A stretch of 64,000 bases of DNA from Treponema sp. GTDB lineage: Bacteria > Spirochaetota > Spirochaetia > Treponematales > Treponemataceae. The notes beneath the pieces are model-generated. The model ran no database searches. It was not told the DNA's origin and was given only the letters and a program-made list of their open reading frames with translations. The stretch spans positions 562-64,561 of the forward strand of contig JAFXDY010000175.1 of assembly GCA_017521105.1 (NCBI GenBank), written 5' to 3'. The translations under genes were made by a program, and so were the position numbers. Below, piece by piece: positions 1 through 64,000 of this stretch (position 1 is its first letter; each line of letters opens with the position of its first letter).

Positions 1-856
1 TACATCCTTTTAAAGTTTGCAAATTATTTATAAATTCATTTGTAATTTCTTTTTGTGTTGAATTATCTTTGTTGTAATATTTTTCTAAAACTTTTGAAAT
101 GGCAACTGCGCCAAAAAGGTTTTCTGTTCCACTTCTAATTCCTTTTTCTTGGCCACCGCCTCTTAAAAATGCTTCAATTGGATTTTCCAAATATAAAACT
201 CCAATTCCTCTTGGTCCACAAATTTTGTGAGCACTAAAAGAAGCACTATCAATTCCTTTGTAATTTACATTTAATTGAATCTTTCCTGCGGCTTGTACAC
301 AATCAACATGGAATTTTGGCTTTCTTTTTCCTTCTGCCCATTTTGTAATTGTATCTGCAATTTGGTAAATTGGTTGAATTGAACCTGTTTCGTTGTTTAC
401 TGCCATAACACAAACTAGCATTGTGTCATTTGTTAATAATTGTTTAACTGCTTCTGGAGTAATAATTCCGTCTTTGTTTGAAGGAATTGAAACAATTTTC
501 CATCCACATTTTGTTAAAGCTTGGGCTTGTTCTCTAATTGCTGGATGTTCAATTGAACTAATTAAAATTGTTCCAGTAGATGGTTTGTTTAATTGAGAAA
601 GAATCGGAATGTGGTTGCTTTCTGTTCCACCAGATGTAAAGAAAATATTTTGAGCTTTTACATTTAATGTTTTTGCAACAGATTCCCTTGCTTTGTCTAA
701 AGTTTCTTTTGCTTGTTTTCCTGCCAAGTGAACGCTAGAAGGATTTGCCCAATTTTGAATTGAACATTCTAGAGAATCTTGTAAAATTTCTTCATCAACA
801 GGGCTTGTGGCAGCCCAGTCAAAATAGTGATCTTTGTTAATAATTTGTTCTGGCAT
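1..856 (-). CDS. iscS: Cysteine desulfurase (IscS/NifS class V aminotransferase), 3' end outside window
   Basis: Own translation from ATG at 856: YFDWAATSP, NPSSVH, FTSGGTESN, IEHPA, NNETGSIQP, HVDCVQAAGK, SAHKICGPRGIG (PLP Lys), GGGQEKGIRSGTEN. Confidence 0.9.
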   Translation of the reverse strand, partial: MPEQIINKDHYFDWAATSPVDEEILQDSLECSIQNWANPSSVHLAGKQAKETLDKARESVAKTLNVKAQNIFFTSGGTESNHIPILSQLNKPSTGTILISSIEHPAIREQAQALTKCGWKIVSIPSNKDGIITPEAVKQLLTNDTMLVCVMAVNNETGSIQPIYQIADTITKWAEGKRKPKFHVDCVQAAGKIQLNVNYKGIDSASFSAHKICGPRGIGVLYLENPIEAFLRGGGQEKGIRSGTENLFGAVAISKVLEKYYNKDNSTQKEITNEFINNLQTLKGC

Positions 857-860
857 AATT

Positions 861-1973
861 TTATTTTAATACAGAAAGTATATCTTTATCATCAGCTTCT
901 TCAAAAATAATTTCCCCAATTCCTTTTGGAACAATTAATCTAATTTTGCTGTTGATATTTTTTTTGTCCTTGTGCATTACAGAAAGAAATCTTGCTCCAA
1001 TTCCTCCACCTCTTACTAATGAAGGAATTGGGCCTGTGTCCCAATTGTATAGTTTTAATACATCAATAATTCTGTTATAAAATGCTTCTCTACAATAATC
1101 TTTTTTATAGCTATATGTAATTGCTCTTCCAATTCCCCATGCTACGGCTTCTCCGTGAGTAACAGCACCTAAGCCCATTATTGTTTCGTAAGCATGTGCA
1201 AATGTGTGTCCTAAATTTAAATATGCACGAATATTTCGTTCTGTAAAATCTTTTTCTACAACATTTGCTTTTTCTTTTACAGAAAGTGTGATAATTTCTT
1301 TTAAAATTTGTGAATCTCTTGCTTTAATTTTTTCACTTTCTTTTTCAAAATATTCGAATAAAGTTTCATTAAATAAAATTCCAGTTTTTAATGCTTCTGC
1401 TAATCCTGAATAATATTGATTATCTGGAAGATATTGAATGAATTCTGTAAAGTAATAGATTTTTTGAGCAGGGAAAAAAGAACCAATCATGTTTTTGTAA
1501 TTTTCAAAGTCACAACCTGTTTTTCCACCTACGGCTGCATCTACCATTGCCAAAAGTGTAGTTGGCACAAATTGAACAGCGGCTCCACGTTTAAAAATTG
1601 AAGCTGCAAAGGCTGTTATATCACAAATAACACCACCACCAATGCCAACAAACAAATCATTTCTTGAAAAACCAGCGTCAATTGCTTTTTGAATAATTGT
1701 TAAAACACTTTCAATTGTTTTATAAGGTTCTCCTGAGCCAAGAATTAATAGAATGTCATTTCCACAAACATCAAAATCAAATTTAGAAATGAATGATTGC
1801 ATGCAGTCTAAACTTGCAATAGTTGCATCTGTAACAAAGAATCTTCTTTGTGTAGATTCACCTGGTGCAAAAATAGAATTTAAATCCGGAGTTCCATCAA
1901 TGAAAACGATTTCGCTTTTGTCTGTGCCTGAATAAATTGCAGGGTAGTTAACATTAATTGTGTTATTAATCAT
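861..1973 (-). CDS. aroB: 3-dehydroquinate synthase
   Basis: GIGGGVICD, PTTLLAMVDAAVGGKTG, KNMIGSF, LNLGHTFAHAYE, HGEAVAWG, DKK motifs. Confidence 0.95.
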   Translation of the reverse strand: MINNTINVNYPAIYSGTDKSEIVFIDGTPDLNSIFAPGESTQRRFFVTDATIASLDCMQSFISKFDFDVCGNDILLILGSGEPYKTIESVLTIIQKAIDAGFSRNDLFVGIGGGVICDITAFAASIFKRGAAVQFVPTTLLAMVDAAVGGKTGCDFENYKNMIGSFFPAQKIYYFTEFIQYLPDNQYYSGLAEALKTGILFNETLFEYFEKESEKIKARDSQILKEIITLSVKEKANVVEKDFTERNIRAYLNLGHTFAHAYETIMGLGAVTHGEAVAWGIGRAITYSYKKDYCREAFYNRIIDVLKLYNWDTGPIPSLVRGGGIGARFLSVMHKDKKNINSKIRLIVPKGIGEIIFEEADDKDILSVLK

Positions 1974-1995
1974 AATGGGAAGTATTCTAACAGAA

Positions 1996-2610
1996 TCAAT
2001 AATTTTCGTCCATTGCTTTTAATTCAGAAATGTTTTTTTCTAATCTTTCAACTTCCCGGTTAATTATTTTTTCGTAATTTAATTCACCAGTAAAAATGCG
2101 TTCCCGTTCATCTTCCCAAAATTGTAAATCTTCAATGTACAAAAATCTAAAAGTTGGGGCATTTGCTTTTTCATACCAAATTTTTGCTTCTTTCCAGTAG
2201 TATAATCCTGCTTTGTAACAACTTAATGCTTTTTCCATGTTAGAAAGATATTCTTCTTTCCAAGGAGCGTCGTAAAAATATATGCATTTTTTGTCATAAA
2301 CGCGACCTAATCTTAAATGTTGTTCAATTAATTTAAGATTTATGTGCATTTGAAATAAATATCTGTATTTTTCCCATTCTTTTTCTGTTGCAATTTTTGC
2401 GTCTGCATAAAGAGGATTACAAAAATCTGCTTCAACTGCTTTTTCAAGCCAATAAATGTTTTCCATGCAGTCATCTGGATATTGTTGATAATGAACGTGA
2501 AAAAGTTTGTACCAATCTTCTTTGTATTTGACCATGTAGGCATCTGCATTTTGAAGAGGAATAAAAAATAAAACTAAAAAGTTAAATATAATAAGAATCT
2601 TCTTTTTCAC
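1996..2610 (-). CDS. Exported hypothetical protein
   Basis: 204 aa, GTG start, signal peptide ending ADA; helical, aromatic-rich. Confidence 0.75.
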   Translation of the reverse strand: MKKKILIIFNFLVLFFIPLQNADAYMVKYKEDWYKLFHVHYQQYPDDCMENIYWLEKAVEADFCNPLYADAKIATEKEWEKYRYLFQMHINLKLIEQHLRLGRVYDKKCIYFYDAPWKEEYLSNMEKALSCYKAGLYYWKEAKIWYEKANAPTFRFLYIEDLQFWEDERERIFTGELNYEKIINREVERLEKNISELKAMDENY

Positions 2611-2617
2611 ATTTCAT

Positions 2618-2645
2618 TTATCGGATTATAAAAAGCTTTGCTTTA
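2618..2645 (-). promoter_or_regulatory. Putative sigma28 (FliA) promoter, leaderless spacing
   Basis: Minus strand TAAA-N16-TCCGATAA, ending 7 nt before the GTG at 2610; no SD. Confidence 0.65.
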
Positions 2646-2659
2646 CAAAAGTTTTATTT

Positions 2660-3265
2660 TTATTTTAATTCCCGTAAAATATCATTAAAAACTTCATCAA
2701 TAGATTTTGTTGCGTCAATAATAATTATTTTCATTCCAGATTCATTTGTTTTTTCTTGATATTCTTCAATTACTTCATCGTAAAGTTTTGCAATTTTTTT
2801 CTGAATGTCTAATTTTTCATAAATTTCTTTTTGTCCATTTCTTGAATCAACACGCTTTAATGAAATTTCTGGATCTATTTTAAAATAAAATAAATACTCT
2901 GGTAACGGAAATGGTGAATTTAATAACCTTGGCAAATCTTTTCCACAAGAAACAGACTGATATGCTAAACTAGAAAAAAAGTATCTATCGCTTACAACAG
3001 TTTTTCCATTTTTAATTAAATCTTCTACACCGTCTTTTCCAAAAATGTGTTCACATCTGTCTGCGGCAAATAAATATGAAGCAGTTTTTTCATCAACGCT
3101 AAATTCTCCACAAAGCATGCGTCTTAAAAATTTTCCAGTTTCCTTTGTTGTGGGTTCTGCAGTTGCAATAAACACATTAGGATTTGATTCTACCAATTTT
3201 TTTATTTGAGTTGATGTACCACTTCCATCAATTCCTTCAAAAACAATAAAATTTTTTAGTACCAT
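2660..3265 (-). CDS. tmk: Thymidylate kinase
   Basis: FIVFEGIDGSGTSTQ P-loop, LFAADR, VVSDRYFFSSLAYQ. Confidence 0.95.
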   Translation of the reverse strand: MVLKNFIVFEGIDGSGTSTQIKKLVESNPNVFIATAEPTTKETGKFLRRMLCGEFSVDEKTASYLFAADRCEHIFGKDGVEDLIKNGKTVVSDRYFFSSLAYQSVSCGKDLPRLLNSPFPLPEYLFYFKIDPEISLKRVDSRNGQKEIYEKLDIQKKIAKLYDEVIEEYQEKTNESGMKIIIIDATKSIDEVFNDILRELK

Positions 3266-3428
3266 ATTTCACCAAGAATATTAATAAATTATCTATAAAT
3301 TATAGTAAATTTTTGATATAATACAATAGGATATTTCTTGCAAAAAAATGTTTTATTATTAGAGTTTTTGTATAACTTTTTTAATATTAAAATATTTTAT
3401 TGTTGGTTAGTTTTTTATTTGGAACTTA

Positions 3429-6400
3429 ATGAAAAAGATTTTTACTAGTAAAATATATTATTTATTTTTTGTATTTCTCTTTTTAGTAGGCATTTTGTTA
3501 ATAAAGCCTGTTTCAAACAGTTTTAAATCTTTTTCAAATTCAATTACAAATAAAGTTGCTTCATATCTTGAAGAAAACTTTGGTATTTCTGTTACTTACC
3601 AATCTTTGTCTCCATCCTTATTAACTCAATTATCAATTAAAAAAATAGAAGTTACAAATCAAGATGATGAATTAGTTGGAAATATAAATTCAATCAAAGT
3701 AAAATATCGTTTGTTCAAAATCTTAAAAGGTGATATTCAAAATGGAATTACAAGCGTCACTTTTGAAGGTGCAAGAATTGACATTTCTAAAGTTTTGTCA
3801 ATTTTCGTAAAAAATGCAAAATCAAAAGATGAAAAAGAACTTGATTATGATAAACAAACAAAAAATAAAACAATAAAATCAATTCATGATGTTCGTAAAT
3901 TATTACCAAATAAGTGTTTTTTTAATAATTTTTCATTTTATTATGAAGACGAAAACTGTTTAGGTACATTAAATTTAAATAAAATTGCTTTAAATACAAA
4001 TGAAGTTACAGACAACCTTTCTGTTGATTTTTTAAGTAATCTGAATGTTAAGTTTAAAAAAGTTTTAAATGGACTTGAAATTTCTTCAGACATTGAATAT
4101 TCGGCCAATGTAAATTCTACTTTTGATAATGCTCATATGTATCTTACCTTTTCAAACATTACAGATGGTAATTACAAAATCAATAAATTAAATTTTTTCG
4201 CAGATTATAATGAACAATTGCTTTCTCTTAGAACAGTAAAGTCAGTCTTTCCTTTTGAAATTGATTGTAAATATAATAATGTTTCAAAAAAATTTGATTT
4301 TAGTTTAATTACACAAAAATTTAATTTGTTTGATTTGTTATCTACAAATGACAACAAAAGCAGATTTGAAAAATATAAAAATCTTTCTTTTACTTCTAAA
4401 ACTTTTTTTAATTTTGATTTGATTGAAAAAAAAATGAATTATTCATTAAATGGTGATTTAGTTGTTCCTCCAGAAGCTTTTTTAGAAGGATTTGATTTGT
4501 CTTATTCTTTGAATGGAAACGAAAAAGAATTTGTTTTGGATTTTTTTGAAGTGAATGGTAAAAATTGTGAAGGAAATATAAACTTAGTTTGTAACATTCC
4601 TAAGTTGCAATTATCTGGAGGAATTTATATTCCCTTTGTAAGACTTCCAAATGGAACTGAAATTTCTACAGAAGTATTTTTTGACCCTCTTGATGAAGGT
4701 TTTATAGCATTTTCTCCTCAAATCTATTTTGGCGAAAATTCCTTAACTGCATTGCAGTTTTCTTTGATGCCTCAAAAGCAAAATGAAACTTATGATTATT
4801 ATTTTGAAGTTTCTGATTATTCTCATTATGAAGAAGATCAGCCTGGTGTTTTTAGTTTTAACGGAAGTTACTTAAAAGAGTCAAAATATGTACAAACAAA
4901 CGTGAATATAAATAGTCTTTTTGCAGATGGAATATTAAATATTATTAGTTCACTTATGGCAAAAGAAAAATCAGAAAAACTTCAGTCCATTAGTTCAATA
5001 ATGAATCCTTATATGTTTTCTGGTGATTTATATTTTTCTTCTGATTTTAAAACATTTTCGTATAATGTTCCTTACATTCTTGCTGCAAACACAAAAAAAG
5101 AAAATCAAGCTGTGATGATTTCTTTTAATGGAAATAATGAATCTGTGCAACTAGATAACGTATCTTTTATTATGAACAAAATTGCAGTTGATGCTTCTGG
5201 AATGTTGGAATTTTCAAACAATTATAAGGACTTTTTATTTAGTTTAGATATATTAAATGAAGCCATTCCTTACAATTTTTATGGTTCAAAAACAAACGAT
5301 TCAATTTCTGTTTATGGTGATTACGATTTTTATGCCAGTGTAGATTTGTCTAAGATTGCAAAGCAGAAGCAAGTTGAAGCAAATCTTTCATTTTACAAAT
5401 TGCCATTTTCATTTGGCGATGGAGCTGTTTTTTTATCATCTAATTTATTGTTTAGTTTTGATGAAAAAAATGGTCCATATATGAATGTGCTAAATTTTGA
5501 AGCAGAATTGAATTCTCCAAAAATAAATTTTATTCCAAAATTACAATTAGATGCAAATATTACTAAATATGGTGCACAAATTAATTCATTAACTTATTCA
5601 GATTCTTATTCGTTGATGGAAGGTTTTTCTACGGTATTAATCAATTCAAATCAAAATAATCTTGAATCTGTTGGTGTTCAACTTTCTCTGAAGAATGCTT
5701 TAAATAATGAAGCTATTACCATGGAAGCAAATTTTTCAAATCCAGAATTAAAATCTTTTTCAATGCAGAATATTTTAGAAACACTTTATATGGATGTACA
5801 AATTAAAATAGCTAATATAAATTTAAACAGAATTTCAAAAATCAAACACGAAAATAATCAAATTACTGCATCTGTTTTTGCAACAGGTCCAATAAATAAT
5901 CCATATCTTGTTATGAATATAGAAAATATGACTATGAGATCTCCAAATGATTTTATGGATGTAAAAGGAATTGTTTCCTTAGAAGATAAAAGGGTAACTG
6001 TTAATGATTTTATTGTGGAATTTTCTAGAAAAAAATTAGAAAATATAAAACTTGATTTTAATCTTAATACTTTTGATTTAGCTGCTCAAGCAAAATTTGT
6101 TGGAACTGTAGCAGGATTAGATATTCAAATTCCAATTTATTTTGATATTTCTGAAGTTTTACTGCCAAAACGTGGTTTTATTCCTAAATCATGTAAAATA
6201 GATTTACAGGTTAAAGATACTTATGGCTTGTTTACATTAAAACCAATAAATGCTCATCTTACAGGGTTATATAGTGAAGGGAATGTAGTTATATTTTCAC
6301 CGTTGTCTGATGGTGTTTATGGAAATTATTCAAAAGACGGAACTTTAGATTTTACATTAAATCTTGAAGATCTTATTAAAGCAAATGTAGCTGGTTCTGT

Positions 6401-7859
6401 TACAAAAAACAATTTAAATGTAAAAGTTTCAGATTTATCTGCTAATCTACAAAATATATTTGCCTATTTTAATTTAAATAGAATTTTAATTGTTGAAAAT
6501 GGTCAATTAGACGGTTCATTAAACATTACAGGAGAATTACTAAATCCATATTTATTAGGTGCTTTAAAAATTTCAAAACCAAAAGTAAAAACACCAATGT
6601 TCTGCAATGATTCAATTTCTACAGAAACAATTTTAGCAACTGTAAATAAAGATGAAATTAAAGTTATTCCAAATGTTTACAAAGTAAAAAATAAAGAAAA
6701 AATAAAAGCAGATTGTACTGTATTTTTAAATAAATGGAGTTTGGACCACATTGAAGCCAATATTGCAACTTTGCCTCAAGAGTATGTAAAAGGAGGCCTT
6801 TTTGTTCCTGAATTTTCTGTCTTAGGTGATGTAAAATTCGATCTTGATTTATATTTTGAAAACTTTGTATTAGATGTTACAGGAGATTTATTTGGTGAAG
6901 ATATAGAGTTTTCTTCTAGTATGACAAAAGTTACAGGAATTGCTTTAACTCCAATCCAAAAGCAAATTAAATTAAAAACAAGGGTTAAAGTTATTTCAGA
7001 TTTGAACATTAATTTAGGTACTCACGCAATATTTAATTTTGATCCATTACTTAGATGTGTTTTGGAACCAAATACTTCATTACGTGTTTTGGCTGATCAG
7101 ATAACTGAAGATTATAAAGTGTTAGGAAATGTAAATGTTCGGTCTGGAGATATAGCTTATCTTAATCGAAACTTCTATATAAAAGAAGGAAATGTAGTTT
7201 TCAATTCTGAAGATTTGATGAATCCTCAAATTACAATTACTGCAGAAACAAGAGAAAAAGATCAAAAAGGTGATAATGTAAGAATAATTTTGAATGCAGA
7301 AAATCAATATCTTCAAACTTTAGAGCCAAAAGTTTCTTCAATTCCAGCTAAATCAGAAGCTGAGCTTAGGGCTATATTGGGTGATATTGTTATGGCTGAT
7401 TCCGAAACAGCTGCTAACTTTTTATTAGCTGCAGGGGATTACGCAATTCAATCTGCAATCTTCCGTAAAGCCGAAAATAAGTTGCGTGATTTTATGAATT
7501 TTGATATATTGTCTTTAAGAACAAATATATTGCAAAATTCTATAAGCAGAGTTAATACAAGAAAAGTATCTAATGAATTAACAATGGCTACTTTATTAGA
7601 TAATACAACTTTGTACATAGGAAAATATTTGACAAATTCTATATATTTTGATGCAATGTTGCATGTTTCACTTGATAATAGATTTTCAAGTGAACTTGCT
7701 GGTGTTGGCGGGTTATTATTTCAACCACAGATTGGTATTGAATTGGAGTCACCATTTGTAAATGTTAGATGGAATATGGCTCCCGATATTAATGCTTTAT
7801 TAAGAAATCAATTTGTACCTTCAACATCTGTAACCCTTTCTTGGGAATTTGCTTTTTAA
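3429..7859 (+). CDS. tamB: TamB/AsmA-like translocation and assembly module protein
   Basis: 1476 aa, N-terminal TM anchor, beta-rich, C-terminal DUF490-like segment (YLNRNFYIKEG, SIPAKSEAEL); directly upstream of bamA. Confidence 0.75.
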   Translation: MKKIFTSKIYYLFFVFLFLVGILLIKPVSNSFKSFSNSITNKVASYLEENFGISVTYQSLSPSLLTQLSIKKIEVTNQDDELVGNINSIKVKYRLFKILKGDIQNGITSVTFEGARIDISKVLSIFVKNAKSKDEKELDYDKQTKNKTIKSIHDVRKLLPNKCFFNNFSFYYEDENCLGTLNLNKIALNTNEVTDNLSVDFLSNLNVKFKKVLNGLEISSDIEYSANVNSTFDNAHMYLTFSNITDGNYKINKLNFFADYNEQLLSLRTVKSVFPFEIDCKYNNVSKKFDFSLITQKFNLFDLLSTNDNKSRFEKYKNLSFTSKTFFNFDLIEKKMNYSLNGDLVVPPEAFLEGFDLSYSLNGNEKEFVLDFFEVNGKNCEGNINLVCNIPKLQLSGGIYIPFVRLPNGTEISTEVFFDPLDEGFIAFSPQIYFGENSLTALQFSLMPQKQNETYDYYFEVSDYSHYEEDQPGVFSFNGSYLKESKYVQTNVNINSLFADGILNIISSLMAKEKSEKLQSISSIMNPYMFSGDLYFSSDFKTFSYNVPYILAANTKKENQAVMISFNGNNESVQLDNVSFIMNKIAVDASGMLEFSNNYKDFLFSLDILNEAIPYNFYGSKTNDSISVYGDYDFYASVDLSKIAKQKQVEANLSFYKLPFSFGDGAVFLSSNLLFSFDEKNGPYMNVLNFEAELNSPKINFIPKLQLDANITKYGAQINSLTYSDSYSLMEGFSTVLINSNQNNLESVGVQLSLKNALNNEAITMEANFSNPELKSFSMQNILETLYMDVQIKIANINLNRISKIKHENNQITASVFATGPINNPYLVMNIENMTMRSPNDFMDVKGIVSLEDKRVTVNDFIVEFSRKKLENIKLDFNLNTFDLAAQAKFVGTVAGLDIQIPIYFDISEVLLPKRGFIPKSCKIDLQVKDTYGLFTLKPINAHLTGLYSEGNVVIFSPLSDGVYGNYSKDGTLDFTLNLEDLIKANVAGSVTKNNLNVKVSDLSANLQNIFAYFNLNRILIVENGQLDGSLNITGELLNPYLLGALKISKPKVKTPMFCNDSISTETILATVNKDEIKVIPNVYKVKNKEKIKADCTVFLNKWSLDHIEANIATLPQEYVKGGLFVPEFSVLGDVKFDLDLYFENFVLDVTGDLFGEDIEFSSSMTKVTGIALTPIQKQIKLKTRVKVISDLNINLGTHAIFNFDPLLRCVLEPNTSLRVLADQITEDYKVLGNVNVRSGDIAYLNRNFYIKEGNVVFNSEDLMNPQITITAETREKDQKGDNVRIILNAENQYLQTLEPKVSSIPAKSEAELRAILGDIVMADSETAANFLLAAGDYAIQSAIFRKAENKLRDFMNFDILSLRTNILQNSISRVNTRKVSNELTMATLLDNTTLYIGKYLTNSIYFDAMLHVSLDNRFSSELAGVGGLLFQPQIGIELESPFVNVRWNMAPDINALLRNQFVPSTSVTLSWEFAF

Positions 7860-7912
7860 TATGTAGTTAAAATATTATTTAACAATGTTATGTTATTTTA
7901 GGAGTAATAAGC

Positions 7913-10309
7913 ATGCAGCGTAAGTTATTTACTTTATTCGTTTTGTTTTTTTTATCAGTAAATCTTATTTATTCTCAAGATGATTCTGAAGATTGGTTTT
8001 GGAACAAAACTATTACTGAAATTGATTTTGAAGGATTAGATAATGTAAAAAAATCTGAACTTATTGGTATTACAAGTTCATTTATAGACAAGCCTTTTAC
8101 TGAAGAAATTTATTCAGAATTGCTTGATAGATTATACAGTCTTGAATTTTTTGAAGATGTAATTCCTTATGCAAAGCATCATCCTAAAAATCCTGATGAT
8201 ATTTTATTAGTTTTCCAAGTTGAAGAATTGCCAATTATTAAATCTGTCAATTTTTCTGGAAACAGTAAAGTTAGAAATGGTGAATTAAGAGAAAAAGTTA
8301 AAATAAAAGCAAGTGATATTTTTTCGGAAAGTAAAGTTTTGGTTGCAGAACGTGCACTTAAATATCATTATCTAGAAAAAGGTTTTACTAATTCAAGTGT
8401 TACTTATACAACAGAAGAAAAAGATGGTGAAATAATTCTTACTTTTGTAATTAACGAAGGTGAGAATATTGTAATAAAAGAAATCAATATTGTTGGAAAT
8501 AGTGTTTTTTCTGCTAGGATGATAAAAAATAAATTAGCATTAAAAGAAGTTGGTTTATTGCGTGATGGTGCATTCCAAACTTCTTTACTTGAACAAGATA
8601 AACAGACAATTGTTTCTTATTATAAAGAAAAGGGTTATGCAGACGCAGCTGTTGTAGATACAAAAACTGAGATTATTAATAATGCTGAAGAAAATAGACA
8701 AGAAATGTATATTACATTTTATGTTCATGAAGGTGTTCAATATACATACGAAGGCTTAACTATTTCTGGAAATGAAGTGTTTTCAACACAACAATTGTTA
8801 AAATGTGAAAAATTAAAAATTGGTGCCATATATAATGAAGTAAAATTTCAACAAGGTTTGATGGAAATATCTAGTTTATATATGGACAATGGATATATGT
8901 CTGCTAATATTGTTCCAATTGTAAATAAAAATTCAGAAAAACATACAATTTCCTATAACCTAGAAATTACAGAAAATTCCAGATCTCATGTTGAAAATGT
9001 AATTATTAAGGGAAACAATAAAACAAAAGAATTTGTTATTAGCCGTGAAATTCAAATTCAACCTGGTGATGTGTTTTCAAGAAATAAAGTAATTAACGCG
9101 TATAGAAATTTAATGAATTTACAATATTTTTCTAATGTAATTCCTGAACCACAACAAGGATCAGAAAAAGATTTGGTTGATGTTGTATTCACTGTAGAAG
9201 AACAATCTACAACCCAATTGCAATTTGGTATGACTTTTTCACAATCAACTGATCCAACTTCTTTGCCAATTTCATTATTTACAAAATGGGAAAATTCGAA
9301 TTTATTTGGAGAAGGTAGATCTATTTCAGCCGGTTTAGCTTTATCTACATCGGAACAGTCTATTGACTTTGCATATTCCCAAAGATGGCTTGGAAATTTA
9401 CCTATTTCGTTTACTTCTTCAATTTCGTTAGCACATACATCTTCTGTTTCATTAATGAATATGTGGTTACCTAACGGAGCTTTAAATCAAACATATTATT
9501 ATATGAATTATGACGGATATTCTGCAAGTTTAAATAACAGTATGTTCCGAAGATGGTATACTAATTATGCTTTATTATCTGTTGGTCTAGGAATGACAAA
9601 CTCATTAACACGATTTAATTATGATGAAAATTCTTATGTACCAATTGACTATTCTATCTCTCATTATGCTAACCGTTGGGGGCTTTCAAATACTCTATAT
9701 TTTTCTGGTTCTGTTGATGCACGGGATATTAGTTATTACCCAACAAAAGGATGGTTCGTAAGTGAACGAATCTCTTGGTCTGGATTTATTCCAACTGTAG
9801 AAAATGATTTTTATTTTAAGACAGATACTAAATTGGAAGGTTATTTTACTTTGTTTGATATTCCAATGTTTAATGAAAAATGGAATTTCAAGATTATTTT
9901 GGCAGGGTATACAGGATTTACAGGCATTTTGCCTACAAGAAATATTGGTGTTTCAGATAATAGTAAATTATACGTTGATGGGTTATTTAATGGACGTGGG
10001 TGGACTGATATATATAAAACATCCAAAGGTTTATCTATGTTTACAAACAGACTTGAGCTTAGAATGCCTATAGTTCCTAATGTTATTGGTATTGATGGAT
10101 TCTTTGACGCATGTGCAGTAAAACCAACTGTCTCTGATATGTTTACAAATCTTACTATTGACGATTTCTACTTTAGCTTTGGACCAAGTGTAAGATTCTT
10201 ATTGCCTCAATTCCCATTGAATTTGTTGTTTGCTTGGAGATTTACGTCAAAAGGTTGGGCTGATACTCCATTCCAATTTGTATTATCATTTAATGTTGTA
10301 AATAGTTAA
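7913..10309 (+). CDS. bamA: Outer membrane protein assembly factor BamA
   Basis: Signal peptide, five POTRA-like repeats (GNNKTKEFVISRE), NLFGEG barrel start, GRGW loop-6 motif, C-terminal FVLSF. Confidence 0.95.
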   Translation: MQRKLFTLFVLFFLSVNLIYSQDDSEDWFWNKTITEIDFEGLDNVKKSELIGITSSFIDKPFTEEIYSELLDRLYSLEFFEDVIPYAKHHPKNPDDILLVFQVEELPIIKSVNFSGNSKVRNGELREKVKIKASDIFSESKVLVAERALKYHYLEKGFTNSSVTYTTEEKDGEIILTFVINEGENIVIKEINIVGNSVFSARMIKNKLALKEVGLLRDGAFQTSLLEQDKQTIVSYYKEKGYADAAVVDTKTEIINNAEENRQEMYITFYVHEGVQYTYEGLTISGNEVFSTQQLLKCEKLKIGAIYNEVKFQQGLMEISSLYMDNGYMSANIVPIVNKNSEKHTISYNLEITENSRSHVENVIIKGNNKTKEFVISREIQIQPGDVFSRNKVINAYRNLMNLQYFSNVIPEPQQGSEKDLVDVVFTVEEQSTTQLQFGMTFSQSTDPTSLPISLFTKWENSNLFGEGRSISAGLALSTSEQSIDFAYSQRWLGNLPISFTSSISLAHTSSVSLMNMWLPNGALNQTYYYMNYDGYSASLNNSMFRRWYTNYALLSVGLGMTNSLTRFNYDENSYVPIDYSISHYANRWGLSNTLYFSGSVDARDISYYPTKGWFVSERISWSGFIPTVENDFYFKTDTKLEGYFTLFDIPMFNEKWNFKIILAGYTGFTGILPTRNIGVSDNSKLYVDGLFNGRGWTDIYKTSKGLSMFTNRLELRMPIVPNVIGIDGFFDACAVKPTVSDMFTNLTIDDFYFSFGPSVRFLLPQFPLNLLFAWRFTSKGWADTPFQFVLSFNVVNS

Positions 10310-10327
10310 TTTGATTAAGAGGTTTAT

Positions 10328-10846
10328 ATGAAAAAATATTTTATTGCAACTGCATTTTTATTCACAATGATTATTTCTAATTCTTTTGCACAACAAATTA
10401 CAAAATTTGGTGTTGTTGATACAGCAAAAGTTTATAATGCATATTTTAGAAATTCTGCCCCAATCAGAAACTTTGAAAAGAAAAAGGCAGAATTTCAAGA
10501 TGAAATTAATAAAAGAACAGATGAACTTCGTTCTCTTCAACAAAAAAAACTTGAATATGAAAATGAAGGAAAAGAAGCTCAAGCTCTAAAAGTTGAAAGC
10601 GAAATTACTAAGAAAAAAGAATATCTAACTGAATATACAAATGCAAAAAACGTTGAATTAGAAACTCTTCAACGTAGTCTTCAAACATCCGACGAATTTT
10701 ACAAAAAATTGTACAACACACTTTCAAGAATTGCTGAAAGTGGAGGGTACAGTATGATTTTGAGTTTGCAAGATTCCAATTCAATTCTTTGGTATAGTTC
10801 TTCTGTTGATATTACTAGCCAAGTTATTTCTGAACTTGGACTTTAA
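10328..10846 (+). CDS. skp: OmpH/Skp periplasmic chaperone
   Basis: KFGVVD N-terminus, coiled coil, DITSQVI C-terminus; follows bamA. Confidence 0.9.
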   Translation: MKKYFIATAFLFTMIISNSFAQQITKFGVVDTAKVYNAYFRNSAPIRNFEKKKAEFQDEINKRTDELRSLQQKKLEYENEGKEAQALKVESEITKKKEYLTEYTNAKNVELETLQRSLQTSDEFYKKLYNTLSRIAESGGYSMILSLQDSNSILWYSSSVDITSQVISELGL

Positions 10847-10871
10847 ACGATTTTTATTGTAAAATAAAAAA

Positions 10872-13496
10872 ATGGCAGCTCAAGAAGATCAAAAACAAAC
10901 CCCTATGATGATGCAATATGCATCTGTCAAACAGAATTATAAAGATGAAGTTGTTTTTTTTAGACTCGGTGATTTTTATGAAATGTTTGATAATGATGCA
11001 GTTGAAGTTTCTAGGCTTTTAAATTTAACTTTAACTCACCGACAAGCGAATCCAATGTGTGGAATTCCGTATCACGCTGCCAAAATTTATATTGCTAGAC
11101 TTTTACGTTTGGGAAAAAAAATTGTAATTTGTGAACAAGTTGGCGATATCCCAAAAGACGGAAAATCAATTGCAGAAAGAAAGGTTGTAGAAATTATTAC
11201 TCCTGGAACTGCGGTTGAAGCAGAATATCTAGAAGGTTTTAAAGCAAATTATTTGGCAGCACTTTCTATTTCTGGTGGTAAAGTTGGTTTTGCTTACATT
11301 GACGTTACAACGGGCGACTTTCAAGCTACAAGTTGGCAAGCGTCAAAAATGGATGATTATTTTTCAAAAGAAATTAATAGAGCGTCTCCAAGCGAATTAA
11401 TTTTACCTTTATCATTAAAGAAAAATAATTCAATTCAAAATGTTCTTTTATCATATCCAAAAATAGCTGTTTCTTATTATCCAGATTGGGATTTTTCTTT
11501 AGATTTTTCTTACAAAAAATTAACAAAACAATTTGGTGTTAATAATTTAAAAGCTTTTTTATTAGATGAAAAATCTTCTGAAGTAGGGCCTGCAGGTTTT
11601 TTACTTGATTACCTAGAAAAAACAACAAATGCAAACTTACTACACATAAAATCAATAAAAGTTTATTCAGATGCAGACTTTTTAATTTTGGATGATGCTT
11701 CTAGAAAAAATTTAGAAATTACAGAAAATTTAAGAGATGGTTCTATTCAGTTTTCGTTATTTGAATGTGTAAATTATGCAAAAACTGCTATGGGAAGTAG
11801 ACTGTTAAAAAATTGGCTTGTTTTCCCTTTAACAAATATTAATCAAATTGAAGAACGTCAAAATCGAATTGATGTTTTTGTTAATAATAGACAGTTGCTT
11901 GCCAAAGTCGCATCAGATTTGTCTAATATTTTAGACGTAGAACGCCTTTCTGGGCGAATTGCTATGTCAAAGGCCCATGCAAAAGATTTGCAGGCATTAA
12001 AAAATAGTCTACTTTTGTGGACCAAAGTAAAAAGTTATTTAAATCAATATGATTTTTCTCTTTTGGAATCTGAAACTTCAGACCAAATATGCCACCTTAT
12101 TGCAAATTCAATTTTGGAAGATCCAGCAACATCTTTAACAGATGGTGGAATAATAAAACAAGGTTGGTCACAAGAACTTGACAAATGGCGTGACATTAAT
12201 AGCAATTTTAATAAAATACTTAGTGACTATGAACAAGAAGAAAAAGAAAAAACTGGTATTTCTACTTTAAGAATAAAAAATACAGGTGCTTATGGATATT
12301 TTATTGAAGTTTCAAAAGGAAAGTTGTCTTCAGTTCCAAGTCATTTTATTATGCGTCGTTCTTTAGTAAATGGCGATAGATACACCACTGAAAAACTTCA
12401 GGAATTAGAAAAGCAATTAAATGAATCTTCTGTTAGAATTCTTGAACTTGAAAGAGATTTATTTTTAGAAATTAGAGATTCTTTAATAAAACATATTCCT
12501 TATTTATTACAAATTGCTAATGAAATTGCAAATACAGATGTAATTATTTCCTTGTCTTTGGCTGCAATTGAAAATAATTGGATTCGACCACAAGTAGAAG
12601 ATTCTACAGATTTTGAAATTATTGAAGGGCGTCATCCTGTTGTTGAAAAACATATTCCAATTGGAGAATTTGTTCCGAATAATTCAAAAGTGAATTCCGA
12701 TGATGAAAAATTTCCATCATTTAATTTAATAACTGGACCAAATATGGCCGGAAAAAGTACATATTTGCGTCAAAACGCTTTAATTTGTTTGTTGGCACAA
12801 ATTGGTTCTTATGTTCCCGCAAAATTTGCAAAAATTGGAGTTGTAGATAAAATATTTTGCCGTGTAGGTGCTTCAGACAATTTGGCAAAAGGAGAATCAA
12901 CTTTTCTTGTTGAAATGACAGAAACAGCTCATATTTTACATTCCGCAACAAAGAAATCTCTTGTAATTATGGATGAAGTAGGTAGAGGTACTTCTACTGA
13001 AGATGGGCTTGCAATTGCTAGAGCTGTTTCAGAATATTTGCTTGATGAAATTAAATGTAGAACTTTATTTGCAACCCATTATCATGAACTTTCTAGAATG
13101 GAACATCCAAAACTTAATATGTTATGTATGGATGTTAGCGAAAAAAATGGAAGTGTTGTCTTTTTGCGTAAAGTAAAAGAAGGTGCTTCTGAAAATTCTT
13201 ATGGTATACATGTTGCTTCTTTAGCTGGAATTCCTCAAATTGTAATTGATAGAGCAAATGTAATTTTAAATCATATTCAGCAAATGGCAAATGATAATCC
13301 GTTAATATTAGATGAACATGAATTAAAAGTTTCAAAGTCAAAAACTTCTTCTTTGCCTGTTTCAAATACTCCAGGTTTGTTTAGTGACGAAGAAATCATT
13401 ATCTCAGAAATTCTTTCTGTTGATACAGATAATATCACACCAATCAATGCCTTACAAACCATTACTCGCTGGAAAAAATCACTTTCTGGTCAATAA
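10872..13496 (+). CDS. mutS: DNA mismatch repair protein MutS
   Basis: TPMMMQY, FRLGDFYEMF, TGPNMAGKSTYLRQ, GESTFLVEM, DEVGRGTS, FATHYHEL. Confidence 0.98.
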   Translation: MAAQEDQKQTPMMMQYASVKQNYKDEVVFFRLGDFYEMFDNDAVEVSRLLNLTLTHRQANPMCGIPYHAAKIYIARLLRLGKKIVICEQVGDIPKDGKSIAERKVVEIITPGTAVEAEYLEGFKANYLAALSISGGKVGFAYIDVTTGDFQATSWQASKMDDYFSKEINRASPSELILPLSLKKNNSIQNVLLSYPKIAVSYYPDWDFSLDFSYKKLTKQFGVNNLKAFLLDEKSSEVGPAGFLLDYLEKTTNANLLHIKSIKVYSDADFLILDDASRKNLEITENLRDGSIQFSLFECVNYAKTAMGSRLLKNWLVFPLTNINQIEERQNRIDVFVNNRQLLAKVASDLSNILDVERLSGRIAMSKAHAKDLQALKNSLLLWTKVKSYLNQYDFSLLESETSDQICHLIANSILEDPATSLTDGGIIKQGWSQELDKWRDINSNFNKILSDYEQEEKEKTGISTLRIKNTGAYGYFIEVSKGKLSSVPSHFIMRRSLVNGDRYTTEKLQELEKQLNESSVRILELERDLFLEIRDSLIKHIPYLLQIANEIANTDVIISLSLAAIENNWIRPQVEDSTDFEIIEGRHPVVEKHIPIGEFVPNNSKVNSDDEKFPSFNLITGPNMAGKSTYLRQNALICLLAQIGSYVPAKFAKIGVVDKIFCRVGASDNLAKGESTFLVEMTETAHILHSATKKSLVIMDEVGRGTSTEDGLAIARAVSEYLLDEIKCRTLFATHYHELSRMEHPKLNMLCMDVSEKNGSVVFLRKVKEGASENSYGIHVASLAGIPQIVIDRANVILNHIQQMANDNPLILDEHELKVSKSKTSSLPVSNTPGLFSDEEIIISEILSVDTDNITPINALQTITRWKKSLSGQ

Positions 13497-13555
13497 TTTT
13501 ATTTTTTTTTCAATGAGATTGCATAAATTTTGCTGTTTTTCTTTATTGTATATAT

Positions 13556-14326
13556 GTGAAGAAAGTCTTTTTCATTGTTAAATCATTTGTTTTATTTTTA
13601 CTCAGAATTGTATTAATTTACATTGATGGCGGGGAAACTTGCGTTATATGTGGTAACAGAAGTTCGTATTTACCCTTGTGCAGCAAATGTAGAAAGCTAC
13701 GTTTTGACATAAATAAGATAATTGATGTTCCTAGATGTTCTGTCTGTGGTCGGGAATTAATTTCTACAAAAGAATTATGTTTTCCTTGCAAAAGCGACAA
13801 TGTCAAACGTCATAGTGATTTTTGTTATGCTTTGTTTTCTTATAGACTTTGGAATAAAGAATTAATGTTTATGTGGAAACAACAAGGCGTAAGAACTTTA
13901 TCAGTTTTTTTTGCAAGTTTGGTTTCAGATTTTTTTAAGAAGAAAGACATTGAATATGTTATTCCTGTGCCTCCTAGACCGGGAAAAATTAATGAAAAAG
14001 GGTGGGATCAGATTGAAGAACTTTGCAAAAATTTGGAATTTATTTTTGGCTTCAAAATTCTGCGGATTTTAAAAAGGAATTCATCAGATCAGCAAAAAAA
14101 ATTGGATCGGGAATCAAGACTAAAAACTATTGGAAAAGCTTATTCTTTAAAAAGTAAAAGTGAAATTGCAAAAGAAGTTAAAAAGATTAAAGTGAGGGGA
14201 CCCAAGAAAGTTTGTGTACTTGACGATGTTTCAACTACCGGTGCAACTTTGGAAAGTTGTTCGGCTTTGGTAAAGGAGGTTTTTGACTGCGAAGTTGTGG
14301 GTGTTGCTTTATTTATAGTAGATTAA
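13556..14326 (+). CDS. comF: ComF family protein (double Zn ribbon + PRTase)
   Basis: Four CxxC pairs, PVP, KGWDQ, VLDDVSTTGATL. Confidence 0.88.
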   Translation: MKKVFFIVKSFVLFLLRIVLIYIDGGETCVICGNRSSYLPLCSKCRKLRFDINKIIDVPRCSVCGRELISTKELCFPCKSDNVKRHSDFCYALFSYRLWNKELMFMWKQQGVRTLSVFFASLVSDFFKKKDIEYVIPVPPRPGKINEKGWDQIEELCKNLEFIFGFKILRILKRNSSDQQKKLDRESRLKTIGKAYSLKSKSEIAKEVKKIKVRGPKKVCVLDDVSTTGATLESCSALVKEVFDCEVVGVALFIVD

Positions 14327-14353
14327 TTTTTGTTTGTTATTAAAATCTTTGCA

Positions 14354-14382
14354 TTGCAAAAGGTTCATTTTCAGAGTATTAT
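14354..14382 (+). promoter_or_regulatory. Putative sigma70 promoter of the cheW-recN operon
   Basis: TTGCAA-N17-TATTAT. Confidence 0.5.
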
Positions 14383-14436
14383 ATATAATGGTATAGTTTA
14401 AAAAAAGTAAAACTTTTTTTGTTAGGAGTTTATATA

Positions 14437-14910
14437 ATGGCTGGTGATACACAATTTCAATTGGTAACATTTCATTTAGGTGAAGAACTTTATGGCGTTA
14501 ATATTATGGACGTTAAAGAAATTGTAAAAGTTCAAAGCGTTCGTGTTATTCCAAATGCACCTTATTATGTAGAAGGAATTATTAACTTGCGTGGTGAAAT
14601 TATTCCAATTATTGCATTACATAAAAGATTTAATATTAAAGCTGTTCAAAGTGCCGAAGATGCAGAAATTGAAGGTGGTTTTATCATCTTGAATATTGAT
14701 AATAGTAAAATTGGAATTATTATTGATAAAGTTGCAAGGGTAGTTACAGTAAAAGCTGAAGATGTAAAGGAACCTCCTCAGATGTTGTCTGGTATTGGTA
14801 CAGAGTATATTGAAGGTGTTATTCGAGAAGATGACGGATATTTAATCATGTTAAATATCAGAAAAGTATTTAATGCTAAAGAACTTCAAAAAATTATTGA
14901 TATTCAGTAA
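14437..14910 (+). CDS. cheW: Chemotaxis coupling protein CheW
   Basis: QLVTFHLGEELYGVNI, PNAPYYVEGIINLRGEIIP; ATG at 14437 follows AGGAG. Confidence 0.95.
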   Translation: MAGDTQFQLVTFHLGEELYGVNIMDVKEIVKVQSVRVIPNAPYYVEGIINLRGEIIPIIALHKRFNIKAVQSAEDAEIEGGFIILNIDNSKIGIIIDKVARVVTVKAEDVKEPPQMLSGIGTEYIEGVIREDDGYLIMLNIRKVFNAKELQKIIDIQ

Positions 14911-14941
14911 ATAAACAAAATTTAAGATATAAGAAAAGTAA

Positions 14942-16027
14942 ATGATTCAAACATATAGTACAACAATTCGTAGAAAAGAAATGGATGCTGTATTAACTTG
15001 TATGGTGGATGAAAAAATTGGTCCTGGAGAATTAAATACAAGATTAATTCAGTTAGTGAAAGAGTTTTTTAAATGTGATGGGGCAGTTGCTTTACGAAGT
15101 CCTGCAATTGCTTTGGGGTACGCATTAACAGTTTTGGAATTAGAAAAAGGTTCAAAAGTTATGATATCTGCTTTGGCTCCAGCTTGGCAATATCAGGCTT
15201 TAGTTTCTTATGGTTATGTTCCAGAAGTGCTTGATGTTAATGAAAACGATGGATTGGTTTCTGTTGATGAAATAAAAAATGGAATTGAAAATGGTGGAAA
15301 GATTCTTTTGTTGCATGAAACAGAAGGTATTGTTCCTAAATTTGATGATATTCTAGAACTTGGGGTTCCTATTATTGAAGATATTTCAATGAGTGCTGGT
15401 GCTTCTGTTGATTTGGGGGAACTTGATGGTGTCGGTTCTGAACGAAACGGAAATGATAAAAGCATTGTTGATAATCGGAAAAAAGTAGGGTCTTTTGGTG
15501 TTTACACTATATTGGGGCTTGAAGAAAAGGATGTTATTACTGCAGGTGGTGGAGCTGTTCTTATTTCGCCAAATAGACGCGAATGGTTAACTTTAAAACC
15601 TTTGGTTGATAATGCACCTTTGACAGATTTGTTGCCAGATATTAACTCTGCATTAGCTTGGGTTCAATTAAAAGAATATTCAAGAAATGAAAAAACAAGA
15701 AAAGAACTGTTTTCTTTGTTTCAAAGGGCTTGCTTAATAGGAAGACATAAGATTCTTGTAAGAGAAATGGAAGAAGGTTCAACTATGAGTTGTTTTCCTT
15801 TGGTTTTGGCTACACCTTATAAAGATGTAAAACAATATACTTCCAAGAAAGATATTGAGGTTCAGTTAGCATTTGAAAATTCAGTTGTTGCTTTGTATGA
15901 AGAAGTTGCAGAAAAATGTATTAAAGCAAAATCTTTGTATTTAAGATGTATACATGTTCCTTTGTATCCAAGATTGACTCAATCAGAAAGTGCTAAGATT
16001 GTAAAAGTTTTAAGTTCATTGCCATAA
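14942..16027 (+). CDS. DegT/DnrJ/EryC1/StrS family PLP-dependent aminotransferase
   Basis: PIIED, EKDVITAGGGA (Lys position of the SxxxxK..GEGG motif), PLYPRLT C-terminus. Confidence 0.8.
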   Translation: MIQTYSTTIRRKEMDAVLTCMVDEKIGPGELNTRLIQLVKEFFKCDGAVALRSPAIALGYALTVLELEKGSKVMISALAPAWQYQALVSYGYVPEVLDVNENDGLVSVDEIKNGIENGGKILLLHETEGIVPKFDDILELGVPIIEDISMSAGASVDLGELDGVGSERNGNDKSIVDNRKKVGSFGVYTILGLEEKDVITAGGGAVLISPNRREWLTLKPLVDNAPLTDLLPDINSALAWVQLKEYSRNEKTRKELFSLFQRACLIGRHKILVREMEEGSTMSCFPLVLATPYKDVKQYTSKKDIEVQLAFENSVVALYEEVAEKCIKAKSLYLRCIHVPLYPRLTQSESAKIVKVLSSLP

Positions 16028-16041
16028 AGTTAGGGGAAGCT

Positions 16042-16881
16042 ATGAAAGCCCTTGTTATTATAAATGTTGGAAAAGATGAATCAATGAAAATCGCATTAGA
16101 GATGAAAAAGTTTCTTTTAAAAGAAAAAATTGATTCTGATTTTATAAATTTTGACGGTTTTTCAGATAATTTTACAATTAAAGATTATGATTTCGCCATT
16201 ACCCTTGGTGGTGACGGAACTGTTCTTTATGCGGCTAGAAATTGTGTGGAAAATGAAATTCCTGTTTTTCCAATTAATTTAGGTCAATTTGGTTTTATTG
16301 CTTCAGTTCAACCTGACGATTGGAAAAATGAACTTAAAAACTTTTTAAATAATAATTTTACAAAATCATATAGAATGATGCTTTATGCAGAAGTTTTAAG
16401 AGATGAAAAAGTAGTATATTCTTCCTTTGGATTAAACGAAGTAGTAATTTGTGCTACAAATAAAGCTTCTGCTATTTCTTTGGATGTTGAATTAAATAAT
16501 TTACCTTTATGTAAATTAATTTCGGATGGTGTTATTTTAAGTACTCCGACAGGTTCTACCGCTTACAATGCAGCTGCAGGTGGTCCAATTATTGATCCAG
16601 AAATGGAAGCTTATATTTTAACTCCTGTTAATCCTTTTTCACTTTCCACAAGACCAATTGTCCTTAATCCAAATGGACAAATAAAAATAAAGGTAACACC
16701 AGGAAGAAATAAGACAACAGGTATTTCTGTTGATGGACAACAGTCTTTTGAATTACAAAGTGAAGACCAAATTGTTATTAAAAAAATTGAGAAAAAAATT
16801 ACATTAATTTCATCAACACCTGAAAAATATTATGAAGCATTACGTTCAAAATTAAACTGGTCAGGAGTTCCTCATGCTTGA
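16042..16881 (+). CDS. nadK: NAD kinase
   Basis: LGGDGTVL, NLGQFGF, LNEV, DGVILSTPTGSTAY..AAGGP. Confidence 0.95.
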   Translation: MKALVIINVGKDESMKIALEMKKFLLKEKIDSDFINFDGFSDNFTIKDYDFAITLGGDGTVLYAARNCVENEIPVFPINLGQFGFIASVQPDDWKNELKNFLNNNFTKSYRMMLYAEVLRDEKVVYSSFGLNEVVICATNKASAISLDVELNNLPLCKLISDGVILSTPTGSTAYNAAAGGPIIDPEMEAYILTPVNPFSLSTRPIVLNPNGQIKIKVTPGRNKTTGISVDGQQSFELQSEDQIVIKKIEKKITLISSTPEKYYEALRSKLNWSGVPHA

Positions 16882-18685
16882 AGATATTACAATAAAAGAT
16901 TATGCATTAATAGAATCAACATATTTAGAGTTTCATAATGGGTTTACAGTTTTGTCTGGTGAAACTGGTGCAGGAAAATCTATAATTATTGGTGCCATGT
17001 CATTTTTGTTGGGTGGAAAAGCAGATGTTTCTGTAATTAGAACTGGAAAAACTGAAGCATCTGTTACTGCAACTTTTTATTTAGGGTTTAATACAAACCC
17101 TAAAAACGGCCGAGTCAAGGCCTTGAGCAAAGCGTGCCTTGACCGGACGTATTTAGGTGAAAATAATTATACTAATTCTACTTCTGACGATGAAGAGGCT
17201 TCAAATGCTTATGAATGGTTAGATAGACATGGAATTGAAGTAGAAGACAATAGAATAATTTTAAGAAGATTTATTAGGGATTCAGGAAAATCAGGCGCAT
17301 GGATTAATAATACTCCGGTTACTAGAGCAGATTTAGTTTCTTTTTCATCTTTTTTAATTGATATACACGGACAACATGATCACCAATCTTTAATGAAAGT
17401 TTCGGAACACAGAAAGTTTTTAGATTCAAGGGCTGGGATAATTGATAAAGTTGATGAATTTAAAAAACTTTATACGTTGTTAGTTCAAAAGCGTGAAGAA
17501 TTACATAATTATTCAATGTCTGAATCAGATAGATTGCGAAAAATTGATATGTGTTCTTTTGCGGTTAAAGAAATTTCTGATGCAAAATTAAAACCTGAAG
17601 AAGATGTTTTATTGGAAGAAGAACAAAGCCGTTTGTCTTCTTTTGAAAAATTATATTCAACTATTGACGAAATTAATCAAATTTTTTCAGATTCTGATGG
17701 ATGTGTCATTGAATCTTTAAAGAAAGTTCGAAGAAATATTTCTTTTGCAAACGATTTAGATAAATCTCTTAACCAAATTAATGAAAGAATTGAATCTTCT
17801 TTTTATGAATTGAATGATATTTCTGAAGAACTTTCTTCGTATTTACAAAAATTAGTTTTTGATCCAAACAGATTGGATGAAGTTAATAACCGTCTTTCTT
17901 TAATTTATAATTTAAAGAAAAAATATGCTTCTTCTGTAAATGCTCCTTTATCAGAAGTTTTTACCTATTTGGAGAAGGCTCAAAAGTTTTTGGATGAAAA
18001 TCTAGATGGTAATGATAAAAAACAAATGCTTTCTGCCGAAATAAAAAAATTAGAAAAAGAAGTTTTGCAAAAAGCAGCATATTTATCTGAAAAAAGAATT
18101 TCTTGTGCAAAGGAACTTGAAAAAGAAGTTGATGAAATCCTTGTAAATCTTGGAATGAAAGGTACAACTTTTGGTGTGTCTATAAAAGAAAAGAATGGCA
18201 CTGAAGTTGAGCAAAAATGTGGACCTTATGGGAACGATGATGTTGAATTCTTAATTAGTGCTAATCCTGGGAATCCGCTTTTACCGTTGGCAAAAATTGC
18301 TTCCGGTGGTGAGCTTTCTCGTGTTATGTTGGCATTAAAAACAATTTTTGCCAAGTCCGATTCTGTTGGTACATTAATCTTTGACGAAATTGATACAGGA
18401 ATTGGTGGGGAAATTGCTGTTTCTGTTGGAAATCATATTAAAAAATTGGCTACTGGACGACAAATTTTTTGTATTACACACCTAGCGAGCATTGCAGTTT
18501 ATGCCGATAATCAAGTTAAGATTGAAAAAAGTGTTACAGGTGGTGTTACAGCATCTAATGTTCATGCTGTAGAAGGTGAAGATCGGGTTCTTGAAATTGC
18601 AAGAATGTTATCTGGAGATTCAGATTCATCTGAATCTATTGAACATGCAAGAAAATTGTTAAATAAATATAGCGGAGGTTTTTAA
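16874..18685 (+). CDS. recN: DNA repair protein RecN
   Basis: SGETGAGKS, DIHGQHDHQ, ASGGELSRVMLALK, IFDEIDTGIGG, ITHL. Confidence 0.97.
   Translation: MLEDITIKDYALIESTYLEFHNGFTVLSGETGAGKSIIIGAMSFLLGGKADVSVIRTGKTEASVTATFYLGFNTNPKNGRVKALSKACLDRTYLGENNYTNSTSDDEEASNAYEWLDRHGIEVEDNRIILRRFIRDSGKSGAWINNTPVTRADLVSFSSFLIDIHGQHDHQSLMKVSEHRKFLDSRAGIIDKVDEFKKLYTLLVQKREELHNYSMSESDRLRKIDMCSFAVKEISDAKLKPEEDVLLEEEQSRLSSFEKLYSTIDEINQIFSDSDGCVIESLKKVRRNISFANDLDKSLNQINERIESSFYELNDISEELSSYLQKLVFDPNRLDEVNNRLSLIYNLKKKYASSVNAPLSEVFTYLEKAQKFLDENLDGNDKKQMLSAEIKKLEKEVLQKAAYLSEKRISCAKELEKEVDEILVNLGMKGTTFGVSIKEKNGTEVEQKCGPYGNDDVEFLISANPGNPLLPLAKIASGGELSRVMLALKTIFAKSDSVGTLIFDEIDTGIGGEIAVSVGNHIKKLATGRQIFCITHLASIAVYADNQVKIEKSVTGGVTASNVHAVEGEDRVLEIARMLSGDSDSSESIEHARKLLNKYSGGF
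17078..17157. repeat. In-frame palindromic insertion in recN flanked by 8-bp direct repeats
   Basis: TATTTAGG at 17078-17085 and 17150-17157 (72 bp apart); hairpins TTTAGGGTTT/AAACCCTAAA (17080-17104) and GTCAAGGC/GCCTTGAC (17114-17143). Confidence 0.75.
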
Positions 18686-19488
18686 TGGCAAAAATTTCTG
18701 AAGAAACAAGACTTCATTTTGCAGAAGTTATTAAACCCTATAAAGAAAAAATTACTCAAACATTAGAAAAAGAAAAAACTATGCTTAATGGAATGCATAA
18801 AGGTGATGTTGATTTAGAGTTTAAAAAAATTAATTTATGTGATGATATGATTTATATTTCATCATTATATATGGCACAAAATAGTTTGTCTTTAAAATTG
18901 ATGGAAGTAAAAAATAATGATGCTTTAAATGATGCAAGAAAAATTCTTTATAAAGCTATTATTTATCTTGAGGAAATTGTAACAAATGTTATTGATACAC
19001 CTTATTCAGATTTATATCCTTATCATGAAAAAATTGCTTCTATTACAATTGAACGCCGTTACGAAATTATTCGCAAATTAGGATTAGCAATTAACTTATT
19101 AAAAGATGCTTTTGGCGATAACAGTAAATGGAAATGGTCTTTTGTTGAATTAGAAGGACGTTTTTGTACTGTTGCTAAAAATATTATTGATATGAAAATT
19201 GCAGTTAAAGATTATTTTGATCCTCGTTCAGAAAAATACGAAACAACTGTTTTATTTATTCGACTTATTATTCGATTATTAAATGAATCTGCAACTGCTT
19301 ATAGAGATAAATACGAACTTTCTACAAGACGTATTGATGATATGCGAAACGGAATTAAATATTTGTTAGCATTAAGAAAATTGTATATTGCAATTGGCGA
19401 TTCATCAAATGCAGAAGAAGTAAAGAAAAAAGCTCTTGTATGGAAGGATAAAATGGACGCAGATCACAAATCTGGTCTTAGTAATTAA
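18685..19488 (+). CDS. Hypothetical alpha-helical protein
   Basis: 267 aa ORF with GGAGG SD, start overlapping the recN stop. Confidence 0.8.
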   Translation: MAKISEETRLHFAEVIKPYKEKITQTLEKEKTMLNGMHKGDVDLEFKKINLCDDMIYISSLYMAQNSLSLKLMEVKNNDALNDARKILYKAIIYLEEIVTNVIDTPYSDLYPYHEKIASITIERRYEIIRKLGLAINLLKDAFGDNSKWKWSFVELEGRFCTVAKNIIDMKIAVKDYFDPRSEKYETTVLFIRLIIRLLNESATAYRDKYELSTRRIDDMRNGIKYLLALRKLYIAIGDSSNAEEVKKKALVWKDKMDADHKSGLSN

Positions 19489-19490
19489 AA

Positions 19491-20711
19491 ATGGACAAAA
19501 AATTTGCACATAAAATATTTGAAGGATTCTCAATTCAGCGCTGGAATGATTTAATTAGACCATTTGATATGGTTGAAATGGATAAAGCCGCTGAAAAAAT
19601 GGTTTTAGCATATATCATTGGAAAATTTGAAGAAAACAAAGGAAATAAAATTGATTGGATTTGGATTATTTACGCTTCTTTGTTTGATTTATTAAAGAAA
19701 ATTGCCTTGTGTGATATAAAAGCTCCTATTCAACAAATGCTAAAAAAAGAGTATCCCGAAGAATATTTGCGCTTAAATGAATGGGTATTAAATCAATATA
19801 GAAGTCTAATTCAAGATGAAAGTCTTTTTTCAAAATTTACAATTTATATTGGTCAAAATGCAGGATCCTTTCCAATTCCAGAAGAATTAAAAACTACAAT
19901 TAGAGTATATCGTGCAGCCCACAAGTATTCTTCCACAAGAGAATTAGAAATTATTTCTGTTGTAAATGAAAAAGAACGCCTAGGTTCAATTGAAAAAGAT
20001 TTACAAGCCGAAATTCAACCGTATCTTGATCTGGAAGGATTACAGAAATTAATTACTCATCAAAAAGCTTTTGATTTTTTGTTAAAAATTGAACAATTAA
20101 GATTTCAAACAAGATGGAATCAAACTCCTCGCGTACCTCAAACTTCTGTTTTAGGTCATTGTTTCTTTGTTGCAATTATGACTTTACTTTTAGGACGTGA
20201 ATCTAATCCTAAAATGTGCGAAAGAAGGGTAATTAATAACTTTTTTAGTGCATTGTTTCATGATCTTCCAGAAGCCGTTACAAGAGATATTATTTCTCCT
20301 GTAAAACAAGCCACAGACGACTTACCAAATATTGTAAAAAAAATTGAAAATGAAATTGTAAATAAAGAATTAGTTCCTTTGATGGAAGATTTTTTTGTTA
20401 ATGAAATAATTGACTTTACAAGTGATGAATTTTCTAACAGGATAAAAGATTCTGACGGAAAAGTTGTAAATGTTTCATGGGAAGATTTAAACGAAAAATA
20501 TAATGAAGAAAAATATTTTCCAATTGATGGAAGACTTGTTCGTATTGCAGATCACCTTTCGGCATTAATGGAAGCTGATATTTCCATTAAACATGGCATT
20601 ACATCAATTCATTTACAAAATGGAAGAGATGGTCTTTTGAATTCTTATGACCAGAATGAAATCATTAATGGAATTGATGTTTATTCATTATTCAACGAGA
20701 TAGTTTCTTAA
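19491..20711 (+). CDS. HD-domain phosphohydrolase (YfbR-like, tandem HD domains)
   Basis: RW..SVLGH..ALFHDLPEAVTRDI..ADHL in the C-terminal half; degenerate copy in the N-terminal half. Confidence 0.85.
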   Translation: MDKKFAHKIFEGFSIQRWNDLIRPFDMVEMDKAAEKMVLAYIIGKFEENKGNKIDWIWIIYASLFDLLKKIALCDIKAPIQQMLKKEYPEEYLRLNEWVLNQYRSLIQDESLFSKFTIYIGQNAGSFPIPEELKTTIRVYRAAHKYSSTRELEIISVVNEKERLGSIEKDLQAEIQPYLDLEGLQKLITHQKAFDFLLKIEQLRFQTRWNQTPRVPQTSVLGHCFFVAIMTLLLGRESNPKMCERRVINNFFSALFHDLPEAVTRDIISPVKQATDDLPNIVKKIENEIVNKELVPLMEDFFVNEIIDFTSDEFSNRIKDSDGKVVNVSWEDLNEKYNEEKYFPIDGRLVRIADHLSALMEADISIKHGITSIHLQNGRDGLLNSYDQNEIINGIDVYSLFNEIVS

Positions 20712-20716
20712 AAATA

Positions 20717-20743
20717 TGAAGTTTTTATTTTTTTTGCCGATAA
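20717..20743 (+). promoter_or_regulatory. Putative sigma28 promoter, leaderless spacing
   Basis: TGAA-N15-GCCGATAA, 7 nt before ATG 20751; no SD. Confidence 0.7.
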
Positions 20744-20750
20744 TTACTTT

Positions 20751-21662
20751 ATGAGAAAATTTACAAATTATAAAAAATATATTTCATTTTCTATTTTATT
20801 TAGTCTCTTTTTTATTCTAGCAGCAGAAACTACTTATAAAGTTCAAAAAGGCGATACTTTGTATTCAATCAGTAAAAAATTTCAGATTACTGTACAAGAA
20901 TTGCGTGCTGCAAACAATTTATCAGATAATGATGTTTTAAAAGCAGACGCTGTGCTTGTAATTCCAACAGCAGATATTGCAAATGCTGTTTCATTAAATT
21001 CAGAAAATAAAAACAATAAAATTAATTCCAACGTCAAAACAAAGGTTCACACTGTCCAAAAAGGTGAAACATTATATAGAATTGCAAAAAATAATAATAT
21101 GACAGTTTCGGAACTGTTGTCTTTGAATAATCTTGATTCTTCAACTGTTATTAAAGTAGGGCAAAAATTAAAAATTAGAGATGATTCAGAAATTCTTTCA
21201 AGTTCATCTTCTAAAAAGACAAATGATTCAGAAAAAAGTGTAACATCTGAATATTTATCTCCAGCACCAGATACAAGAACTTATGGAACAACAATTCAAG
21301 CTGATTCAAGTACAATTTGGCCTGTTAAAAAACCAAAAGTAACTTATGTAAAGGGTAAAGTTTCTGGTGTTCAATTATCTGCAAAGAAAAATGAAGCAGT
21401 TTCTTGTGTGATGGCGGGAACTGTTATGTATGTTGGTGTTTATAGAGGATTTGGACAAGTTTTATTTGTTCAGTCAAAAACAGGTTTAATATATGCATAT
21501 ACAGGACTTAGCTCAATTGATGTAAAAAAAGGTGATTATGTCGTTTCTGGAGATAAATTGGGAACAGCTGGTGTAGATTCAATTTCTAATAAGAGCCAAA
21601 TCACTTTTATGGTTTTCCAGAATGGACAACCAATAGATCCTGCAAAAGCTCCAAGAAATTAG
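20751..21662 (+). CDS. LysM x2 / degenerate M23 (NlpD-like) protein
   Basis: YKVQKGDTLYSI and HTVQKGETLYRI LysM repeats; WPV..GQPIDP LytM fold lacking the Zn-binding His motifs. Confidence 0.88.
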   Translation: MRKFTNYKKYISFSILFSLFFILAAETTYKVQKGDTLYSISKKFQITVQELRAANNLSDNDVLKADAVLVIPTADIANAVSLNSENKNNKINSNVKTKVHTVQKGETLYRIAKNNNMTVSELLSLNNLDSSTVIKVGQKLKIRDDSEILSSSSSKKTNDSEKSVTSEYLSPAPDTRTYGTTIQADSSTIWPVKKPKVTYVKGKVSGVQLSAKKNEAVSCVMAGTVMYVGVYRGFGQVLFVQSKTGLIYAYTGLSSIDVKKGDYVVSGDKLGTAGVDSISNKSQITFMVFQNGQPIDPAKAPRN

Positions 21663-22232
21663 TTATTTTCGAACTTCGTTACATTTTAAAAATAGTTGTC
21701 TACAAGTTTCGGCATCATCAAAGGCTCTGTGTGAAGAGCCTTTATTTATTTTAAAATAGTCTGCTAGAAAGTCTAATTTATGTTTTTCTAATTCTGGAAA
21801 TGCCCACTTTGAATATTGAAGAGTATCTATAACCTTATTTTTTGTGGATTCTAAACCAGATTTTTCACATTCTGCATTTAAAAAGTTTAAATCAAATTGA
21901 GCATTGTGAGCAATCAAAATTGTGTTATTAATCATTTCAAGAAAATCTGGTAAATGACAGTTTATTGTTTTGCAGCAATCTACCATATCTTGATTTATGT
22001 GAGTTAACTGTGAAATAAAGTATGGAATTTCGCATTGTGGGTTAAATAATTGGGAATATGTTTGAATTATTCCTTCTTTTGAAAATTTTATAGCACCAAT
22101 TTCAATAATTCTACAGTTTGTGGGAGAGAGACCAGTTGTTTCTGTATCAAAGGCAGTAAAAATTGCACCTTCTTCATAAAGAAGGTGCAATTTTCTAAAA
22201 TCTTTTAAAATTTTATTTTGACGCTTCATCAA
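21663..22232 (-). CDS. DEDDh 3'-5' exonuclease (DnaQ/PolC-exo-like)
   Basis: FDTETTG, IAHNAQFD, IDTL, HRAFDDA. Confidence 0.9.
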   Translation of the reverse strand: MMKRQNKILKDFRKLHLLYEEGAIFTAFDTETTGLSPTNCRIIEIGAIKFSKEGIIQTYSQLFNPQCEIPYFISQLTHINQDMVDCCKTINCHLPDFLEMINNTILIAHNAQFDLNFLNAECEKSGLESTKNKVIDTLQYSKWAFPELEKHKLDFLADYFKINKGSSHRAFDDAETCRQLFLKCNEVRK

Positions 22233-23958
22233 TTATTTTTTGAATATCGCTTGTAATTCCATCGCAAAGTTTTCCTGCTTTTACTTTTGCATCTGCAAAC
22301 CAAGCATCAGAACCATCACCAGCTGGAATCATTGAGTTGATATAGAATTTAATTTTTGGTTCAGTTCCAGAAGGTCTTGCACTTACAATTGTTCCGCTTT
22401 CAAGATAGAATTGTAAAACGTTACTCTTTGGTAAATTTGGATCTGCCATGCAATCTCTTACTTTTACAACTTTTTCTCCACCAAGTGTTTTTGGAGGATT
22501 TGCACGCATAGAACTCATCATAGCTTTCATTGTTTCGCTACCAGAAGCTCCAGGGAAGTTTTGAGAAATAGCTCTGTCTTCAAAGTATCCAAATTCTTTG
22601 TATAAATCATCAAGGTGTTCAAGTAGACTCTTTCCCTGTGAACGCCAGTAAAGAATCATTTCTGCACACATTGCAGCGGCACTTACACCGTCTTTGTCCA
22701 TTACTTCTGTTTCTACTTTGTATCCGTAACTTTCTTCAAGCCCAAATACGTAAGAAGCAGAGTTGTCTTTTTCAAAGTTTGCTTCCACAGCGGCAATCCA
22801 TTTGAATCCTGTTAAACATTCAATCATTTTTACGCCATATTTTTTACAAATGTAATCTCCGAATGGCGATGTTACAATTGAACGAATTATTGCTGGATTT
22901 GCAGGCATTTTTCCAAGTTCTTTTCTTGAGCGTAAAATGTAATCAATGAGTAATGCACCCATTTGGTTTCCGCTTAATAATACAAAGTTTCCGTCTTTGT
23001 CTGGGAATGCTGTACCAAATCTGTCTGAGTCTGGGTCTGTTGCCATAACACCGTCTGCTTTTTCTTTTTTAGCCAATTCAACAGCTAAAGTTAAAGCTGG
23101 TTTTTCTTCTGGGTTTGGTTTTTCTACAGTAGGGAAGTTTCCATCTGGTTCTCTTTGTTCAGGAACTGTAATAATGTTTAATCCTAAGTCTCCAAGTACT
23201 TTTTCTACGTGCATTGCACCTGTCCCGTGAAGTGGTGTGTAAACAATGCGAACATCTTTTGCTTTTTCTTTAATTAATTCTGGACGAAAAAGTTGGGCTT
23301 TACACATATCCCAGAATTTATCATCAATTTCTTTATCAATAATTACTAGCTTTCCACTGGCAATTGCTTCAACTCTAGTCATTGATTTAATTTCAGAAAC
23401 TTTGTTTACTTCTTCAATAATTCCCTTGTCATGAGGTTCAATAACTTGTGCTCCGTCATCCCAATATGCTTTGTAACCATTGTACATTCTTGGGTTATGT
23501 GAAGCTGTTACTACAACACCAGTTTGTGCTTTTAATTGGCGAATAGCATACGAAAGTTCTGGTGTAGGGCGTAAACTACTAAAGAGGTAAGCTTTTATTC
23601 CGTTTGCAGCAAAAATTAAAGCAGTTGCTTCTGCAAAAACGTCAGAGTTTAAGCGGCTATCGTAAGCAATAACTGCACTTAAAGTACCATCTTTTGCTTT
23701 TTCTGGGAAAGCTTTTAAAACATAATTTGCAAGACCTTGTGTTGCCATGTTAATTTCAAGAGTGTTCATGCGGTTTGTTCCACCACCCATAATTCCACGC
23801 AAACCACCAGTTCCAAATTCTAAAGTCTGATAGAATCTGTCTTCAAGTTCTGCATAATCTTCTTTTTCAATTAATTCTTTAATTTCGTTGCTGAATCTTT
23901 GGTCTTTTTCAGCTTCAATGTATTCTTTTGCTCTTTTTAAAATTTCTGATTTGTCCAT
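22213..23958 (-). CDS. pgm: Phosphoglucomutase/phosphomannomutase
   Basis: FGTGGLRG, TASHNP, DPDSDR, GLEESYGY, RPSGTEPKIKFY. Confidence 0.93.
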   Translation of the reverse strand: MDKSEILKRAKEYIEAEKDQRFSNEIKELIEKEDYAELEDRFYQTLEFGTGGLRGIMGGGTNRMNTLEINMATQGLANYVLKAFPEKAKDGTLSAVIAYDSRLNSDVFAEATALIFAANGIKAYLFSSLRPTPELSYAIRQLKAQTGVVVTASHNPRMYNGYKAYWDDGAQVIEPHDKGIIEEVNKVSEIKSMTRVEAIASGKLVIIDKEIDDKFWDMCKAQLFRPELIKEKAKDVRIVYTPLHGTGAMHVEKVLGDLGLNIITVPEQREPDGNFPTVEKPNPEEKPALTLAVELAKKEKADGVMATDPDSDRFGTAFPDKDGNFVLLSGNQMGALLIDYILRSRKELGKMPANPAIIRSIVTSPFGDYICKKYGVKMIECLTGFKWIAAVEANFEKDNSASYVFGLEESYGYKVETEVMDKDGVSAAAMCAEMILYWRSQGKSLLEHLDDLYKEFGYFEDRAISQNFPGASGSETMKAMMSSMRANPPKTLGGEKVVKVRDCMADPNLPKSNVLQFYLESGTIVSARPSGTEPKIKFYINSMIPAGDGSDAWFADAKVKAGKLCDGITSDIQKIIDEASK

Positions 23959-24031
23959 AGTTTTTACCTCATTAAAAAAATATTTTTAATTTTTTAAAAA
24001 ATGATTTATATAAAATATATTTATATTTTGC

Positions 24032-25810
24032 TTACTTGTCAGCAGCTTCAATCATTTTTGTTTCCCATTCCAACAAAGCTTTTTCCATTTCTGGATTATT
24101 GCCTTTTACATCACACATAATTCTAAAAACTGGTTCTGTTTGACTTCCACGCATCCAAATGAATGCAATAGGGGTGTTTTTTGAATCTTTAAAAAGAATC
24201 TTTAGTCCACCAGTATTTGATGTGGAAAAATCTGCTATGTTACAAGTTTCTGTAGTCCCGTTTGTTGTAATTGCTTCGTATGAGCAGATTCCGTAGTTTT
24301 TATTTAATTCAGATTGTTTTGATTTCCATTCTGACTCAAATACTTTTTGAAAATTACCTTTTAATATTTGATGATTTGATTGTTTTACTTTTAATACAGC
24401 TCTTGGTTCTGAAACTCCAGTTGTAGTGTATTTTGGCAAAGAATCTAAAATATCAGTTAAAGAAAAGTTTGGATTATACTTGATATTTGCTTTATTACAC
24501 CATAATTCGTACAATCCATTTTCTTTTAATAAAAGTAATTTTATAATTGCAAAAATTGTATTAAGGGGATCTCGAACAGCTGCTGGATATGTAATTGTTC
24601 CTCCGTTAGACCCTTCACCCAAGATTCTAACTGTGAATCCTTGTTGGCGTTTTTCTCTAGCAAGATTAACAACATTTGCTTCACCAACTTCTGCCCTAAA
24701 TAGTTGCCCACCTAGAGTTTCTACAATTTCGTTAATGCGCATTGAAGTAGGGCAATTAACAGCAACTGCTGGTTTAAAAGAAGTTTCAGTTTGGTTTGAA
24801 CTATTTGAATTTTGCCAAATTGAATAAGTTAATTCTGCTAAAACAGAAAGGGAAAAAACTTCTTGAGCTTTTAGAATGATTGATTTTTGTTGATTTTCAT
24901 CCCAATATACAATGTTTCCTCTGTCTCCGTCACAATCTGGCATGTATCCCAAAACAGCATCTTTGAAACCTTCTTTTTGTAAACGTTCCATTTCTTGTTG
25001 AACATAACAAAGGTTTTCTGCTTCTGGAATAATTTCGTGAGAAATTTCAAATTCATTGATTGTATAAAAATTGATATTGTTTTCTTTGAAGAAGTCTCGG
25101 TCAATACTTTGGTATCTTGAACTTCCATTAAAATCGCAAACAACACCAATTGGATTTTCTGCTATGTAATTGTGTAATATTCCAAAAAAATCTGCTTGAT
25201 ATTCTTTATTGTTTGTTCCTGTAATTGTTTCTTTTGCAAAATCTCTATATGAATTTAAAGCATTAAACTTAGAACTGTCTTTTGTTTGATATACCGTTTT
25301 TAATTCAGAAGAACTACAAGAATTTGCCTTTTTTATGTACTCATTTAATTGAATATCATCATCTAAAATTGTATTGAACTTTTGGATTATTTTTGCATTT
25401 TCCTTTGCACTTAGAACACCACCGTCATTTATTCCAAATTTAATGCCGTTATGGCCAATTGGATTATGACTTGCCGAAACGTAAATAAATCCATCTAATT
25501 TTTTTGCAAATGACATAATTTCTGGAGCAGACGTAACTCCGCAATATTGTACAATTGCACCCTTTGAAACTAAAGATTTTAAAATTCCTTCAACTATGGC
25601 TTCTCCAGTTGGTCTTGTGTCCATGCCAACTGCAATAACTGGATTTTCTTGATTTGTAAGTTCTTTTATGTATTCAAAAAAGACTGCTCCAGCAACAATT
25701 GAAATTGCTTTTGATTCTTCTGTTATCTCTTTATTTTTATCTTGTTCGTTTCCTGATGCAGCAAAAACTTTTCGCCACCCAGAAGCAGATAAAATCATAT
25801 TATGTTTCAA
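24032..25810 (-). CDS. Second alpha-D-phosphohexomutase family protein
   Basis: SASHNP, DCDGDR, GEGSNGG, RGSQTEP; probable TTG start at 25810 after a GGGGG SD. Confidence 0.85.
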   Translation of the reverse strand: MKHNMILSASGWRKVFAASGNEQDKNKEITEESKAISIVAGAVFFEYIKELTNQENPVIAVGMDTRPTGEAIVEGILKSLVSKGAIVQYCGVTSAPEIMSFAKKLDGFIYVSASHNPIGHNGIKFGINDGGVLSAKENAKIIQKFNTILDDDIQLNEYIKKANSCSSSELKTVYQTKDSSKFNALNSYRDFAKETITGTNNKEYQADFFGILHNYIAENPIGVVCDFNGSSRYQSIDRDFFKENNINFYTINEFEISHEIIPEAENLCYVQQEMERLQKEGFKDAVLGYMPDCDGDRGNIVYWDENQQKSIILKAQEVFSLSVLAELTYSIWQNSNSSNQTETSFKPAVAVNCPTSMRINEIVETLGGQLFRAEVGEANVVNLAREKRQQGFTVRILGEGSNGGTITYPAAVRDPLNTIFAIIKLLLLKENGLYELWCNKANIKYNPNFSLTDILDSLPKYTTTGVSEPRAVLKVKQSNHQILKGNFQKVFESEWKSKQSELNKNYGICSYEAITTNGTTETCNIADFSTSNTGGLKILFKDSKNTPIAFIWMRGSQTEPVFRIMCDVKGNNPEMEKALLEWETKMIEAADK

Positions 25811-25906
25811 TATAAATCCCCCAAAAAACACTTATATTTTAACACGATTATTAAAAAATCTCAAACTTTATGTTTTGTGAAAAAGAAAATAATTGGGATT
25901 AGAATT

Positions 25907-26782
25907 TTATTTTACATTTAAATTAAAGTTTTTTTGCGTGTTTTTTCCCAAAATATCTGTTGAATTTACAGTTAAAGTTGTTTTTCCAGGTGTTAACATT
26001 GCTTCGCCAATTAGTTGATTTGTTTCATTTGGATATATATCTTCTAGGGTATATTTTTTCTTTCCTAATACACAAATTTTTCCGTTTTCTTGGATTGTAA
26101 TATCATAAGAAACTGTGTCTACAACAACACCATTTAAATAAACTGAAGTTTTATAAGGGCAAGCAACTGCATTCCTTTTTTTGTAAATTTTATACAATCC
26201 TGTTGGAATTGTTTTTGAAATTGCTAAATCTATTATGTTTCCGTTTTTATTTTTTAATATAATATCAGTCAAAAGTAGAGGAATTTCGTTTTCTGTTCTT
26301 GTCATTAATACTTTTGGGTTTATAGATGATGAGTTTTTTATGTCAATAATCTGAAACTCTAAACTGCTAAATTTATCTTGCCAACCAGAATTTCCTGTTT
26401 GTGCAAAATATTCACCAATGTTAATGTCTTGTTCATTTTGTTTTGGAGTAATATCGATGCTTGATTTATCTAAGTTTCCGTACACAGATAATATATTGTC
26501 TTGGTGGGATAAAATAACAGAGTGCCCAAGTGTAGTTGGGAAAAAATCATTATCATCATTATTATTTGTCATAATAATTAATAATTCCCCATTTTCGGCA
26601 GCTTTGATATTTGTATGATTTGCAAAAACTACAGATGTGCTAATTTGTCCACCTCTGTATTGTCCGTAATATGATTTAAAAGAATCTTTTGTAATATCAT
26701 CTTGAGGCCAATCAAAAGCAAAACAAATGTTTGCCAAGACTAAAAAAATGCTATTTATAATAATTTTTTTATTTAATTTCAT
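25907..26782 (-). CDS. Exported protein with a degenerate M23-like domain
   Basis: Signal peptide, WP..AAENG..LGHSVILSH..YGNL..TGNSG..LEFQI..INP pattern. Confidence 0.65.
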   Translation of the reverse strand: MKLNKKIIINSIFLVLANICFAFDWPQDDITKDSFKSYYGQYRGGQISTSVVFANHTNIKAAENGELLIIMTNNNDDNDFFPTTLGHSVILSHQDNILSVYGNLDKSSIDITPKQNEQDINIGEYFAQTGNSGWQDKFSSLEFQIIDIKNSSSINPKVLMTRTENEIPLLLTDIILKNKNGNIIDLAISKTIPTGLYKIYKKRNAVACPYKTSVYLNGVVVDTVSYDITIQENGKICVLGKKKYTLEDIYPNETNQLIGEAMLTPGKTTLTVNSTDILGKNTQKNFNLNVK

Positions 26783-26797
26783 ATTTATACCTTTATT

Positions 26798-27859
26798 TTA
26801 TTGTTTTGTTACTAGCAATTGAGAAATGTGATTGTCTTTCCCAATGTATAAATATTCATCTTTTGCTCTAATAAAGGCTTTATCAGCTTCAAAAGAGAAA
26901 TGTCCAATTAATGTATTTGTGTTTTCGATTATGTATAAAGTGTATTTATTTTGATTTTTGTCTAATGCGTAAATTAATCCGTTAGATTCTTCTAAAGAAA
27001 TAATTTGATTTGTTGTTTCTATTGAATATTCTTTGTTTTTATTTAAATTATAAATGCCTAATTTATCTCCATAATTAAAGTAGATGTTTTGATTATCTTT
27101 TGAAAATGAAACTAAAACTCTTGTAAAAATTTCTTTGTTTATAAATGAGTGATAAATTATTTTTGGTTGGTTTTCTACTTTTTCTGTAACTACGAAACGT
27201 TGTTTGTTGTGACCAGAAATTGAGGCAATATATTTTCCATCGCTAGAAATTCCAATTCCAAGAATGATAGGATAATCGCTTCCCCCTGGAAAATATTCAA
27301 GAATGCAGTTGCCATCGGTGTTGTCAAAAAGTTTAATAATTCCGTCAGCGTATCCAACGGCACAAAAATCATTTGTTGAAGTAAATGCGGTAATTGGAAC
27401 TGTACTTTTATACGACCAACTTAAAGAACCATCTTTGTTACATTTTGCTAAAGAACAACCACCTGGCAAAAATACATAAAGGTTATCTTTTGAAAAGAAA
27501 GGGAATCCTTGTGGTTCAATTTTTCCAATTTCTTTTCCGTCATTGCTGTAAAGTGGTAAATTTATTGCTTCTGCAGAATATGTTGCAAAATTTGAATCTG
27601 AAATTGTAATGTTTAAAGGAAATGTTGTTTGGTAAGTAATTTCTCCATCTTTTGTAAAATAACCAGCGTTTTGTCCTAAATGAAAAAATATTTTTTCTTT
27701 ATCTGTATTTGTGTTAATAACAGGATTCAATGTTGATATTTTCCATTGTGGAATGAATTGATATTCTTTTTGAAGTGGTTTTGCTGCAAGAAATAAGTAT
27801 AAAATTGTAAATACTAAAATTAATATTATATATAGTGAAATTCTTTTTTTAGTTTCCAT
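26798..27859 (-). CDS. Membrane-anchored WD40/PQQ-like beta-propeller protein
   Basis: N-terminal TM; AVGYADGIIKLFD and ISSDGKYIAS repeats. Confidence 0.7.
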   Translation of the reverse strand: METKKRISLYIILILVFTILYLFLAAKPLQKEYQFIPQWKISTLNPVINTNTDKEKIFFHLGQNAGYFTKDGEITYQTTFPLNITISDSNFATYSAEAINLPLYSNDGKEIGKIEPQGFPFFSKDNLYVFLPGGCSLAKCNKDGSLSWSYKSTVPITAFTSTNDFCAVGYADGIIKLFDNTDGNCILEYFPGGSDYPIILGIGISSDGKYIASISGHNKQRFVVTEKVENQPKIIYHSFINKEIFTRVLVSFSKDNQNIYFNYGDKLGIYNLNKNKEYSIETTNQIISLEESNGLIYALDKNQNKYTLYIIENTNTLIGHFSFEADKAFIRAKDEYLYIGKDNHISQLLVTKQ

Positions 27860-27865
27860 GATTCT

Positions 27866-27894
27866 ATGCTATAATATTGATACATAAAAATCAA
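27866..27894 (-). promoter_or_regulatory. Putative sigma70 promoter, leaderless spacing
   Basis: TTGATT-N17-TAGCAT, 6 nt before ATG 27859. Confidence 0.5.
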
Positions 27895-27929
27895 TAATAT
27901 AAATAAATGAAAAAATAAAAAGAAAACTA

Positions 27930-28010
27930 TTGAATATTTTGCAAATGGTGTTAAAATATATATATAGTTTGCAAAGTTTTCTATTTTCTGCAAATTTGTT
28001 TTTTTGCAAA
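27930..28010 (+). promoter_or_regulatory. Promoter region with four TTTGCAAA-type boxes
   Basis: TTGAAT-N16-TAAAAT with TG extension; TTTGCAAA at 27938, 27968, 28003 and TCTGCAAA at 27987. Confidence 0.5.
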
Positions 28011-28044
28011 TAATAAGTTTATAAAAATGTGGAAGGTAAAAAGT

Positions 28045-28692
28045 ATGACAGATGATATCTTAACAATCGAAGAAGTTGCTAAATATCTGAGAGTGTCTGA
28101 AAGAACTGTTTATGATTGGGCACAAAAAGGTGAAATTCCAGCTGGTAAAATTGGTACAGTTTGGCGTTTTAAAAAATCAGAAGTTGAAAATTGGGTTAAC
28201 CAAAAATTAACCTCAGATCCATTAAAATCTACAGATACACAAATTCAAGTAAAAAACATTCTTTCTCCAGAAAGAGTAATTTTTATTAATCATTCGTCAA
28301 AACATGATGCTTTAGTTGAACTTTCTGAGGTATTGGCAACAGCTCCACAAGTAAAAAATAAATCTGAACTTACATCAGAAATTCTTAAACGTGAAGAATT
28401 AATGTCTACTGCTGTTGGTAGAGGTATTGCTATTCCTCACGTAAGACTTTCTTCAATTACAGATTTGGTAATGGCAGTTGGAATTTGTAAAAAGCCAGTT
28501 GAAGATTTTCAAACTTTAGATGATCAAAAAGTAAATCTCTTGTTTATGATTGCTGCTGCTTCAAACCAACATTCTTACTATTTAAAAACTATTTCATATT
28601 TTAGTGCAAAATTGAAAAAACAAGAATTGCGTGATTCTTTGTCTAACGCACCAACAGAATTAGATGCATTTAATTTGTTGTTGCATTCTTAA
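28045..28692 (+). CDS. Excisionase-type (BldC/HTH_17) DNA-binding domain fused to PTS EIIA(Ntr/Fru)
   Basis: ILTIEEVAKYLRVSERTVYDWAQKGEIPAGKIGTVWRF; REELMSTAVGRGIAIPH phospho-His motif. Confidence 0.92.
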   Translation: MTDDILTIEEVAKYLRVSERTVYDWAQKGEIPAGKIGTVWRFKKSEVENWVNQKLTSDPLKSTDTQIQVKNILSPERVIFINHSSKHDALVELSEVLATAPQVKNKSELTSEILKREELMSTAVGRGIAIPHVRLSSITDLVMAVGICKKPVEDFQTLDDQKVNLLFMIAAASNQHSYYLKTISYFSAKLKKQELRDSLSNAPTELDAFNLLLHS

Positions 28693-28705
28693 TATTTTTG
28701 TGTTA

Positions 28706-28817
28706 GCTGCTGGAACACCACCGCAGGTGTCCCTTCAAGTTTTGAAGCAAAGCGAAAAACTTGAGTGCAAGCGTTCAGCTTGCACAGGGATGAGCGGTAG
28801 CGAAGTGTGAAAGTAGC
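28706..28817. repeat. GC-rich multi-hairpin REP-like element between convergent genes
   Basis: ACACC/GGTGT, TCCCT/AGGGA, TCAAGTTTT/AAAACTTGA and GTGCAAGC/GCTTGCAC stems; GAAGCAAAGCGAA and GAGCGGTAGCGAA motifs. Confidence 0.7.
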
Positions 28818-28819
28818 GA

Positions 28820-30016
28820 CTAAAATGGAAAAATTACCGGAATCCATTTAGATTCATCAGCCATATCTTTTGCAATCATTCCCCAAGTAACTTTTGCTGT
28901 TGTTTCCCCAATTAAAAATTTTCTTTCATTTCCTTTAGAATCTTTTATGGAAAAAGTTTGACCTGGAGCTTCAATTTCTGTGGCAACAAGAGCGTGGGAA
29001 TATTCTGGAGAAAAATATAAAACAGTTTCAATTCCCAAAGATTTTAGCAAAATACAAATTAGCATGCTTCTTGAATCACAATCGCTACCTTGGCCAGAAA
29101 TGACTGCTGGAATACAAGTAAAATCTGAATCCTTAGCATCCTTTGCTCTGTTGTATGGAAAAGTTTGAACCCAAGATAAAAGCATTTGAGCGTAATCAAT
29201 TAATGGATTTTGTGCTTTGTTTGCTTCTGGTTCTAAGGCTTTGTAAATGTCTGCCGAAACTTGTAAAATTCTAGAATAACTATCTTTGTAAATCATTCTG
29301 TAATAGCGTTCCCAAGCTGCTTGTACTTTTTTATGATTTGCGTACAGACGTAAAACTGAATATTCTAATTCTACAACAAATTGAGCTGCTTCAATGTCGT
29401 TGTCGTAAATAAAGGAATTAATTTGTTTATTAGCAGTTTTTAATTTTATAGGTTGCTTTTTTGTTGGTGGAAAAGCATAAGAAACTATTATTCCTGGAAT
29501 GTTTGAATTTTTTGAAGAAAGACTTAGGGAATTAATTGTAGAAATTATAAATTGTTCGCATCCTGCAAATTTTTCTGAAGGCGAATAACAAAGTAAAACT
29601 AAATTATATTTTTCATTATTTGTTGGTGTACAAACAGACCATCCTGAATAACTTTTGTCTAAATTAAAATCAAAATTAGAAATTGAACATTTATTTCCGT
29701 ACCAATCAAAAGTGTCTATGTCATATTTTGCAGAAAGATTTGATAATGCATATTTTAATACATTTTTTGTAACATCTTCGTTATTTGTTTTGTGTGAATC
29801 ATTTTTATAGATTTTCATTGCAAATGTTACAGGAATATTTGGGTGTTCAAAAATGTATGAAAGGCCGTCGTTTGAATAATTTGCAATTTCGTAACCTTCA
29901 GGAATATCAAGAAAAAATCCAAAGTCTGCGTCTTGAATTACTTCTGAAAATATGGGTTGAAAAGTTAAACAAAAAAGTAATAAAAAAATAGATTTAATTT
30001 TTGATAATCTTGTCAT
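28820..30016 (-). CDS. Exported transglutaminase-like cysteine-protease-fold protein
   Basis: Signal peptide; WVQTFPY, GSDCDSRSML, HALVA, GETT (putative Cys-His-acid triad). Confidence 0.65.
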   Translation of the reverse strand: MTRLSKIKSIFLLLFCLTFQPIFSEVIQDADFGFFLDIPEGYEIANYSNDGLSYIFEHPNIPVTFAMKIYKNDSHKTNNEDVTKNVLKYALSNLSAKYDIDTFDWYGNKCSISNFDFNLDKSYSGWSVCTPTNNEKYNLVLLCYSPSEKFAGCEQFIISTINSLSLSSKNSNIPGIIVSYAFPPTKKQPIKLKTANKQINSFIYDNDIEAAQFVVELEYSVLRLYANHKKVQAAWERYYRMIYKDSYSRILQVSADIYKALEPEANKAQNPLIDYAQMLLSWVQTFPYNRAKDAKDSDFTCIPAVISGQGSDCDSRSMLICILLKSLGIETVLYFSPEYSHALVATEIEAPGQTFSIKDSKGNERKFLIGETTAKVTWGMIAKDMADESKWIPVIFPF

Positions 30017-30038
30017 TTTGTAAATCCTCTATTATCAT
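30010..30038 (+). promoter_or_regulatory. Putative sigma70 promoter, leaderless spacing
   Basis: TTGTCA-N17-TATCAT, 7 nt before ATG 30046. Confidence 0.55.
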
Positions 30039-30045
30039 GTTTCGG

Positions 30046-30702
30046 ATGAATACTATTCCAATTTTATATGATAATGATGAAATTTTTGTAATTAATAAAC
30101 CTTCTGGACTTCCTGTGCAAGGTGGGCAAGGAATAAAGCATTCTTTGGATGTTGATTTTTCTGAGCAAGTTGGCCACAAAGTTTATTTGGTTCACCGTCT
30201 TGATAAAGATACTTGTGGATTAATGATTGTTGCAAAAAATCCTGTGGCGGCTAATAAGTGGACAAAACTTATTGGAAGTAAAATTGCCAAAAAAGAATAT
30301 GTTGCTCTTTGTGTTGGAAAAATGAAGGCAAAAAGTGGAGTAATAAAAGAAAATTTAACTCAACACGGGCAGGAAAAATCTGCAATTACAAATTATAAAG
30401 TAGAAAAGGAATGGAAAAAATCTTATTTGGTTGATGATGTTCAAAATGAAATAGACTTTTCTCAAGTTCGGTTGATTTTGGAAACTGGCCGAATGCATCA
30501 AATTCGTATTCATCTTGCAAAACAGGGGTGCCCAATTGCAGGAGATGACCAACATGGAAATTTTAAAATAAATAAATTATTAAAAAAGTATTTTAAGGTA
30601 AAAAGATTTTTGCTAGCTTCTGTTCGGCTTACAATTCCATTAAATGGAAAGGATGTTATTTTTGAAATAGAAAATCCTTTTAGTGAATTGGAAGTGTATT
30701 AA
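30046..30702 (+). CDS. RluA-family pseudouridine synthase
   Basis: INKPSGLPVQ, VHRLDKDTCG, TGRMHQIRIHL, PIAGD. Confidence 0.92.
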   Translation: MNTIPILYDNDEIFVINKPSGLPVQGGQGIKHSLDVDFSEQVGHKVYLVHRLDKDTCGLMIVAKNPVAANKWTKLIGSKIAKKEYVALCVGKMKAKSGVIKENLTQHGQEKSAITNYKVEKEWKKSYLVDDVQNEIDFSQVRLILETGRMHQIRIHLAKQGCPIAGDDQHGNFKINKLLKKYFKVKRFLLASVRLTIPLNGKDVIFEIENPFSELEVY

Positions 30703-30836
30703 TTTTTTATATGAGGAATGTTTGTTATATTCTTATAGATTCTGACTTATTCTTCTTTAAATGTTTTTAGATTTTTGATAAAATGGAAGTAATCGAAGTT
30801 TTATTTTAAATTTTGAATGATTAAGGAAATGTTGAA

Positions 30837-31199
30837 ATGTTTGATGTAAAAGATACTGATTTTTTTGATTTGGAAGACGAAGCTTTTGATACAATTGTTG
30901 AAAATGATATTACATTTGTTGGAAATATAAAAATTGAAAAAACTTTTATGATTCGTGGCCAAGTTACTGGAAACATTGATTCAATAAGTGATTTGGTTAT
31001 TGATTCAAATGCTGTTGTAAATGCTGATATTACTGCTGATAGAATTTTAATAAAAGGAAAAGTAAAAGGTAATGTTGTTGCAAAAAGTTTAGTTTTTGTT
31101 ACTTCTTCTGGAGTTTTAGACGGTGATATTACAACAAAAAAAGTTGTATTGGAACCTGGTTGTAAATTTTCTGGTAAATGTACAATGATAAACGAATAA
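30837..31199 (+). CDS. Bactofilin (polymer-forming cytoskeletal protein)
   Basis: Beta-helix repeats IxGxVxGNI, GDIT..LEPG..FSGKC. Confidence 0.9.
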   Translation: MFDVKDTDFFDLEDEAFDTIVENDITFVGNIKIEKTFMIRGQVTGNIDSISDLVIDSNAVVNADITADRILIKGKVKGNVVAKSLVFVTSSGVLDGDITTKKVVLEPGCKFSGKCTMINE

Positions 31200-31211
31200 T
31201 TTGGAGTGATT

Positions 31212-31838
31212 ATGAAAAAAAGTTTAATATTTTTATTAATTTTACTTTCATTTACAAATGTATATTCTCAAACTGCAGCAAAACAAGATGCTTTAGTTTT
31301 ATATAACAATGGCAAGTTACGTGAAGCTATAAAAGTTTGTGAAGATGAACTTTTAGAAAATCCTAATAGAGTAGACTCTTATGTAGTAATGTGTTGGGCT
31401 CTTGTTAAAAATAAACAATATGCAGAAGCTGAACAACGTGCGACAGAAGGTTTAGTTGTAAGTCCTTATGATTTACGTCTAATAGAAGTTTTAGGTGAAG
31501 CAAAATATTATCTTGGAAAAAATTCCGGGGCAATGGAGCAATTTCAAAGATATGTAGCAAATGCTTCTGATAATAGTGCTAGAATTGGTACTGCTTATTA
31601 TTTTATGGGAGAAATCTTTATAAAACAGGCAAGATTCCAACATGCAGATATTGCTTTATCTTCTGCAGTAAAAAAAGAACCTCTTATAGATAAATGGTGG
31701 GTTCGTTTAGGATACGCTCGTGAACAAGCTGGTAATTATCTTGAATCTGTTAATGCTTATGATGAAGCGTTAAGATTAAATCCATCTTCTATTGATGCTT
31801 CAAGAGGAAGAGAAAGAGTAAGTGCAAAACTTCAATAA
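31212..31838 (+). CDS. Exported TPR protein
   Basis: Signal peptide and TPR repeats (AYYFMGE, WVRLGYA, ALRLNP). Confidence 0.85.
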   Translation: MKKSLIFLLILLSFTNVYSQTAAKQDALVLYNNGKLREAIKVCEDELLENPNRVDSYVVMCWALVKNKQYAEAEQRATEGLVVSPYDLRLIEVLGEAKYYLGKNSGAMEQFQRYVANASDNSARIGTAYYFMGEIFIKQARFQHADIALSSAVKKEPLIDKWWVRLGYAREQAGNYLESVNAYDEALRLNPSSIDASRGRERVSAKLQ

Positions 31839-33249
31839 TTATATTGTCCGCATAGAAACTTTAGGTTGTAGATTAAATCAAATAGAAAGTGAATCTATAG
31901 CCAAAGTGTTTTCTGAAAATAATTTTTCAATAAATATGAATAGTGTCTCAGCTTCCGAAACTGAAAATGACAATGTTTTATTGGTTATTGTAAATACTTG
32001 TACAGTAACGCAAAAATCTGAGCAAAAAGCCAGAAGAATAATTAGACTATTGTTAAAAAAATGTCCTAATGCACTAATTGTTGTTACTGGATGTTATGCA
32101 CAATTTAATTCTGCAGATATAAATAATATTGATAATAGAATTATTTGTGTTGGTGGTCAAATAAAAAGCCGAATTAAGAAAATTCCAGAACTTTTATGCC
32201 AAAATATTCAAAATAATTGGAATGTAGAAAATTTAAAAAATACAATTTTGAATTCTATATTGACAGTTCCTCAAGAAAAAAAAGATTTTCCAGAAAAGTC
32301 ATTTGAATTATCTACAACTTCATTCATAGCACATTCTAGAGCCAGTTTAAAAATTCAAGATGGATGTAATAATAATTGTTCTTATTGTGCAATTCACATG
32401 GCTAGAGGTCACAGTGTTTCTTTGGATGTAGAAGAAGCAATAAAAAGAGTTGTTGAATTAGAATCAAAAGGTGTTGAAGAAGTTGTTTTAACAACAGTAA
32501 ATATTGCTCAATATAAAAGCACATATAATGGGCAAATTGTTAATTTTTCAAAATTGCTAAAATTGTTGTTGGCTTCAACAAAAAAAATTTCTTTTAGAAT
32601 TTCTAGTTTGTATCCAGAAATTGTAGATGACGATTTTTGTGACGCTATAAAAAGTGATCGTGTTTGTCCTCATTTTCATATTTCAGTTCAAAGTGGAAGT
32701 GATAAAATTTTAAAACTTATGAATAGAACATACAAAAAAGAGGATGTTGTAAACGCTTGTAATAAAATAAAAAGTGTTAAGGAAAATCCATTTTTAGCAT
32801 GTGATATTATTACTGGCTTTCCTGGTGAAACTGAAGATGATTTTTTAGAAACTATGGATTTGTGTAATCAGTGTGGATTTTGTTGGATTCATGCCTTTCC
32901 TTTTTCTGAAAGAAAAGGAACTGTTGCTGTAACATTAAAAAATAAAGTTCCTCAAGAAATATCAAAAATACGTTGTAACAAATTGAATGAATGGGCAATG
33001 AATCAAAAAATAAATTATATAAATGCAAATGTAGGAAAGGAAAGATTTGCAATTTTAGAAGTTTTAAGAAAGCCACAATATGTTTATCACTGTGTAACAG
33101 ATAATTTTTTACATTGTCAAGTGCAATTTCCAAAAGAAAAAGAAGAATTGCCACAAGGAACAAAAGTAAAAATTTCCATAGATTCACCTTTAATTGAAAA
33201 TGTAAAAAAAGGTGGAGAAGTGGAAGCTAATGCTCACATAATTTTTTAA
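31822..33249 (+). CDS. mtaB: tRNA t6A methylthiotransferase (MtaB/MiaB family radical SAM)
   Basis: TLGCRLNQ.ES, VNTCTVT, VTGCYAQ, KIQDGCNNNCSYC, DIITGFPGET, HAFPFS. Confidence 0.88.
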   Translation: MQNFNNYIVRIETLGCRLNQIESESIAKVFSENNFSINMNSVSASETENDNVLLVIVNTCTVTQKSEQKARRIIRLLLKKCPNALIVVTGCYAQFNSADINNIDNRIICVGGQIKSRIKKIPELLCQNIQNNWNVENLKNTILNSILTVPQEKKDFPEKSFELSTTSFIAHSRASLKIQDGCNNNCSYCAIHMARGHSVSLDVEEAIKRVVELESKGVEEVVLTTVNIAQYKSTYNGQIVNFSKLLKLLLASTKKISFRISSLYPEIVDDDFCDAIKSDRVCPHFHISVQSGSDKILKLMNRTYKKEDVVNACNKIKSVKENPFLACDIITGFPGETEDDFLETMDLCNQCGFCWIHAFPFSERKGTVAVTLKNKVPQEISKIRCNKLNEWAMNQKINYINANVGKERFAILEVLRKPQYVYHCVTDNFLHCQVQFPKEKEELPQGTKVKISIDSPLIENVKKGGEVEANAHIIF

Positions 33250-33286
33250 TCCCATAAAAAAAAATCTATAAATAGTAAAATAATTC

Positions 33287-33313
33287 TAAAGTCAAATTTC
33301 TATTCTCCGATAA
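33287..33313 (+). promoter_or_regulatory. Sigma28 promoter of flgN-flgK-flgL-fliW-csrA
   Basis: TAAA-N15-TCCGATAA upstream of a class-3 flagellar operon. Confidence 0.75.
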
Positions 33314-33355
33314 TTTAGTGAAGTTCCATAACTTAAATAAGAGGAGAATAATATC

Positions 33356-33787
33356 ATGGATAAATCTTACATTGAAAAATTTGAAAAAGTATTGATTGAA
33401 GAAGATAGTGTTTTAGATACAATTTTAATCAAACAAAAAGAATTGCACGATTCAATTTCAAATAAAAATTGGACAGATTTGATGTCGTTGATTTCGGATA
33501 TTAATCTTCTTTCTGATAATTTCCAAAAATTGGAACAACTTAGAGAAACTATGCAATCAGAAATTCCAGCAGAAGAACTTCATGTTTATTTTGATAAACT
33601 TGGCTCAATGCGTTCAAAATTAACAAAATCGAAAGTAGAAAATCAAGCATTATCAAAATATCTAAGTATTACAAGAGGATTTGTTCAAGGTGTAATTGAT
33701 ACTGTAATACCTCAAAATAAAGTTTATACAAAAAAAGGAGTTGTTCAATCACAACCTCAAAGTGTTGTGTTGAATGAATTATTTTAA
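33356..33787 (+). CDS. flgN: Putative FlgN-like flagellar export chaperone
   Basis: Helical 143 aa protein directly upstream of flgK; N..L and YTKKG C-terminal pattern. Confidence 0.65.
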   Translation: MDKSYIEKFEKVLIEEDSVLDTILIKQKELHDSISNKNWTDLMSLISDINLLSDNFQKLEQLRETMQSEIPAEELHVYFDKLGSMRSKLTKSKVENQALSKYLSITRGFVQGVIDTVIPQNKVYTKKGVVQSQPQSVVLNELF

Positions 33788-33830
33788 TTAAAACACCGGC
33801 CGCCAGCGGCCTTACACAGGAGATAAAAAA

Positions 33831-35705
33831 ATGGGATCGACATTTTCAGGAATAGAACTTGGTAAACGTAGTATAATGGCAAATACAGATGCCATTCAAA
33901 CAGCAGGTCATAACATTTCCAATGCAAGTACAGAAGGATATTCTCGTCAGAGAGTTCAAATAAAAGAATTTGATCCTTTATATAAACCAGATTTATCTCG
34001 TCCTGAACGCCCTGGAATGATTGGACAAGGTGTTGATGTTCAAAGTGTTACTCGTGTTAGAGATGAACTTTTGGACCAAAGAATTGTTGCTCAAGCAAAT
34101 CAAGAATCATATTGGCAAACTCGCAGCGATTATTACATGATGCTTGAACAAATCTACAACGAACCAGCAGATATTTCTATTCGTACAAATATGGATAAAT
34201 TCTGGGAAGGTTGGCAAGAATTGTCAGTAAATCCAGAAAGTCAAGCTGCAAGACAAGCTGTAGTTACAAGAGGAAAAACTTTAACAGAATCAATTAACCA
34301 ACGATGGGAAAGTTTAGAAGGAATTGGAAATCTTTTAAATGGTGATATTGAAGCAACTGTAAAACAAGTTAATGATTTAACAAGACAAATTGCAAACTTA
34401 AACGGAGAAATTGTTCGTTCAAGAGCAATGGGGGATAATCCAAATGATTTACTTGACCGTAGAGATTTGCTTGTAGATAAGCTTTCTGAACTTGTAAATG
34501 TTACTACAGACCAACGTGATAGCGATGAATTTATGGTTCACGTGGATGGAAAAGTAATTGTTCAAGGTAATATTGCAAGAAAAATTGATTTGGCTCCTCG
34601 TTTTGATGACACAGGTTATAGCAAAGTTGTTTGGGCAGATACACAAGAAGATGCATATTTTTCTGGTGGAAAACTTGGTGCTTTAATTGAATTAAGAGAT
34701 GTAGATGTTCGTCAAGAAATTCAATCATTAAACACAATGGCAATGAACTTTAGCGATTTAGTAAACGATGTTCATAAAAATGCTGTTGGTGCAAACAAAG
34801 TAACAGGTTTAGATTTCTTTGTTCAACATCCATTTGTAGAAAATGCAAACGGTAATTTTGACAGAAACGGTGATGGAGAATTAGATACATCTTACATTTT
34901 TAGATTTACTGGTACAAATCAATTAAATAATGAACAACAAATTGGTTTTGACGGCGTTATGCGTCTTTCTTCTACAGACGGAATTGTTGAAATTCCATAT
35001 TATCACACAGATACTGTAGAAACAGTAATTAATAGAATTAATGATAGCAATAGCGAAGTAAAAGCTTATTTAGACAGAAATAATCATTTAGTATTAAAAG
35101 GAACAACAGCACAAGATGCAGATAATCCAGATTTTGTAATTCGTCATGTTGAAGATTCTGGATATTTCTTAAACGGATATTCAGGAATTCTTGCTGCAAA
35201 TGGAGAAGAAGGCGCATACGATTTTGCACAAGTTGATGCTGTAAACGCTTTGGCAGATAACAGTCAATTCTCTGTTTCGCCAGTTACAAATCCAGCAGCT
35301 TATATTCGTGTAAATGAAGTGATTGAAAATGATGTAATGAATGTTGCAGCAGGTTATATTGACCATTCTGGAAATGCAAATACAGGCGATGGCCGTGCAG
35401 CAGTAGAAATTGCTTCAATTCGTAATTCAAGCGTTATGATTGGAACAATGCGTACATTAGATGATTACTTTGCAGATTCAGTTACAAACGTGGCATTAAA
35501 AGGTGAACAAGCTCAAAATAATCTTTTGAGTCAAGCTTCTATTATGGAAGATTTAAGATCTATGAGAGATTCAATTAGTGGTGTAAACATTGATGAAGAA
35601 CTTGCAGAAATTATGAAATTCCAACACGGATACAATGCAGCTGCAAAATTTGTAAATGTTTGGGACAGTTTGCTCGATACTATAATTAATAGACTTGGTG
35701 TTTAA
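33831..35705 (+). CDS. flgK: Flagellar hook-associated protein 1
   Basis: GHNISNASTEGYSRQR, PNDLLDRRD, SGVNIDEE..FQHGYNAAAK. Confidence 0.97.
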   Translation: MGSTFSGIELGKRSIMANTDAIQTAGHNISNASTEGYSRQRVQIKEFDPLYKPDLSRPERPGMIGQGVDVQSVTRVRDELLDQRIVAQANQESYWQTRSDYYMMLEQIYNEPADISIRTNMDKFWEGWQELSVNPESQAARQAVVTRGKTLTESINQRWESLEGIGNLLNGDIEATVKQVNDLTRQIANLNGEIVRSRAMGDNPNDLLDRRDLLVDKLSELVNVTTDQRDSDEFMVHVDGKVIVQGNIARKIDLAPRFDDTGYSKVVWADTQEDAYFSGGKLGALIELRDVDVRQEIQSLNTMAMNFSDLVNDVHKNAVGANKVTGLDFFVQHPFVENANGNFDRNGDGELDTSYIFRFTGTNQLNNEQQIGFDGVMRLSSTDGIVEIPYYHTDTVETVINRINDSNSEVKAYLDRNNHLVLKGTTAQDADNPDFVIRHVEDSGYFLNGYSGILAANGEEGAYDFAQVDAVNALADNSQFSVSPVTNPAAYIRVNEVIENDVMNVAAGYIDHSGNANTGDGRAAVEIASIRNSSVMIGTMRTLDDYFADSVTNVALKGEQAQNNLLSQASIMEDLRSMRDSISGVNIDEELAEIMKFQHGYNAAAKFVNVWDSLLDTIINRLGV

Positions 35706-35744
35706 TTAGTTAATAAATTGATAAAAGATAAATGAGGATAAATT

Positions 35745-36989
35745 ATGAGAAGAATTAGTAGTCAAATGCATAATATGGATACTCAAAGCAATTTAAGATT
35801 GCAAGAATTCAGATTAAACAAAGCAAATAATCAAATTGGAAGTCAACAACGTATTCAGCAACTTCGTGACGACCCAATTGCTGCTGGTCATTTAGTTCGA
35901 TATCAATCATATTTATCTCGTGTTAATCAATTTGAAAAAAATGCCCTAACTTTAAGCGACCAATTTTCTTTAAGAGAAGGGTACATGGACGATTCTTTGC
36001 AAATTATGCAGAGAGTTCGCGAACTTGCTGTAACTGGAGCAAATGGAATTTACGGAAAAGATGACTTAAAAAATATGGCTACAGAAGTTGATGAACTTTT
36101 AAAAGCTTTAGTTCAAAATGCAAATGCTGTTAGTGCAGACGGAAATTCTATTTTTGCTGGAACAAATACAAAGGCTACAGCTTTTGAAATTGAAATGGGC
36201 AATGTAGAAGGTTCTGGAGTTCCTTTAATTCAAAACGTAAAATACAACGGAAACATTACAGTAAATCAAGTTGAAGTTGATGAAAATAAATATTTAATTA
36301 ATGATAACGCAGGAAACAGAACTTTCTGGGCAGAAAACCAACAGATTTTTGGAGCAAGAGATGCTTCTGCTTGGCAAGCAAGTTCTGATGGTGTTATTTC
36401 TGTTGATGGTGTTGAAATTAAAATTTCACAAGGGGACAACATTTATTCCTTAGTTTCAAAAATTAATGACAGTAGTGCTGCTGTAAAAGCAAGTGTTGAC
36501 CCAATTAGAAAAAGTTTGAATCTTGCTACAACAGATGCTCGCCAACTTTGGATTCAAGACGTAAATGGAAATGTATTAAATGAACTTGGTATGGTAAAAG
36601 ATGCAAGCCAAAAACCTCCATATAACTTGGGAACTGGTGTTAGAGTAGCTGGCGGATCATTATTTGATACTGTAATTGCCTTTAGAAACGCTTTACTTTC
36701 TGGAGATCAAGAATCAATTGGTGGACGTGTTTTAGGAAGCCTTGATATGGGAATAAATAATCTTGTAACTCGTCTTGCAAAATCTGGAAGTGAATATGAA
36801 CGGGCACAATTAAACGCAACAAGAAGTTCAAAACTTGCCTTAGATGTAACTCAAATGGTAAGTAGAGAAGGGGATTTAGATTTTACACAAGCAGTTACAG
36901 ATATGAAAATGTTAGATTATGCAAACCAAGCAACTCTAAGCCAAGCCGGAAAAATGTATAATTCAACATTATTAAATTATATGCGATAA
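35745..36989 (+). CDS. flgL: Flagellar hook-associated protein 3
   Basis: MRRIS, RDDPIAA, ANG..IFAG, STLLNYMR; follows flgK. Confidence 0.95.
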   Translation: MRRISSQMHNMDTQSNLRLQEFRLNKANNQIGSQQRIQQLRDDPIAAGHLVRYQSYLSRVNQFEKNALTLSDQFSLREGYMDDSLQIMQRVRELAVTGANGIYGKDDLKNMATEVDELLKALVQNANAVSADGNSIFAGTNTKATAFEIEMGNVEGSGVPLIQNVKYNGNITVNQVEVDENKYLINDNAGNRTFWAENQQIFGARDASAWQASSDGVISVDGVEIKISQGDNIYSLVSKINDSSAAVKASVDPIRKSLNLATTDARQLWIQDVNGNVLNELGMVKDASQKPPYNLGTGVRVAGGSLFDTVIAFRNALLSGDQESIGGRVLGSLDMGINNLVTRLAKSGSEYERAQLNATRSSKLALDVTQMVSREGDLDFTQAVTDMKMLDYANQATLSQAGKMYNSTLLNYMR

Positions 36990-37012
36990 GATAAAAGGTG
37001 ATTGAGGATAAA

Positions 37013-37456
37013 ATGGAAATTATTACAAAAGATAATAAAAAAATTGATGTTCCAGAAGAAAGAATTTTAACTGTTCCAGAAGGTTTGTTAGGATTTGAAG
37101 AATATACAAAATATGCATTGTATGAATCTGAATTTGAACCTTTTTTGTGGCTTCAATCAATTGAAAATCAAAAACTTGCATTTTTAATAATTGATCCATT
37201 TTTAATTTGTTCAGATTATGAAACTGATATTGATGATGAAACTTTGGCTAAAATTGAAATTTCTAAGCCAGAAGAAATTATCATTATGACAATTGTTACA
37301 ATTCCAATTGACGGTTCTCCAATTACAGCCAACTTTCAAGGGCCTTTGGTAATCAACAAAAATAATAAAAAATGTATTCAAGCCATTTTAACAGATAATC
37401 GTTGGAGTACAAAAGTTAGAATTGTAGATGTTTTGAATCAAAAAGGAGGGCAATAA
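37013..37456 (+). CDS. fliW: Flagellar assembly factor FliW
   Basis: [35 protein letters not shown]; ATG after GAGG. Confidence 0.95.
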
Positions 37457-37701
37457 TGCTTATCCTTTCTAGAAAACTAGATGAAAAAATCCAAATTGGA
37501 GACGACATCACAATTACCATCATTGATATTCACGGTGAACAAGTGAAAATTGGTGTTGAAGCTCCAAAAAGCATAAAAGTTTTTAGACAAGAAGTTTTTG
37601 AAGCAATTCAAAAAGAAAATAAAGCGGCAGCTGTTGAACAAAGCAATAACCAAGTTGGAATTAACGCAGTTAGTGCTTTATCAAAATTAATTAAAAAGTA
37701 G
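37456..37701 (+). CDS. csrA: Carbon storage regulator CsrA
   Basis: [26 protein letters not shown]. Confidence 0.96.
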
Positions 37702-37717
37702 GGGAGAAATTAATATT

Positions 37718-38392
37718 TTAATTATTTAATTTGATTTCAGCTTCGCTAGCACGCAAATAAACTGGTCCGTCATAATCTTTCATTGGCGGATCATTTTTTT
37801 TGATTTTTTCTTCAGAAATATAAAATAAACTTTCTACAGAAATTGGCTGGTAATTTTGACAAAATATTTTGATTTTATTATTTTCCTTAGTAATAATATC
37901 TTTTAATTTTTTAGAATCTGGTCCTACAATTAACAATTTATCTAAAGAACTAACGGATTGTATAATTTTTTCTACAGGATGATCGCCTTCTTCTAGTAAA
38001 ACTTCATTGTTATTTGTAATTGTTGCATAAAAACAATCTTTGTGAGCGTCTATTGCAGAAATAATTGGCAAATCAAAAACATTTTCTAAAGAATATCTGT
38101 AAGATTCTAAAGTCGAAATTCCATAAACTGGCACATTATAAGCCAATTGAATAGCTTTTAATGCAGAAATTCCAAGTCTTAATCCTGTAAAACTGCCAGG
38201 ACCAATTGTTATTGCTGTGTAATTTAGTTGATCTGTAGTTAAATCAACAGTTTTTAAAACATAATCAATTGCAGAAACTAAAATTTCAGATTGTTTCATT
38301 CCAATGTCATAAGAAGTTACGCAAACTTTGTCTTCATTTTTCGCTGCAATAGATAATTTAGAAATTGCACAATCAATAACTAATGCTTTCAA
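37718..38392 (-). CDS. tsaB: tRNA t6A biosynthesis protein TsaB
   Basis: GPGSFTGLRLG, IDA, PVYLR. Confidence 0.93.
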   Translation of the reverse strand: MKALVIDCAISKLSIAAKNEDKVCVTSYDIGMKQSEILVSAIDYVLKTVDLTTDQLNYTAITIGPGSFTGLRLGISALKAIQLAYNVPVYGISTLESYRYSLENVFDLPIISAIDAHKDCFYATITNNNEVLLEEGDHPVEKIIQSVSSLDKLLIVGPDSKKLKDIITKENNKIKIFCQNYQPISVESLFYISEEKIKKNDPPMKDYDGPVYLRASEAEIKLNN

Positions 38393-38403
38393 TTTATTTT
38401 TCC

Positions 38404-38850
38404 TTATTTATTTTCCCATTCTATAGGGTCATTATTCCAATTAGAAATTTGAATTTTTCTTGAACCGTCGTCTTGTGGCTGAATGTTTATAATGATTGTT
38501 TCTTTTGGAAGTGAATCCATAATTTTTTCACTCCATTCAATAATACAAACTCCATCACCATAAAGCATGTCTTCAGTTCCAAGGTTTTCAAAATCTTCTG
38601 AACCTTCAAGTCTGTAAACATCCATGTGGTATAAAGGCATTTTTCCGTAATATTCGCTAATTAAACAAAAAGTAGGACTTGTAATTGTATCTGTAATTTC
38701 TAAAGCTTTTGCAATGCCTTTTGTTATTGTAGTTTTTCCAGCAGCTAAAGTGCCCTGCATTGCAATAATATTGCCTTTTTTAAGCTTTTGACCAATTTTA
38801 AAACCTAATTCAATTGTTTCTTCACTTGTTTTTGTTGTAAATTCTAACAA
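38404..38850 (-). CDS. tsaE: tRNA t6A biosynthesis ATPase TsaE
   Basis: GTLAAGKTT, SPTF, HMDVYRL, IIEW. Confidence 0.95.
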   Translation of the reverse strand: MLEFTTKTSEETIELGFKIGQKLKKGNIIAMQGTLAAGKTTITKGIAKALEITDTITSPTFCLISEYYGKMPLYHMDVYRLEGSEDFENLGTEDMLYGDGVCIIEWSEKIMDSLPKETIIINIQPQDDGSRKIQISNWNNDPIEWENK

Positions 38851-39107
38851 GGTAATCTGCCTTCTTGTTCTTCAACAAGTAAAAATTCAAGAATTGCACG
38901 TCTTACAGACAAAAGAGGATAATTTACTTCAGACAAAAGAATTAATTCAACGTTTTTTGTTCCAAGGGGACTTGTTTCAATATTAAATTTGATATCAAGA
39001 AGTTCAATTCCTGTTGGAAACTCAATTGCGATTACACATGTATATTTTCTAAGATAGAAGATTTGACCTTCCTCACGTTGCAAATTCCTTAATTCTAAAA
39101 CCTTCAT
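38844..39107 (-). CDS. Small hypothetical protein
   Basis: 87 aa ORF whose stop overlaps the tsaE start. Confidence 0.7.
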   Translation of the reverse strand: MKVLELRNLQREEGQIFYLRKYTCVIAIEFPTGIELLDIKFNIETSPLGTKNVELILLSEVNYPLLSVRRAILEFLLVEEQEGRLPC

Positions 39108-39151
39108 ATTTATAATTGAAATCCTAAAATTATGTTATTATTAGTATATAA

Positions 39152-40225
39152 TTATAAAGCAAATTTGTAAACAAATGCAAGAATTTTATTTTGTTCCTTA
39201 AGAGAATATTTTAAGAATTGAATATGAATTGCAAAATTTCCATCTGGTAAACGTCTTGTTTTTTTTATTATTCCAAACAAAGGTTTTTCAAATTCAAAAA
39301 AAGGAATTCTGACACCAATGTTTTGCTTTTCTTTTATAGGAAGATTTGTTTTTATACAACAACCACCTCCAGAAATATTCATCATTTTACCAACGTAATA
39401 TTTTGAAGTTGTTATTATTGGTTTATCATCTGTTTTAGTAATTTTTATTGGTGTAAAAAGTGCATCACAATCAATTGTTTCTCGTTTGTAATGTCTTTGT
39501 AATTCAACATTAAGATTTTCTGTGTGAGCAATAATCATGTAATATTTATTTTCTGCATCTGAGTTATATCTAATTACTCTAGAAGAAAATGAATAAGATA
39601 ATCCGTTGTGAGGTTTAAAAATGAAATTTGCCTTTTCCAAATTACGTGGCTTATCTTTTTTTGAATAAAAAAATTCTGGAATTTCAACAGAAAAAAAATC
39701 AGAATTATTTACCGCACAATAAAAAGGTAATTTTTCCCCTTCTTTTGTAATATAAAAAACAACTGCAGAAACAGGAATTTGTTTTGTGGAAAGAATTTTT
39801 TTATATTCAGCAATATGATTTTCAAGTTTGTAGGACAATTTAAACATATTATTGATTTTTTTATCAGAATCGTCTAAGAGAATTAAAGAATTGTAACATT
39901 CTCTAAAAAAATCGTGAATTGAATTAATGTCTTTTAAAATATAATAAATGTTATTTGAGTCAATTAGTTTTGATAAATAAAATAAAAACTCTGTATCTTC
40001 TTTTGTAATATTAAAAAACTTTTGTAGCTTTAATAAATCTTTTTTGTTTGTAGGTCTGTTTTTTTGTTTATTAATGTATTTTTCAGATTTTGTGTATTGT
40101 TGATAAATCTTATAAATAATTCCTGCTAGAACAATAATTCCAAAAATTACAGCAATAATTAAAATTGCTGTAAAAAATGGGAAGTTTGCTCTGGCTTGTA
40201 AAGGTGTTGAGCCAAATTTATTCAT
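39152..40225 (-). CDS. Membrane-anchored PilZ-domain (c-di-GMP-binding) protein
   Basis: N-terminal TM; QRHYKR (RxxxR) and NISGGG (D/NxSxxG). Confidence 0.85.
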   Translation of the reverse strand: MNKFGSTPLQARANFPFFTAILIIAVIFGIIVLAGIIYKIYQQYTKSEKYINKQKNRPTNKKDLLKLQKFFNITKEDTEFLFYLSKLIDSNNIYYILKDINSIHDFFRECYNSLILLDDSDKKINNMFKLSYKLENHIAEYKKILSTKQIPVSAVVFYITKEGEKLPFYCAVNNSDFFSVEIPEFFYSKKDKPRNLEKANFIFKPHNGLSYSFSSRVIRYNSDAENKYYMIIAHTENLNVELQRHYKRETIDCDALFTPIKITKTDDKPIITTSKYYVGKMMNISGGGCCIKTNLPIKEKQNIGVRIPFFEFEKPLFGIIKKTRRLPDGNFAIHIQFLKYSLKEQNKILAFVYKFAL

Positions 40226-40262
40226 AATTACTCTCCATTTTTTAATTATTCATACTATTAAT

Positions 40263-40868
40263 TTACATATTTTTTAATGAATCGGAAATAGATTTTAATC
40301 TAGGACAAATTTCATATTCCGATAAGTCTCCAATCATAACTGTGTCGTTGTTTTGTAAGGCTTGTTCATAATCTAACAAAATTGGAGAAAATTCCTTAAA
40401 GAAATCATTAAAATTCATTCCGTCTATTGTTGTTTGAGTAAAATCTTCTGGAAACAATGAAGCAAGAGCAGCTAAGTGGCAAAATTGGTTAATACTGTCT
40501 GCCAAAACAGCAATGGACTCTGCAGCTAATTTGTTTTCTCCTTTTTGCAATATTACAGGAATTTTTTCCATTTGATCAGAAAGATCTTTAAATAAAGTTG
40601 ATAATTTTTCAAAAGAATCCTTTATTGTTTGAACATTAATTATGGAAAATTCTAATTTTGTATCTGGTTTTAATTCTTTTTTAGATTCTTCATCAAAAAT
40701 ATCTGCAGTAATTGTTTTACCATCAACTATAATTCCAATTACGGCAGCATTATTTTGTTCACATGTAATTTCAAAAGATTTTAAAACATCACCAACTGTC
40801 TTTTCATCTTCTAATTGAACGTCAATTTTATCACCATTAACATAAAAATCCATAATATATTTCTCCAA
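40263..40868 (-). CDS. Hypothetical protein in the fliD operon
   Basis: 201 aa ORF with GGAG SD; C-terminal D.VMIGDLSEYEI.P helix. Confidence 0.75.
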   Translation of the reverse strand: MEKYIMDFYVNGDKIDVQLEDEKTVGDVLKSFEITCEQNNAAVIGIIVDGKTITADIFDEESKKELKPDTKLEFSIINVQTIKDSFEKLSTLFKDLSDQMEKIPVILQKGENKLAAESIAVLADSINQFCHLAALASLFPEDFTQTTIDGMNFNDFFKEFSPILLDYEQALQNNDTVMIGDLSEYEICPRLKSISDSLKNM

Positions 40869-40877
40869 AATTATTTA

Positions 40878-42938
40878 TTATTTGTTGTTGGAATTTTGTT
40901 TTACAAAATTATTAAGAGAATTTTGTTGGGATTCCAAACTATTTAATGTACCTTCCATTTGACCGTATTTGTATCTAAGTTCAGCTTCTTTATCTTCCAT
41001 CTGTTCTTCTAGTCTTGTAATTCTTGTTTCAGACGATTTTATTTTTGAATCTAAATTTGCAGTCTTCATTGCCAAAATTCCACCAGTTTGTGTATAGGCA
41101 GAAATCTGTTTGTCTAATTTAAAAGCAATTCCAGAATCAATAATTAAGTCTCCGTCAGTGTCGTAACCAAAAATATTTTTAATATCATCCAAATGATTTT
41201 CTAAAGAAGAATCTAATTTTTTTTCATCAATTTCCAAGTAACCACGCAATTTACTTTGAGAATATCCGCCAGAAGCCCCACTTGCGTTTGTAGAAATTCC
41301 AATTTGTGAAAGCATTGTAATTTCAGCATCATCAGAAAATTTGTATCCAGTAGAAATTATAGACTGCATATTACTTTTAATGTTTGTTAAAGAAAAATCT
41401 GTTTGGAACATTCCTAATAATTCATGTTGTTTTTCTTTTTCTTCGTCAGTTAAATATGTAAGTTCATCAATAATATCACTTTTTGTTTGAGAAAGAATAT
41501 TTATTTTTGCTACAGTTTGATTATATTCACCAACAAAACTAATTAAAGCATCTTTTGAAGCTTCCACATCTGCTTTTACCGCAATTGTAGCTGTTTTTTC
41601 TGTTTTATCATGAAGGTGAAGTGTAATTTCTGGAATAATATCATCAATATCATTAGAAGGTCTTGTAATTCTAATTCCTTCGTACTTTATGATTGCATCA
41701 TCTGCTTCAGAAACTGCATTGTTTGGTTTAAATCCTAAATTTTCATTTGCATCGTAAGCACTAAAAGGTGTTAAAGAAAGTGATTTTGAAGTGTTAACAT
41801 TTCTTACAGCAATTTTTTGAATCCCTTGGTATTCACTTAAAGGTAAATCAATTTTTATTGAATCATAAGTAAAAAGTCCATTTGTATCAATTAATTTTTC
41901 TGTTCCGTCTGCCATAATTGCAAACAAAACATTTTTGCTTTCAATAGGTCTAACTTTTTCTTCTGGCAGTCTAATAGGAAGTTCTGTATCCGAATTTATG
42001 TTTTTTACAATAATTCCTTCAAATTCCGCTCGACCAGATTCTTGCAATACTGGATTCAAAGGTGTTTCATTTAATTTATGTGTTATATCTTCTATGTTCA
42101 AAGATTTAATTTCAAAATTAATGTGATAAGATTTTTCATTTGAAACACTTTCTGGAATTGCAATTTCAAATCCACCACGAGGTTCTACATTTATATATTT
42201 ATCTGTGATTGAAACTTTTTCTAAAGAAAGGGTAGGCATTCTTTTTTGAGCATTTTCTTCTGTGTAATTAGTAATTGAAGCAAGCTGATTTATTGAATCT
42301 CCAAAAGTTTCTGCATTTTTTTGAACTGGAGAAATCATATTAGAATCAATTGCAAAAGTTTTAGCATCTTCTTCAAAAATTAATTTATTTTCTTTTCCAG
42401 TTGCCACCGCTTCAATTAAAATTGATTTTTTGCCCTGTGAAGAGCCAATAATCATTGATTTGATTACACCATTACTGCGCTTGTTTATTGCTTCCGAAAA
42501 ATCAGAAAGAGAACCACCTTTCCAATTGATTGTAACTTTTTTTTCACCAACTTTGTAAATATAAATTCCTCTTGGAACTTTAAAATCTTTTTCTAATTCT
42601 CCAGATAAAAATCTATCTGATGTAGCAGGTTGAATAACATCAACTTTAAAAGATTGCAAATCTGCTGCACGACTAGCTTCGGCTGTAATAGCGTGTTCTT
42701 GAGTTGATGTTGTCATTTTATTGTTAAAAGGATTTTCATACGAATAAAGTGTCTTTATCGTATCTCTTAAAGAGGTGAGGTGCGTATTTATGTCACGCCA
42801 GGCATCTTTTTGCGTTTTTAGTGTTTCAAGTTGTTTTTCTTCCCTTGTTAAAGGAATTCGTTCAACTTTCATCAATTTTTCGATAGTATCATTTGTATTA
42901 TACTTATCTGTAACGCCTGGTATATTAATTCCAGCCAT
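40878..42938 (-). CDS. fliD: Flagellar filament cap protein
   Basis: IEKLMKVERIP N-terminus, DAIIKYEG..SNDIDDII, LSQIGIST, YLEIDEKKL, YGQMEGTL. Confidence 0.95.
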   Translation of the reverse strand: MAGINIPGVTDKYNTNDTIEKLMKVERIPLTREEKQLETLKTQKDAWRDINTHLTSLRDTIKTLYSYENPFNNKMTTSTQEHAITAEASRAADLQSFKVDVIQPATSDRFLSGELEKDFKVPRGIYIYKVGEKKVTINWKGGSLSDFSEAINKRSNGVIKSMIIGSSQGKKSILIEAVATGKENKLIFEEDAKTFAIDSNMISPVQKNAETFGDSINQLASITNYTEENAQKRMPTLSLEKVSITDKYINVEPRGGFEIAIPESVSNEKSYHINFEIKSLNIEDITHKLNETPLNPVLQESGRAEFEGIIVKNINSDTELPIRLPEEKVRPIESKNVLFAIMADGTEKLIDTNGLFTYDSIKIDLPLSEYQGIQKIAVRNVNTSKSLSLTPFSAYDANENLGFKPNNAVSEADDAIIKYEGIRITRPSNDIDDIIPEITLHLHDKTEKTATIAVKADVEASKDALISFVGEYNQTVAKINILSQTKSDIIDELTYLTDEEKEKQHELLGMFQTDFSLTNIKSNMQSIISTGYKFSDDAEITMLSQIGISTNASGASGGYSQSKLRGYLEIDEKKLDSSLENHLDDIKNIFGYDTDGDLIIDSGIAFKLDKQISAYTQTGGILAMKTANLDSKIKSSETRITRLEEQMEDKEAELRYKYGQMEGTLNSLESQQNSLNNFVKQNSNNK

Positions 42939-42970
42939 ATATTATATTTTCGATATTTTTGAATTAAAAC

Positions 42971-43351
42971 CTAAACCATTTCATCAAAAATATTTCCAAT
43001 AACTTTTCTAATTCTTAATTTTAAATTTTGAATATCTTCAGATGGAATTTGCTTTAATACTTTGTTTGTGTTTGAGTCAACAATAGTTACAACAACGCTA
43101 TTTAATTCTTTGTTAACGTTAAATTGTAACTTTCTGCCAGTTATTGAACTTGCCATTTTTTGCAATTCTTGACTGTCAGCTTTTATTTTAGCAATGCTAT
43201 CTTCGATATTTTGCGCAACTTTAGAGCCATCAGGTGTAACTGGAGTATAACTTTCTACAGCAGAAACACTTTGCCTATTAGAAACTTTTGATGTATAGGA
43301 TTGGCCTTCCATTGCCAATTGAACCGGTGAATTTGTAACAATTGTATTCAT
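42971..43351 (-). CDS. flaG: Flagellar protein FlaG
   Basis: KLQFNVN..VVVTIVD..VLKQIPSE..GNIFD; lies between flagellin and fliD. Confidence 0.92.
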   Translation of the reverse strand: MNTIVTNSPVQLAMEGQSYTSKVSNRQSVSAVESYTPVTPDGSKVAQNIEDSIAKIKADSQELQKMASSITGRKLQFNVNKELNSVVVTIVDSNTNKVLKQIPSEDIQNLKLRIRKVIGNIFDEMV

Positions 43352-43387
43352 AGGTCCTCCTTTTTTCTTCCTTGAAAAAATGATACA

Positions 43388-43408
43388 GAAGGGGGGCGCA
43401 ACCCCTTC
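43388..43408 (-). terminator. Hairpin (terminator/attenuator) between flagellin and flaG
   Basis: GAAGGGG/CCCCTTC stem followed on the minus strand by a T-rich run. Confidence 0.5.
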
Positions 43409-43488
43409 ATACCATATAAATTAGTATTTCCTATGGAAACACTAAAAACCAAAAAGATGACATCCAGAAATCTCTTTGGTTTAAAAGT

Positions 43489-44334
43489 CTATTGCAAAAG
43501 TGCAAGAACAGTTTGTGATTGAGAGTTAGCTTGTGCAAGCATAGCAGTACCAGCTTGTGTGAGAATCTGGTTCTTTGTATACTCAACCATTTCTGAAGCC
43601 ATATCAGTATCTCTAATGCGGCTTTCTGCTGCTTGTGTATTTTCAGCAGCAATGTTAATTCCTTTTGCAGCAAGTTCAAAACGGTTTTGATATGCACCTA
43701 AATCTGCTCTTTGTTTTGTTACATTTTTCAATGCTTCATCAACAGCAGCAAGAGTTAAGTTTGCTTCATCAGGAGAAGAGATAGAAATTTGTTCATCTCC
43801 ACCCTGTGCACCTTTTAATCCAAGGGCAGTAGCAGTCATAGTACCGATATAAACTCTAGTATTCTGGTCAACATTAGCACCAATGTGGAATTGCATTACA
43901 TCTCCACCCAGAGCAAAACGTCCAGTCAACATATTCATTCCATTGAATTGTGCTTGACTAGCAATTCTATCAACTTCAGCAACAAGCTGTGAAACTTCAA
44001 CTTGAATCTGCATACGATCTTCATCGCTGTAGATACCGTTAGCTGACTGAACTGCAAGTTCGCGAACACGTTGCAAAATGTCTGTTGTTTCATTTAAATA
44101 TCCTTCAGTTGTTTGGATAAATGAAACACCATTTTGAATGTTTCTTGAAGCTTGGTTAAGCCCGCGAATTTGACTGCGCATCTTTTCTGATACTGCAAGT
44201 CCTGATGCATCATCTCCGGCGCGATTAATGCGTTCACCAGAAGAAAGTTTTTCCATATTCTTCATGATTGAATCATTAGAAATGCCCAATACACGATTAG
44301 AATATAGTGAACTCATATTGTGATTAATAATCAT
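43489..44334 (-). CDS. flaB: Flagellar core flagellin (FlaB3-like)
   Basis: [44 protein letters not shown]; 281 aa. Confidence 0.96.
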
Positions 44335-44515
44335 ATTTGTGCCTCCGTGTTTATAAACGTTAAAGCCTCATGCTTTACGTCCTGCAGGTGAAGGCTAAAT
44401 TAGTTCTTGCGCCTCTAATTTAGTTCAGACCTATTCAGCAGGAATAGTCTGTCTAAAATAAACAGACTGTTCCTGCTGTCACCTGCATGCACAGATTCAC
44501 AGTTGTCAAAGAACA
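44335..44515 (-). promoter_or_regulatory. Structured flagellin leader with a boxA-like element
   Basis: TGTTCTTTGACAACT (44515-44501) followed by nested inverted repeats 44361-44487. Confidence 0.6.
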
Positions 44516-44617
44516 AACATATCTGAAATATGCTTCGTATATTAAATAAAAATTTAATAACCGTTTAAAACATGGTGTTTTGGGAAAAATAAAAGAGTAG
44601 AGTTGTAACACCGTGCA

Positions 44618-44653
44618 AATTAATACAATGCCCATAAAGGCATTGTATTAATT
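44618..44653 (-). terminator. Stem-loop after the upstream flagellin
   Basis: Perfect 15-bp IR AATTAATACAATGCC/GGCATTGTATTAATT; weak U tail. Confidence 0.65.
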
Positions 44654-44661
44654 ATAATATA

Positions 44662-45522
44662 CTATCTTAACAAAGACAAGACATTTTGTGATTGAGAATT
44701 AGCTTGTGCCAACATAGCTGTACCAGCTTGTTGAAGAACAGAATTCTTAGTGAATTCAACCATTTGGCTAGCCATATCTGTATCACGAATGCGGCTTTCA
44801 GAAGCTTGAAGATTTTCAGCTGCAATGTTCAAACCTTTTACTGTGTATTCCATTCTGTTTTGGTATGCACCAAGGTCTGCTCTTTGTTTGTTGATTTTCT
44901 TAAGAGCTTCGTCAATAACACCAATTGCACGGTTGGCATCTTCCGGTGTAGCAAGTGTGATTTTTGCTTCAGTACCGATTTCGCGGATACCGAGGGCAGT
45001 TGCACTCATTGTACCAATGTAAACTTGCATACGTTGATCCATGTTAGAACCAATGTGGAACCACATAGATGCTGTAACAACATTTTCACCCATTGGACGA
45101 GCAAAACGACCTGTAAGCATATTCATTCCGTTGAATTGAGCGGAACTTGCAATTCTATCAACTTCAGATACTAATGCAGAAATTTCAACCTGGATTTGCA
45201 TACGATCTTCATCTGAATAAATACCATTTGAAGATTGAATTGCTAATTCACGAATACGTTGCATGATATCTGTTGTTTCTTGCAAATAACCTTCAGTTGT
45301 TTGAATGAAACTAATACCATTTTGAGCGTTTTGTGAAGCGCGGTTTAAACCTCTAATCTGGCTGCGCATTTTTTCAGAAACTGCAAGTCCTGATGCGTCA
45401 TCACCAGCACGATTAATTCTTTCTCCAGATGAAAGTTTTTCCATATCTTTTGAAAGACCTAACCCAGTAATACCGAGTTGACGATTGGCAAACATTGCCG
45501 ACATGTTGTGGTTGATAACCAT
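44662..45522 (-). CDS. flaB: Flagellar core flagellin (FlaB1/FlaB2-like)
   Basis: True start [12 protein letters not shown] at 45522 after AAGGAGG; [14 protein letters not shown] motif; 286 aa. Confidence 0.96.
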
Positions 45523-45525
45523 AAT

Positions 45526-45567
45526 ATTCCTCCTTGGAATGTTGTAGCAGAAGAATCCTTTCTTCTG
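45526..45567 (-). promoter_or_regulatory. Putative CsrA-binding GGA hairpins in the flaB leader
   Basis: Minus strand CAGAAGA-AAGGAT-TCTTCTG and ATTCC-AAGGA-GGAAT (the second overlaps the SD). Confidence 0.7.
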
Positions 45568-45675
45568 AAAAAGTTGCAAAAATGCGTAAATGTTGTTTAC
45601 AAGGCTACATCTACACATTTTTGCTGAATTGTAATAACAATATAATCCTTATAAAGTTATTACTCTTCTTTTTAG

Positions 45676-45703
45676 ATATCGGCAATGTTATGATAAAACT
45701 TTA
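45676..45703 (-). promoter_or_regulatory. Sigma28 promoter of flaB
   Basis: TAAA(GTTT)-N16-GCCGATAT. Confidence 0.85.
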
Positions 45704-45721
45704 GTAAAATTTTAAAAAAAA

Positions 45722-46375
45722 TTATAATTTTTCAATTATTTTTTGTAAGGCTCTAACTGCTTTTCCTCTGTGTGAAATAGCGTGTTTTTCATCTGCTGTT
45801 AATTGTGCAATTGTTTTATTTTGTTGTGGCAAAAAAACAATAGGGTCGTAACCAAAACCACCATTACCAGCTTGTTTTTCTATTGAATCAATTATTGTTC
45901 CTTCAAAAGTTTCTTGTGCAACAAAAAGTCTGTCTGGTCCCAAATATAAAACCATGGCACATGTGTAATGACAAGAACGTTCTCCATTTAAATAAGGCAT
46001 TTTTGGAAGATTTTTTTGTTTTATTGCTTCATTTAGTTGATTAATTAAATGAAGATTTTGTTCTTCTTGCGAAATTTTACTTCCATCAGGTTTTCCTTTC
46101 ATAAATTCAGGTCCCGCATATCTTGAAGAATAAATGCCAGGAGCACCATTTAGTGCATCTACACAAATCCCAGAATCATCAGCTATAACAGGACATTTTA
46201 CAATTTCGTACAAAGCTTTCGCTTTTATTAAACTGTTTTCATAAAAAGTAGTTCCTGTTTCTTCTGGATCAAATTCAATTCCATCATCAGCTGGAGTTCG
46301 AATTTCATGTTGCGAAAAAATCTCTTGAATTTCTCTTTTCTTATTTTGATTACTTGTAGCTAAATATATTTTCAT
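45722..46375 (-). CDS. rdgB: Non-canonical purine NTP pyrophosphatase (RdgB/HAM1)
   Basis: ATSNQNK, ETGTTFYEN, ADDSG, APGIYSSRY, GFGYDP, SHRGKA. Confidence 0.95.
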   Translation of the reverse strand: MKIYLATSNQNKKREIQEIFSQHEIRTPADDGIEFDPEETGTTFYENSLIKAKALYEIVKCPVIADDSGICVDALNGAPGIYSSRYAGPEFMKGKPDGSKISQEEQNLHLINQLNEAIKQKNLPKMPYLNGERSCHYTCAMVLYLGPDRLFVAQETFEGTIIDSIEKQAGNGGFGYDPIVFLPQQNKTIAQLTADEKHAISHRGKAVRALQKIIEKL

Positions 46376-46415
46376 AACATTGATAATATTAAAAAAAAAG
46401 AATTAGCACAATAAT

Positions 46416-47357
46416 TTATTCCTCATGATTATTTGATGAATCATCTGTTAGCCTTTTGATAGCTTTTACATAATAATTAACCTGACGTTCACATAATCCT
46501 AAAGCATCAGAAATATCTTTATTTGTTGGTTTTAAATAATTTGTTGATTCAAATATTTTTTTATTTAATTGATTAAGTGTAGATGAAGTTTTTTTATATC
46601 TTTCAATTATTTCTTCTTTTTGAACAGTGTTTAATGCACTTGCTTCTTTTGTAATTTGTGATAATTCTTTTTCACTTTTTTTGTATCTAAAGTATGCATT
46701 GTTTCTTTTTTCTTCTAAAATTTTTCTTCTTTTTTGTTTAGAATTAATTTTTGAATTTAGATAATCAATCAAATCATATAACTTTTCTTTTGAAATATTG
46801 CAACTTTTTGATATTATTTGAATGTATTTTTCTGTTAAGTGATAAGAATTTTTAAGGGAAAGAACTAATAAAAACTTTTCGTATCCTCTAGGATGCATTT
46901 TTATAATTTTTAATAATTCCATGTTTGTATTAATTTTATCTTCGGTAAATAATGATTCTAAAAAATTTGTTGGTTGGGATAAAGATAAATAATCTTCATC
47001 AATTTGATGTTCATTTATGGTGTTATAATAGTTTTCTTTTGATTGTTCTAAAGCAATTGATTCATTAATTTGATTTATGGTAGTACGTTTTAATAAATTA
47101 AGTTTTAATCCTTGAATAAATTTATAAAAATAGGTAAAAAAGCTTGCAACGTTTTCATCGTATAAATCAAAAATCCTGTTGCCTTTTTCTAATAACATTA
47201 AGGTTAATTCACTACGAAAATCAGCATCGTATTTGTGTAAACCAAATACTGGACCATTTTCTTGAAGAAATTCACTAAGCAAGTTTAAAGCATCTTTTTG
47301 GGAAATCTCATTGTTTTTAATTTTACTTGGAATGAGATTCAAATTTAAATAATTCAT
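46416..47357 (-). CDS. Hypothetical protein with sigma70 region-2-like segment and C-terminal HTH
   Basis: DFRSEL..IFDLYDENVASFFTYF..IQ resembles region 2.2-2.4; PTNKDISDALGLCERQV HTH; AAGGAG SD. Confidence 0.6.
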   Translation of the reverse strand: MNYLNLNLIPSKIKNNEISQKDALNLLSEFLQENGPVFGLHKYDADFRSELTLMLLEKGNRIFDLYDENVASFFTYFYKFIQGLKLNLLKRTTINQINESIALEQSKENYYNTINEHQIDEDYLSLSQPTNFLESLFTEDKINTNMELLKIIKMHPRGYEKFLLVLSLKNSYHLTEKYIQIISKSCNISKEKLYDLIDYLNSKINSKQKRRKILEEKRNNAYFRYKKSEKELSQITKEASALNTVQKEEIIERYKKTSSTLNQLNKKIFESTNYLKPTNKDISDALGLCERQVNYYVKAIKRLTDDSSNNHEE

Positions 47358-47416
47358 AAAATACTCCTTGCATCCTTTATTAAATATTGGACTTTCTTAA
47401 TCTGTATATTTTGGTA

Positions 47417-47433
47417 TGCAAGAAATATGCCAA
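47417..47433 (-). promoter_or_regulatory. Putative sigma54 (-24/-12) promoter
   Basis: TTGGCATATTTCTTGCA = GG-N10-GC, near the TGGCAC-N5-TTGCA consensus, 60 nt upstream of ATG 47357. Confidence 0.72.
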
Positions 47434-47445
47434 CTTTTATGTGTT

Positions 47446-48432
47446 TTATAATATCTTTGAAAATTCTTTTACAATTTGAGGAATAATATTTTCAAGTTTT
47501 CCATCTGTACACATGCCAGAAGCATTTTTGTGTCCGCCTCCACCAAATTTTGCTGCAACTTGGGAAACATCAACTTTATCTAAACTTCTGAAGCCCCCTG
47601 TACATGTTGAAATTGAATCTTGTCTTAAAAAAACTGCAACTTCTACATCCTGTGAAGAAAGTAAAAGTTGATAAAGTGCATCTGAGTCTCGACCTTCGGA
47701 ACCATATTTTTTTGTGTCTTCTAAAGTTTCATAAGTGATGACTAATTTTCCGTCAAGGTATCTTTCTGCTTTTGAAAGAAGAATACCAAGAAGTTGGCGG
47801 GTGGAGTAGGGTTTGCCAGAATTTATTTCATTATAAATTGCTCTAGGTTCAACTCCGTAAGAAACTAATCTAGCAGCGGCCATAAATATTTCTTGAGACC
47901 CTGTTGTTAAAAATCTAAAATAACCAGTGTCTGTACAAAGTCCAAAAAATAAAATATTTGCCAAAGATAAAGGAATGGGGCCTATAAGTTTTTCGTAAAA
48001 AATTTGAACTAAATATGAACACGCTGGAGCGTCGGCATCAATAAAGCCTCTTGCTTTTTCTGGTAAGTTACTTGTTTTGTGATGATCTATAACAAAAATA
48101 TCGATATTTGAAAAATCATTGTCAAATTCTCCAAGTCTTGAAATTTCAGAACAATCTAAAATAAATAATCCTGTTCGTTCTCTGTCTTTGTTATCTAAAA
48201 AATCCATTTTTGAAGAAAATTTTTTTTCGTACTGTTTAATTTCGTTTCTTTTAAAAGGACCTGCAGATAATAATTTGTATTCTTTATTAAATTTTTTTAA
48301 AATTCCTGCAATTCCAAAACAAGAAGCAATACAGTCACCGTCAGGTTCTTTATGTCCAACTATGTAAAAATATTCGTGTGAAGAAATAAATTCTTTTAAT
48401 TCGTTAATGTTATTTTCTGTAATCTCTTTCAT
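47446..48432 (-). CDS. nrnA: DHH/DHHA1 family phosphoesterase (NrnA-like)
   Basis: GHKEPDGD, LDC, IDHH, TDTG.F, GGGGHKNASG; start MKEITE after AGGA. Confidence 0.88.
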   Translation of the reverse strand: MKEITENNINELKEFISSHEYFYIVGHKEPDGDCIASCFGIAGILKKFNKEYKLLSAGPFKRNEIKQYEKKFSSKMDFLDNKDRERTGLFILDCSEISRLGEFDNDFSNIDIFVIDHHKTSNLPEKARGFIDADAPACSYLVQIFYEKLIGPIPLSLANILFFGLCTDTGYFRFLTTGSQEIFMAAARLVSYGVEPRAIYNEINSGKPYSTRQLLGILLSKAERYLDGKLVITYETLEDTKKYGSEGRDSDALYQLLLSSQDVEVAVFLRQDSISTCTGGFRSLDKVDVSQVAAKFGGGGHKNASGMCTDGKLENIIPQIVKEFSKIL

Positions 48433-48460
48433 ATTAATCCTAAAAATATGCCTATTATAA

Positions 48461-48493
48461 AAAAAAAGGGTTGAACAATTCAACCCTTTTTTT
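48461..48493. terminator. Intrinsic terminator (bidirectional form)
   Basis: A-run GGGTTGAA-caa-TTCAACCC T-run. Confidence 0.75.
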
Positions 48494-48522
48494 AACTCTA
48501 AAGCTAATATTAATATATTTTA

Positions 48523-48966
48523 TTATAATTCAATTTCTTCTAATGTTTCTTTATCTGAACCTTCAATAGACTTTCTTGACTTTGTAAGTCCCCAAATGCT
48601 TCTTTTTTTATCTAAAGGAGCTGTTAAGATAACTCTATGAAATTCACCATCTTTTTTTACAATAGTCATAAATGAATTGATATTGTTTTTTACAGTTCTA
48701 AATTTAAGTTTTCTTGGATTTTCTGGATTTCCTTGAGTCCAACTCTTTGGAATTACAGTTTGACCAACTCCAATTTTGTTCTTTTGGTATACAACAACAT
48801 AAGCATCAACACCTTCAAGAATTTTTAAAATAGGAACATTTACATAAGAAATTGAAGACCATTTTGATTCGTCTTTTTCGTATTGTCCAACACCATTGTT
48901 TTCTTGAGCAAAAAGTCCCATAGAAAAGATTGCCATTAAACTAAATATCATAAGTAATTTTTTCAT
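48523..48966 (-). CDS. Exported hypothetical protein
   Basis: Start MKKLLMIF after GAGAGG; signal peptide ending LFA. Confidence 0.75.
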   Translation of the reverse strand: MKKLLMIFSLMAIFSMGLFAQENNGVGQYEKDESKWSSISYVNVPILKILEGVDAYVVVYQKNKIGVGQTVIPKSWTQGNPENPRKLKFRTVKNNINSFMTIVKKDGEFHRVILTAPLDKKRSIWGLTKSRKSIEGSDKETLEEIEL

Positions 48967-49113
48967 AATCTGCCTCTCGTTACTTGTCTGATTAATTATT
49001 ATAAACTGTAAATTTATTTTTAACAACTATTTTATTTTTTTTATTTTCTGTATGTAACTTATTTAAAAATTGATGTATTATTATATATATAAACATTATT
49101 TTTGAGGTCAAAA

Positions 49114-49926
49114 ATGAAAAAGTTACATTTATTAATTTTAAGTTTAGTTTGTTTTACTATTTTATCAACATCTTGTAGTTCTAATAAATCGTCAGATTTT
49201 GCAGTTTCAGAAGATGCATCCCCAACTTTAAACGATAAAAAAACTGTTAAAGCTCCAGCTCAGAAAAAACAATTTGTTTTGTTTAAGTATGGAAATGTTG
49301 GTGATTATATTCAAGTAGATAATTCATCTGTATTTACACCAAATGTGCTTGGAGCCTTAAAACAAAAAAAAGCAACTGTTGTAATTTATCCAAAACAAGA
49401 ACTTGCGGGATTTGGTTCACCATATTTAGCAGCTTATTATTATTTGTTCATGAATGAAACATCAAGAAACAATTTAAGAAAAGCCGTAGATAATTATTTT
49501 TCTGATTTTGAAAATAAACGATTGTTAAGAGACGGTAAAAATACAGATAAAATTTATGGTAAAACAGATGTTAATCTTAGATGGGGAACTCTAAGTAATT
49601 CAACTCCAAATAATGGCGATGCTGTTATGAATCTTGGTTATGTATTTAAAAAAGGTTCACCATATTTTTCTATTACAATTTACCCTACATTTAATAAATA
49701 TAGTGAAGTTACTAGTGCAGTTGATCGTGAATCTATGATGTTGACTTATTATTTTACAAAGGCTCAAATTTCTGAGATTTTATCTATGTTAGATGAAGAT
49801 ATGATTACTGAACAATTTAATATTTACAAAAATGATAACGTATTTACAAATGAAGATGTTGATTCTTATGATGATTCTGATGATTATTCAAGTGAAGAAT
49901 ATACAGAAGCTGTTGTTGAAGAATAA
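49114..49926 (+). CDS. Putative lipoprotein with an acidic C-terminal tail
   Basis: MKK..ILSTSC spirochetal lipobox; GAGG SD. Confidence 0.75.
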   Translation: MKKLHLLILSLVCFTILSTSCSSNKSSDFAVSEDASPTLNDKKTVKAPAQKKQFVLFKYGNVGDYIQVDNSSVFTPNVLGALKQKKATVVIYPKQELAGFGSPYLAAYYYLFMNETSRNNLRKAVDNYFSDFENKRLLRDGKNTDKIYGKTDVNLRWGTLSNSTPNNGDAVMNLGYVFKKGSPYFSITIYPTFNKYSEVTSAVDRESMMLTYYFTKAQISEILSMLDEDMITEQFNIYKNDNVFTNEDVDSYDDSDDYSSEEYTEAVVEE

Positions 49927-49950
49927 AGTTAAAATCCGTTAATTTTTGTT

Positions 49951-49993
49951 AAACTTTGTTAAAAATTTAATAATTTTTAACAAAGTTTTTTTT
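49951..49993 (+). terminator. Intrinsic terminator
   Basis: 17-bp IR AAACTTTGTTAAAAATT/AATTTTTAACAAAGTTT plus T run. Confidence 0.65.
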
Positions 49994-50014
49994 ATTATTT
50001 TACCTGCATTTCTA

Positions 50015-50043
50015 TTGACATAAAATCTAAAAAAAGATATTAT
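50015..50043 (+). promoter_or_regulatory. Sigma70 promoter of the tRNA gene
   Basis: TTGACA-N17-TATTAT. Confidence 0.8.
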
Positions 50044-50057
50044 TCAAAACATCACTT

Positions 50058-50130
50058 GGGGATATAGCTCAGTTGGTAGAGCACACGGCTCATATCCGTG
50101 CGGTCATAGGTCCGAGTCCTATTGTCCCTA
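50058..50130 (+). tRNA. tRNA with CAT anticodon (probably tRNA-Ile2, lysidine; otherwise elongator Met); CCA not encoded
   Basis: Cloverleaf GGGGATA/TGTCCCT, D-arm GCTC/GAGC, anticodon arm CACGG-CTCATAT-CCGTG, T-arm ATAGG-TCCGAGT-CCTAT. Confidence 0.93.
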
Positions 50131-50131
50131 T

Positions 50132-50167
50132 AAAAGGAACTTCTTATAAAGGAGTTCCTTTTTTTTT
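50132..50167 (+). terminator. Intrinsic terminator after the tRNA
   Basis: AAAAGGAACTTC..GGAGTTCCTTTTTTTTT. Confidence 0.8.
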
Positions 50168-50180
50168 GCGTAAAACCTGA

Positions 50181-50203
50181 CCTGAGCCACTTGTGGCGAA
50201 TGG
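50181..50203. repeat. Short REP-like palindrome
   Basis: TGA-GCCAC-TT-GTGGC-GAA, the same GA-GC..GC-GAA framing as at 28744-28804. Confidence 0.5.
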
Positions 50204-50207
50204 GCTA

Positions 50208-50981
50208 TTATCTTAATGATGCTTTTGGGATAAAAGTTTTTGCAAAATCAACTAAATCGTTAATTTCTGAATCTGTGTATGGGCTAATTTCGTTGTATGA
50301 TTTGTCAATGCAGGTTCCCGGTTGAAATTGTGCAAATTGCCATGAGGCATCTTTTGGAAGCATTTTTCCTATAATTTCAATTTCTTCTTTTGAAACTAAA
50401 GGTGGAACTAAAACCGTTCGCCATTCTCTACAATCTTCTGCATAATTTGAAACTATTTTTATTGATTGGGATAAAACTTGTTCAAAATATTCTGTGTTGT
50501 TATAAAATTTAGAAACTTTGTTGCATAATAACGAAGCGTATTTTGCTGGGGAAGATTTTATATCCATGGCAATAAAATCTGGGCGTAATTCTTTGTTTTC
50601 TACAAAATAAGATAATTCTTGTGGCAAAGTTCCGTTTGTATCTAATTTTACTTTGTAATCTAATTCTTTTGCTTTTTTGATAATTAAAGGCGTGTAGGGG
50701 TTTATTAAAGGTTCGCCACCACTAATTACTAAACCAGATAAAATTCCTTGGCGTTTTTCAAGATGATCAAATAATTCTTGAATTGTGTTTAGTTTTGATT
50801 GAGACTCTTCTGTATTTTGATTTTGGGCGGTTGTTTTTATTACTAAATCTGTGTTGTAGCAATAGGGACAACGTAAATTGCAGCCTCGTAAAAAAAATGA
50901 ACCTGCAATCCGTCCTGGAAAATCAACTCCTGTTGTTTTTACCAGGACGCCGGCAGGTTCATTTAATGGTAAAGTGTTCAT
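50208..50981 (-). CDS. nrdG: Anaerobic RNR glycyl-radical activating enzyme (radical SAM)
   Basis: DFPG, GCNLRCPYCYN, VISGGEP, KLDTNGT, AMDIK, RTVLVP. Confidence 0.92.
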   Translation of the reverse strand: MNTLPLNEPAGVLVKTTGVDFPGRIAGSFFLRGCNLRCPYCYNTDLVIKTTAQNQNTEESQSKLNTIQELFDHLEKRQGILSGLVISGGEPLINPYTPLIIKKAKELDYKVKLDTNGTLPQELSYFVENKELRPDFIAMDIKSSPAKYASLLCNKVSKFYNNTEYFEQVLSQSIKIVSNYAEDCREWRTVLVPPLVSKEEIEIIGKMLPKDASWQFAQFQPGTCIDKSYNEISPYTDSEINDLVDFAKTFIPKASLR

Positions 50982-51002
50982 TTATACTAAATTTAACAAC
51001 TT

Positions 51003-51536
51003 TTATGATAAAACTGGAACTTTGTTGAATACAGCTTCAAGTTCTTCAACGTTGTGGCATCTTGCTGTTTCAATTCCTTCTTTGTTGTAGAAAATTACAG
51101 TAGGAGATGCAAAAATACCTTTTTTTGCTGCTTCTGCAAGACCTTCTTCTGTATCTACGTCAATTGCACGTCCTGGCATTTCCAAGTTTGACATAAAGTC
51201 TTTTACTGGAGGACAGTTTGGACATGTTTTGCGTGTGTAAAGTTCGTAAGTTACACTATTTGAATCTGCAATAACTTCTACAGTTTTTACTTCTTCTTTT
51301 TTTTCTGCATTGTTTTTAATGCTTGCGATTGTTGTATCAAAGTCTTTTGTTTCTTCTAAAGAAAACAATTTTCTTTGATCAAATTCGTCGCGTTTTCCTC
51401 TATTCCAGTGTTTTACTGCTCTGTAGTAACCTACAATACGAGCATAAACTTCTGTTTCTGTTCCATGAACATCATTTAATGCAGCTTTTGTTTCTGCAAT
51501 TTCTTGTTCAATTTGTTCAAGTGTTCTCATTTCCAT
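51003..51536 (-). CDS. Stand-alone NrdD glycyl-radical domain fused to a glutaredoxin/NrdH-like CxxC domain
   Basis: TEVYARIVGYYRAVKHWNRGKRDEFDQRK; YTRKTCPNCPPVK..ASPTVIF; GGGAGG SD. Confidence 0.88.
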   Translation of the reverse strand: MEMRTLEQIEQEIAETKAALNDVHGTETEVYARIVGYYRAVKHWNRGKRDEFDQRKLFSLEETKDFDTTIASIKNNAEKKEEVKTVEVIADSNSVTYELYTRKTCPNCPPVKDFMSNLEMPGRAIDVDTEEGLAEAAKKGIFASPTVIFYNKEGIETARCHNVEELEAVFNKVPVLS

Positions 51537-51595
51537 TTTTATCCTCCCTATTTATTGTAATTTGTAATGATTACAAAGTTGTATTTATTCCACCT

Positions 51596-51630
51596 ACACT
51601 AAATATAGTGTAGGTTTTTTGGATTGTCAA
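51596..51630 (-). promoter_or_regulatory. NrdR box overlapping an internal sigma70 promoter
   Basis: ACACTAAATATAGTGT (51596-51611); minus strand TTGACA-N17-TATATT (51630-51602). Confidence 0.85.
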
Positions 51631-51677
51631 TAGTTTTGACACTATTATTATCTGAATTTAGCAACAAATTCTTGAAT

Positions 51678-53798
51678 TTATTTTTTGCTTTCTGAAAGAA
51701 TTTTTTCTTTTTCTTCTTCCAAAGCTTTTAGTTTTGCTTTTAGTTCTTTTTCTTTTTCTGCCTTACATTTTGGACATTCAAACTGTTGTCCAGAAATGTA
51801 TCCGTGGATTTTACAGATAGAATAAGTTGGCGAAACTGTAAAGAACGGAATTCTATATTTATGAGAAATTGTTCTAACTAAGTCTGCACAAGCTTTCCAA
51901 TCTTTTAGAGCTTCTCCCATATATACGTGGAACATTGTTCCTCCTGTATACTTTGTTTGAAGTGATTCTTGGTGATCCAATGCTTCCAAAACATCAGCTG
52001 TGTAATCAACTGGAAGTTGTGAAGAGTTTGTATAGAATGGTTCTGTAGTTCCACTTGTAATAATGTTAGGGAACTGTTCTTTATCGTGTTTTGCAAGACG
52101 ATATGATGTAGATTCTGCAGGAGTTGCTTCAAGGTTGAATAAATCGCCTGTTTCTTCCTGATAATCTTGCATTCTTTCTCTCATGTGTTGAAGTACATTT
52201 TCTGCAAATGTTTTTCCTTTTGGTGTAGAAATATCATATTCTTTTCCAAGGAAGTTTTGACAACATTCGTTCATTCCACACAAACCAATTGTATTAAAGT
52301 GGTTTGTTAATGTTTTTAAGTAACGTCTTGTATATGGGAAAAGTCCACCATCATAAAGTTTTTGAATTACTTTACGTTTTGTACAAAGACTTTCTTTTGC
52401 TAAATCCATAAGATAATCAAGGCGTTTGTAGAATTCTTCTTCTGAATTTGCTAGGTAACCAATTTGTGGTAAGTTGATTGTCACAACACCAATTGAACCT
52501 GTAAATTCGTCTGCACCGAACAAACCACCACCACGACGACGCAATTCGCGTTTGTCTAATTGTAAACGACAACACATAGAACGAACATCAGAAGGATTTA
52601 AATCTGAATTAACAAAGTTTTGGAAGTTTGGAGTTCCGTATTGAGCTGTCATTGTGAATAACAATTTTGCGTTTTCGCTTTCCCAGTCAAAATCTTTTGT
52701 GATGTTATAAGTTGGAATAGGGTAGGCAAAACCACGTCCGTCTGCATCACCTTCAATCATAAGTTCAATGAATACTTTGTTAATGATATCCATTTCTTTT
52801 TGACAATCGCCATAAGTGTAATCTTGTTCTTTTCCACCAACGATTGCTTTTTTGTTTTTTAAGTCATCAGGACAAACTAAGTCCATTGTGATATTTGTAA
52901 ATGGTGCTTGGCTTCCCCAACGGCTTGGTGTATTTACACCGTAAATGTAACTTTGAATACATTGACGAACTTGTTTTTCTGATAATTTATCTGCTCTTAC
53001 AAAAGGAGCTAAATATGTGTCGAATGAAGAGAATGCTTGAGCTCCTGCCCATTCGTTTTGCATAATGCCCAAGAAGTTTACAATTTGGTTTACCAATGTT
53101 GTAAGGTGAGTTGCTGGTGTAGAAGTAATTTTATCTGGAACTCCACCCAAACCTTCTTGAATTAATTGTCTTAAAGACCATCCTGCACAGTATCCAGAGA
53201 ACATAGAAAGGTCATGAATATGGAATGCTGCTGTTTTATGAGCTTCTGCAACTTCTTTTGAATAAATGTTATTTAACCAATAGTTAGCAGTGATTGTTCC
53301 TGAGTTGTGAAGAATTAATCCTCCAAGGGAGAAGTTTACGTTTGCATTTTCGTTTACGCGCCAGTCGCTTTGTCCAAGGTATCCATCCATTGTTTTGTTA
53401 ATGTCTACCATAAGTTTTTTTGCATCGCGAACAGCTTCGTGTTGGGCTCTGTAAAGAATGTAAGCTTTTGCTACTTCAACTTGTTTTTCTTCAATAAGAA
53501 CACTTTCTACAATATCTTGAATTTCTTCAATGGCTGGAATTGAGTGTGCTCTTGTTCCCGCTAGTTGAAGTCTTAATTTTTCTTCAACTTTGTCTGTTAA
53601 TGCAGCAGCTCTGTTTGGATCTTTTTGTTTTTCAACTGCCTCAATTGCTTTTTCAATAGCTTTTTCGATTTTTGTTCTGTCGTAAGCAGCTATCTCCCCA
53701 GAACGTTTTACAACTGATTTTAAAAATCCGTTAGTTTCGCTGTCTGAACTAGATCCTAAAAAGTTTCTCCATTCTGGAAAAAAAGATTGATCGCTCAT
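51678..53798 (-). CDS. nrdD: Class III (anaerobic) ribonucleoside-triphosphate reductase lacking the glycyl-radical C-terminus
   Basis: ATP cone VVKRSG, HIHDL, GYCAGW, SMCCRL, ATPAES, YTGGT, CKIHG..CPKC, then a Lys/Glu tail. Confidence 0.93.
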   Translation of the reverse strand: MSDQSFFPEWRNFLGSSSDSETNGFLKSVVKRSGEIAAYDRTKIEKAIEKAIEAVEKQKDPNRAAALTDKVEEKLRLQLAGTRAHSIPAIEEIQDIVESVLIEEKQVEVAKAYILYRAQHEAVRDAKKLMVDINKTMDGYLGQSDWRVNENANVNFSLGGLILHNSGTITANYWLNNIYSKEVAEAHKTAAFHIHDLSMFSGYCAGWSLRQLIQEGLGGVPDKITSTPATHLTTLVNQIVNFLGIMQNEWAGAQAFSSFDTYLAPFVRADKLSEKQVRQCIQSYIYGVNTPSRWGSQAPFTNITMDLVCPDDLKNKKAIVGGKEQDYTYGDCQKEMDIINKVFIELMIEGDADGRGFAYPIPTYNITKDFDWESENAKLLFTMTAQYGTPNFQNFVNSDLNPSDVRSMCCRLQLDKRELRRRGGGLFGADEFTGSIGVVTINLPQIGYLANSEEEFYKRLDYLMDLAKESLCTKRKVIQKLYDGGLFPYTRRYLKTLTNHFNTIGLCGMNECCQNFLGKEYDISTPKGKTFAENVLQHMRERMQDYQEETGDLFNLEATPAESTSYRLAKHDKEQFPNIITSGTTEPFYTNSSQLPVDYTADVLEALDHQESLQTKYTGGTMFHVYMGEALKDWKACADLVRTISHKYRIPFFTVSPTYSICKIHGYISGQQFECPKCKAEKEKELKAKLKALEEEKEKILSESKK

Positions 53799-54265
53799 TT
53801 TTGATTTCCCCTCTTTTCTATTTTTTTTACTTCTTCAATAAATTCTTCTAAATTTTCAAAGTTTCTGTAAACCGAAGCAAATCGGATGTAAGATACTTTG
53901 TCTATTGTATAAAGTTTTTCTAATACAAGTTCCCCCAAATCTGACGTGGAAATTTCCCTTGTTTCTTTTCCTTTGATAATTGCAAGGTCTTCTATGTCGT
54001 TTGCAATTTGTTCAACCATTGCTGTTGAAACTGGACGTTTTTCTAAAGCTCGTTCAATTCCTTTATCAAGTTTTGTTCTGTCAAAAGGCTGTCGTCTTCC
54101 GTCTCTTTTTACAACCATAAATGGTTTTTCATCAATTCTTTCGTAACTTGTAAAACGATGCCCGCAAGCTAAGCATTCACGTCTACGACGTATGCTTTCA
54201 CCGTTTGCCATAGTTCTTGATTCAAGAACTTTATCATCAAGATTTCCACATGATGGACAACGCAT
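53795..54265 (-). CDS. nrdR: Transcriptional repressor NrdR
   Basis: MRCPSC, IRRRRECLAC, RFTSYE, VVKRDG, YIRFASVY; stop overlaps the nrdD start (ATGA). Confidence 0.97.
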   Translation of the reverse strand: MRCPSCGNLDDKVLESRTMANGESIRRRRECLACGHRFTSYERIDEKPFMVVKRDGRRQPFDRTKLDKGIERALEKRPVSTAMVEQIANDIEDLAIIKGKETREISTSDLGELVLEKLYTIDKVSYIRFASVYRNFENLEEFIEEVKKIEKRGNQK

Positions 54266-54282
54266 AATTACCTCTAAGATGT

Positions 54283-54341
54283 GTGTTATATATAGTGTAC
54301 CAAGTTAGTATAAATATATAATACAACACTAAATGTAAGTT
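54283..54341 (-). promoter_or_regulatory. Tandem NrdR boxes upstream of nrdR-nrdD
   Basis: GTGTTATATATAGTGT (54283-54298) and ACACTAAATGTAAGTT (54326-54341). Confidence 0.7.
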
Positions 54342-54444
54342 CTACAAGTGAATTTTCTTAAAAAAAGTGTGAATTTTGTTAACTATTTTTCTTGACAAAA
54401 AAAAATTTTATGCTTGTTTTTAAAAATATAGAATTATACCTTGA

Positions 54445-56250
54445 CTATTTTTTATTTTTAGAATTTCTTTTTTTTGATTTTTTCTTTAGTGATCTGTAAC
54501 TTGGAATGTAATCTGAAAAAGTAAATGTTTTGTACATATAAAAAGCGTATGCTAGTACTAATAGTATACAAGTATAAGGGAACCAATTTCCAAATTTTGC
54601 GTAAGTTGTCATTTTTCTTTGATAAATTGGAACATCAAAACTTGTGGCACAAGCTTCAAATAGAGGTTGATCAGCAATGATTTTTCCTTGTGGATTTACA
54701 ACAACTGAATATCCAGAATTACTTGAACGAACTAATGTTGTTCTGTATTCAATGGCTCTATATGAAGCTATTACAAAGTGTTGATATTCGCTAGATTTTG
54801 TTTTTGACCAAGAATCATCTGTTATATTTACAAATAATTCTGCTCCATTTAAAAACATTGGTCTTATTACGTCTGTAAAAGCATCATCAAAACAAATTGG
54901 AGTGGAAATTCTTACAGTTGGTTCTTTTGTTTCTAGTTGTTTTTGCTTATTATAGGAAATTGATAAATCAATATATTTTGTTGCAGGTAAAATGCGAGTA
55001 TTTGACCATTTGCATGGAATATCAAAGAAAACATATTGGTCACCAGGAACCCATCCTGCAGAAATTCCAAGAAAATTTGTTAAAAATTCTAATGCAGCTG
55101 GATATTCTCTAAAAGGTAAAGATTCAGCAAATGGAACTAGGTGATTTTTTCCATAATAGCCTCTAAAGTTTCCATTTTTATCAAATACAAATGCACTATT
55201 ACAATATTCTAAGGGGTCTTCATTTTTTTTGTAACTTCCCCCAACAAGTAATGGAGTTTTTATTTCTTTAATAAATGGAATAAGTGGTGCTTCGTATGGA
55301 AAGTTTTTATAATATGAATAATTGCCTGGAAATGAATATCGTAGAACACCTTCGCTCCAAACTACTAAATTTGCCTTATCATTTTTTTCATCAAGTTTTT
55401 TAATTTGTTCTTTTGTAAGTTCTTCTGAACGAATTATGGAATCTGTGTCTGAGTCTTCTTCCCAAGGATTGCTATTTTGTTGAACCATTATTGTTGTTAG
55501 AATTTTTTGTGGTTCAATTGTTTTGTTGTACTGATATGTTCCATATATAAAAATCAAAATTAATAATGCTGAAAAAGTTTTTATTAAATATGATAAATAT
55601 GAGTTGCTTGTAGTTTTTTTGTATAATTTTTTGTTTTGTAGTTTTAATAATGATTCTGCAAAAATACAGTTAAATAGAACTATTATAAATGTTATTCCGT
55701 ATGTTCCTGTAATTGCTGCTGTTTGTCTTAAGATATCCAATCTAAATACAGCACTAGAAACTGTTCCCCATGGGTAACCTAAAAAGCCTGATGATTTTAT
55801 CCATTCGTATATTGTGTAACATGTTGCAAAATATAAGATTTTGAAAGATGAACTTTGGACAAATTTTAAATTATAAGATTCTTCGTTTAATTGATTATGA
55901 CTTTTTGATGTTGAAAAAGGAATGTAAAAGAAAAGTCCAACACCACCGCCAATTACAGCTGTTCCAAGTGCCGACGCTCCTAAAGTAAAAACTGCAAAAT
56001 CTTTAAAAAATGCAAGCCAAAAACTTGATAAAAGATGTGTTGTAATTGTTTGAATGAAGAAAATTAAAAAAGCTCGTTTGTAACTATTTATTTTTGTAAG
56101 TGTTAAATATAGTGGAACTAATGAAATTAAAGTAAAAATAGGTTGTCCTAGATTGTAAATTTCATTAGGAATTGCAAGTGAAAGTAATATGCCTGAAAAA
56201 ACTGATAAAAAAACTTGTAAAATCAAATCCATTATATTAAAATTATACAT
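54445..56250 (-). CDS. lnt: Apolipoprotein N-acyltransferase
   Basis: Multiple TMs, GYPW, VWSEG, KNHLVPFAE, ICFDD, RAIEYR..NSGYS. Confidence 0.93.
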   Translation of the reverse strand: MYNFNIMDLILQVFLSVFSGILLSLAIPNEIYNLGQPIFTLISLVPLYLTLTKINSYKRAFLIFFIQTITTHLLSSFWLAFFKDFAVFTLGASALGTAVIGGGVGLFFYIPFSTSKSHNQLNEESYNLKFVQSSSFKILYFATCYTIYEWIKSSGFLGYPWGTVSSAVFRLDILRQTAAITGTYGITFIIVLFNCIFAESLLKLQNKKLYKKTTSNSYLSYLIKTFSALLILIFIYGTYQYNKTIEPQKILTTIMVQQNSNPWEEDSDTDSIIRSEELTKEQIKKLDEKNDKANLVVWSEGVLRYSFPGNYSYYKNFPYEAPLIPFIKEIKTPLLVGGSYKKNEDPLEYCNSAFVFDKNGNFRGYYGKNHLVPFAESLPFREYPAALEFLTNFLGISAGWVPGDQYVFFDIPCKWSNTRILPATKYIDLSISYNKQKQLETKEPTVRISTPICFDDAFTDVIRPMFLNGAELFVNITDDSWSKTKSSEYQHFVIASYRAIEYRTTLVRSSNSGYSVVVNPQGKIIADQPLFEACATSFDVPIYQRKMTTYAKFGNWFPYTCILLVLAYAFYMYKTFTFSDYIPSYRSLKKKSKKRNSKNKK

Positions 56251-56309
56251 ATTTAATACATTGTTGAAAAGTTAAAAAATCAAATTTTCAGGGTAGAGGG
56301 GGCTAATTT

Positions 56310-57488
56310 ATGAAAGCATTGAATGATGCGCACAAATTAGAATATGAGGTATTGCCTGAAGTTGTAGCTAAAGCACCAGGAAGAATTCATTTTGCTGGTG
56401 AACATTCTTGGTTTTATAAAGATAAAACCATTTCAATGGCAATAAATTTACTTGTTCATGTTGGTGTTTCAAAGCGGGATGATGGTGTTGTAAAAATTTA
56501 TTTTCACCAACTTGATGATAGAAAAAAATCAAATCTTAGTTCAATCAAATACAAAAAAGAAGATAAGTGGGCAAATCCAATAAAATCTGTTCTTTATGGT
56601 TTTACTTCTGGTGGCTATACTTTGTCTGGTATGGATATTTCAGTTTATTCAGATATTATGCCATCTGCTGGTTTTGGCATTACATCTGCAATGAAGGCTG
56701 CAACTGCAATTGCTGTTAGAAAATTATATGATTTAAATTGTTCAGATTCCCAACTTTTACAAGTTTTGGAACGTGGAAACAGATTATTTATGAAAAAACA
56801 AAATTATCTTTCTGATAATTTTGCAGCTTTATTTTCAAAAAAAGGCAATTTAATTCTTACAGATTATGCAAAAAATACTTGGGATTATGTTCCTTTTAAT
56901 TTTGACAATAGAAAAATTATTTTAACCGATACAACTGTTCCAAGAGTTTCTGTTTGGGATGAAGAATTATTATTTGATCCAAAATATGCTTTATTACTTG
57001 GTGAATTAAAAGACAAAAAGAATAATGTTTATGGTGGTTGGAGTTATATAAACAACAGTGCCGATATTGAAGAAATTTTGTCTGTATTATCAAAAGACGA
57101 ACAACGTAAATTAGTGGCAATTATTAGAGAACACGGGGATGTTCTTGATATTCGTGAAGGTGTGGAAAAAGGAGACTTCTTTAAGTTTGCAAGGGCTATA
57201 AATCATAGTCACGAAACTATTAGAGAATTCTTTGATCTTTCTTGTCCAGAAATTGAATGGATTGTAAAACGAATTAATGAACTTGAACCTAATCTTGAGC
57301 ATTTAAGAAATCCTGTTACTTGTGGAAGATTAACTGGTAAAGGATACGGTCGTTGCATTTATTCAATTATGCGTGATATTGATGTTGAAAATTATAAACA
57401 AAAATTGTTAGAATTTGAAAAAATTTTTGGTTTTCATCCTGTTACTTTTGAAGTTGAATGTGAAGATGGTGCAAGAATTGTAGTTTAA
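56310..57488 (+). CDS. Galactokinase-like GHMP family protein (divergent)
   Basis: APGRIHFAGEH, PSAGFG, SH..LSCPE, RLTGKGYG. Confidence 0.8.
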   Translation: MKALNDAHKLEYEVLPEVVAKAPGRIHFAGEHSWFYKDKTISMAINLLVHVGVSKRDDGVVKIYFHQLDDRKKSNLSSIKYKKEDKWANPIKSVLYGFTSGGYTLSGMDISVYSDIMPSAGFGITSAMKAATAIAVRKLYDLNCSDSQLLQVLERGNRLFMKKQNYLSDNFAALFSKKGNLILTDYAKNTWDYVPFNFDNRKIILTDTTVPRVSVWDEELLFDPKYALLLGELKDKKNNVYGGWSYINNSADIEEILSVLSKDEQRKLVAIIREHGDVLDIREGVEKGDFFKFARAINHSHETIREFFDLSCPEIEWIVKRINELEPNLEHLRNPVTCGRLTGKGYGRCIYSIMRDIDVENYKQKLLEFEKIFGFHPVTFEVECEDGARIVV

Positions 57489-57526
57489 TTTATTTTGCTT
57501 ACTTTGAATTTAAGGAAAACTTTTTC

Positions 57527-58309
57527 ATGAATGTTTTAATAACTAATGATGATGGATATGAAGCTGAAGGTATTAATGTTATTGCAAAAGAACTTTCTGC
57601 TGCGGGGCATAAAGTTTATATTCTAGCTCCATTATCAAATAGATCTGCTGTTTCTCACTGTATTTCCATGCATAATCATTTGGAATTAAAAAAAATTGAT
57701 GATAATGTTTGGGCTTCTTCTGGTTATCCAGCAGATTGTGTTATTACTGCCATTACAAGTAATGTTTTTGAAAATGTAAAATTTGATCTTGTTATTTCGG
57801 GAATAAATAGAGGCCCTAATGTTGGAACTGATATTATTTATTCTGGAACCTGTGCTGGTGCAAGACAAGGAGCATTGTTAAATATTCCATCCATAGCTTT
57901 GAGTGTAAATTCTGAAGATGGAAAATTTTGTGCAACTTCCATTTTTGATTATAAATCTTTGGCTTTATTTGTAAAAAACAATATTGAAAAATTAATTGAA
58001 ATTGTTACAAAATCAGAAAAAAAAGTATTTTTAAATGTTAATGCACCTTCTGTAAAAGTATTTAAAGGTGTAAAACTTTGTAATTTGCTTTGTAAAAGAT
58101 ATTACAATGATTACATAGATGTTGTTCCAACAGAAAATAATAATGTGTTTAAATCACAATTTGTTATGGGAAACGGTACTACAGATACTTCTTTTGAAGA
58201 AGATTTGGGGGCTATTAACGAAGGATATATTGCAATTTCAACCATTCTTGTTGAACCAATTGCTTCTAACCCTTCAGAAATACTAGACTGTAATTCCTTT
58301 TCGGTGTAA
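57527..58309 (+). CDS. surE: 5'/3'-nucleotidase SurE
   Basis: LITNDDG, GYPADCV, SGINRGPNVG..YSGT. Confidence 0.95.
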   Translation: MNVLITNDDGYEAEGINVIAKELSAAGHKVYILAPLSNRSAVSHCISMHNHLELKKIDDNVWASSGYPADCVITAITSNVFENVKFDLVISGINRGPNVGTDIIYSGTCAGARQGALLNIPSIALSVNSEDGKFCATSIFDYKSLALFVKNNIEKLIEIVTKSEKKVFLNVNAPSVKVFKGVKLCNLLCKRYYNDYIDVVPTENNNVFKSQFVMGNGTTDTSFEEDLGAINEGYIAISTILVEPIASNPSEILDCNSFSV

Positions 58310-58357
58310 AATATATTAGTTATTCTTTTGGGGAAAGGAATAATAATAGGATAAATT

Positions 58358-59047
58358 ATGGGTGGGATAATTCAAGATAATATTTTACAAACTGGTAAAG
58401 ACCTTTATTCTCAAAAAGCATATTCTGATGCATTAGCTTTTTTCTTATCACTACCTTCAGAATCAGTTATTGATAAAGTTGAAGTTTCGTATTACTTAGG
58501 GCTTTGTTATACAAAACTTAAAAAATATGATGATGCTTTGCTTTTTCTTGAACAAGTTGTTACTTCTGGAACTCATTTAGAGCGTGTTCTCCAATGTAGA
58601 TTTCTTTTGGCAATAATTTACGCTTTATCTGGTAGAAAACGACTTGCCGACTTTGAATTAAACAAATTGCTTGAAACTGGATATATGACATCATCTGTAT
58701 ATGCTGCAATTGCTTTTGTTGCATGGGAACAAAATGATACAGAAAAGTGCCTTGCATATTACGAAAAATCATTAGAAACAGACTCCGAAAATATTACATC
58801 ATTAAATGGTTTAGGCTATGTGTTAGCATGTGAAGAAAAAGATCTTACAAAAGCTCTTACTTTATGTAAAAAAGCTGTAAAATCTGCTCCAAAATCTGCT
58901 GCTTGTTTAGATTCTTTGGGATGGGTTTATTACAAACTTGGTCTATATGATGATGCAAGACAATATTTGGAACAAGCAGAAATGTTAGACAAAGACAATG
59001 TTGAAATTGCCAGACATATAAAAGCTCTTGAAAAGGTAAAAAAATAG
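58358..59047 (+). CDS. TPR protein
   Basis: YYLGLCY, LNGLGYVL, LDSLGWVYYKLG TPR repeats. Confidence 0.88.
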   Translation: MGGIIQDNILQTGKDLYSQKAYSDALAFFLSLPSESVIDKVEVSYYLGLCYTKLKKYDDALLFLEQVVTSGTHLERVLQCRFLLAIIYALSGRKRLADFELNKLLETGYMTSSVYAAIAFVAWEQNDTEKCLAYYEKSLETDSENITSLNGLGYVLACEEKDLTKALTLCKKAVKSAPKSAACLDSLGWVYYKLGLYDDARQYLEQAEMLDKDNVEIARHIKALEKVKK

Positions 59048-59056
59048 GTTTGCTAA

Positions 59057-61123
59057 ATGAAAAAAAATCTTTTGAAATTTGTTATTCTTAGTATTTTTTG
59101 TTTCTCTTTATATGGACAGGTTACAACAAATGATGCTGGAATGACTGTGCCAGAAGATAGAATTAGAACAGATAAAGAAACTTTTGCTTCTGATGAATTT
59201 AGGCGTGGAGTTCAAGCTTATTATAAGGGGGCATTTAACGAAGCTATTGTTCAGTTTGAAAGAGCTTTGTCTTATATGCCTAATGATAATTTAATTTTGG
59301 AATGGCTTGGAAAAACATACTATAAAGCTGGAGTTGAAGGTACAGCATTACAATATTGGAATAATGCAAGCAATAATGGTTACGGTGGACTTTTACTTCA
59401 AAATAAAATTGAAATAGTTAGAGAACGTAGAGTTACAGGTGATTCTGAAGATAAACTAATGAGATTATCGGAAGCTGGAAGTTTTTCTGGTACTTTTAAT
59501 GGAGAATTAATTTTTAGTGGACCTGTTTCTGTTTTGCCAAATTCTAACGGTACAATGTATATTGCAACTTACAATTCTAATCAAATTATTTTGATGAACC
59601 AAAATGGAAAAATTCTTGATAGAATTTCGGGGCCATTAAATGGTTTTGACAGACCTTCAGATTTGATTAGATTAAAAGATGGAAATATTCTTGTAAGTGA
59701 AACATTTGGAGATAGGTTAGCATTATTAGATAAAAAAGCAAAATTTATTAAATATATTGGGCAGAAGGGGCGTAAGCTTGGTGAAGTTGTTGGACCGTTG
59801 TATCTTGCTCAAGATTCTTTGGAACGAATTTATGTAACAGATTCTGGTAACAGAAGAGTTGATGTTTTTGATAAAGATGGGAATGCCTTGTTTTTCTTTG
59901 GTGCAAAACAAACTTATTTTGATGGATTAAAAATGCCAACTGGTATTGCAGTTTTTGATGAAACTGTTTTTGTTGCCGACGCAGATAAAGGATGTATTTT
60001 TCAGTTTGATACTGCAGGAAACTATATTGGCGAATTAGTTGAACCAAAAACTTTTGAAAAACCTGAATCAATTAAAATTTGGAATGATAAATTAATTGTT
60101 TGTGATAAAAATAAGATTTTGGCTGTAGATCCTTATTCAGGTGCTTTATTTGAATATGTTAGAACTGGAAATGCTCCTTCAAGAGTTACTACTGCTGTGC
60201 CTGATGTGAATCAAAATATTGTTGTTTCTGATTTTACTGCAAATGAAATTTATATTATGTCAAAAACTCAGGAACTAGTAGGTGGATTTTTTGTTCAAAT
60301 TGAACAAATTGATTCTTCTAGATTTCCTAACGTGACATTAGAAATAAAAGTAGAAAATAGACATAGACAACCTGTTGTTGGATTGCAAGAACCAAACTTT
60401 TATCTTACAGAAAACAAGAGACCTGTAAATAAAGTAAAATTTTTAGGAGCTGCTTCTAACAACGATTTTGCAGATATTACATTAATTATTGACCGTTCAT
60501 CAAATTGCCAATTATATAAAAATGAAATTGAAACTGCTGTAAAAGAAGTTGCTGCTGCGATGGAAGAAAAGGGCACTTTACGGGTAATTTCTGCAGGTGC
60601 AATTCCTGTAACTGAATATATTGGAAAGCCTTCAGGTGTTCAAAACTTTACTTTGGAAACGTTAAAAAATCCTGTTTCTGAAAATGTTTCTGTAGATTTG
60701 GCTTTAAGACTTGCCACAAATGATTTGATTAATGCAGAAAAAAAACGTTCAATTATTATGATTTCTGGTGGAAATACAAATAATTATTCTTATTCAAAAT
60801 ATAATTTAGCAGAAATAACTTCTTACATGAATAATAATAGTGTTTGTTTTTCTTTTATTCATGTTATGCAAAACGCTCTAAGTTCTGAAATGAGTTATAT
60901 TGTAAATAATACTTGTGGAGAGTTGTATTATATTTTTAGACCAGAAGGACTAAAAAATATTATTAATGATATTTTAGAAATTCCTCAGGGTGTATATCAA
61001 TTATCTTATACTTCTTCTTTGCCTACTAATTTTGGACAATCGTATCTTCCTGTTGAATGTGAAGTTTATTTGCTTAATAGAAGTGGAAGAGATGAAAGTG
61101 GTTACTTTGCACCATTAAAATAA
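59057..61123 (+). CDS. Exported TPR + NHL beta-propeller + vWA-like protein (candidate flagellar collar protein)
   Basis: Signal peptide; TPR; NHL repeats (IYVTDSGNRRVDVFD, PTGIAV..VADA); LIIDRS vWA-like strand. Confidence 0.8.
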   Translation: MKKNLLKFVILSIFCFSLYGQVTTNDAGMTVPEDRIRTDKETFASDEFRRGVQAYYKGAFNEAIVQFERALSYMPNDNLILEWLGKTYYKAGVEGTALQYWNNASNNGYGGLLLQNKIEIVRERRVTGDSEDKLMRLSEAGSFSGTFNGELIFSGPVSVLPNSNGTMYIATYNSNQIILMNQNGKILDRISGPLNGFDRPSDLIRLKDGNILVSETFGDRLALLDKKAKFIKYIGQKGRKLGEVVGPLYLAQDSLERIYVTDSGNRRVDVFDKDGNALFFFGAKQTYFDGLKMPTGIAVFDETVFVADADKGCIFQFDTAGNYIGELVEPKTFEKPESIKIWNDKLIVCDKNKILAVDPYSGALFEYVRTGNAPSRVTTAVPDVNQNIVVSDFTANEIYIMSKTQELVGGFFVQIEQIDSSRFPNVTLEIKVENRHRQPVVGLQEPNFYLTENKRPVNKVKFLGAASNNDFADITLIIDRSSNCQLYKNEIETAVKEVAAAMEEKGTLRVISAGAIPVTEYIGKPSGVQNFTLETLKNPVSENVSVDLALRLATNDLINAEKKRSIIMISGGNTNNYSYSKYNLAEITSYMNNNSVCFSFIHVMQNALSSEMSYIVNNTCGELYYIFRPEGLKNIINDILEIPQGVYQLSYTSSLPTNFGQSYLPVECEVYLLNRSGRDESGYFAPLK

Positions 61124-61140
61124 ATAAACTTTTGTTTTAA

Positions 61141-63999
61141 TTAGAACTCTATTTTTAATCCTAAGTTTAATAAAATTCCTAGTGTTATTGGTGATGTTTC
61201 TGAAATTGAAGCATTACATCCACAACCTAGTTCAATATCTGTGTATTTTAGAATGTTTACTTTGTTGTAATGCAAATACTGGTAGTTTTGAGAAAAATTA
61301 TTATTTGAACAACCAATCTTAAAATTAAATGTATCTTTTCGTTCAATTTTACCAGTAATTTGTTTATCAAAAATTAAGTTCCAAAGGGATGTTATTAAAC
61401 TTGTTTTTCCGGGGCGTTCCCAACTCATTTGTCCGCTTATTGAAAAATCATTTGTAGTTGAATATGCCCCGTTAAGGCCAACTCTAATTTTGTTTGATTG
61501 TTTCAAATAAATTAAACATTGTGAATACAAGTCAATTGCAAATAAAGATTCTGATACAATTAAATTGGGTATTTGGTATTTTGCTAAAAGTGATAATTCA
61601 AAATCTAAGTATTTTGTAATTGCTGTGTTTGTTGTTTGCAATTTAAATTGATAAATATCGTTTAGGGCTAAAATTCTTGTTACGTCTCTTGTGCAGTCAA
61701 AAATTACTAATGATGGAATGTAGAAATCTGAATTTGTATTAAAAAGTTTTCTTTTCCATTGAAGTTTGTATGTTGAATTGTATGCTTTTGAAACATTTTT
61801 TTGTAAATTATTAATTTTATTTGGTATTGTTTTTATGAATAAATCTGCAAAAGGAAAAACTCCATAAAACCAACTGTTTTGTTGTTGTGAAGCAAAAAGT
61901 TGTTTTGTATCTGAAAGGTAGTTTCCATTTGTAGTTGTATTTGCATTATTAGATATAGATTTTTCCCAACTAAATGAAAAATAATTATTTTTGAATGTAA
62001 GTGGTAAATTTATTTTTGTAGTGGTTGTGTCTTTGTGAATTGCATTAATTTGATTGTTATAATTTTGCTTAAAGTTTATTAAAATGTCTGGTGTAAAATT
62101 TAAATATGGTGTTGTTACAGTAATTTTTTCTTCGTATTCTTCTGTTCTTGAGTAAGCGTTTGAAAGTCCTGTTGAAAAGGCTAATTTTGTTGTGGAAAGC
62201 CAATAGTCAAAATATTGGTAATTTTGAATTTGTGGTGTTTGTGAAAATCCTTTTTGTGCTTTTTGGCTAACATTTGCGTTTGTGGTTGAATCAATTAATA
62301 AATCAAAAATTGGAATTTGAAAGTTAAATATTAAGTTTGTATTTTGATTTTGGGCATACAAAGTGTCTTTAGCAATTGTAGAAAAATCAACCAAAATTGG
62401 AACTTCAAAATCGTAAAAGTTTGTGCTAATTTTGTTTTCTTTTGCTAACAGTTTGCTTGATTTTTCAAATCTATAAGTTTCGTCAAAAGATAAAAAGTTT
62501 AATATTTTGTCTTTTGATTTTATTGTGTGACCTGCATTTGATATTCCATTATTACTTTGTGGATTTGAAGAAAGATCAAAAGAAATATCACCACCTAAAA
62601 TTATTCCTAAAAGTTCTGTTTTTGCTACAATTGAATTATCATTATTAATTTCTGGTGATGATGCATTGCTAAAATCAACACTTTGGTTTGAAACTAAAGA
62701 AATATTTGTTTTTTCTGTGTTATATTCTGTTGCAAATTGATTGTTAAGTAAAACATTTGCTTTTGAACCTTCAAAATATACATTGTTTACATAAAAATTT
62801 CCGTTTTCTATTATTTCATTATTGATAACTGTATTAATTTTTAATTTTAATCTGTTTGGCGAGTAAGCTTTGTTTATAAATAAATGGTATTCGCTTTGAT
62901 TTAATTTTGTCTTATTTATATAAACTTCATTTGTTTTAGTATTAATTGTTAATGTGTTGTAGTTTATTGTTTCTGAATTGTTTTTTATTATATTTGAGAT
63001 GTTTAAAAGTTGTAATTTTACAGCAATATTTCCATCAGAAATTGCATTTTGAGCACCGTTATCCAATATGAATTCTAATTGGTATTGTGTTTCAAAATGT
63101 TCTGTTAATGTATTTTTTTTGTTGAAGTTATAGGCAAAATCAAAATTTATTGTTTCGTATTGATTAAAATTTGATTTATTAAAATACTTTATTGCTGTTA
63201 TGTATGAATCTTCAATTTCCTTAGATGCAGAAATTGTTTGCCAGTTTATTTTTGTTGAATAATTATCTTCAAAATTTGTTATTTTTGTACTTGTTGAATT
63301 TGTATCTAAAACTTGTTCTGTAGTAATTTGAAAATTAGAGTCTGAGTAAGTAAAAACATCTTGATAATTTGGCTGGTACGGTCCAAAATATATTGTTCCT
63401 GTTGATGTTGCATTTCCTTTTGAAACTACAATTAATCTTGCATCTTTACTAGATGTTAATCTGATTCTGTTTTCTTCTGATATTTTTATTTTTACAGTTT
63501 GCCATTTGTTTTGTGTTAAATCTAATTGTGTTATTACGTTTTTATCTGAAAGATTTGTAAGTTCCCAATAGGGTAAATTATCATATTCTCCTAAATATTC
63601 GTTATTGGCATTTATTCCCAACACCAAATAAACGCTTAAATTTGTTAAATTTTCTGAGTTTTGAATAATTTGTGGTTGAAGTGCCACTTCTAATTCTGAA
63701 CAAGAAGAAATATTGTCTAAATTTGAAAGTTTTACGTCAATTGATTGCCAAAAATATTGGTTTGAATTGGCAGAAGAACTAAATTCCTTGAAGTTCCAAA
63801 ATAATGGTATTTTGTAGCCTGTAATATCTGAATCTTTTTGAGCAATTATAGGTTCATCTTTATTTTTATAAATCATTTCCAATGGAACGTTTATTTTTGG
63901 AAGATTTTTTGTTTGAAAACCGTCATTTGATGATAAATAATATGTTTGTGGAATGTTAGAACTTTGTGTTGAAGCAAGATAAATTCCAGAAATATCATT
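61141..63999 (-). CDS. Large hypothetical protein, possibly outer-membrane; 5' end outside window
   Basis: Frame stays open from the window edge; N/T/S-rich, beta-rich, terminal LGLKIEF resembles a beta-signal. Confidence 0.7.
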   Translation of the reverse strand, partial: NDISGIYLASTQSSNIPQTYYLSSNDGFQTKNLPKINVPLEMIYKNKDEPIIAQKDSDITGYKIPLFWNFKEFSSSANSNQYFWQSIDVKLSNLDNISSCSELEVALQPQIIQNSENLTNLSVYLVLGINANNEYLGEYDNLPYWELTNLSDKNVITQLDLTQNKWQTVKIKISEENRIRLTSSKDARLIVVSKGNATSTGTIYFGPYQPNYQDVFTYSDSNFQITTEQVLDTNSTSTKITNFEDNYSTKINWQTISASKEIEDSYITAIKYFNKSNFNQYETINFDFAYNFNKKNTLTEHFETQYQLEFILDNGAQNAISDGNIAVKLQLLNISNIIKNNSETINYNTLTINTKTNEVYINKTKLNQSEYHLFINKAYSPNRLKLKINTVINNEIIENGNFYVNNVYFEGSKANVLLNNQFATEYNTEKTNISLVSNQSVDFSNASSPEINNDNSIVAKTELLGIILGGDISFDLSSNPQSNNGISNAGHTIKSKDKILNFLSFDETYRFEKSSKLLAKENKISTNFYDFEVPILVDFSTIAKDTLYAQNQNTNLIFNFQIPIFDLLIDSTTNANVSQKAQKGFSQTPQIQNYQYFDYWLSTTKLAFSTGLSNAYSRTEEYEEKITVTTPYLNFTPDILINFKQNYNNQINAIHKDTTTTKINLPLTFKNNYFSFSWEKSISNNANTTTNGNYLSDTKQLFASQQQNSWFYGVFPFADLFIKTIPNKINNLQKNVSKAYNSTYKLQWKRKLFNTNSDFYIPSLVIFDCTRDVTRILALNDIYQFKLQTTNTAITKYLDFELSLLAKYQIPNLIVSESLFAIDLYSQCLIYLKQSNKIRVGLNGAYSTTNDFSISGQMSWERPGKTSLITSLWNLIFDKQITGKIERKDTFNFKIGCSNNNFSQNYQYLHYNKVNILKYTDIELGCGCNASISETSPITLGILLNLGLKIEF

Positions 64000-64000
64000 T

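Follow-up and report, generated by a model that had tools for sequence, protein, structure and literature searches.

A probable two-chain class III ribonucleotide reductase in Treponema, with the glycine-loop module encoded apart from the NrdD core and joined to a thioredoxin fold

Introduction

In the textbook view of class III ribonucleotide reductases (RNRs), the radical glycine lies within the catalytic chain itself. To our knowledge, the glycine loop of every characterised class III enzyme is formed by the last 30–40 residues of NrdD's own chain. In class II, the split reductase NrdJa/NrdJb of Pseudomonas aeruginosa, reportedly described by Crona et al. in 2015, is said to need its small C-terminal piece for turnover. 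Autonomous glycyl radical cofactors serve pyruvate formate-lyase, namely GrcA/YfiD of E. coli and Y06I of phage T4 (PMC8683613), and in Grx::NrdB of Facklamia ignava a redoxin is fused to a radical-bearing RNR component and was shown to act as reductant (PMC6187632). The thioredoxin-dependent NrdD2 type is marked by a double-cysteine finger loop, a betaA cysteine and an active-site glutamate, according to Wei et al. 2014 as summarised in PMC9669993. No published description of a layout with a split-off radical glycine joined to a thioredoxin fold was found in the literature searched. Here, such a layout is described from a gut or rumen Treponema, together with a computational analysis of its conservation, predicted assembly and regulation.

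Results

A split nrdD locus

The window (the whole 64-kb stretch of DNA analysed) derives from a metagenome-assembled draft genome (232 contigs, 82% complete). It contains an nrd operon bounded downstream by a convergent tRNA gene, with the following features:

53795..54265, minus strand: nrdR, Zn-ribbon and ATP-cone repressor (TIGR00244, 179 bits, cut-off 125; Pfam Zn_ribbon_NrdR and ATP-cone)
51678..53798, minus strand: nrdD core subunit, 706 aa, ending after the zinc ribbon, glycine loop absent
51003..51536, minus strand: small subunit gene, 177 aa, ~20 kDa, with glycine-loop module, linker and thioredoxin fold
50208..50981, minus strand: nrdG, radical-SAM activase, 257 aa, starting 21 nt after the small gene
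50132..50162, no strand assigned: 14-bp GC-poor hairpin with A and T runs on both sides, a terminator-like site between nrdG and the tRNA gene
50058–50130, plus strand: tRNA gene, convergent with nrdG

The nrdR stop codon shares an ATGA with the nrdD start, and the spacer between nrdD and the small gene is 141 nt. By its sequence, the hairpin is likely a two-way terminator and the operon end. NrdG carries the cluster motif CNLRCPYC in its translation and matches Pfam Radical_SAM at 60.5 bits, and its TIGR02495 (NrdG2) score of 127.8 bits lies slightly below the cut-off of 131.15. The coordinates given in the initial annotation for nrdD and the small ORF, with nrdG next on the minus strand, were reproduced, and every motif it had read (GYCAGW, SMCCRL, CKIHG..CPKC, EVYARIVGYYR and CPNC) was recovered from the translations.

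The same annotation had placed the glycine motif in the ORF following nrdD rather than in NrdD, and two profiles of the class III NrdD family (to which TIGR02487 also belongs), Pfam PF13597 and NF006126, bear this out by dividing between the two ORFs. Positions 1–532 of 562 of the Pfam NRDD profile fall in NrdD and 532–562 in the small ORF, and NCBIfam NF006126 breaks likewise (3–653 of 684 in NrdD, 648–683 in the small ORF). The NrdD catalytic domain itself is matched strongly (PF13597 578.9 bits, cut-off 26.2, with an NRDD E value of 1.6e-173; NF006126 1084 bits, cut-off 548), and no R-V/I-x-G-Y radical glycine was found in the NrdD chain, where the NRDD match stops at 532 of 562. The two-gene layout of split nrdD is thus confirmed as an observation.

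The NrdD core subunit

NrdD comprises an ATP cone (aa 28–121), a barrel (C204), a finger loop (C409–C410 within MCCR, residues 408–411), E557, and a zinc ribbon formed by C662, H665, C675 and C678. The catalytic domain aligns to Thermotoga maritima NrdD (PDB 4COI) at an E value of 4.5e-39, with C204, C409–C410 and E557 falling on C125, C329–C330 and E495, respectively; these four residues and the four zinc ribbon positions are invariant among 38 sequences. All three NrdD2 marks are present, and by these marker residues the split NrdD is predicted to be of the thioredoxin-dependent type. The finger loop also retains a methionine typical of formate users, and for this reason formate may still be used.

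The small subunit

The small subunit consists of an N-terminal helix (aa 3–22), a glycine-loop module (aa 25–58), a linker (aa 61–95) and a thioredoxin fold (aa 96–172), and its gene is equipped with a separate Shine-Dalgarno sequence and ATG. The RIVGY-type motif occupies residues 33–37, with the putative radical glycine G36 encoded by codon 51431–51429, and CPNC lies at 51224–51213 (residues 105–108); G36, C105 and C108 are invariant among the small-subunit sequences aligned. Pfam matches are to NRDD (residues 27–58) and Glutaredoxin (residues 98–141), which classes the loop as NrdD-type and not as a member of the Gly_radical family of pyruvate formate-lyase. In the AF2 model, the thioredoxin fold is predicted at pLDDT >90 and the linker at <50, consistent with a disordered connection of ~35 residues.

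The CPNC domain had initially been annotated as glutaredoxin- or NrdH-like. A CxxC thioredoxin fold is indeed predicted by AF2 and matched by Foldseek, which gave thioredoxins and short thioredoxin-like proteins a probability of 1.00, thioredoxins being the best structural matches. Family-level scores diverge: the domain scores 26.5 bits to Pfam Glutaredoxin (cut-off 22.9) but only 16.3 to NrdH TIGR02194 (cut-off 85.75), and 23.6 to the MJ0307-type thioredoxin (cut-off 92.75). On profile scores and predicted structure, this redoxin can be called a minimal thioredoxin fold but not demonstrably a glutaredoxin or an NrdH. The five Treponema genomes searched yielded no glutathione synthetase domain, and a thioredoxin reductase is encoded in the genome.

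Conservation of the split among spirochaetes

A loop-less nrdD followed by the small gene and then by nrdG (scored where nrdG was captured) was found in 74 of 74 Treponema loci with both genes, including those of the cultured species T. bryantii, T. porcinum and T. socranskii. The initial annotation had called for a neighbourhood survey of the split and the CxxC fusion, and both proved conserved, the small ORF being present across many spirochaete families. Its relatives form at least 161 clusters (50% identity) at E ≤ 1e-30, and RIVGY, CxxC and an N-terminal extension of 20 aa or more are retained in 143 of the best 149 clusters. The spacer between nrdD and the small gene varies in length (−8 to 230 nt), and many of these lengths are not divisible by three. 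Complete genomes from a sister genus show the core gene ~600 kb away from the loop gene, and the loop protein has lost the thioredoxin domain; the fused reductant is therefore dispensable in some lineages.

Rates of substitution differ along the two chains, with dN/dS values of 0.03 for the loop module, 0.05 for the core, 0.12 for the thioredoxin fold, 0.17–0.22 for the two tails and 0.54 for the linker. The glycine-loop module and the thioredoxin fold are both under purifying selection. The NrdD tree contains at least three changes between fused and split states. Independently, the junction of zinc ribbon and loop was split a second time among formate-type NrdDs of the same genus.

Predicted association of the two chains

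The AlphaFold-type modelling of NrdD with the small subunit that had been proposed at the outset placed the glycine loop against the NrdD body with an ipSAE of 0.84 (best control 0.04), a value that may owe something to the likeness of the pair to solved single-chain NrdD structures. For reference, 58 of 80 solved complexes reach that mark, as do 2 of 110 mismatched pairs; these counts are only rough because the analysis used its own alignments. At least 80% of contacts were common to the runs, with a partner pLDDT of at least 74, and the thioredoxin domain lay outside the confident interface.

The model also pairs the following element with the small subunit:

51681..51764, minus strand: NrdD C-terminal tail, aa 679–706, a Lys/Glu-rich helix with heptad pattern, half of a predicted clasp

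This tail contacts small-subunit residues 4–20 at heptad spacing in the model. It is kept in every split form and missing from single-chain forms (dN/dS 0.17), and both clasp helices are conserved in split forms and lacking in single-chain relatives. Within the predicted interface, the clasp alone is the part that lies outside solved NrdD precedent.

Predicted promoters and NrdR boxes

Scans for promoters and for the NrdR-box consensus, together with inspection of the sequence, gave two regulatory candidates:

51596..51654, minus strand: predicted internal promoter and NrdR operator (promoter scan and NrdR-box consensus scan)
54341–54326 and 54298–54283, minus strand: candidate pair of half-degenerate NrdR boxes upstream of nrdR, 27-bp spacer, read from sequence

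The internal promoter has a −35 element TTGACA (51630–51625) and a −10 element TATATT (51607–51602) separated by 17 nt; with 11 of 12 matches, it ranks first among promoter-like sites on the region's minus strand. The −10 element is covered by a proximal NrdR box, ACACTATATTTAGTGT (51611–51596), which matches at 15 of 16 positions and is the sole NrdR-box consensus match with at most one mismatch in the window. A distal box (51654–51639), 27 bp upstream of the proximal one, is degenerate here and matches 13–14 of 16 positions in relatives. Known pairs of 16-bp NrdR boxes lie 15–16 or 24–27 bp apart, the latter forming a "long spacer" class (PMC12051234). The pair upstream of nrdR is tentative: each box has one good half-site, and both fail a scan at three mismatches. 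Transcription of the entire operon would start from the nrdR promoter and, in this clade, a second start at the internal promoter, its −10 element under the NrdR box, would serve the small gene and nrdG.

The initial annotation had given the small gene an NrdR-controlled promoter of its own. This holds as a prediction for the present locus but not for the genus at large, since 43 of the 74 related loci keep an NrdR box before the small gene, in many cases accompanied by another one 41–43 nt upstream, and the genes abut or overlap elsewhere. The internal promoter with its NrdR box is thus, as predicted from sequence, a feature of one clade.

Ribonucleotide reductase inventory

No class I or class II large subunit turned up in 24 of 24 genus genomes searched or in this genome, and no class I small subunit, monomeric class II enzyme or full-length NrdD was found in five genomes including this one (completeness 82% for this genome and 100, 94, 94 and 76% for the others). 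The split class III enzyme looks like the organism's only RNR, a reading that leans on relatives, themselves also draft assemblies, because this genome is 82% complete. It likewise appears to be the sole route to DNA precursors in the genus, though many genomes additionally carry a full-length formate-type nrdD, and the split enzyme is for that reason not always indispensable. The finger loop of the full-length paralogue reads CMGCRS, and its loop sequence is unlike that of the small ORF.

Discussion

The locus very probably encodes a working class III RNR built from two different chains and the activase NrdG. Comparative and modelling evidence supports the obligate two-chain enzyme envisaged in the initial annotation, in which the loop is fused to a CxxC redoxin and co-encoded with the activase. 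In the proposed mechanism, the 706-aa NrdD would provide the ATP cone, barrel, finger-loop cysteines and zinc ribbon, and the 177-aa protein the glycine loop. On docking, the G36 loop is predicted to insert into the NrdD barrel, small-protein strand aa 28–32 to pair with NrdD zinc-ribbon strand aa 658–662, and an antiparallel two-helix clasp (NrdD 679–704 and small-subunit 4–20) to stand in for the missing peptide bond. NrdG would then form the G36 radical with S-adenosylmethionine, from which the radical would pass to finger-loop cysteine C409 or C410 and on to the substrate. With each turnover, C204 and a finger-loop cysteine would be oxidised to a disulfide, as in NrdD2 of Neisseria bacilliformis and T. 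maritima. The fused thioredoxin fold is proposed as the reductant, on the basis of the NrdD2 residues and of the fusion itself: on its floppy linker of ~35 residues, the CPNC domain would re-reduce the C204 disulfide and be recycled, probably by the genome-encoded thioredoxin reductase.

Several alternatives to this two-chain enzyme were weighed. A draft metagenome-assembled genome in 232 contigs invites the suspicion of an assembly error, or of a recent disruption that left a pseudogene. The initial annotation had likewise allowed that relatives might carry a continuous nrdD, but the split recurs in 74 independent assemblies, cultured T. bryantii, T. porcinum and T. socranskii among them; purifying selection on both parts is strong, and the extra helices specific to the split are conserved. 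This explanation is refuted by the 74-locus conservation, the cultured species and the dN/dS values, and its probability is close to nil. Rejoining of the two ORFs into one chain, whether through readthrough of stop codons, frameshifting, RNA splicing or protein trans-splicing, is also very improbable. Although nrdD and the small ORF share a frame here, 141 nt apart, eight stop codons interrupt that frame within the spacer, spacers of −8 to 230 nt elsewhere are often not a multiple of three, and the sister-genus genes are 600 kb apart. Moreover, no Rfam intron or other RNA family was found in the operon and no intein domain by Pfam, the tails are just ~25 residues long, and the small gene starts with its own Shine-Dalgarno sequence and ATG.

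An alternative of a different kind is that the small protein is a GrcA-like spare that repairs an O2-cleaved complete NrdD, or a consumable cartridge swapped in the core, with the internal promoter providing a surplus. The presence of a stand-alone glycine-loop protein gene adjoining that of the activase, its own predicted promoter with an NrdR box in this clade, and a full-length nrdD in some genomes of the genus would all suit such a role. However, five genomes lack any full-length NrdD, the full-length paralogue found elsewhere has the formate-type CMGCRS finger loop and a different loop sequence, and the gene overlap in many lineages suggests equal expression. With its neighbour NrdD lacking a glycine loop, the small chain is predicted to be a regular part rather than a spare, and we regard the spare-part explanation as unlikely. 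By analogy with GrcA, the regular small chain of the two-chain enzyme may also be a replaceable one. A bolder proposal is a dissociable radical cartridge, activated off the enzyme by NrdG and docked through the clasp, such that only the 20-kDa chain is replaced after O2 damage and the internal NrdR-controlled promoter supplies both this chain and the activase, with the recurrent split marking a general hinge of glycyl radical enzymes. This proposal is doubtful as a whole; if true, off-enzyme activation would spare pulling a buried loop out of the barrel, and the recurring break between zinc ribbon and loop would identify that junction as the general hinge.

A widespread natural class III RNR with its radical on a separate small protein would, if true, change the textbook picture. 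How an activase gains access to a loop buried in the barrel is an open question for all glycyl radical enzymes, for which the split enzyme would be a ready-made system: with the loop on its own chain, activation by NrdG, docking, inter-chain radical transfer and repair of O2 damage could be measured separately. The fusion of radical module and reductant suggests electron delivery via a tethered domain.

Among known systems, the closest counterparts are single-chain NrdD2 enzymes (N. bacilliformis; T. maritima, PDB 4COI and 4U3E) with NrdG, which share with the split enzyme the catalytic domain, double-cysteine finger loop, betaA cysteine, glutamate, zinc ribbon, RIVGYY-type loop sequence and radical-SAM activase. 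In Treponema, by contrast, the loop lies on a second polypeptide with a redoxin, and both chains carry extra helices at the break; the thioredoxin of the known NrdD2 enzymes is a free protein encoded elsewhere, whereas here it is fused to the loop chain. Single-chain spirochaete fusions of NrdD, loop and thioredoxin (816–885 aa; L013, L113, L114 and P0121) are close NrdD relatives with the identical three modules in identical order, but form one chain in which 3–4 residues link zinc ribbon and loop, without helical tails. NrdJa/NrdJb is, like the Treponema enzyme, a natural two-gene reductase, although of class II with B12 as radical source, and its small piece carries redox cysteines rather than the radical site. 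GrcA/YfiD and Y06I resemble the small subunit as small stand-alone glycine-radical-loop proteins with a radical-SAM activase, but serve a loop-bearing pyruvate formate-lyase only after O2 damage, whereas the Treponema partner NrdD is loop-less. Grx::NrdB differs in being an N-terminal, glutathione-dependent fusion to the metal-tyrosyl radical subunit of a class I enzyme.

The glycine loop and the catalytic body are encoded by separate genes

The minus strand carries four genes in tandem orientation:

53795–54265, minus strand: nrdR (repressor), whose stop codon overlaps the nrdD start
51678–53798, minus strand: nrdD, the class III ribonucleotide reductase body (706 aa)
51003–51536, minus strand: small ORF (177 aa)
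50208–50981, minus strand: nrdG, the radical-SAM activase

All sequence motifs quoted in the initial annotation are found in the translations, and its statement that NrdD lacks the glycine-radical motif, which stands in the next ORF, is borne out by the way two family profiles divide. The 706-aa NrdD carries an ATP cone and matches Pfam NRDD positions 1–532 of 562, while residues 27–58 of the small ORF match positions 532–562 and are followed by a Glutaredoxin-family match (residues 98–141). NCBIfam NF006126 (684 positions) is split alike, with positions 3–653 on NrdD and 648–683 on the small ORF. Immediately upstream of the operon, on the same strand, is a gene for a 601-aa membrane protein (54445–56250). 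Convergent with nrdG is a plus-strand tRNA gene (50058–50130; 66 bits), with a near-consensus promoter at 50015–50043 and a hairpin terminator at 50132–50162.

The split layout is conserved and under selection

A pattern scan that took one genome per species yielded 80 loci, nearly all labelled Treponema and including cultured T. bryantii, T. porcinum, and T. socranskii. In this survey of gene neighborhoods, which the initial annotation had proposed, gene order was identical in all 74 loci with both genes: a loop-less nrdD (∼700 aa), then a small gene of 165 to 230 aa with RIVGYY and CxxC, then nrdG. Three operons on contigs labelled Prevotella, Paratractidigestivibacter, and Bacteroidaceae (L072, L078, and L080) nest within the Treponema clade, probably reflecting mis-binning of metagenome-assembled genomes, not gene transfer. 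When 1.84 billion cluster representatives were searched with a profile, at least 161 matched at E ≤ 1e-30; 143 of the best 149 combine the glycine motif with a CxxC downstream of it (CPNC in 85) and with 20 or more residues of N-terminal extension. Matches occurred in 61 of 301 genomes in an even sample of the phylum, with full-length separate small ORFs in many families.

With eight pairings to close relatives taken together, dN/dS came to 0.03 in the loop module and 0.05 in the NrdD core, against 0.12 in the thioredoxin fold and 0.54 in the linker; near-saturation of synonymous sites makes these values approximate. This selection, together with conservation across loci, rules out an assembly error or a pseudogene. 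Restoration of a single chain by readthrough, frameshifting, an intron, or an intein is likewise ruled out: the spacer in the window is interrupted by eight in-frame stops, a separate ribosome-binding site serves the small gene, spacer length varies from −8 to 230 nt across the loci, Rfam gave no matches to introns or other RNA families within the operon, and Pfam found no intein.

In five draft genomes, only the split reductase was found

The class I/II large subunit (PF02867) was not found in this genome, nor in any of 24 sampled genomes of the genus, and was present in 16 of 16 genomes sampled from other families of the order. A second nrdD, full-length and encoding a single-cysteine CMGCRS finger loop, occurs in many genomes of the genus. 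Only the split enzyme was detected in five genomes, namely this one (82% complete) and four others (100, 94, 94, and 76%); full-length NrdD, the class I small subunit, and the monomeric class II enzyme were not found there, a wording preferred to “absent” because the genomes are drafts. Agreement among five such genomes makes a non-functional split unlikely, and the organism seems to need this reductase.

Related genomes hold several further arrangements. In two genomes of the same genus (G004 and G008; L100:1892–4537, L101:77–2446, and L102:808–3429), a formate-type NrdD with finger loop YMGCRT is split at the same junction, a second, independent split: the large gene ends shortly past its CPRC zinc ribbon and is followed by several stops, a Shine-Dalgarno site, an ORF of 63 to 68 aa comprising only the glycine loop, and then nrdG. 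An unsplit orthologue of 782 aa is found in L105. G004 also encodes a 1026-aa full-length formate-type NrdD (L106:814–3894) whose catalytic domain is interrupted early by ∼300 inserted residues, possibly an intein. In genome G014, the ORF after nrdR (269 aa; L018:2043–3310) starts like the NrdD N terminus and ends like the small-subunit thioredoxin domain; it resembles a remnant left by deletion within the split operon, and a full-length nrdD is retained elsewhere in that genome. In nine of nine complete genomes of a sister genus, the small gene encodes only helix and loop (95 aa; L112:4065–5095), with a vestigial CDCPP at the expected CxxC position, and adjoins nrdG ∼600 kb from a truncated nrdD (core at G055:C1:712268–713863); a class I or II reductase is encoded in those genomes as well.

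A clasp is predicted to join the two chains

Single-chain relatives with the same thioredoxin domain (L013, L113, L114, and P0121; 816–885 aa) have three or four residues between the second zinc-ribbon CxxC and the loop, while all split forms have ∼25 extra residues past the NrdD CxxC and ∼22 ahead of the small-protein loop. Both tails are conserved and evolve under purifying selection (dN/dS 0.17 and 0.22), with hydrophobic residues at heptad spacing. Modeling of the complex, suggested in the initial annotation with NrdG included, was run with NrdD (residues 130–706) and the small subunit and gave an ipSAE of 0.84 versus 0.04 for the best of three controls, a score that may owe much to resemblance to single-chain NrdD structures already solved and that reports likeness rather than proof of binding. 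Of 80 solved complexes, 58 reached the ipSAE mark, as did 2 of 110 mismatched pairs, counts that are only rough because the analysis used its own alignments. Three runs shared at least 80% of contacts, with partner pLDDT of at least 74.

The confident interface is predicted to have three parts: small-subunit residues 28–32 paired with NrdD strand 658–662; the loop region 23–40 and residues 43–76 against barrel residues; and NrdD 678–704 facing small-subunit 4–20 with i, i+3/4, i+7 spacing. Since NrdD residue 675 contacts small-subunit 27–28 in the model, the two helices would run antiparallel, forming a clasp at the site of the former peptide bond. As far as can be told, this putative clasp is without solved precedent. 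The thioredoxin domain lies outside the confident interface, as would fit its tethering by a linker that AF2 modeled as disordered (pLDDT <50 at residues 63–90). Modeled alone, the small subunit had its loop module drawn as a single long helix, probably an artefact of folding without the barrel, and that model was set aside.

In a tree of NrdD cores, the earliest branch is a fused form belonging to a distant family, and the other fused forms are scattered among split ones, with well-supported branches forcing at least three changes between states. Direction is uncertain because the branch to the sole plain NrdD outgroup is very long. The helical tails appear homologous across all split forms, which favors a single fission and later re-fusions, rather than repeated fissions, without settling the matter. 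A shared-word search for longer, fused relatives returned only two proteins, a weak guide to rarity, as the whole-genome sample gave more.

The small subunit carries a candidate reductant

Among solved relatives, the T. maritima enzyme is closest to NrdD; its C125, C329–C330, and E495 align with NrdD C204, C409–C410, and E557, which are invariant in 38 sequences. The summary in PMC9669993 ties such residues to disulfide-based, thioredoxin-driven turnover, as in the N. bacilliformis enzyme. The C-terminal domain of the small protein, annotated initially as glutaredoxin/NrdH-like, is indeed a CxxC redoxin. The domain scores far under the NrdH and MJ0307-family cut-offs and slightly over that of Pfam Glutaredoxin; in structure it matches thioredoxins and short thioredoxin-like proteins best. 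Its predicted structure is a minimal thioredoxin fold. The genome encodes a thioredoxin reductase above the family cut-off, and one domain family searched for glutathione synthetase was not found in five genomes. Given the NrdD2-type residues, the thioredoxin fold, and the thioredoxin reductase, we infer that the tethered dithiol would re-reduce the NrdD active-site disulfide and be recycled by thioredoxin reductase. Formate could also be used, since the finger loop retains the methionine typical of formate users.

A candidate NrdR-controlled promoter precedes the small gene

Candidate control elements lie in the spacer between nrdD and the small gene:

51630–51602, minus strand: internal promoter in the spacer (TTGACA, 17 nt, TATATT)
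51611–51596, minus strand: proximal NrdR box ACACTATATTTAGTGT, enclosing the promoter −10 element
51654–51639, minus strand: distal NrdR box, only the right half kept in the window

The promoter is the best such site on the minus strand of the region, and apart from ACACTATATTTAGTGT, no site in the 64 kb matches the NrdR-box consensus with one mismatch or fewer. Relatives often have a second box 41 to 43 nt upstream of the first, leaving 25 to 27 bp between boxes, a “long spacer” class for which binding by NrdR proteins has been demonstrated (PMC12051234). Upstream of nrdR is a similar half-degenerate pair, 27 bp apart, which is weaker and tentative. No minus-strand terminator-like site was found separating nrdD from the small gene, so transcription from the nrdR promoter into the small gene is also likely. 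The proposal that the small gene has its own NrdR-controlled promoter is consistent with the sites present here but does not extend to all relatives: 43 of the 74 related loci keep the box, and these are essentially the loci whose spacer exceeds about 85 nt; in other lineages nrdD and the small gene abut or overlap with no NrdR box, which marks the internal promoter as a clade-specific addition outside the basic design.

Comparison with known reductases

The two-chain class III reductase is real, conserved, and very probably functional. Sequence, conservation, and modeling give good support to a radical role for the small chain; its reductant role is proposed by reasoned inference. That it would serve as a replaceable spare part, an idea argued by analogy, seems improbable. 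Full-text literature outside subscription-only papers yielded no description of a class III enzyme with its glycine loop on a separate chain. The cases it yielded are split class I and II reductases, phage nrdD genes split by an intron or intein, Grx fusions, and GrcA.
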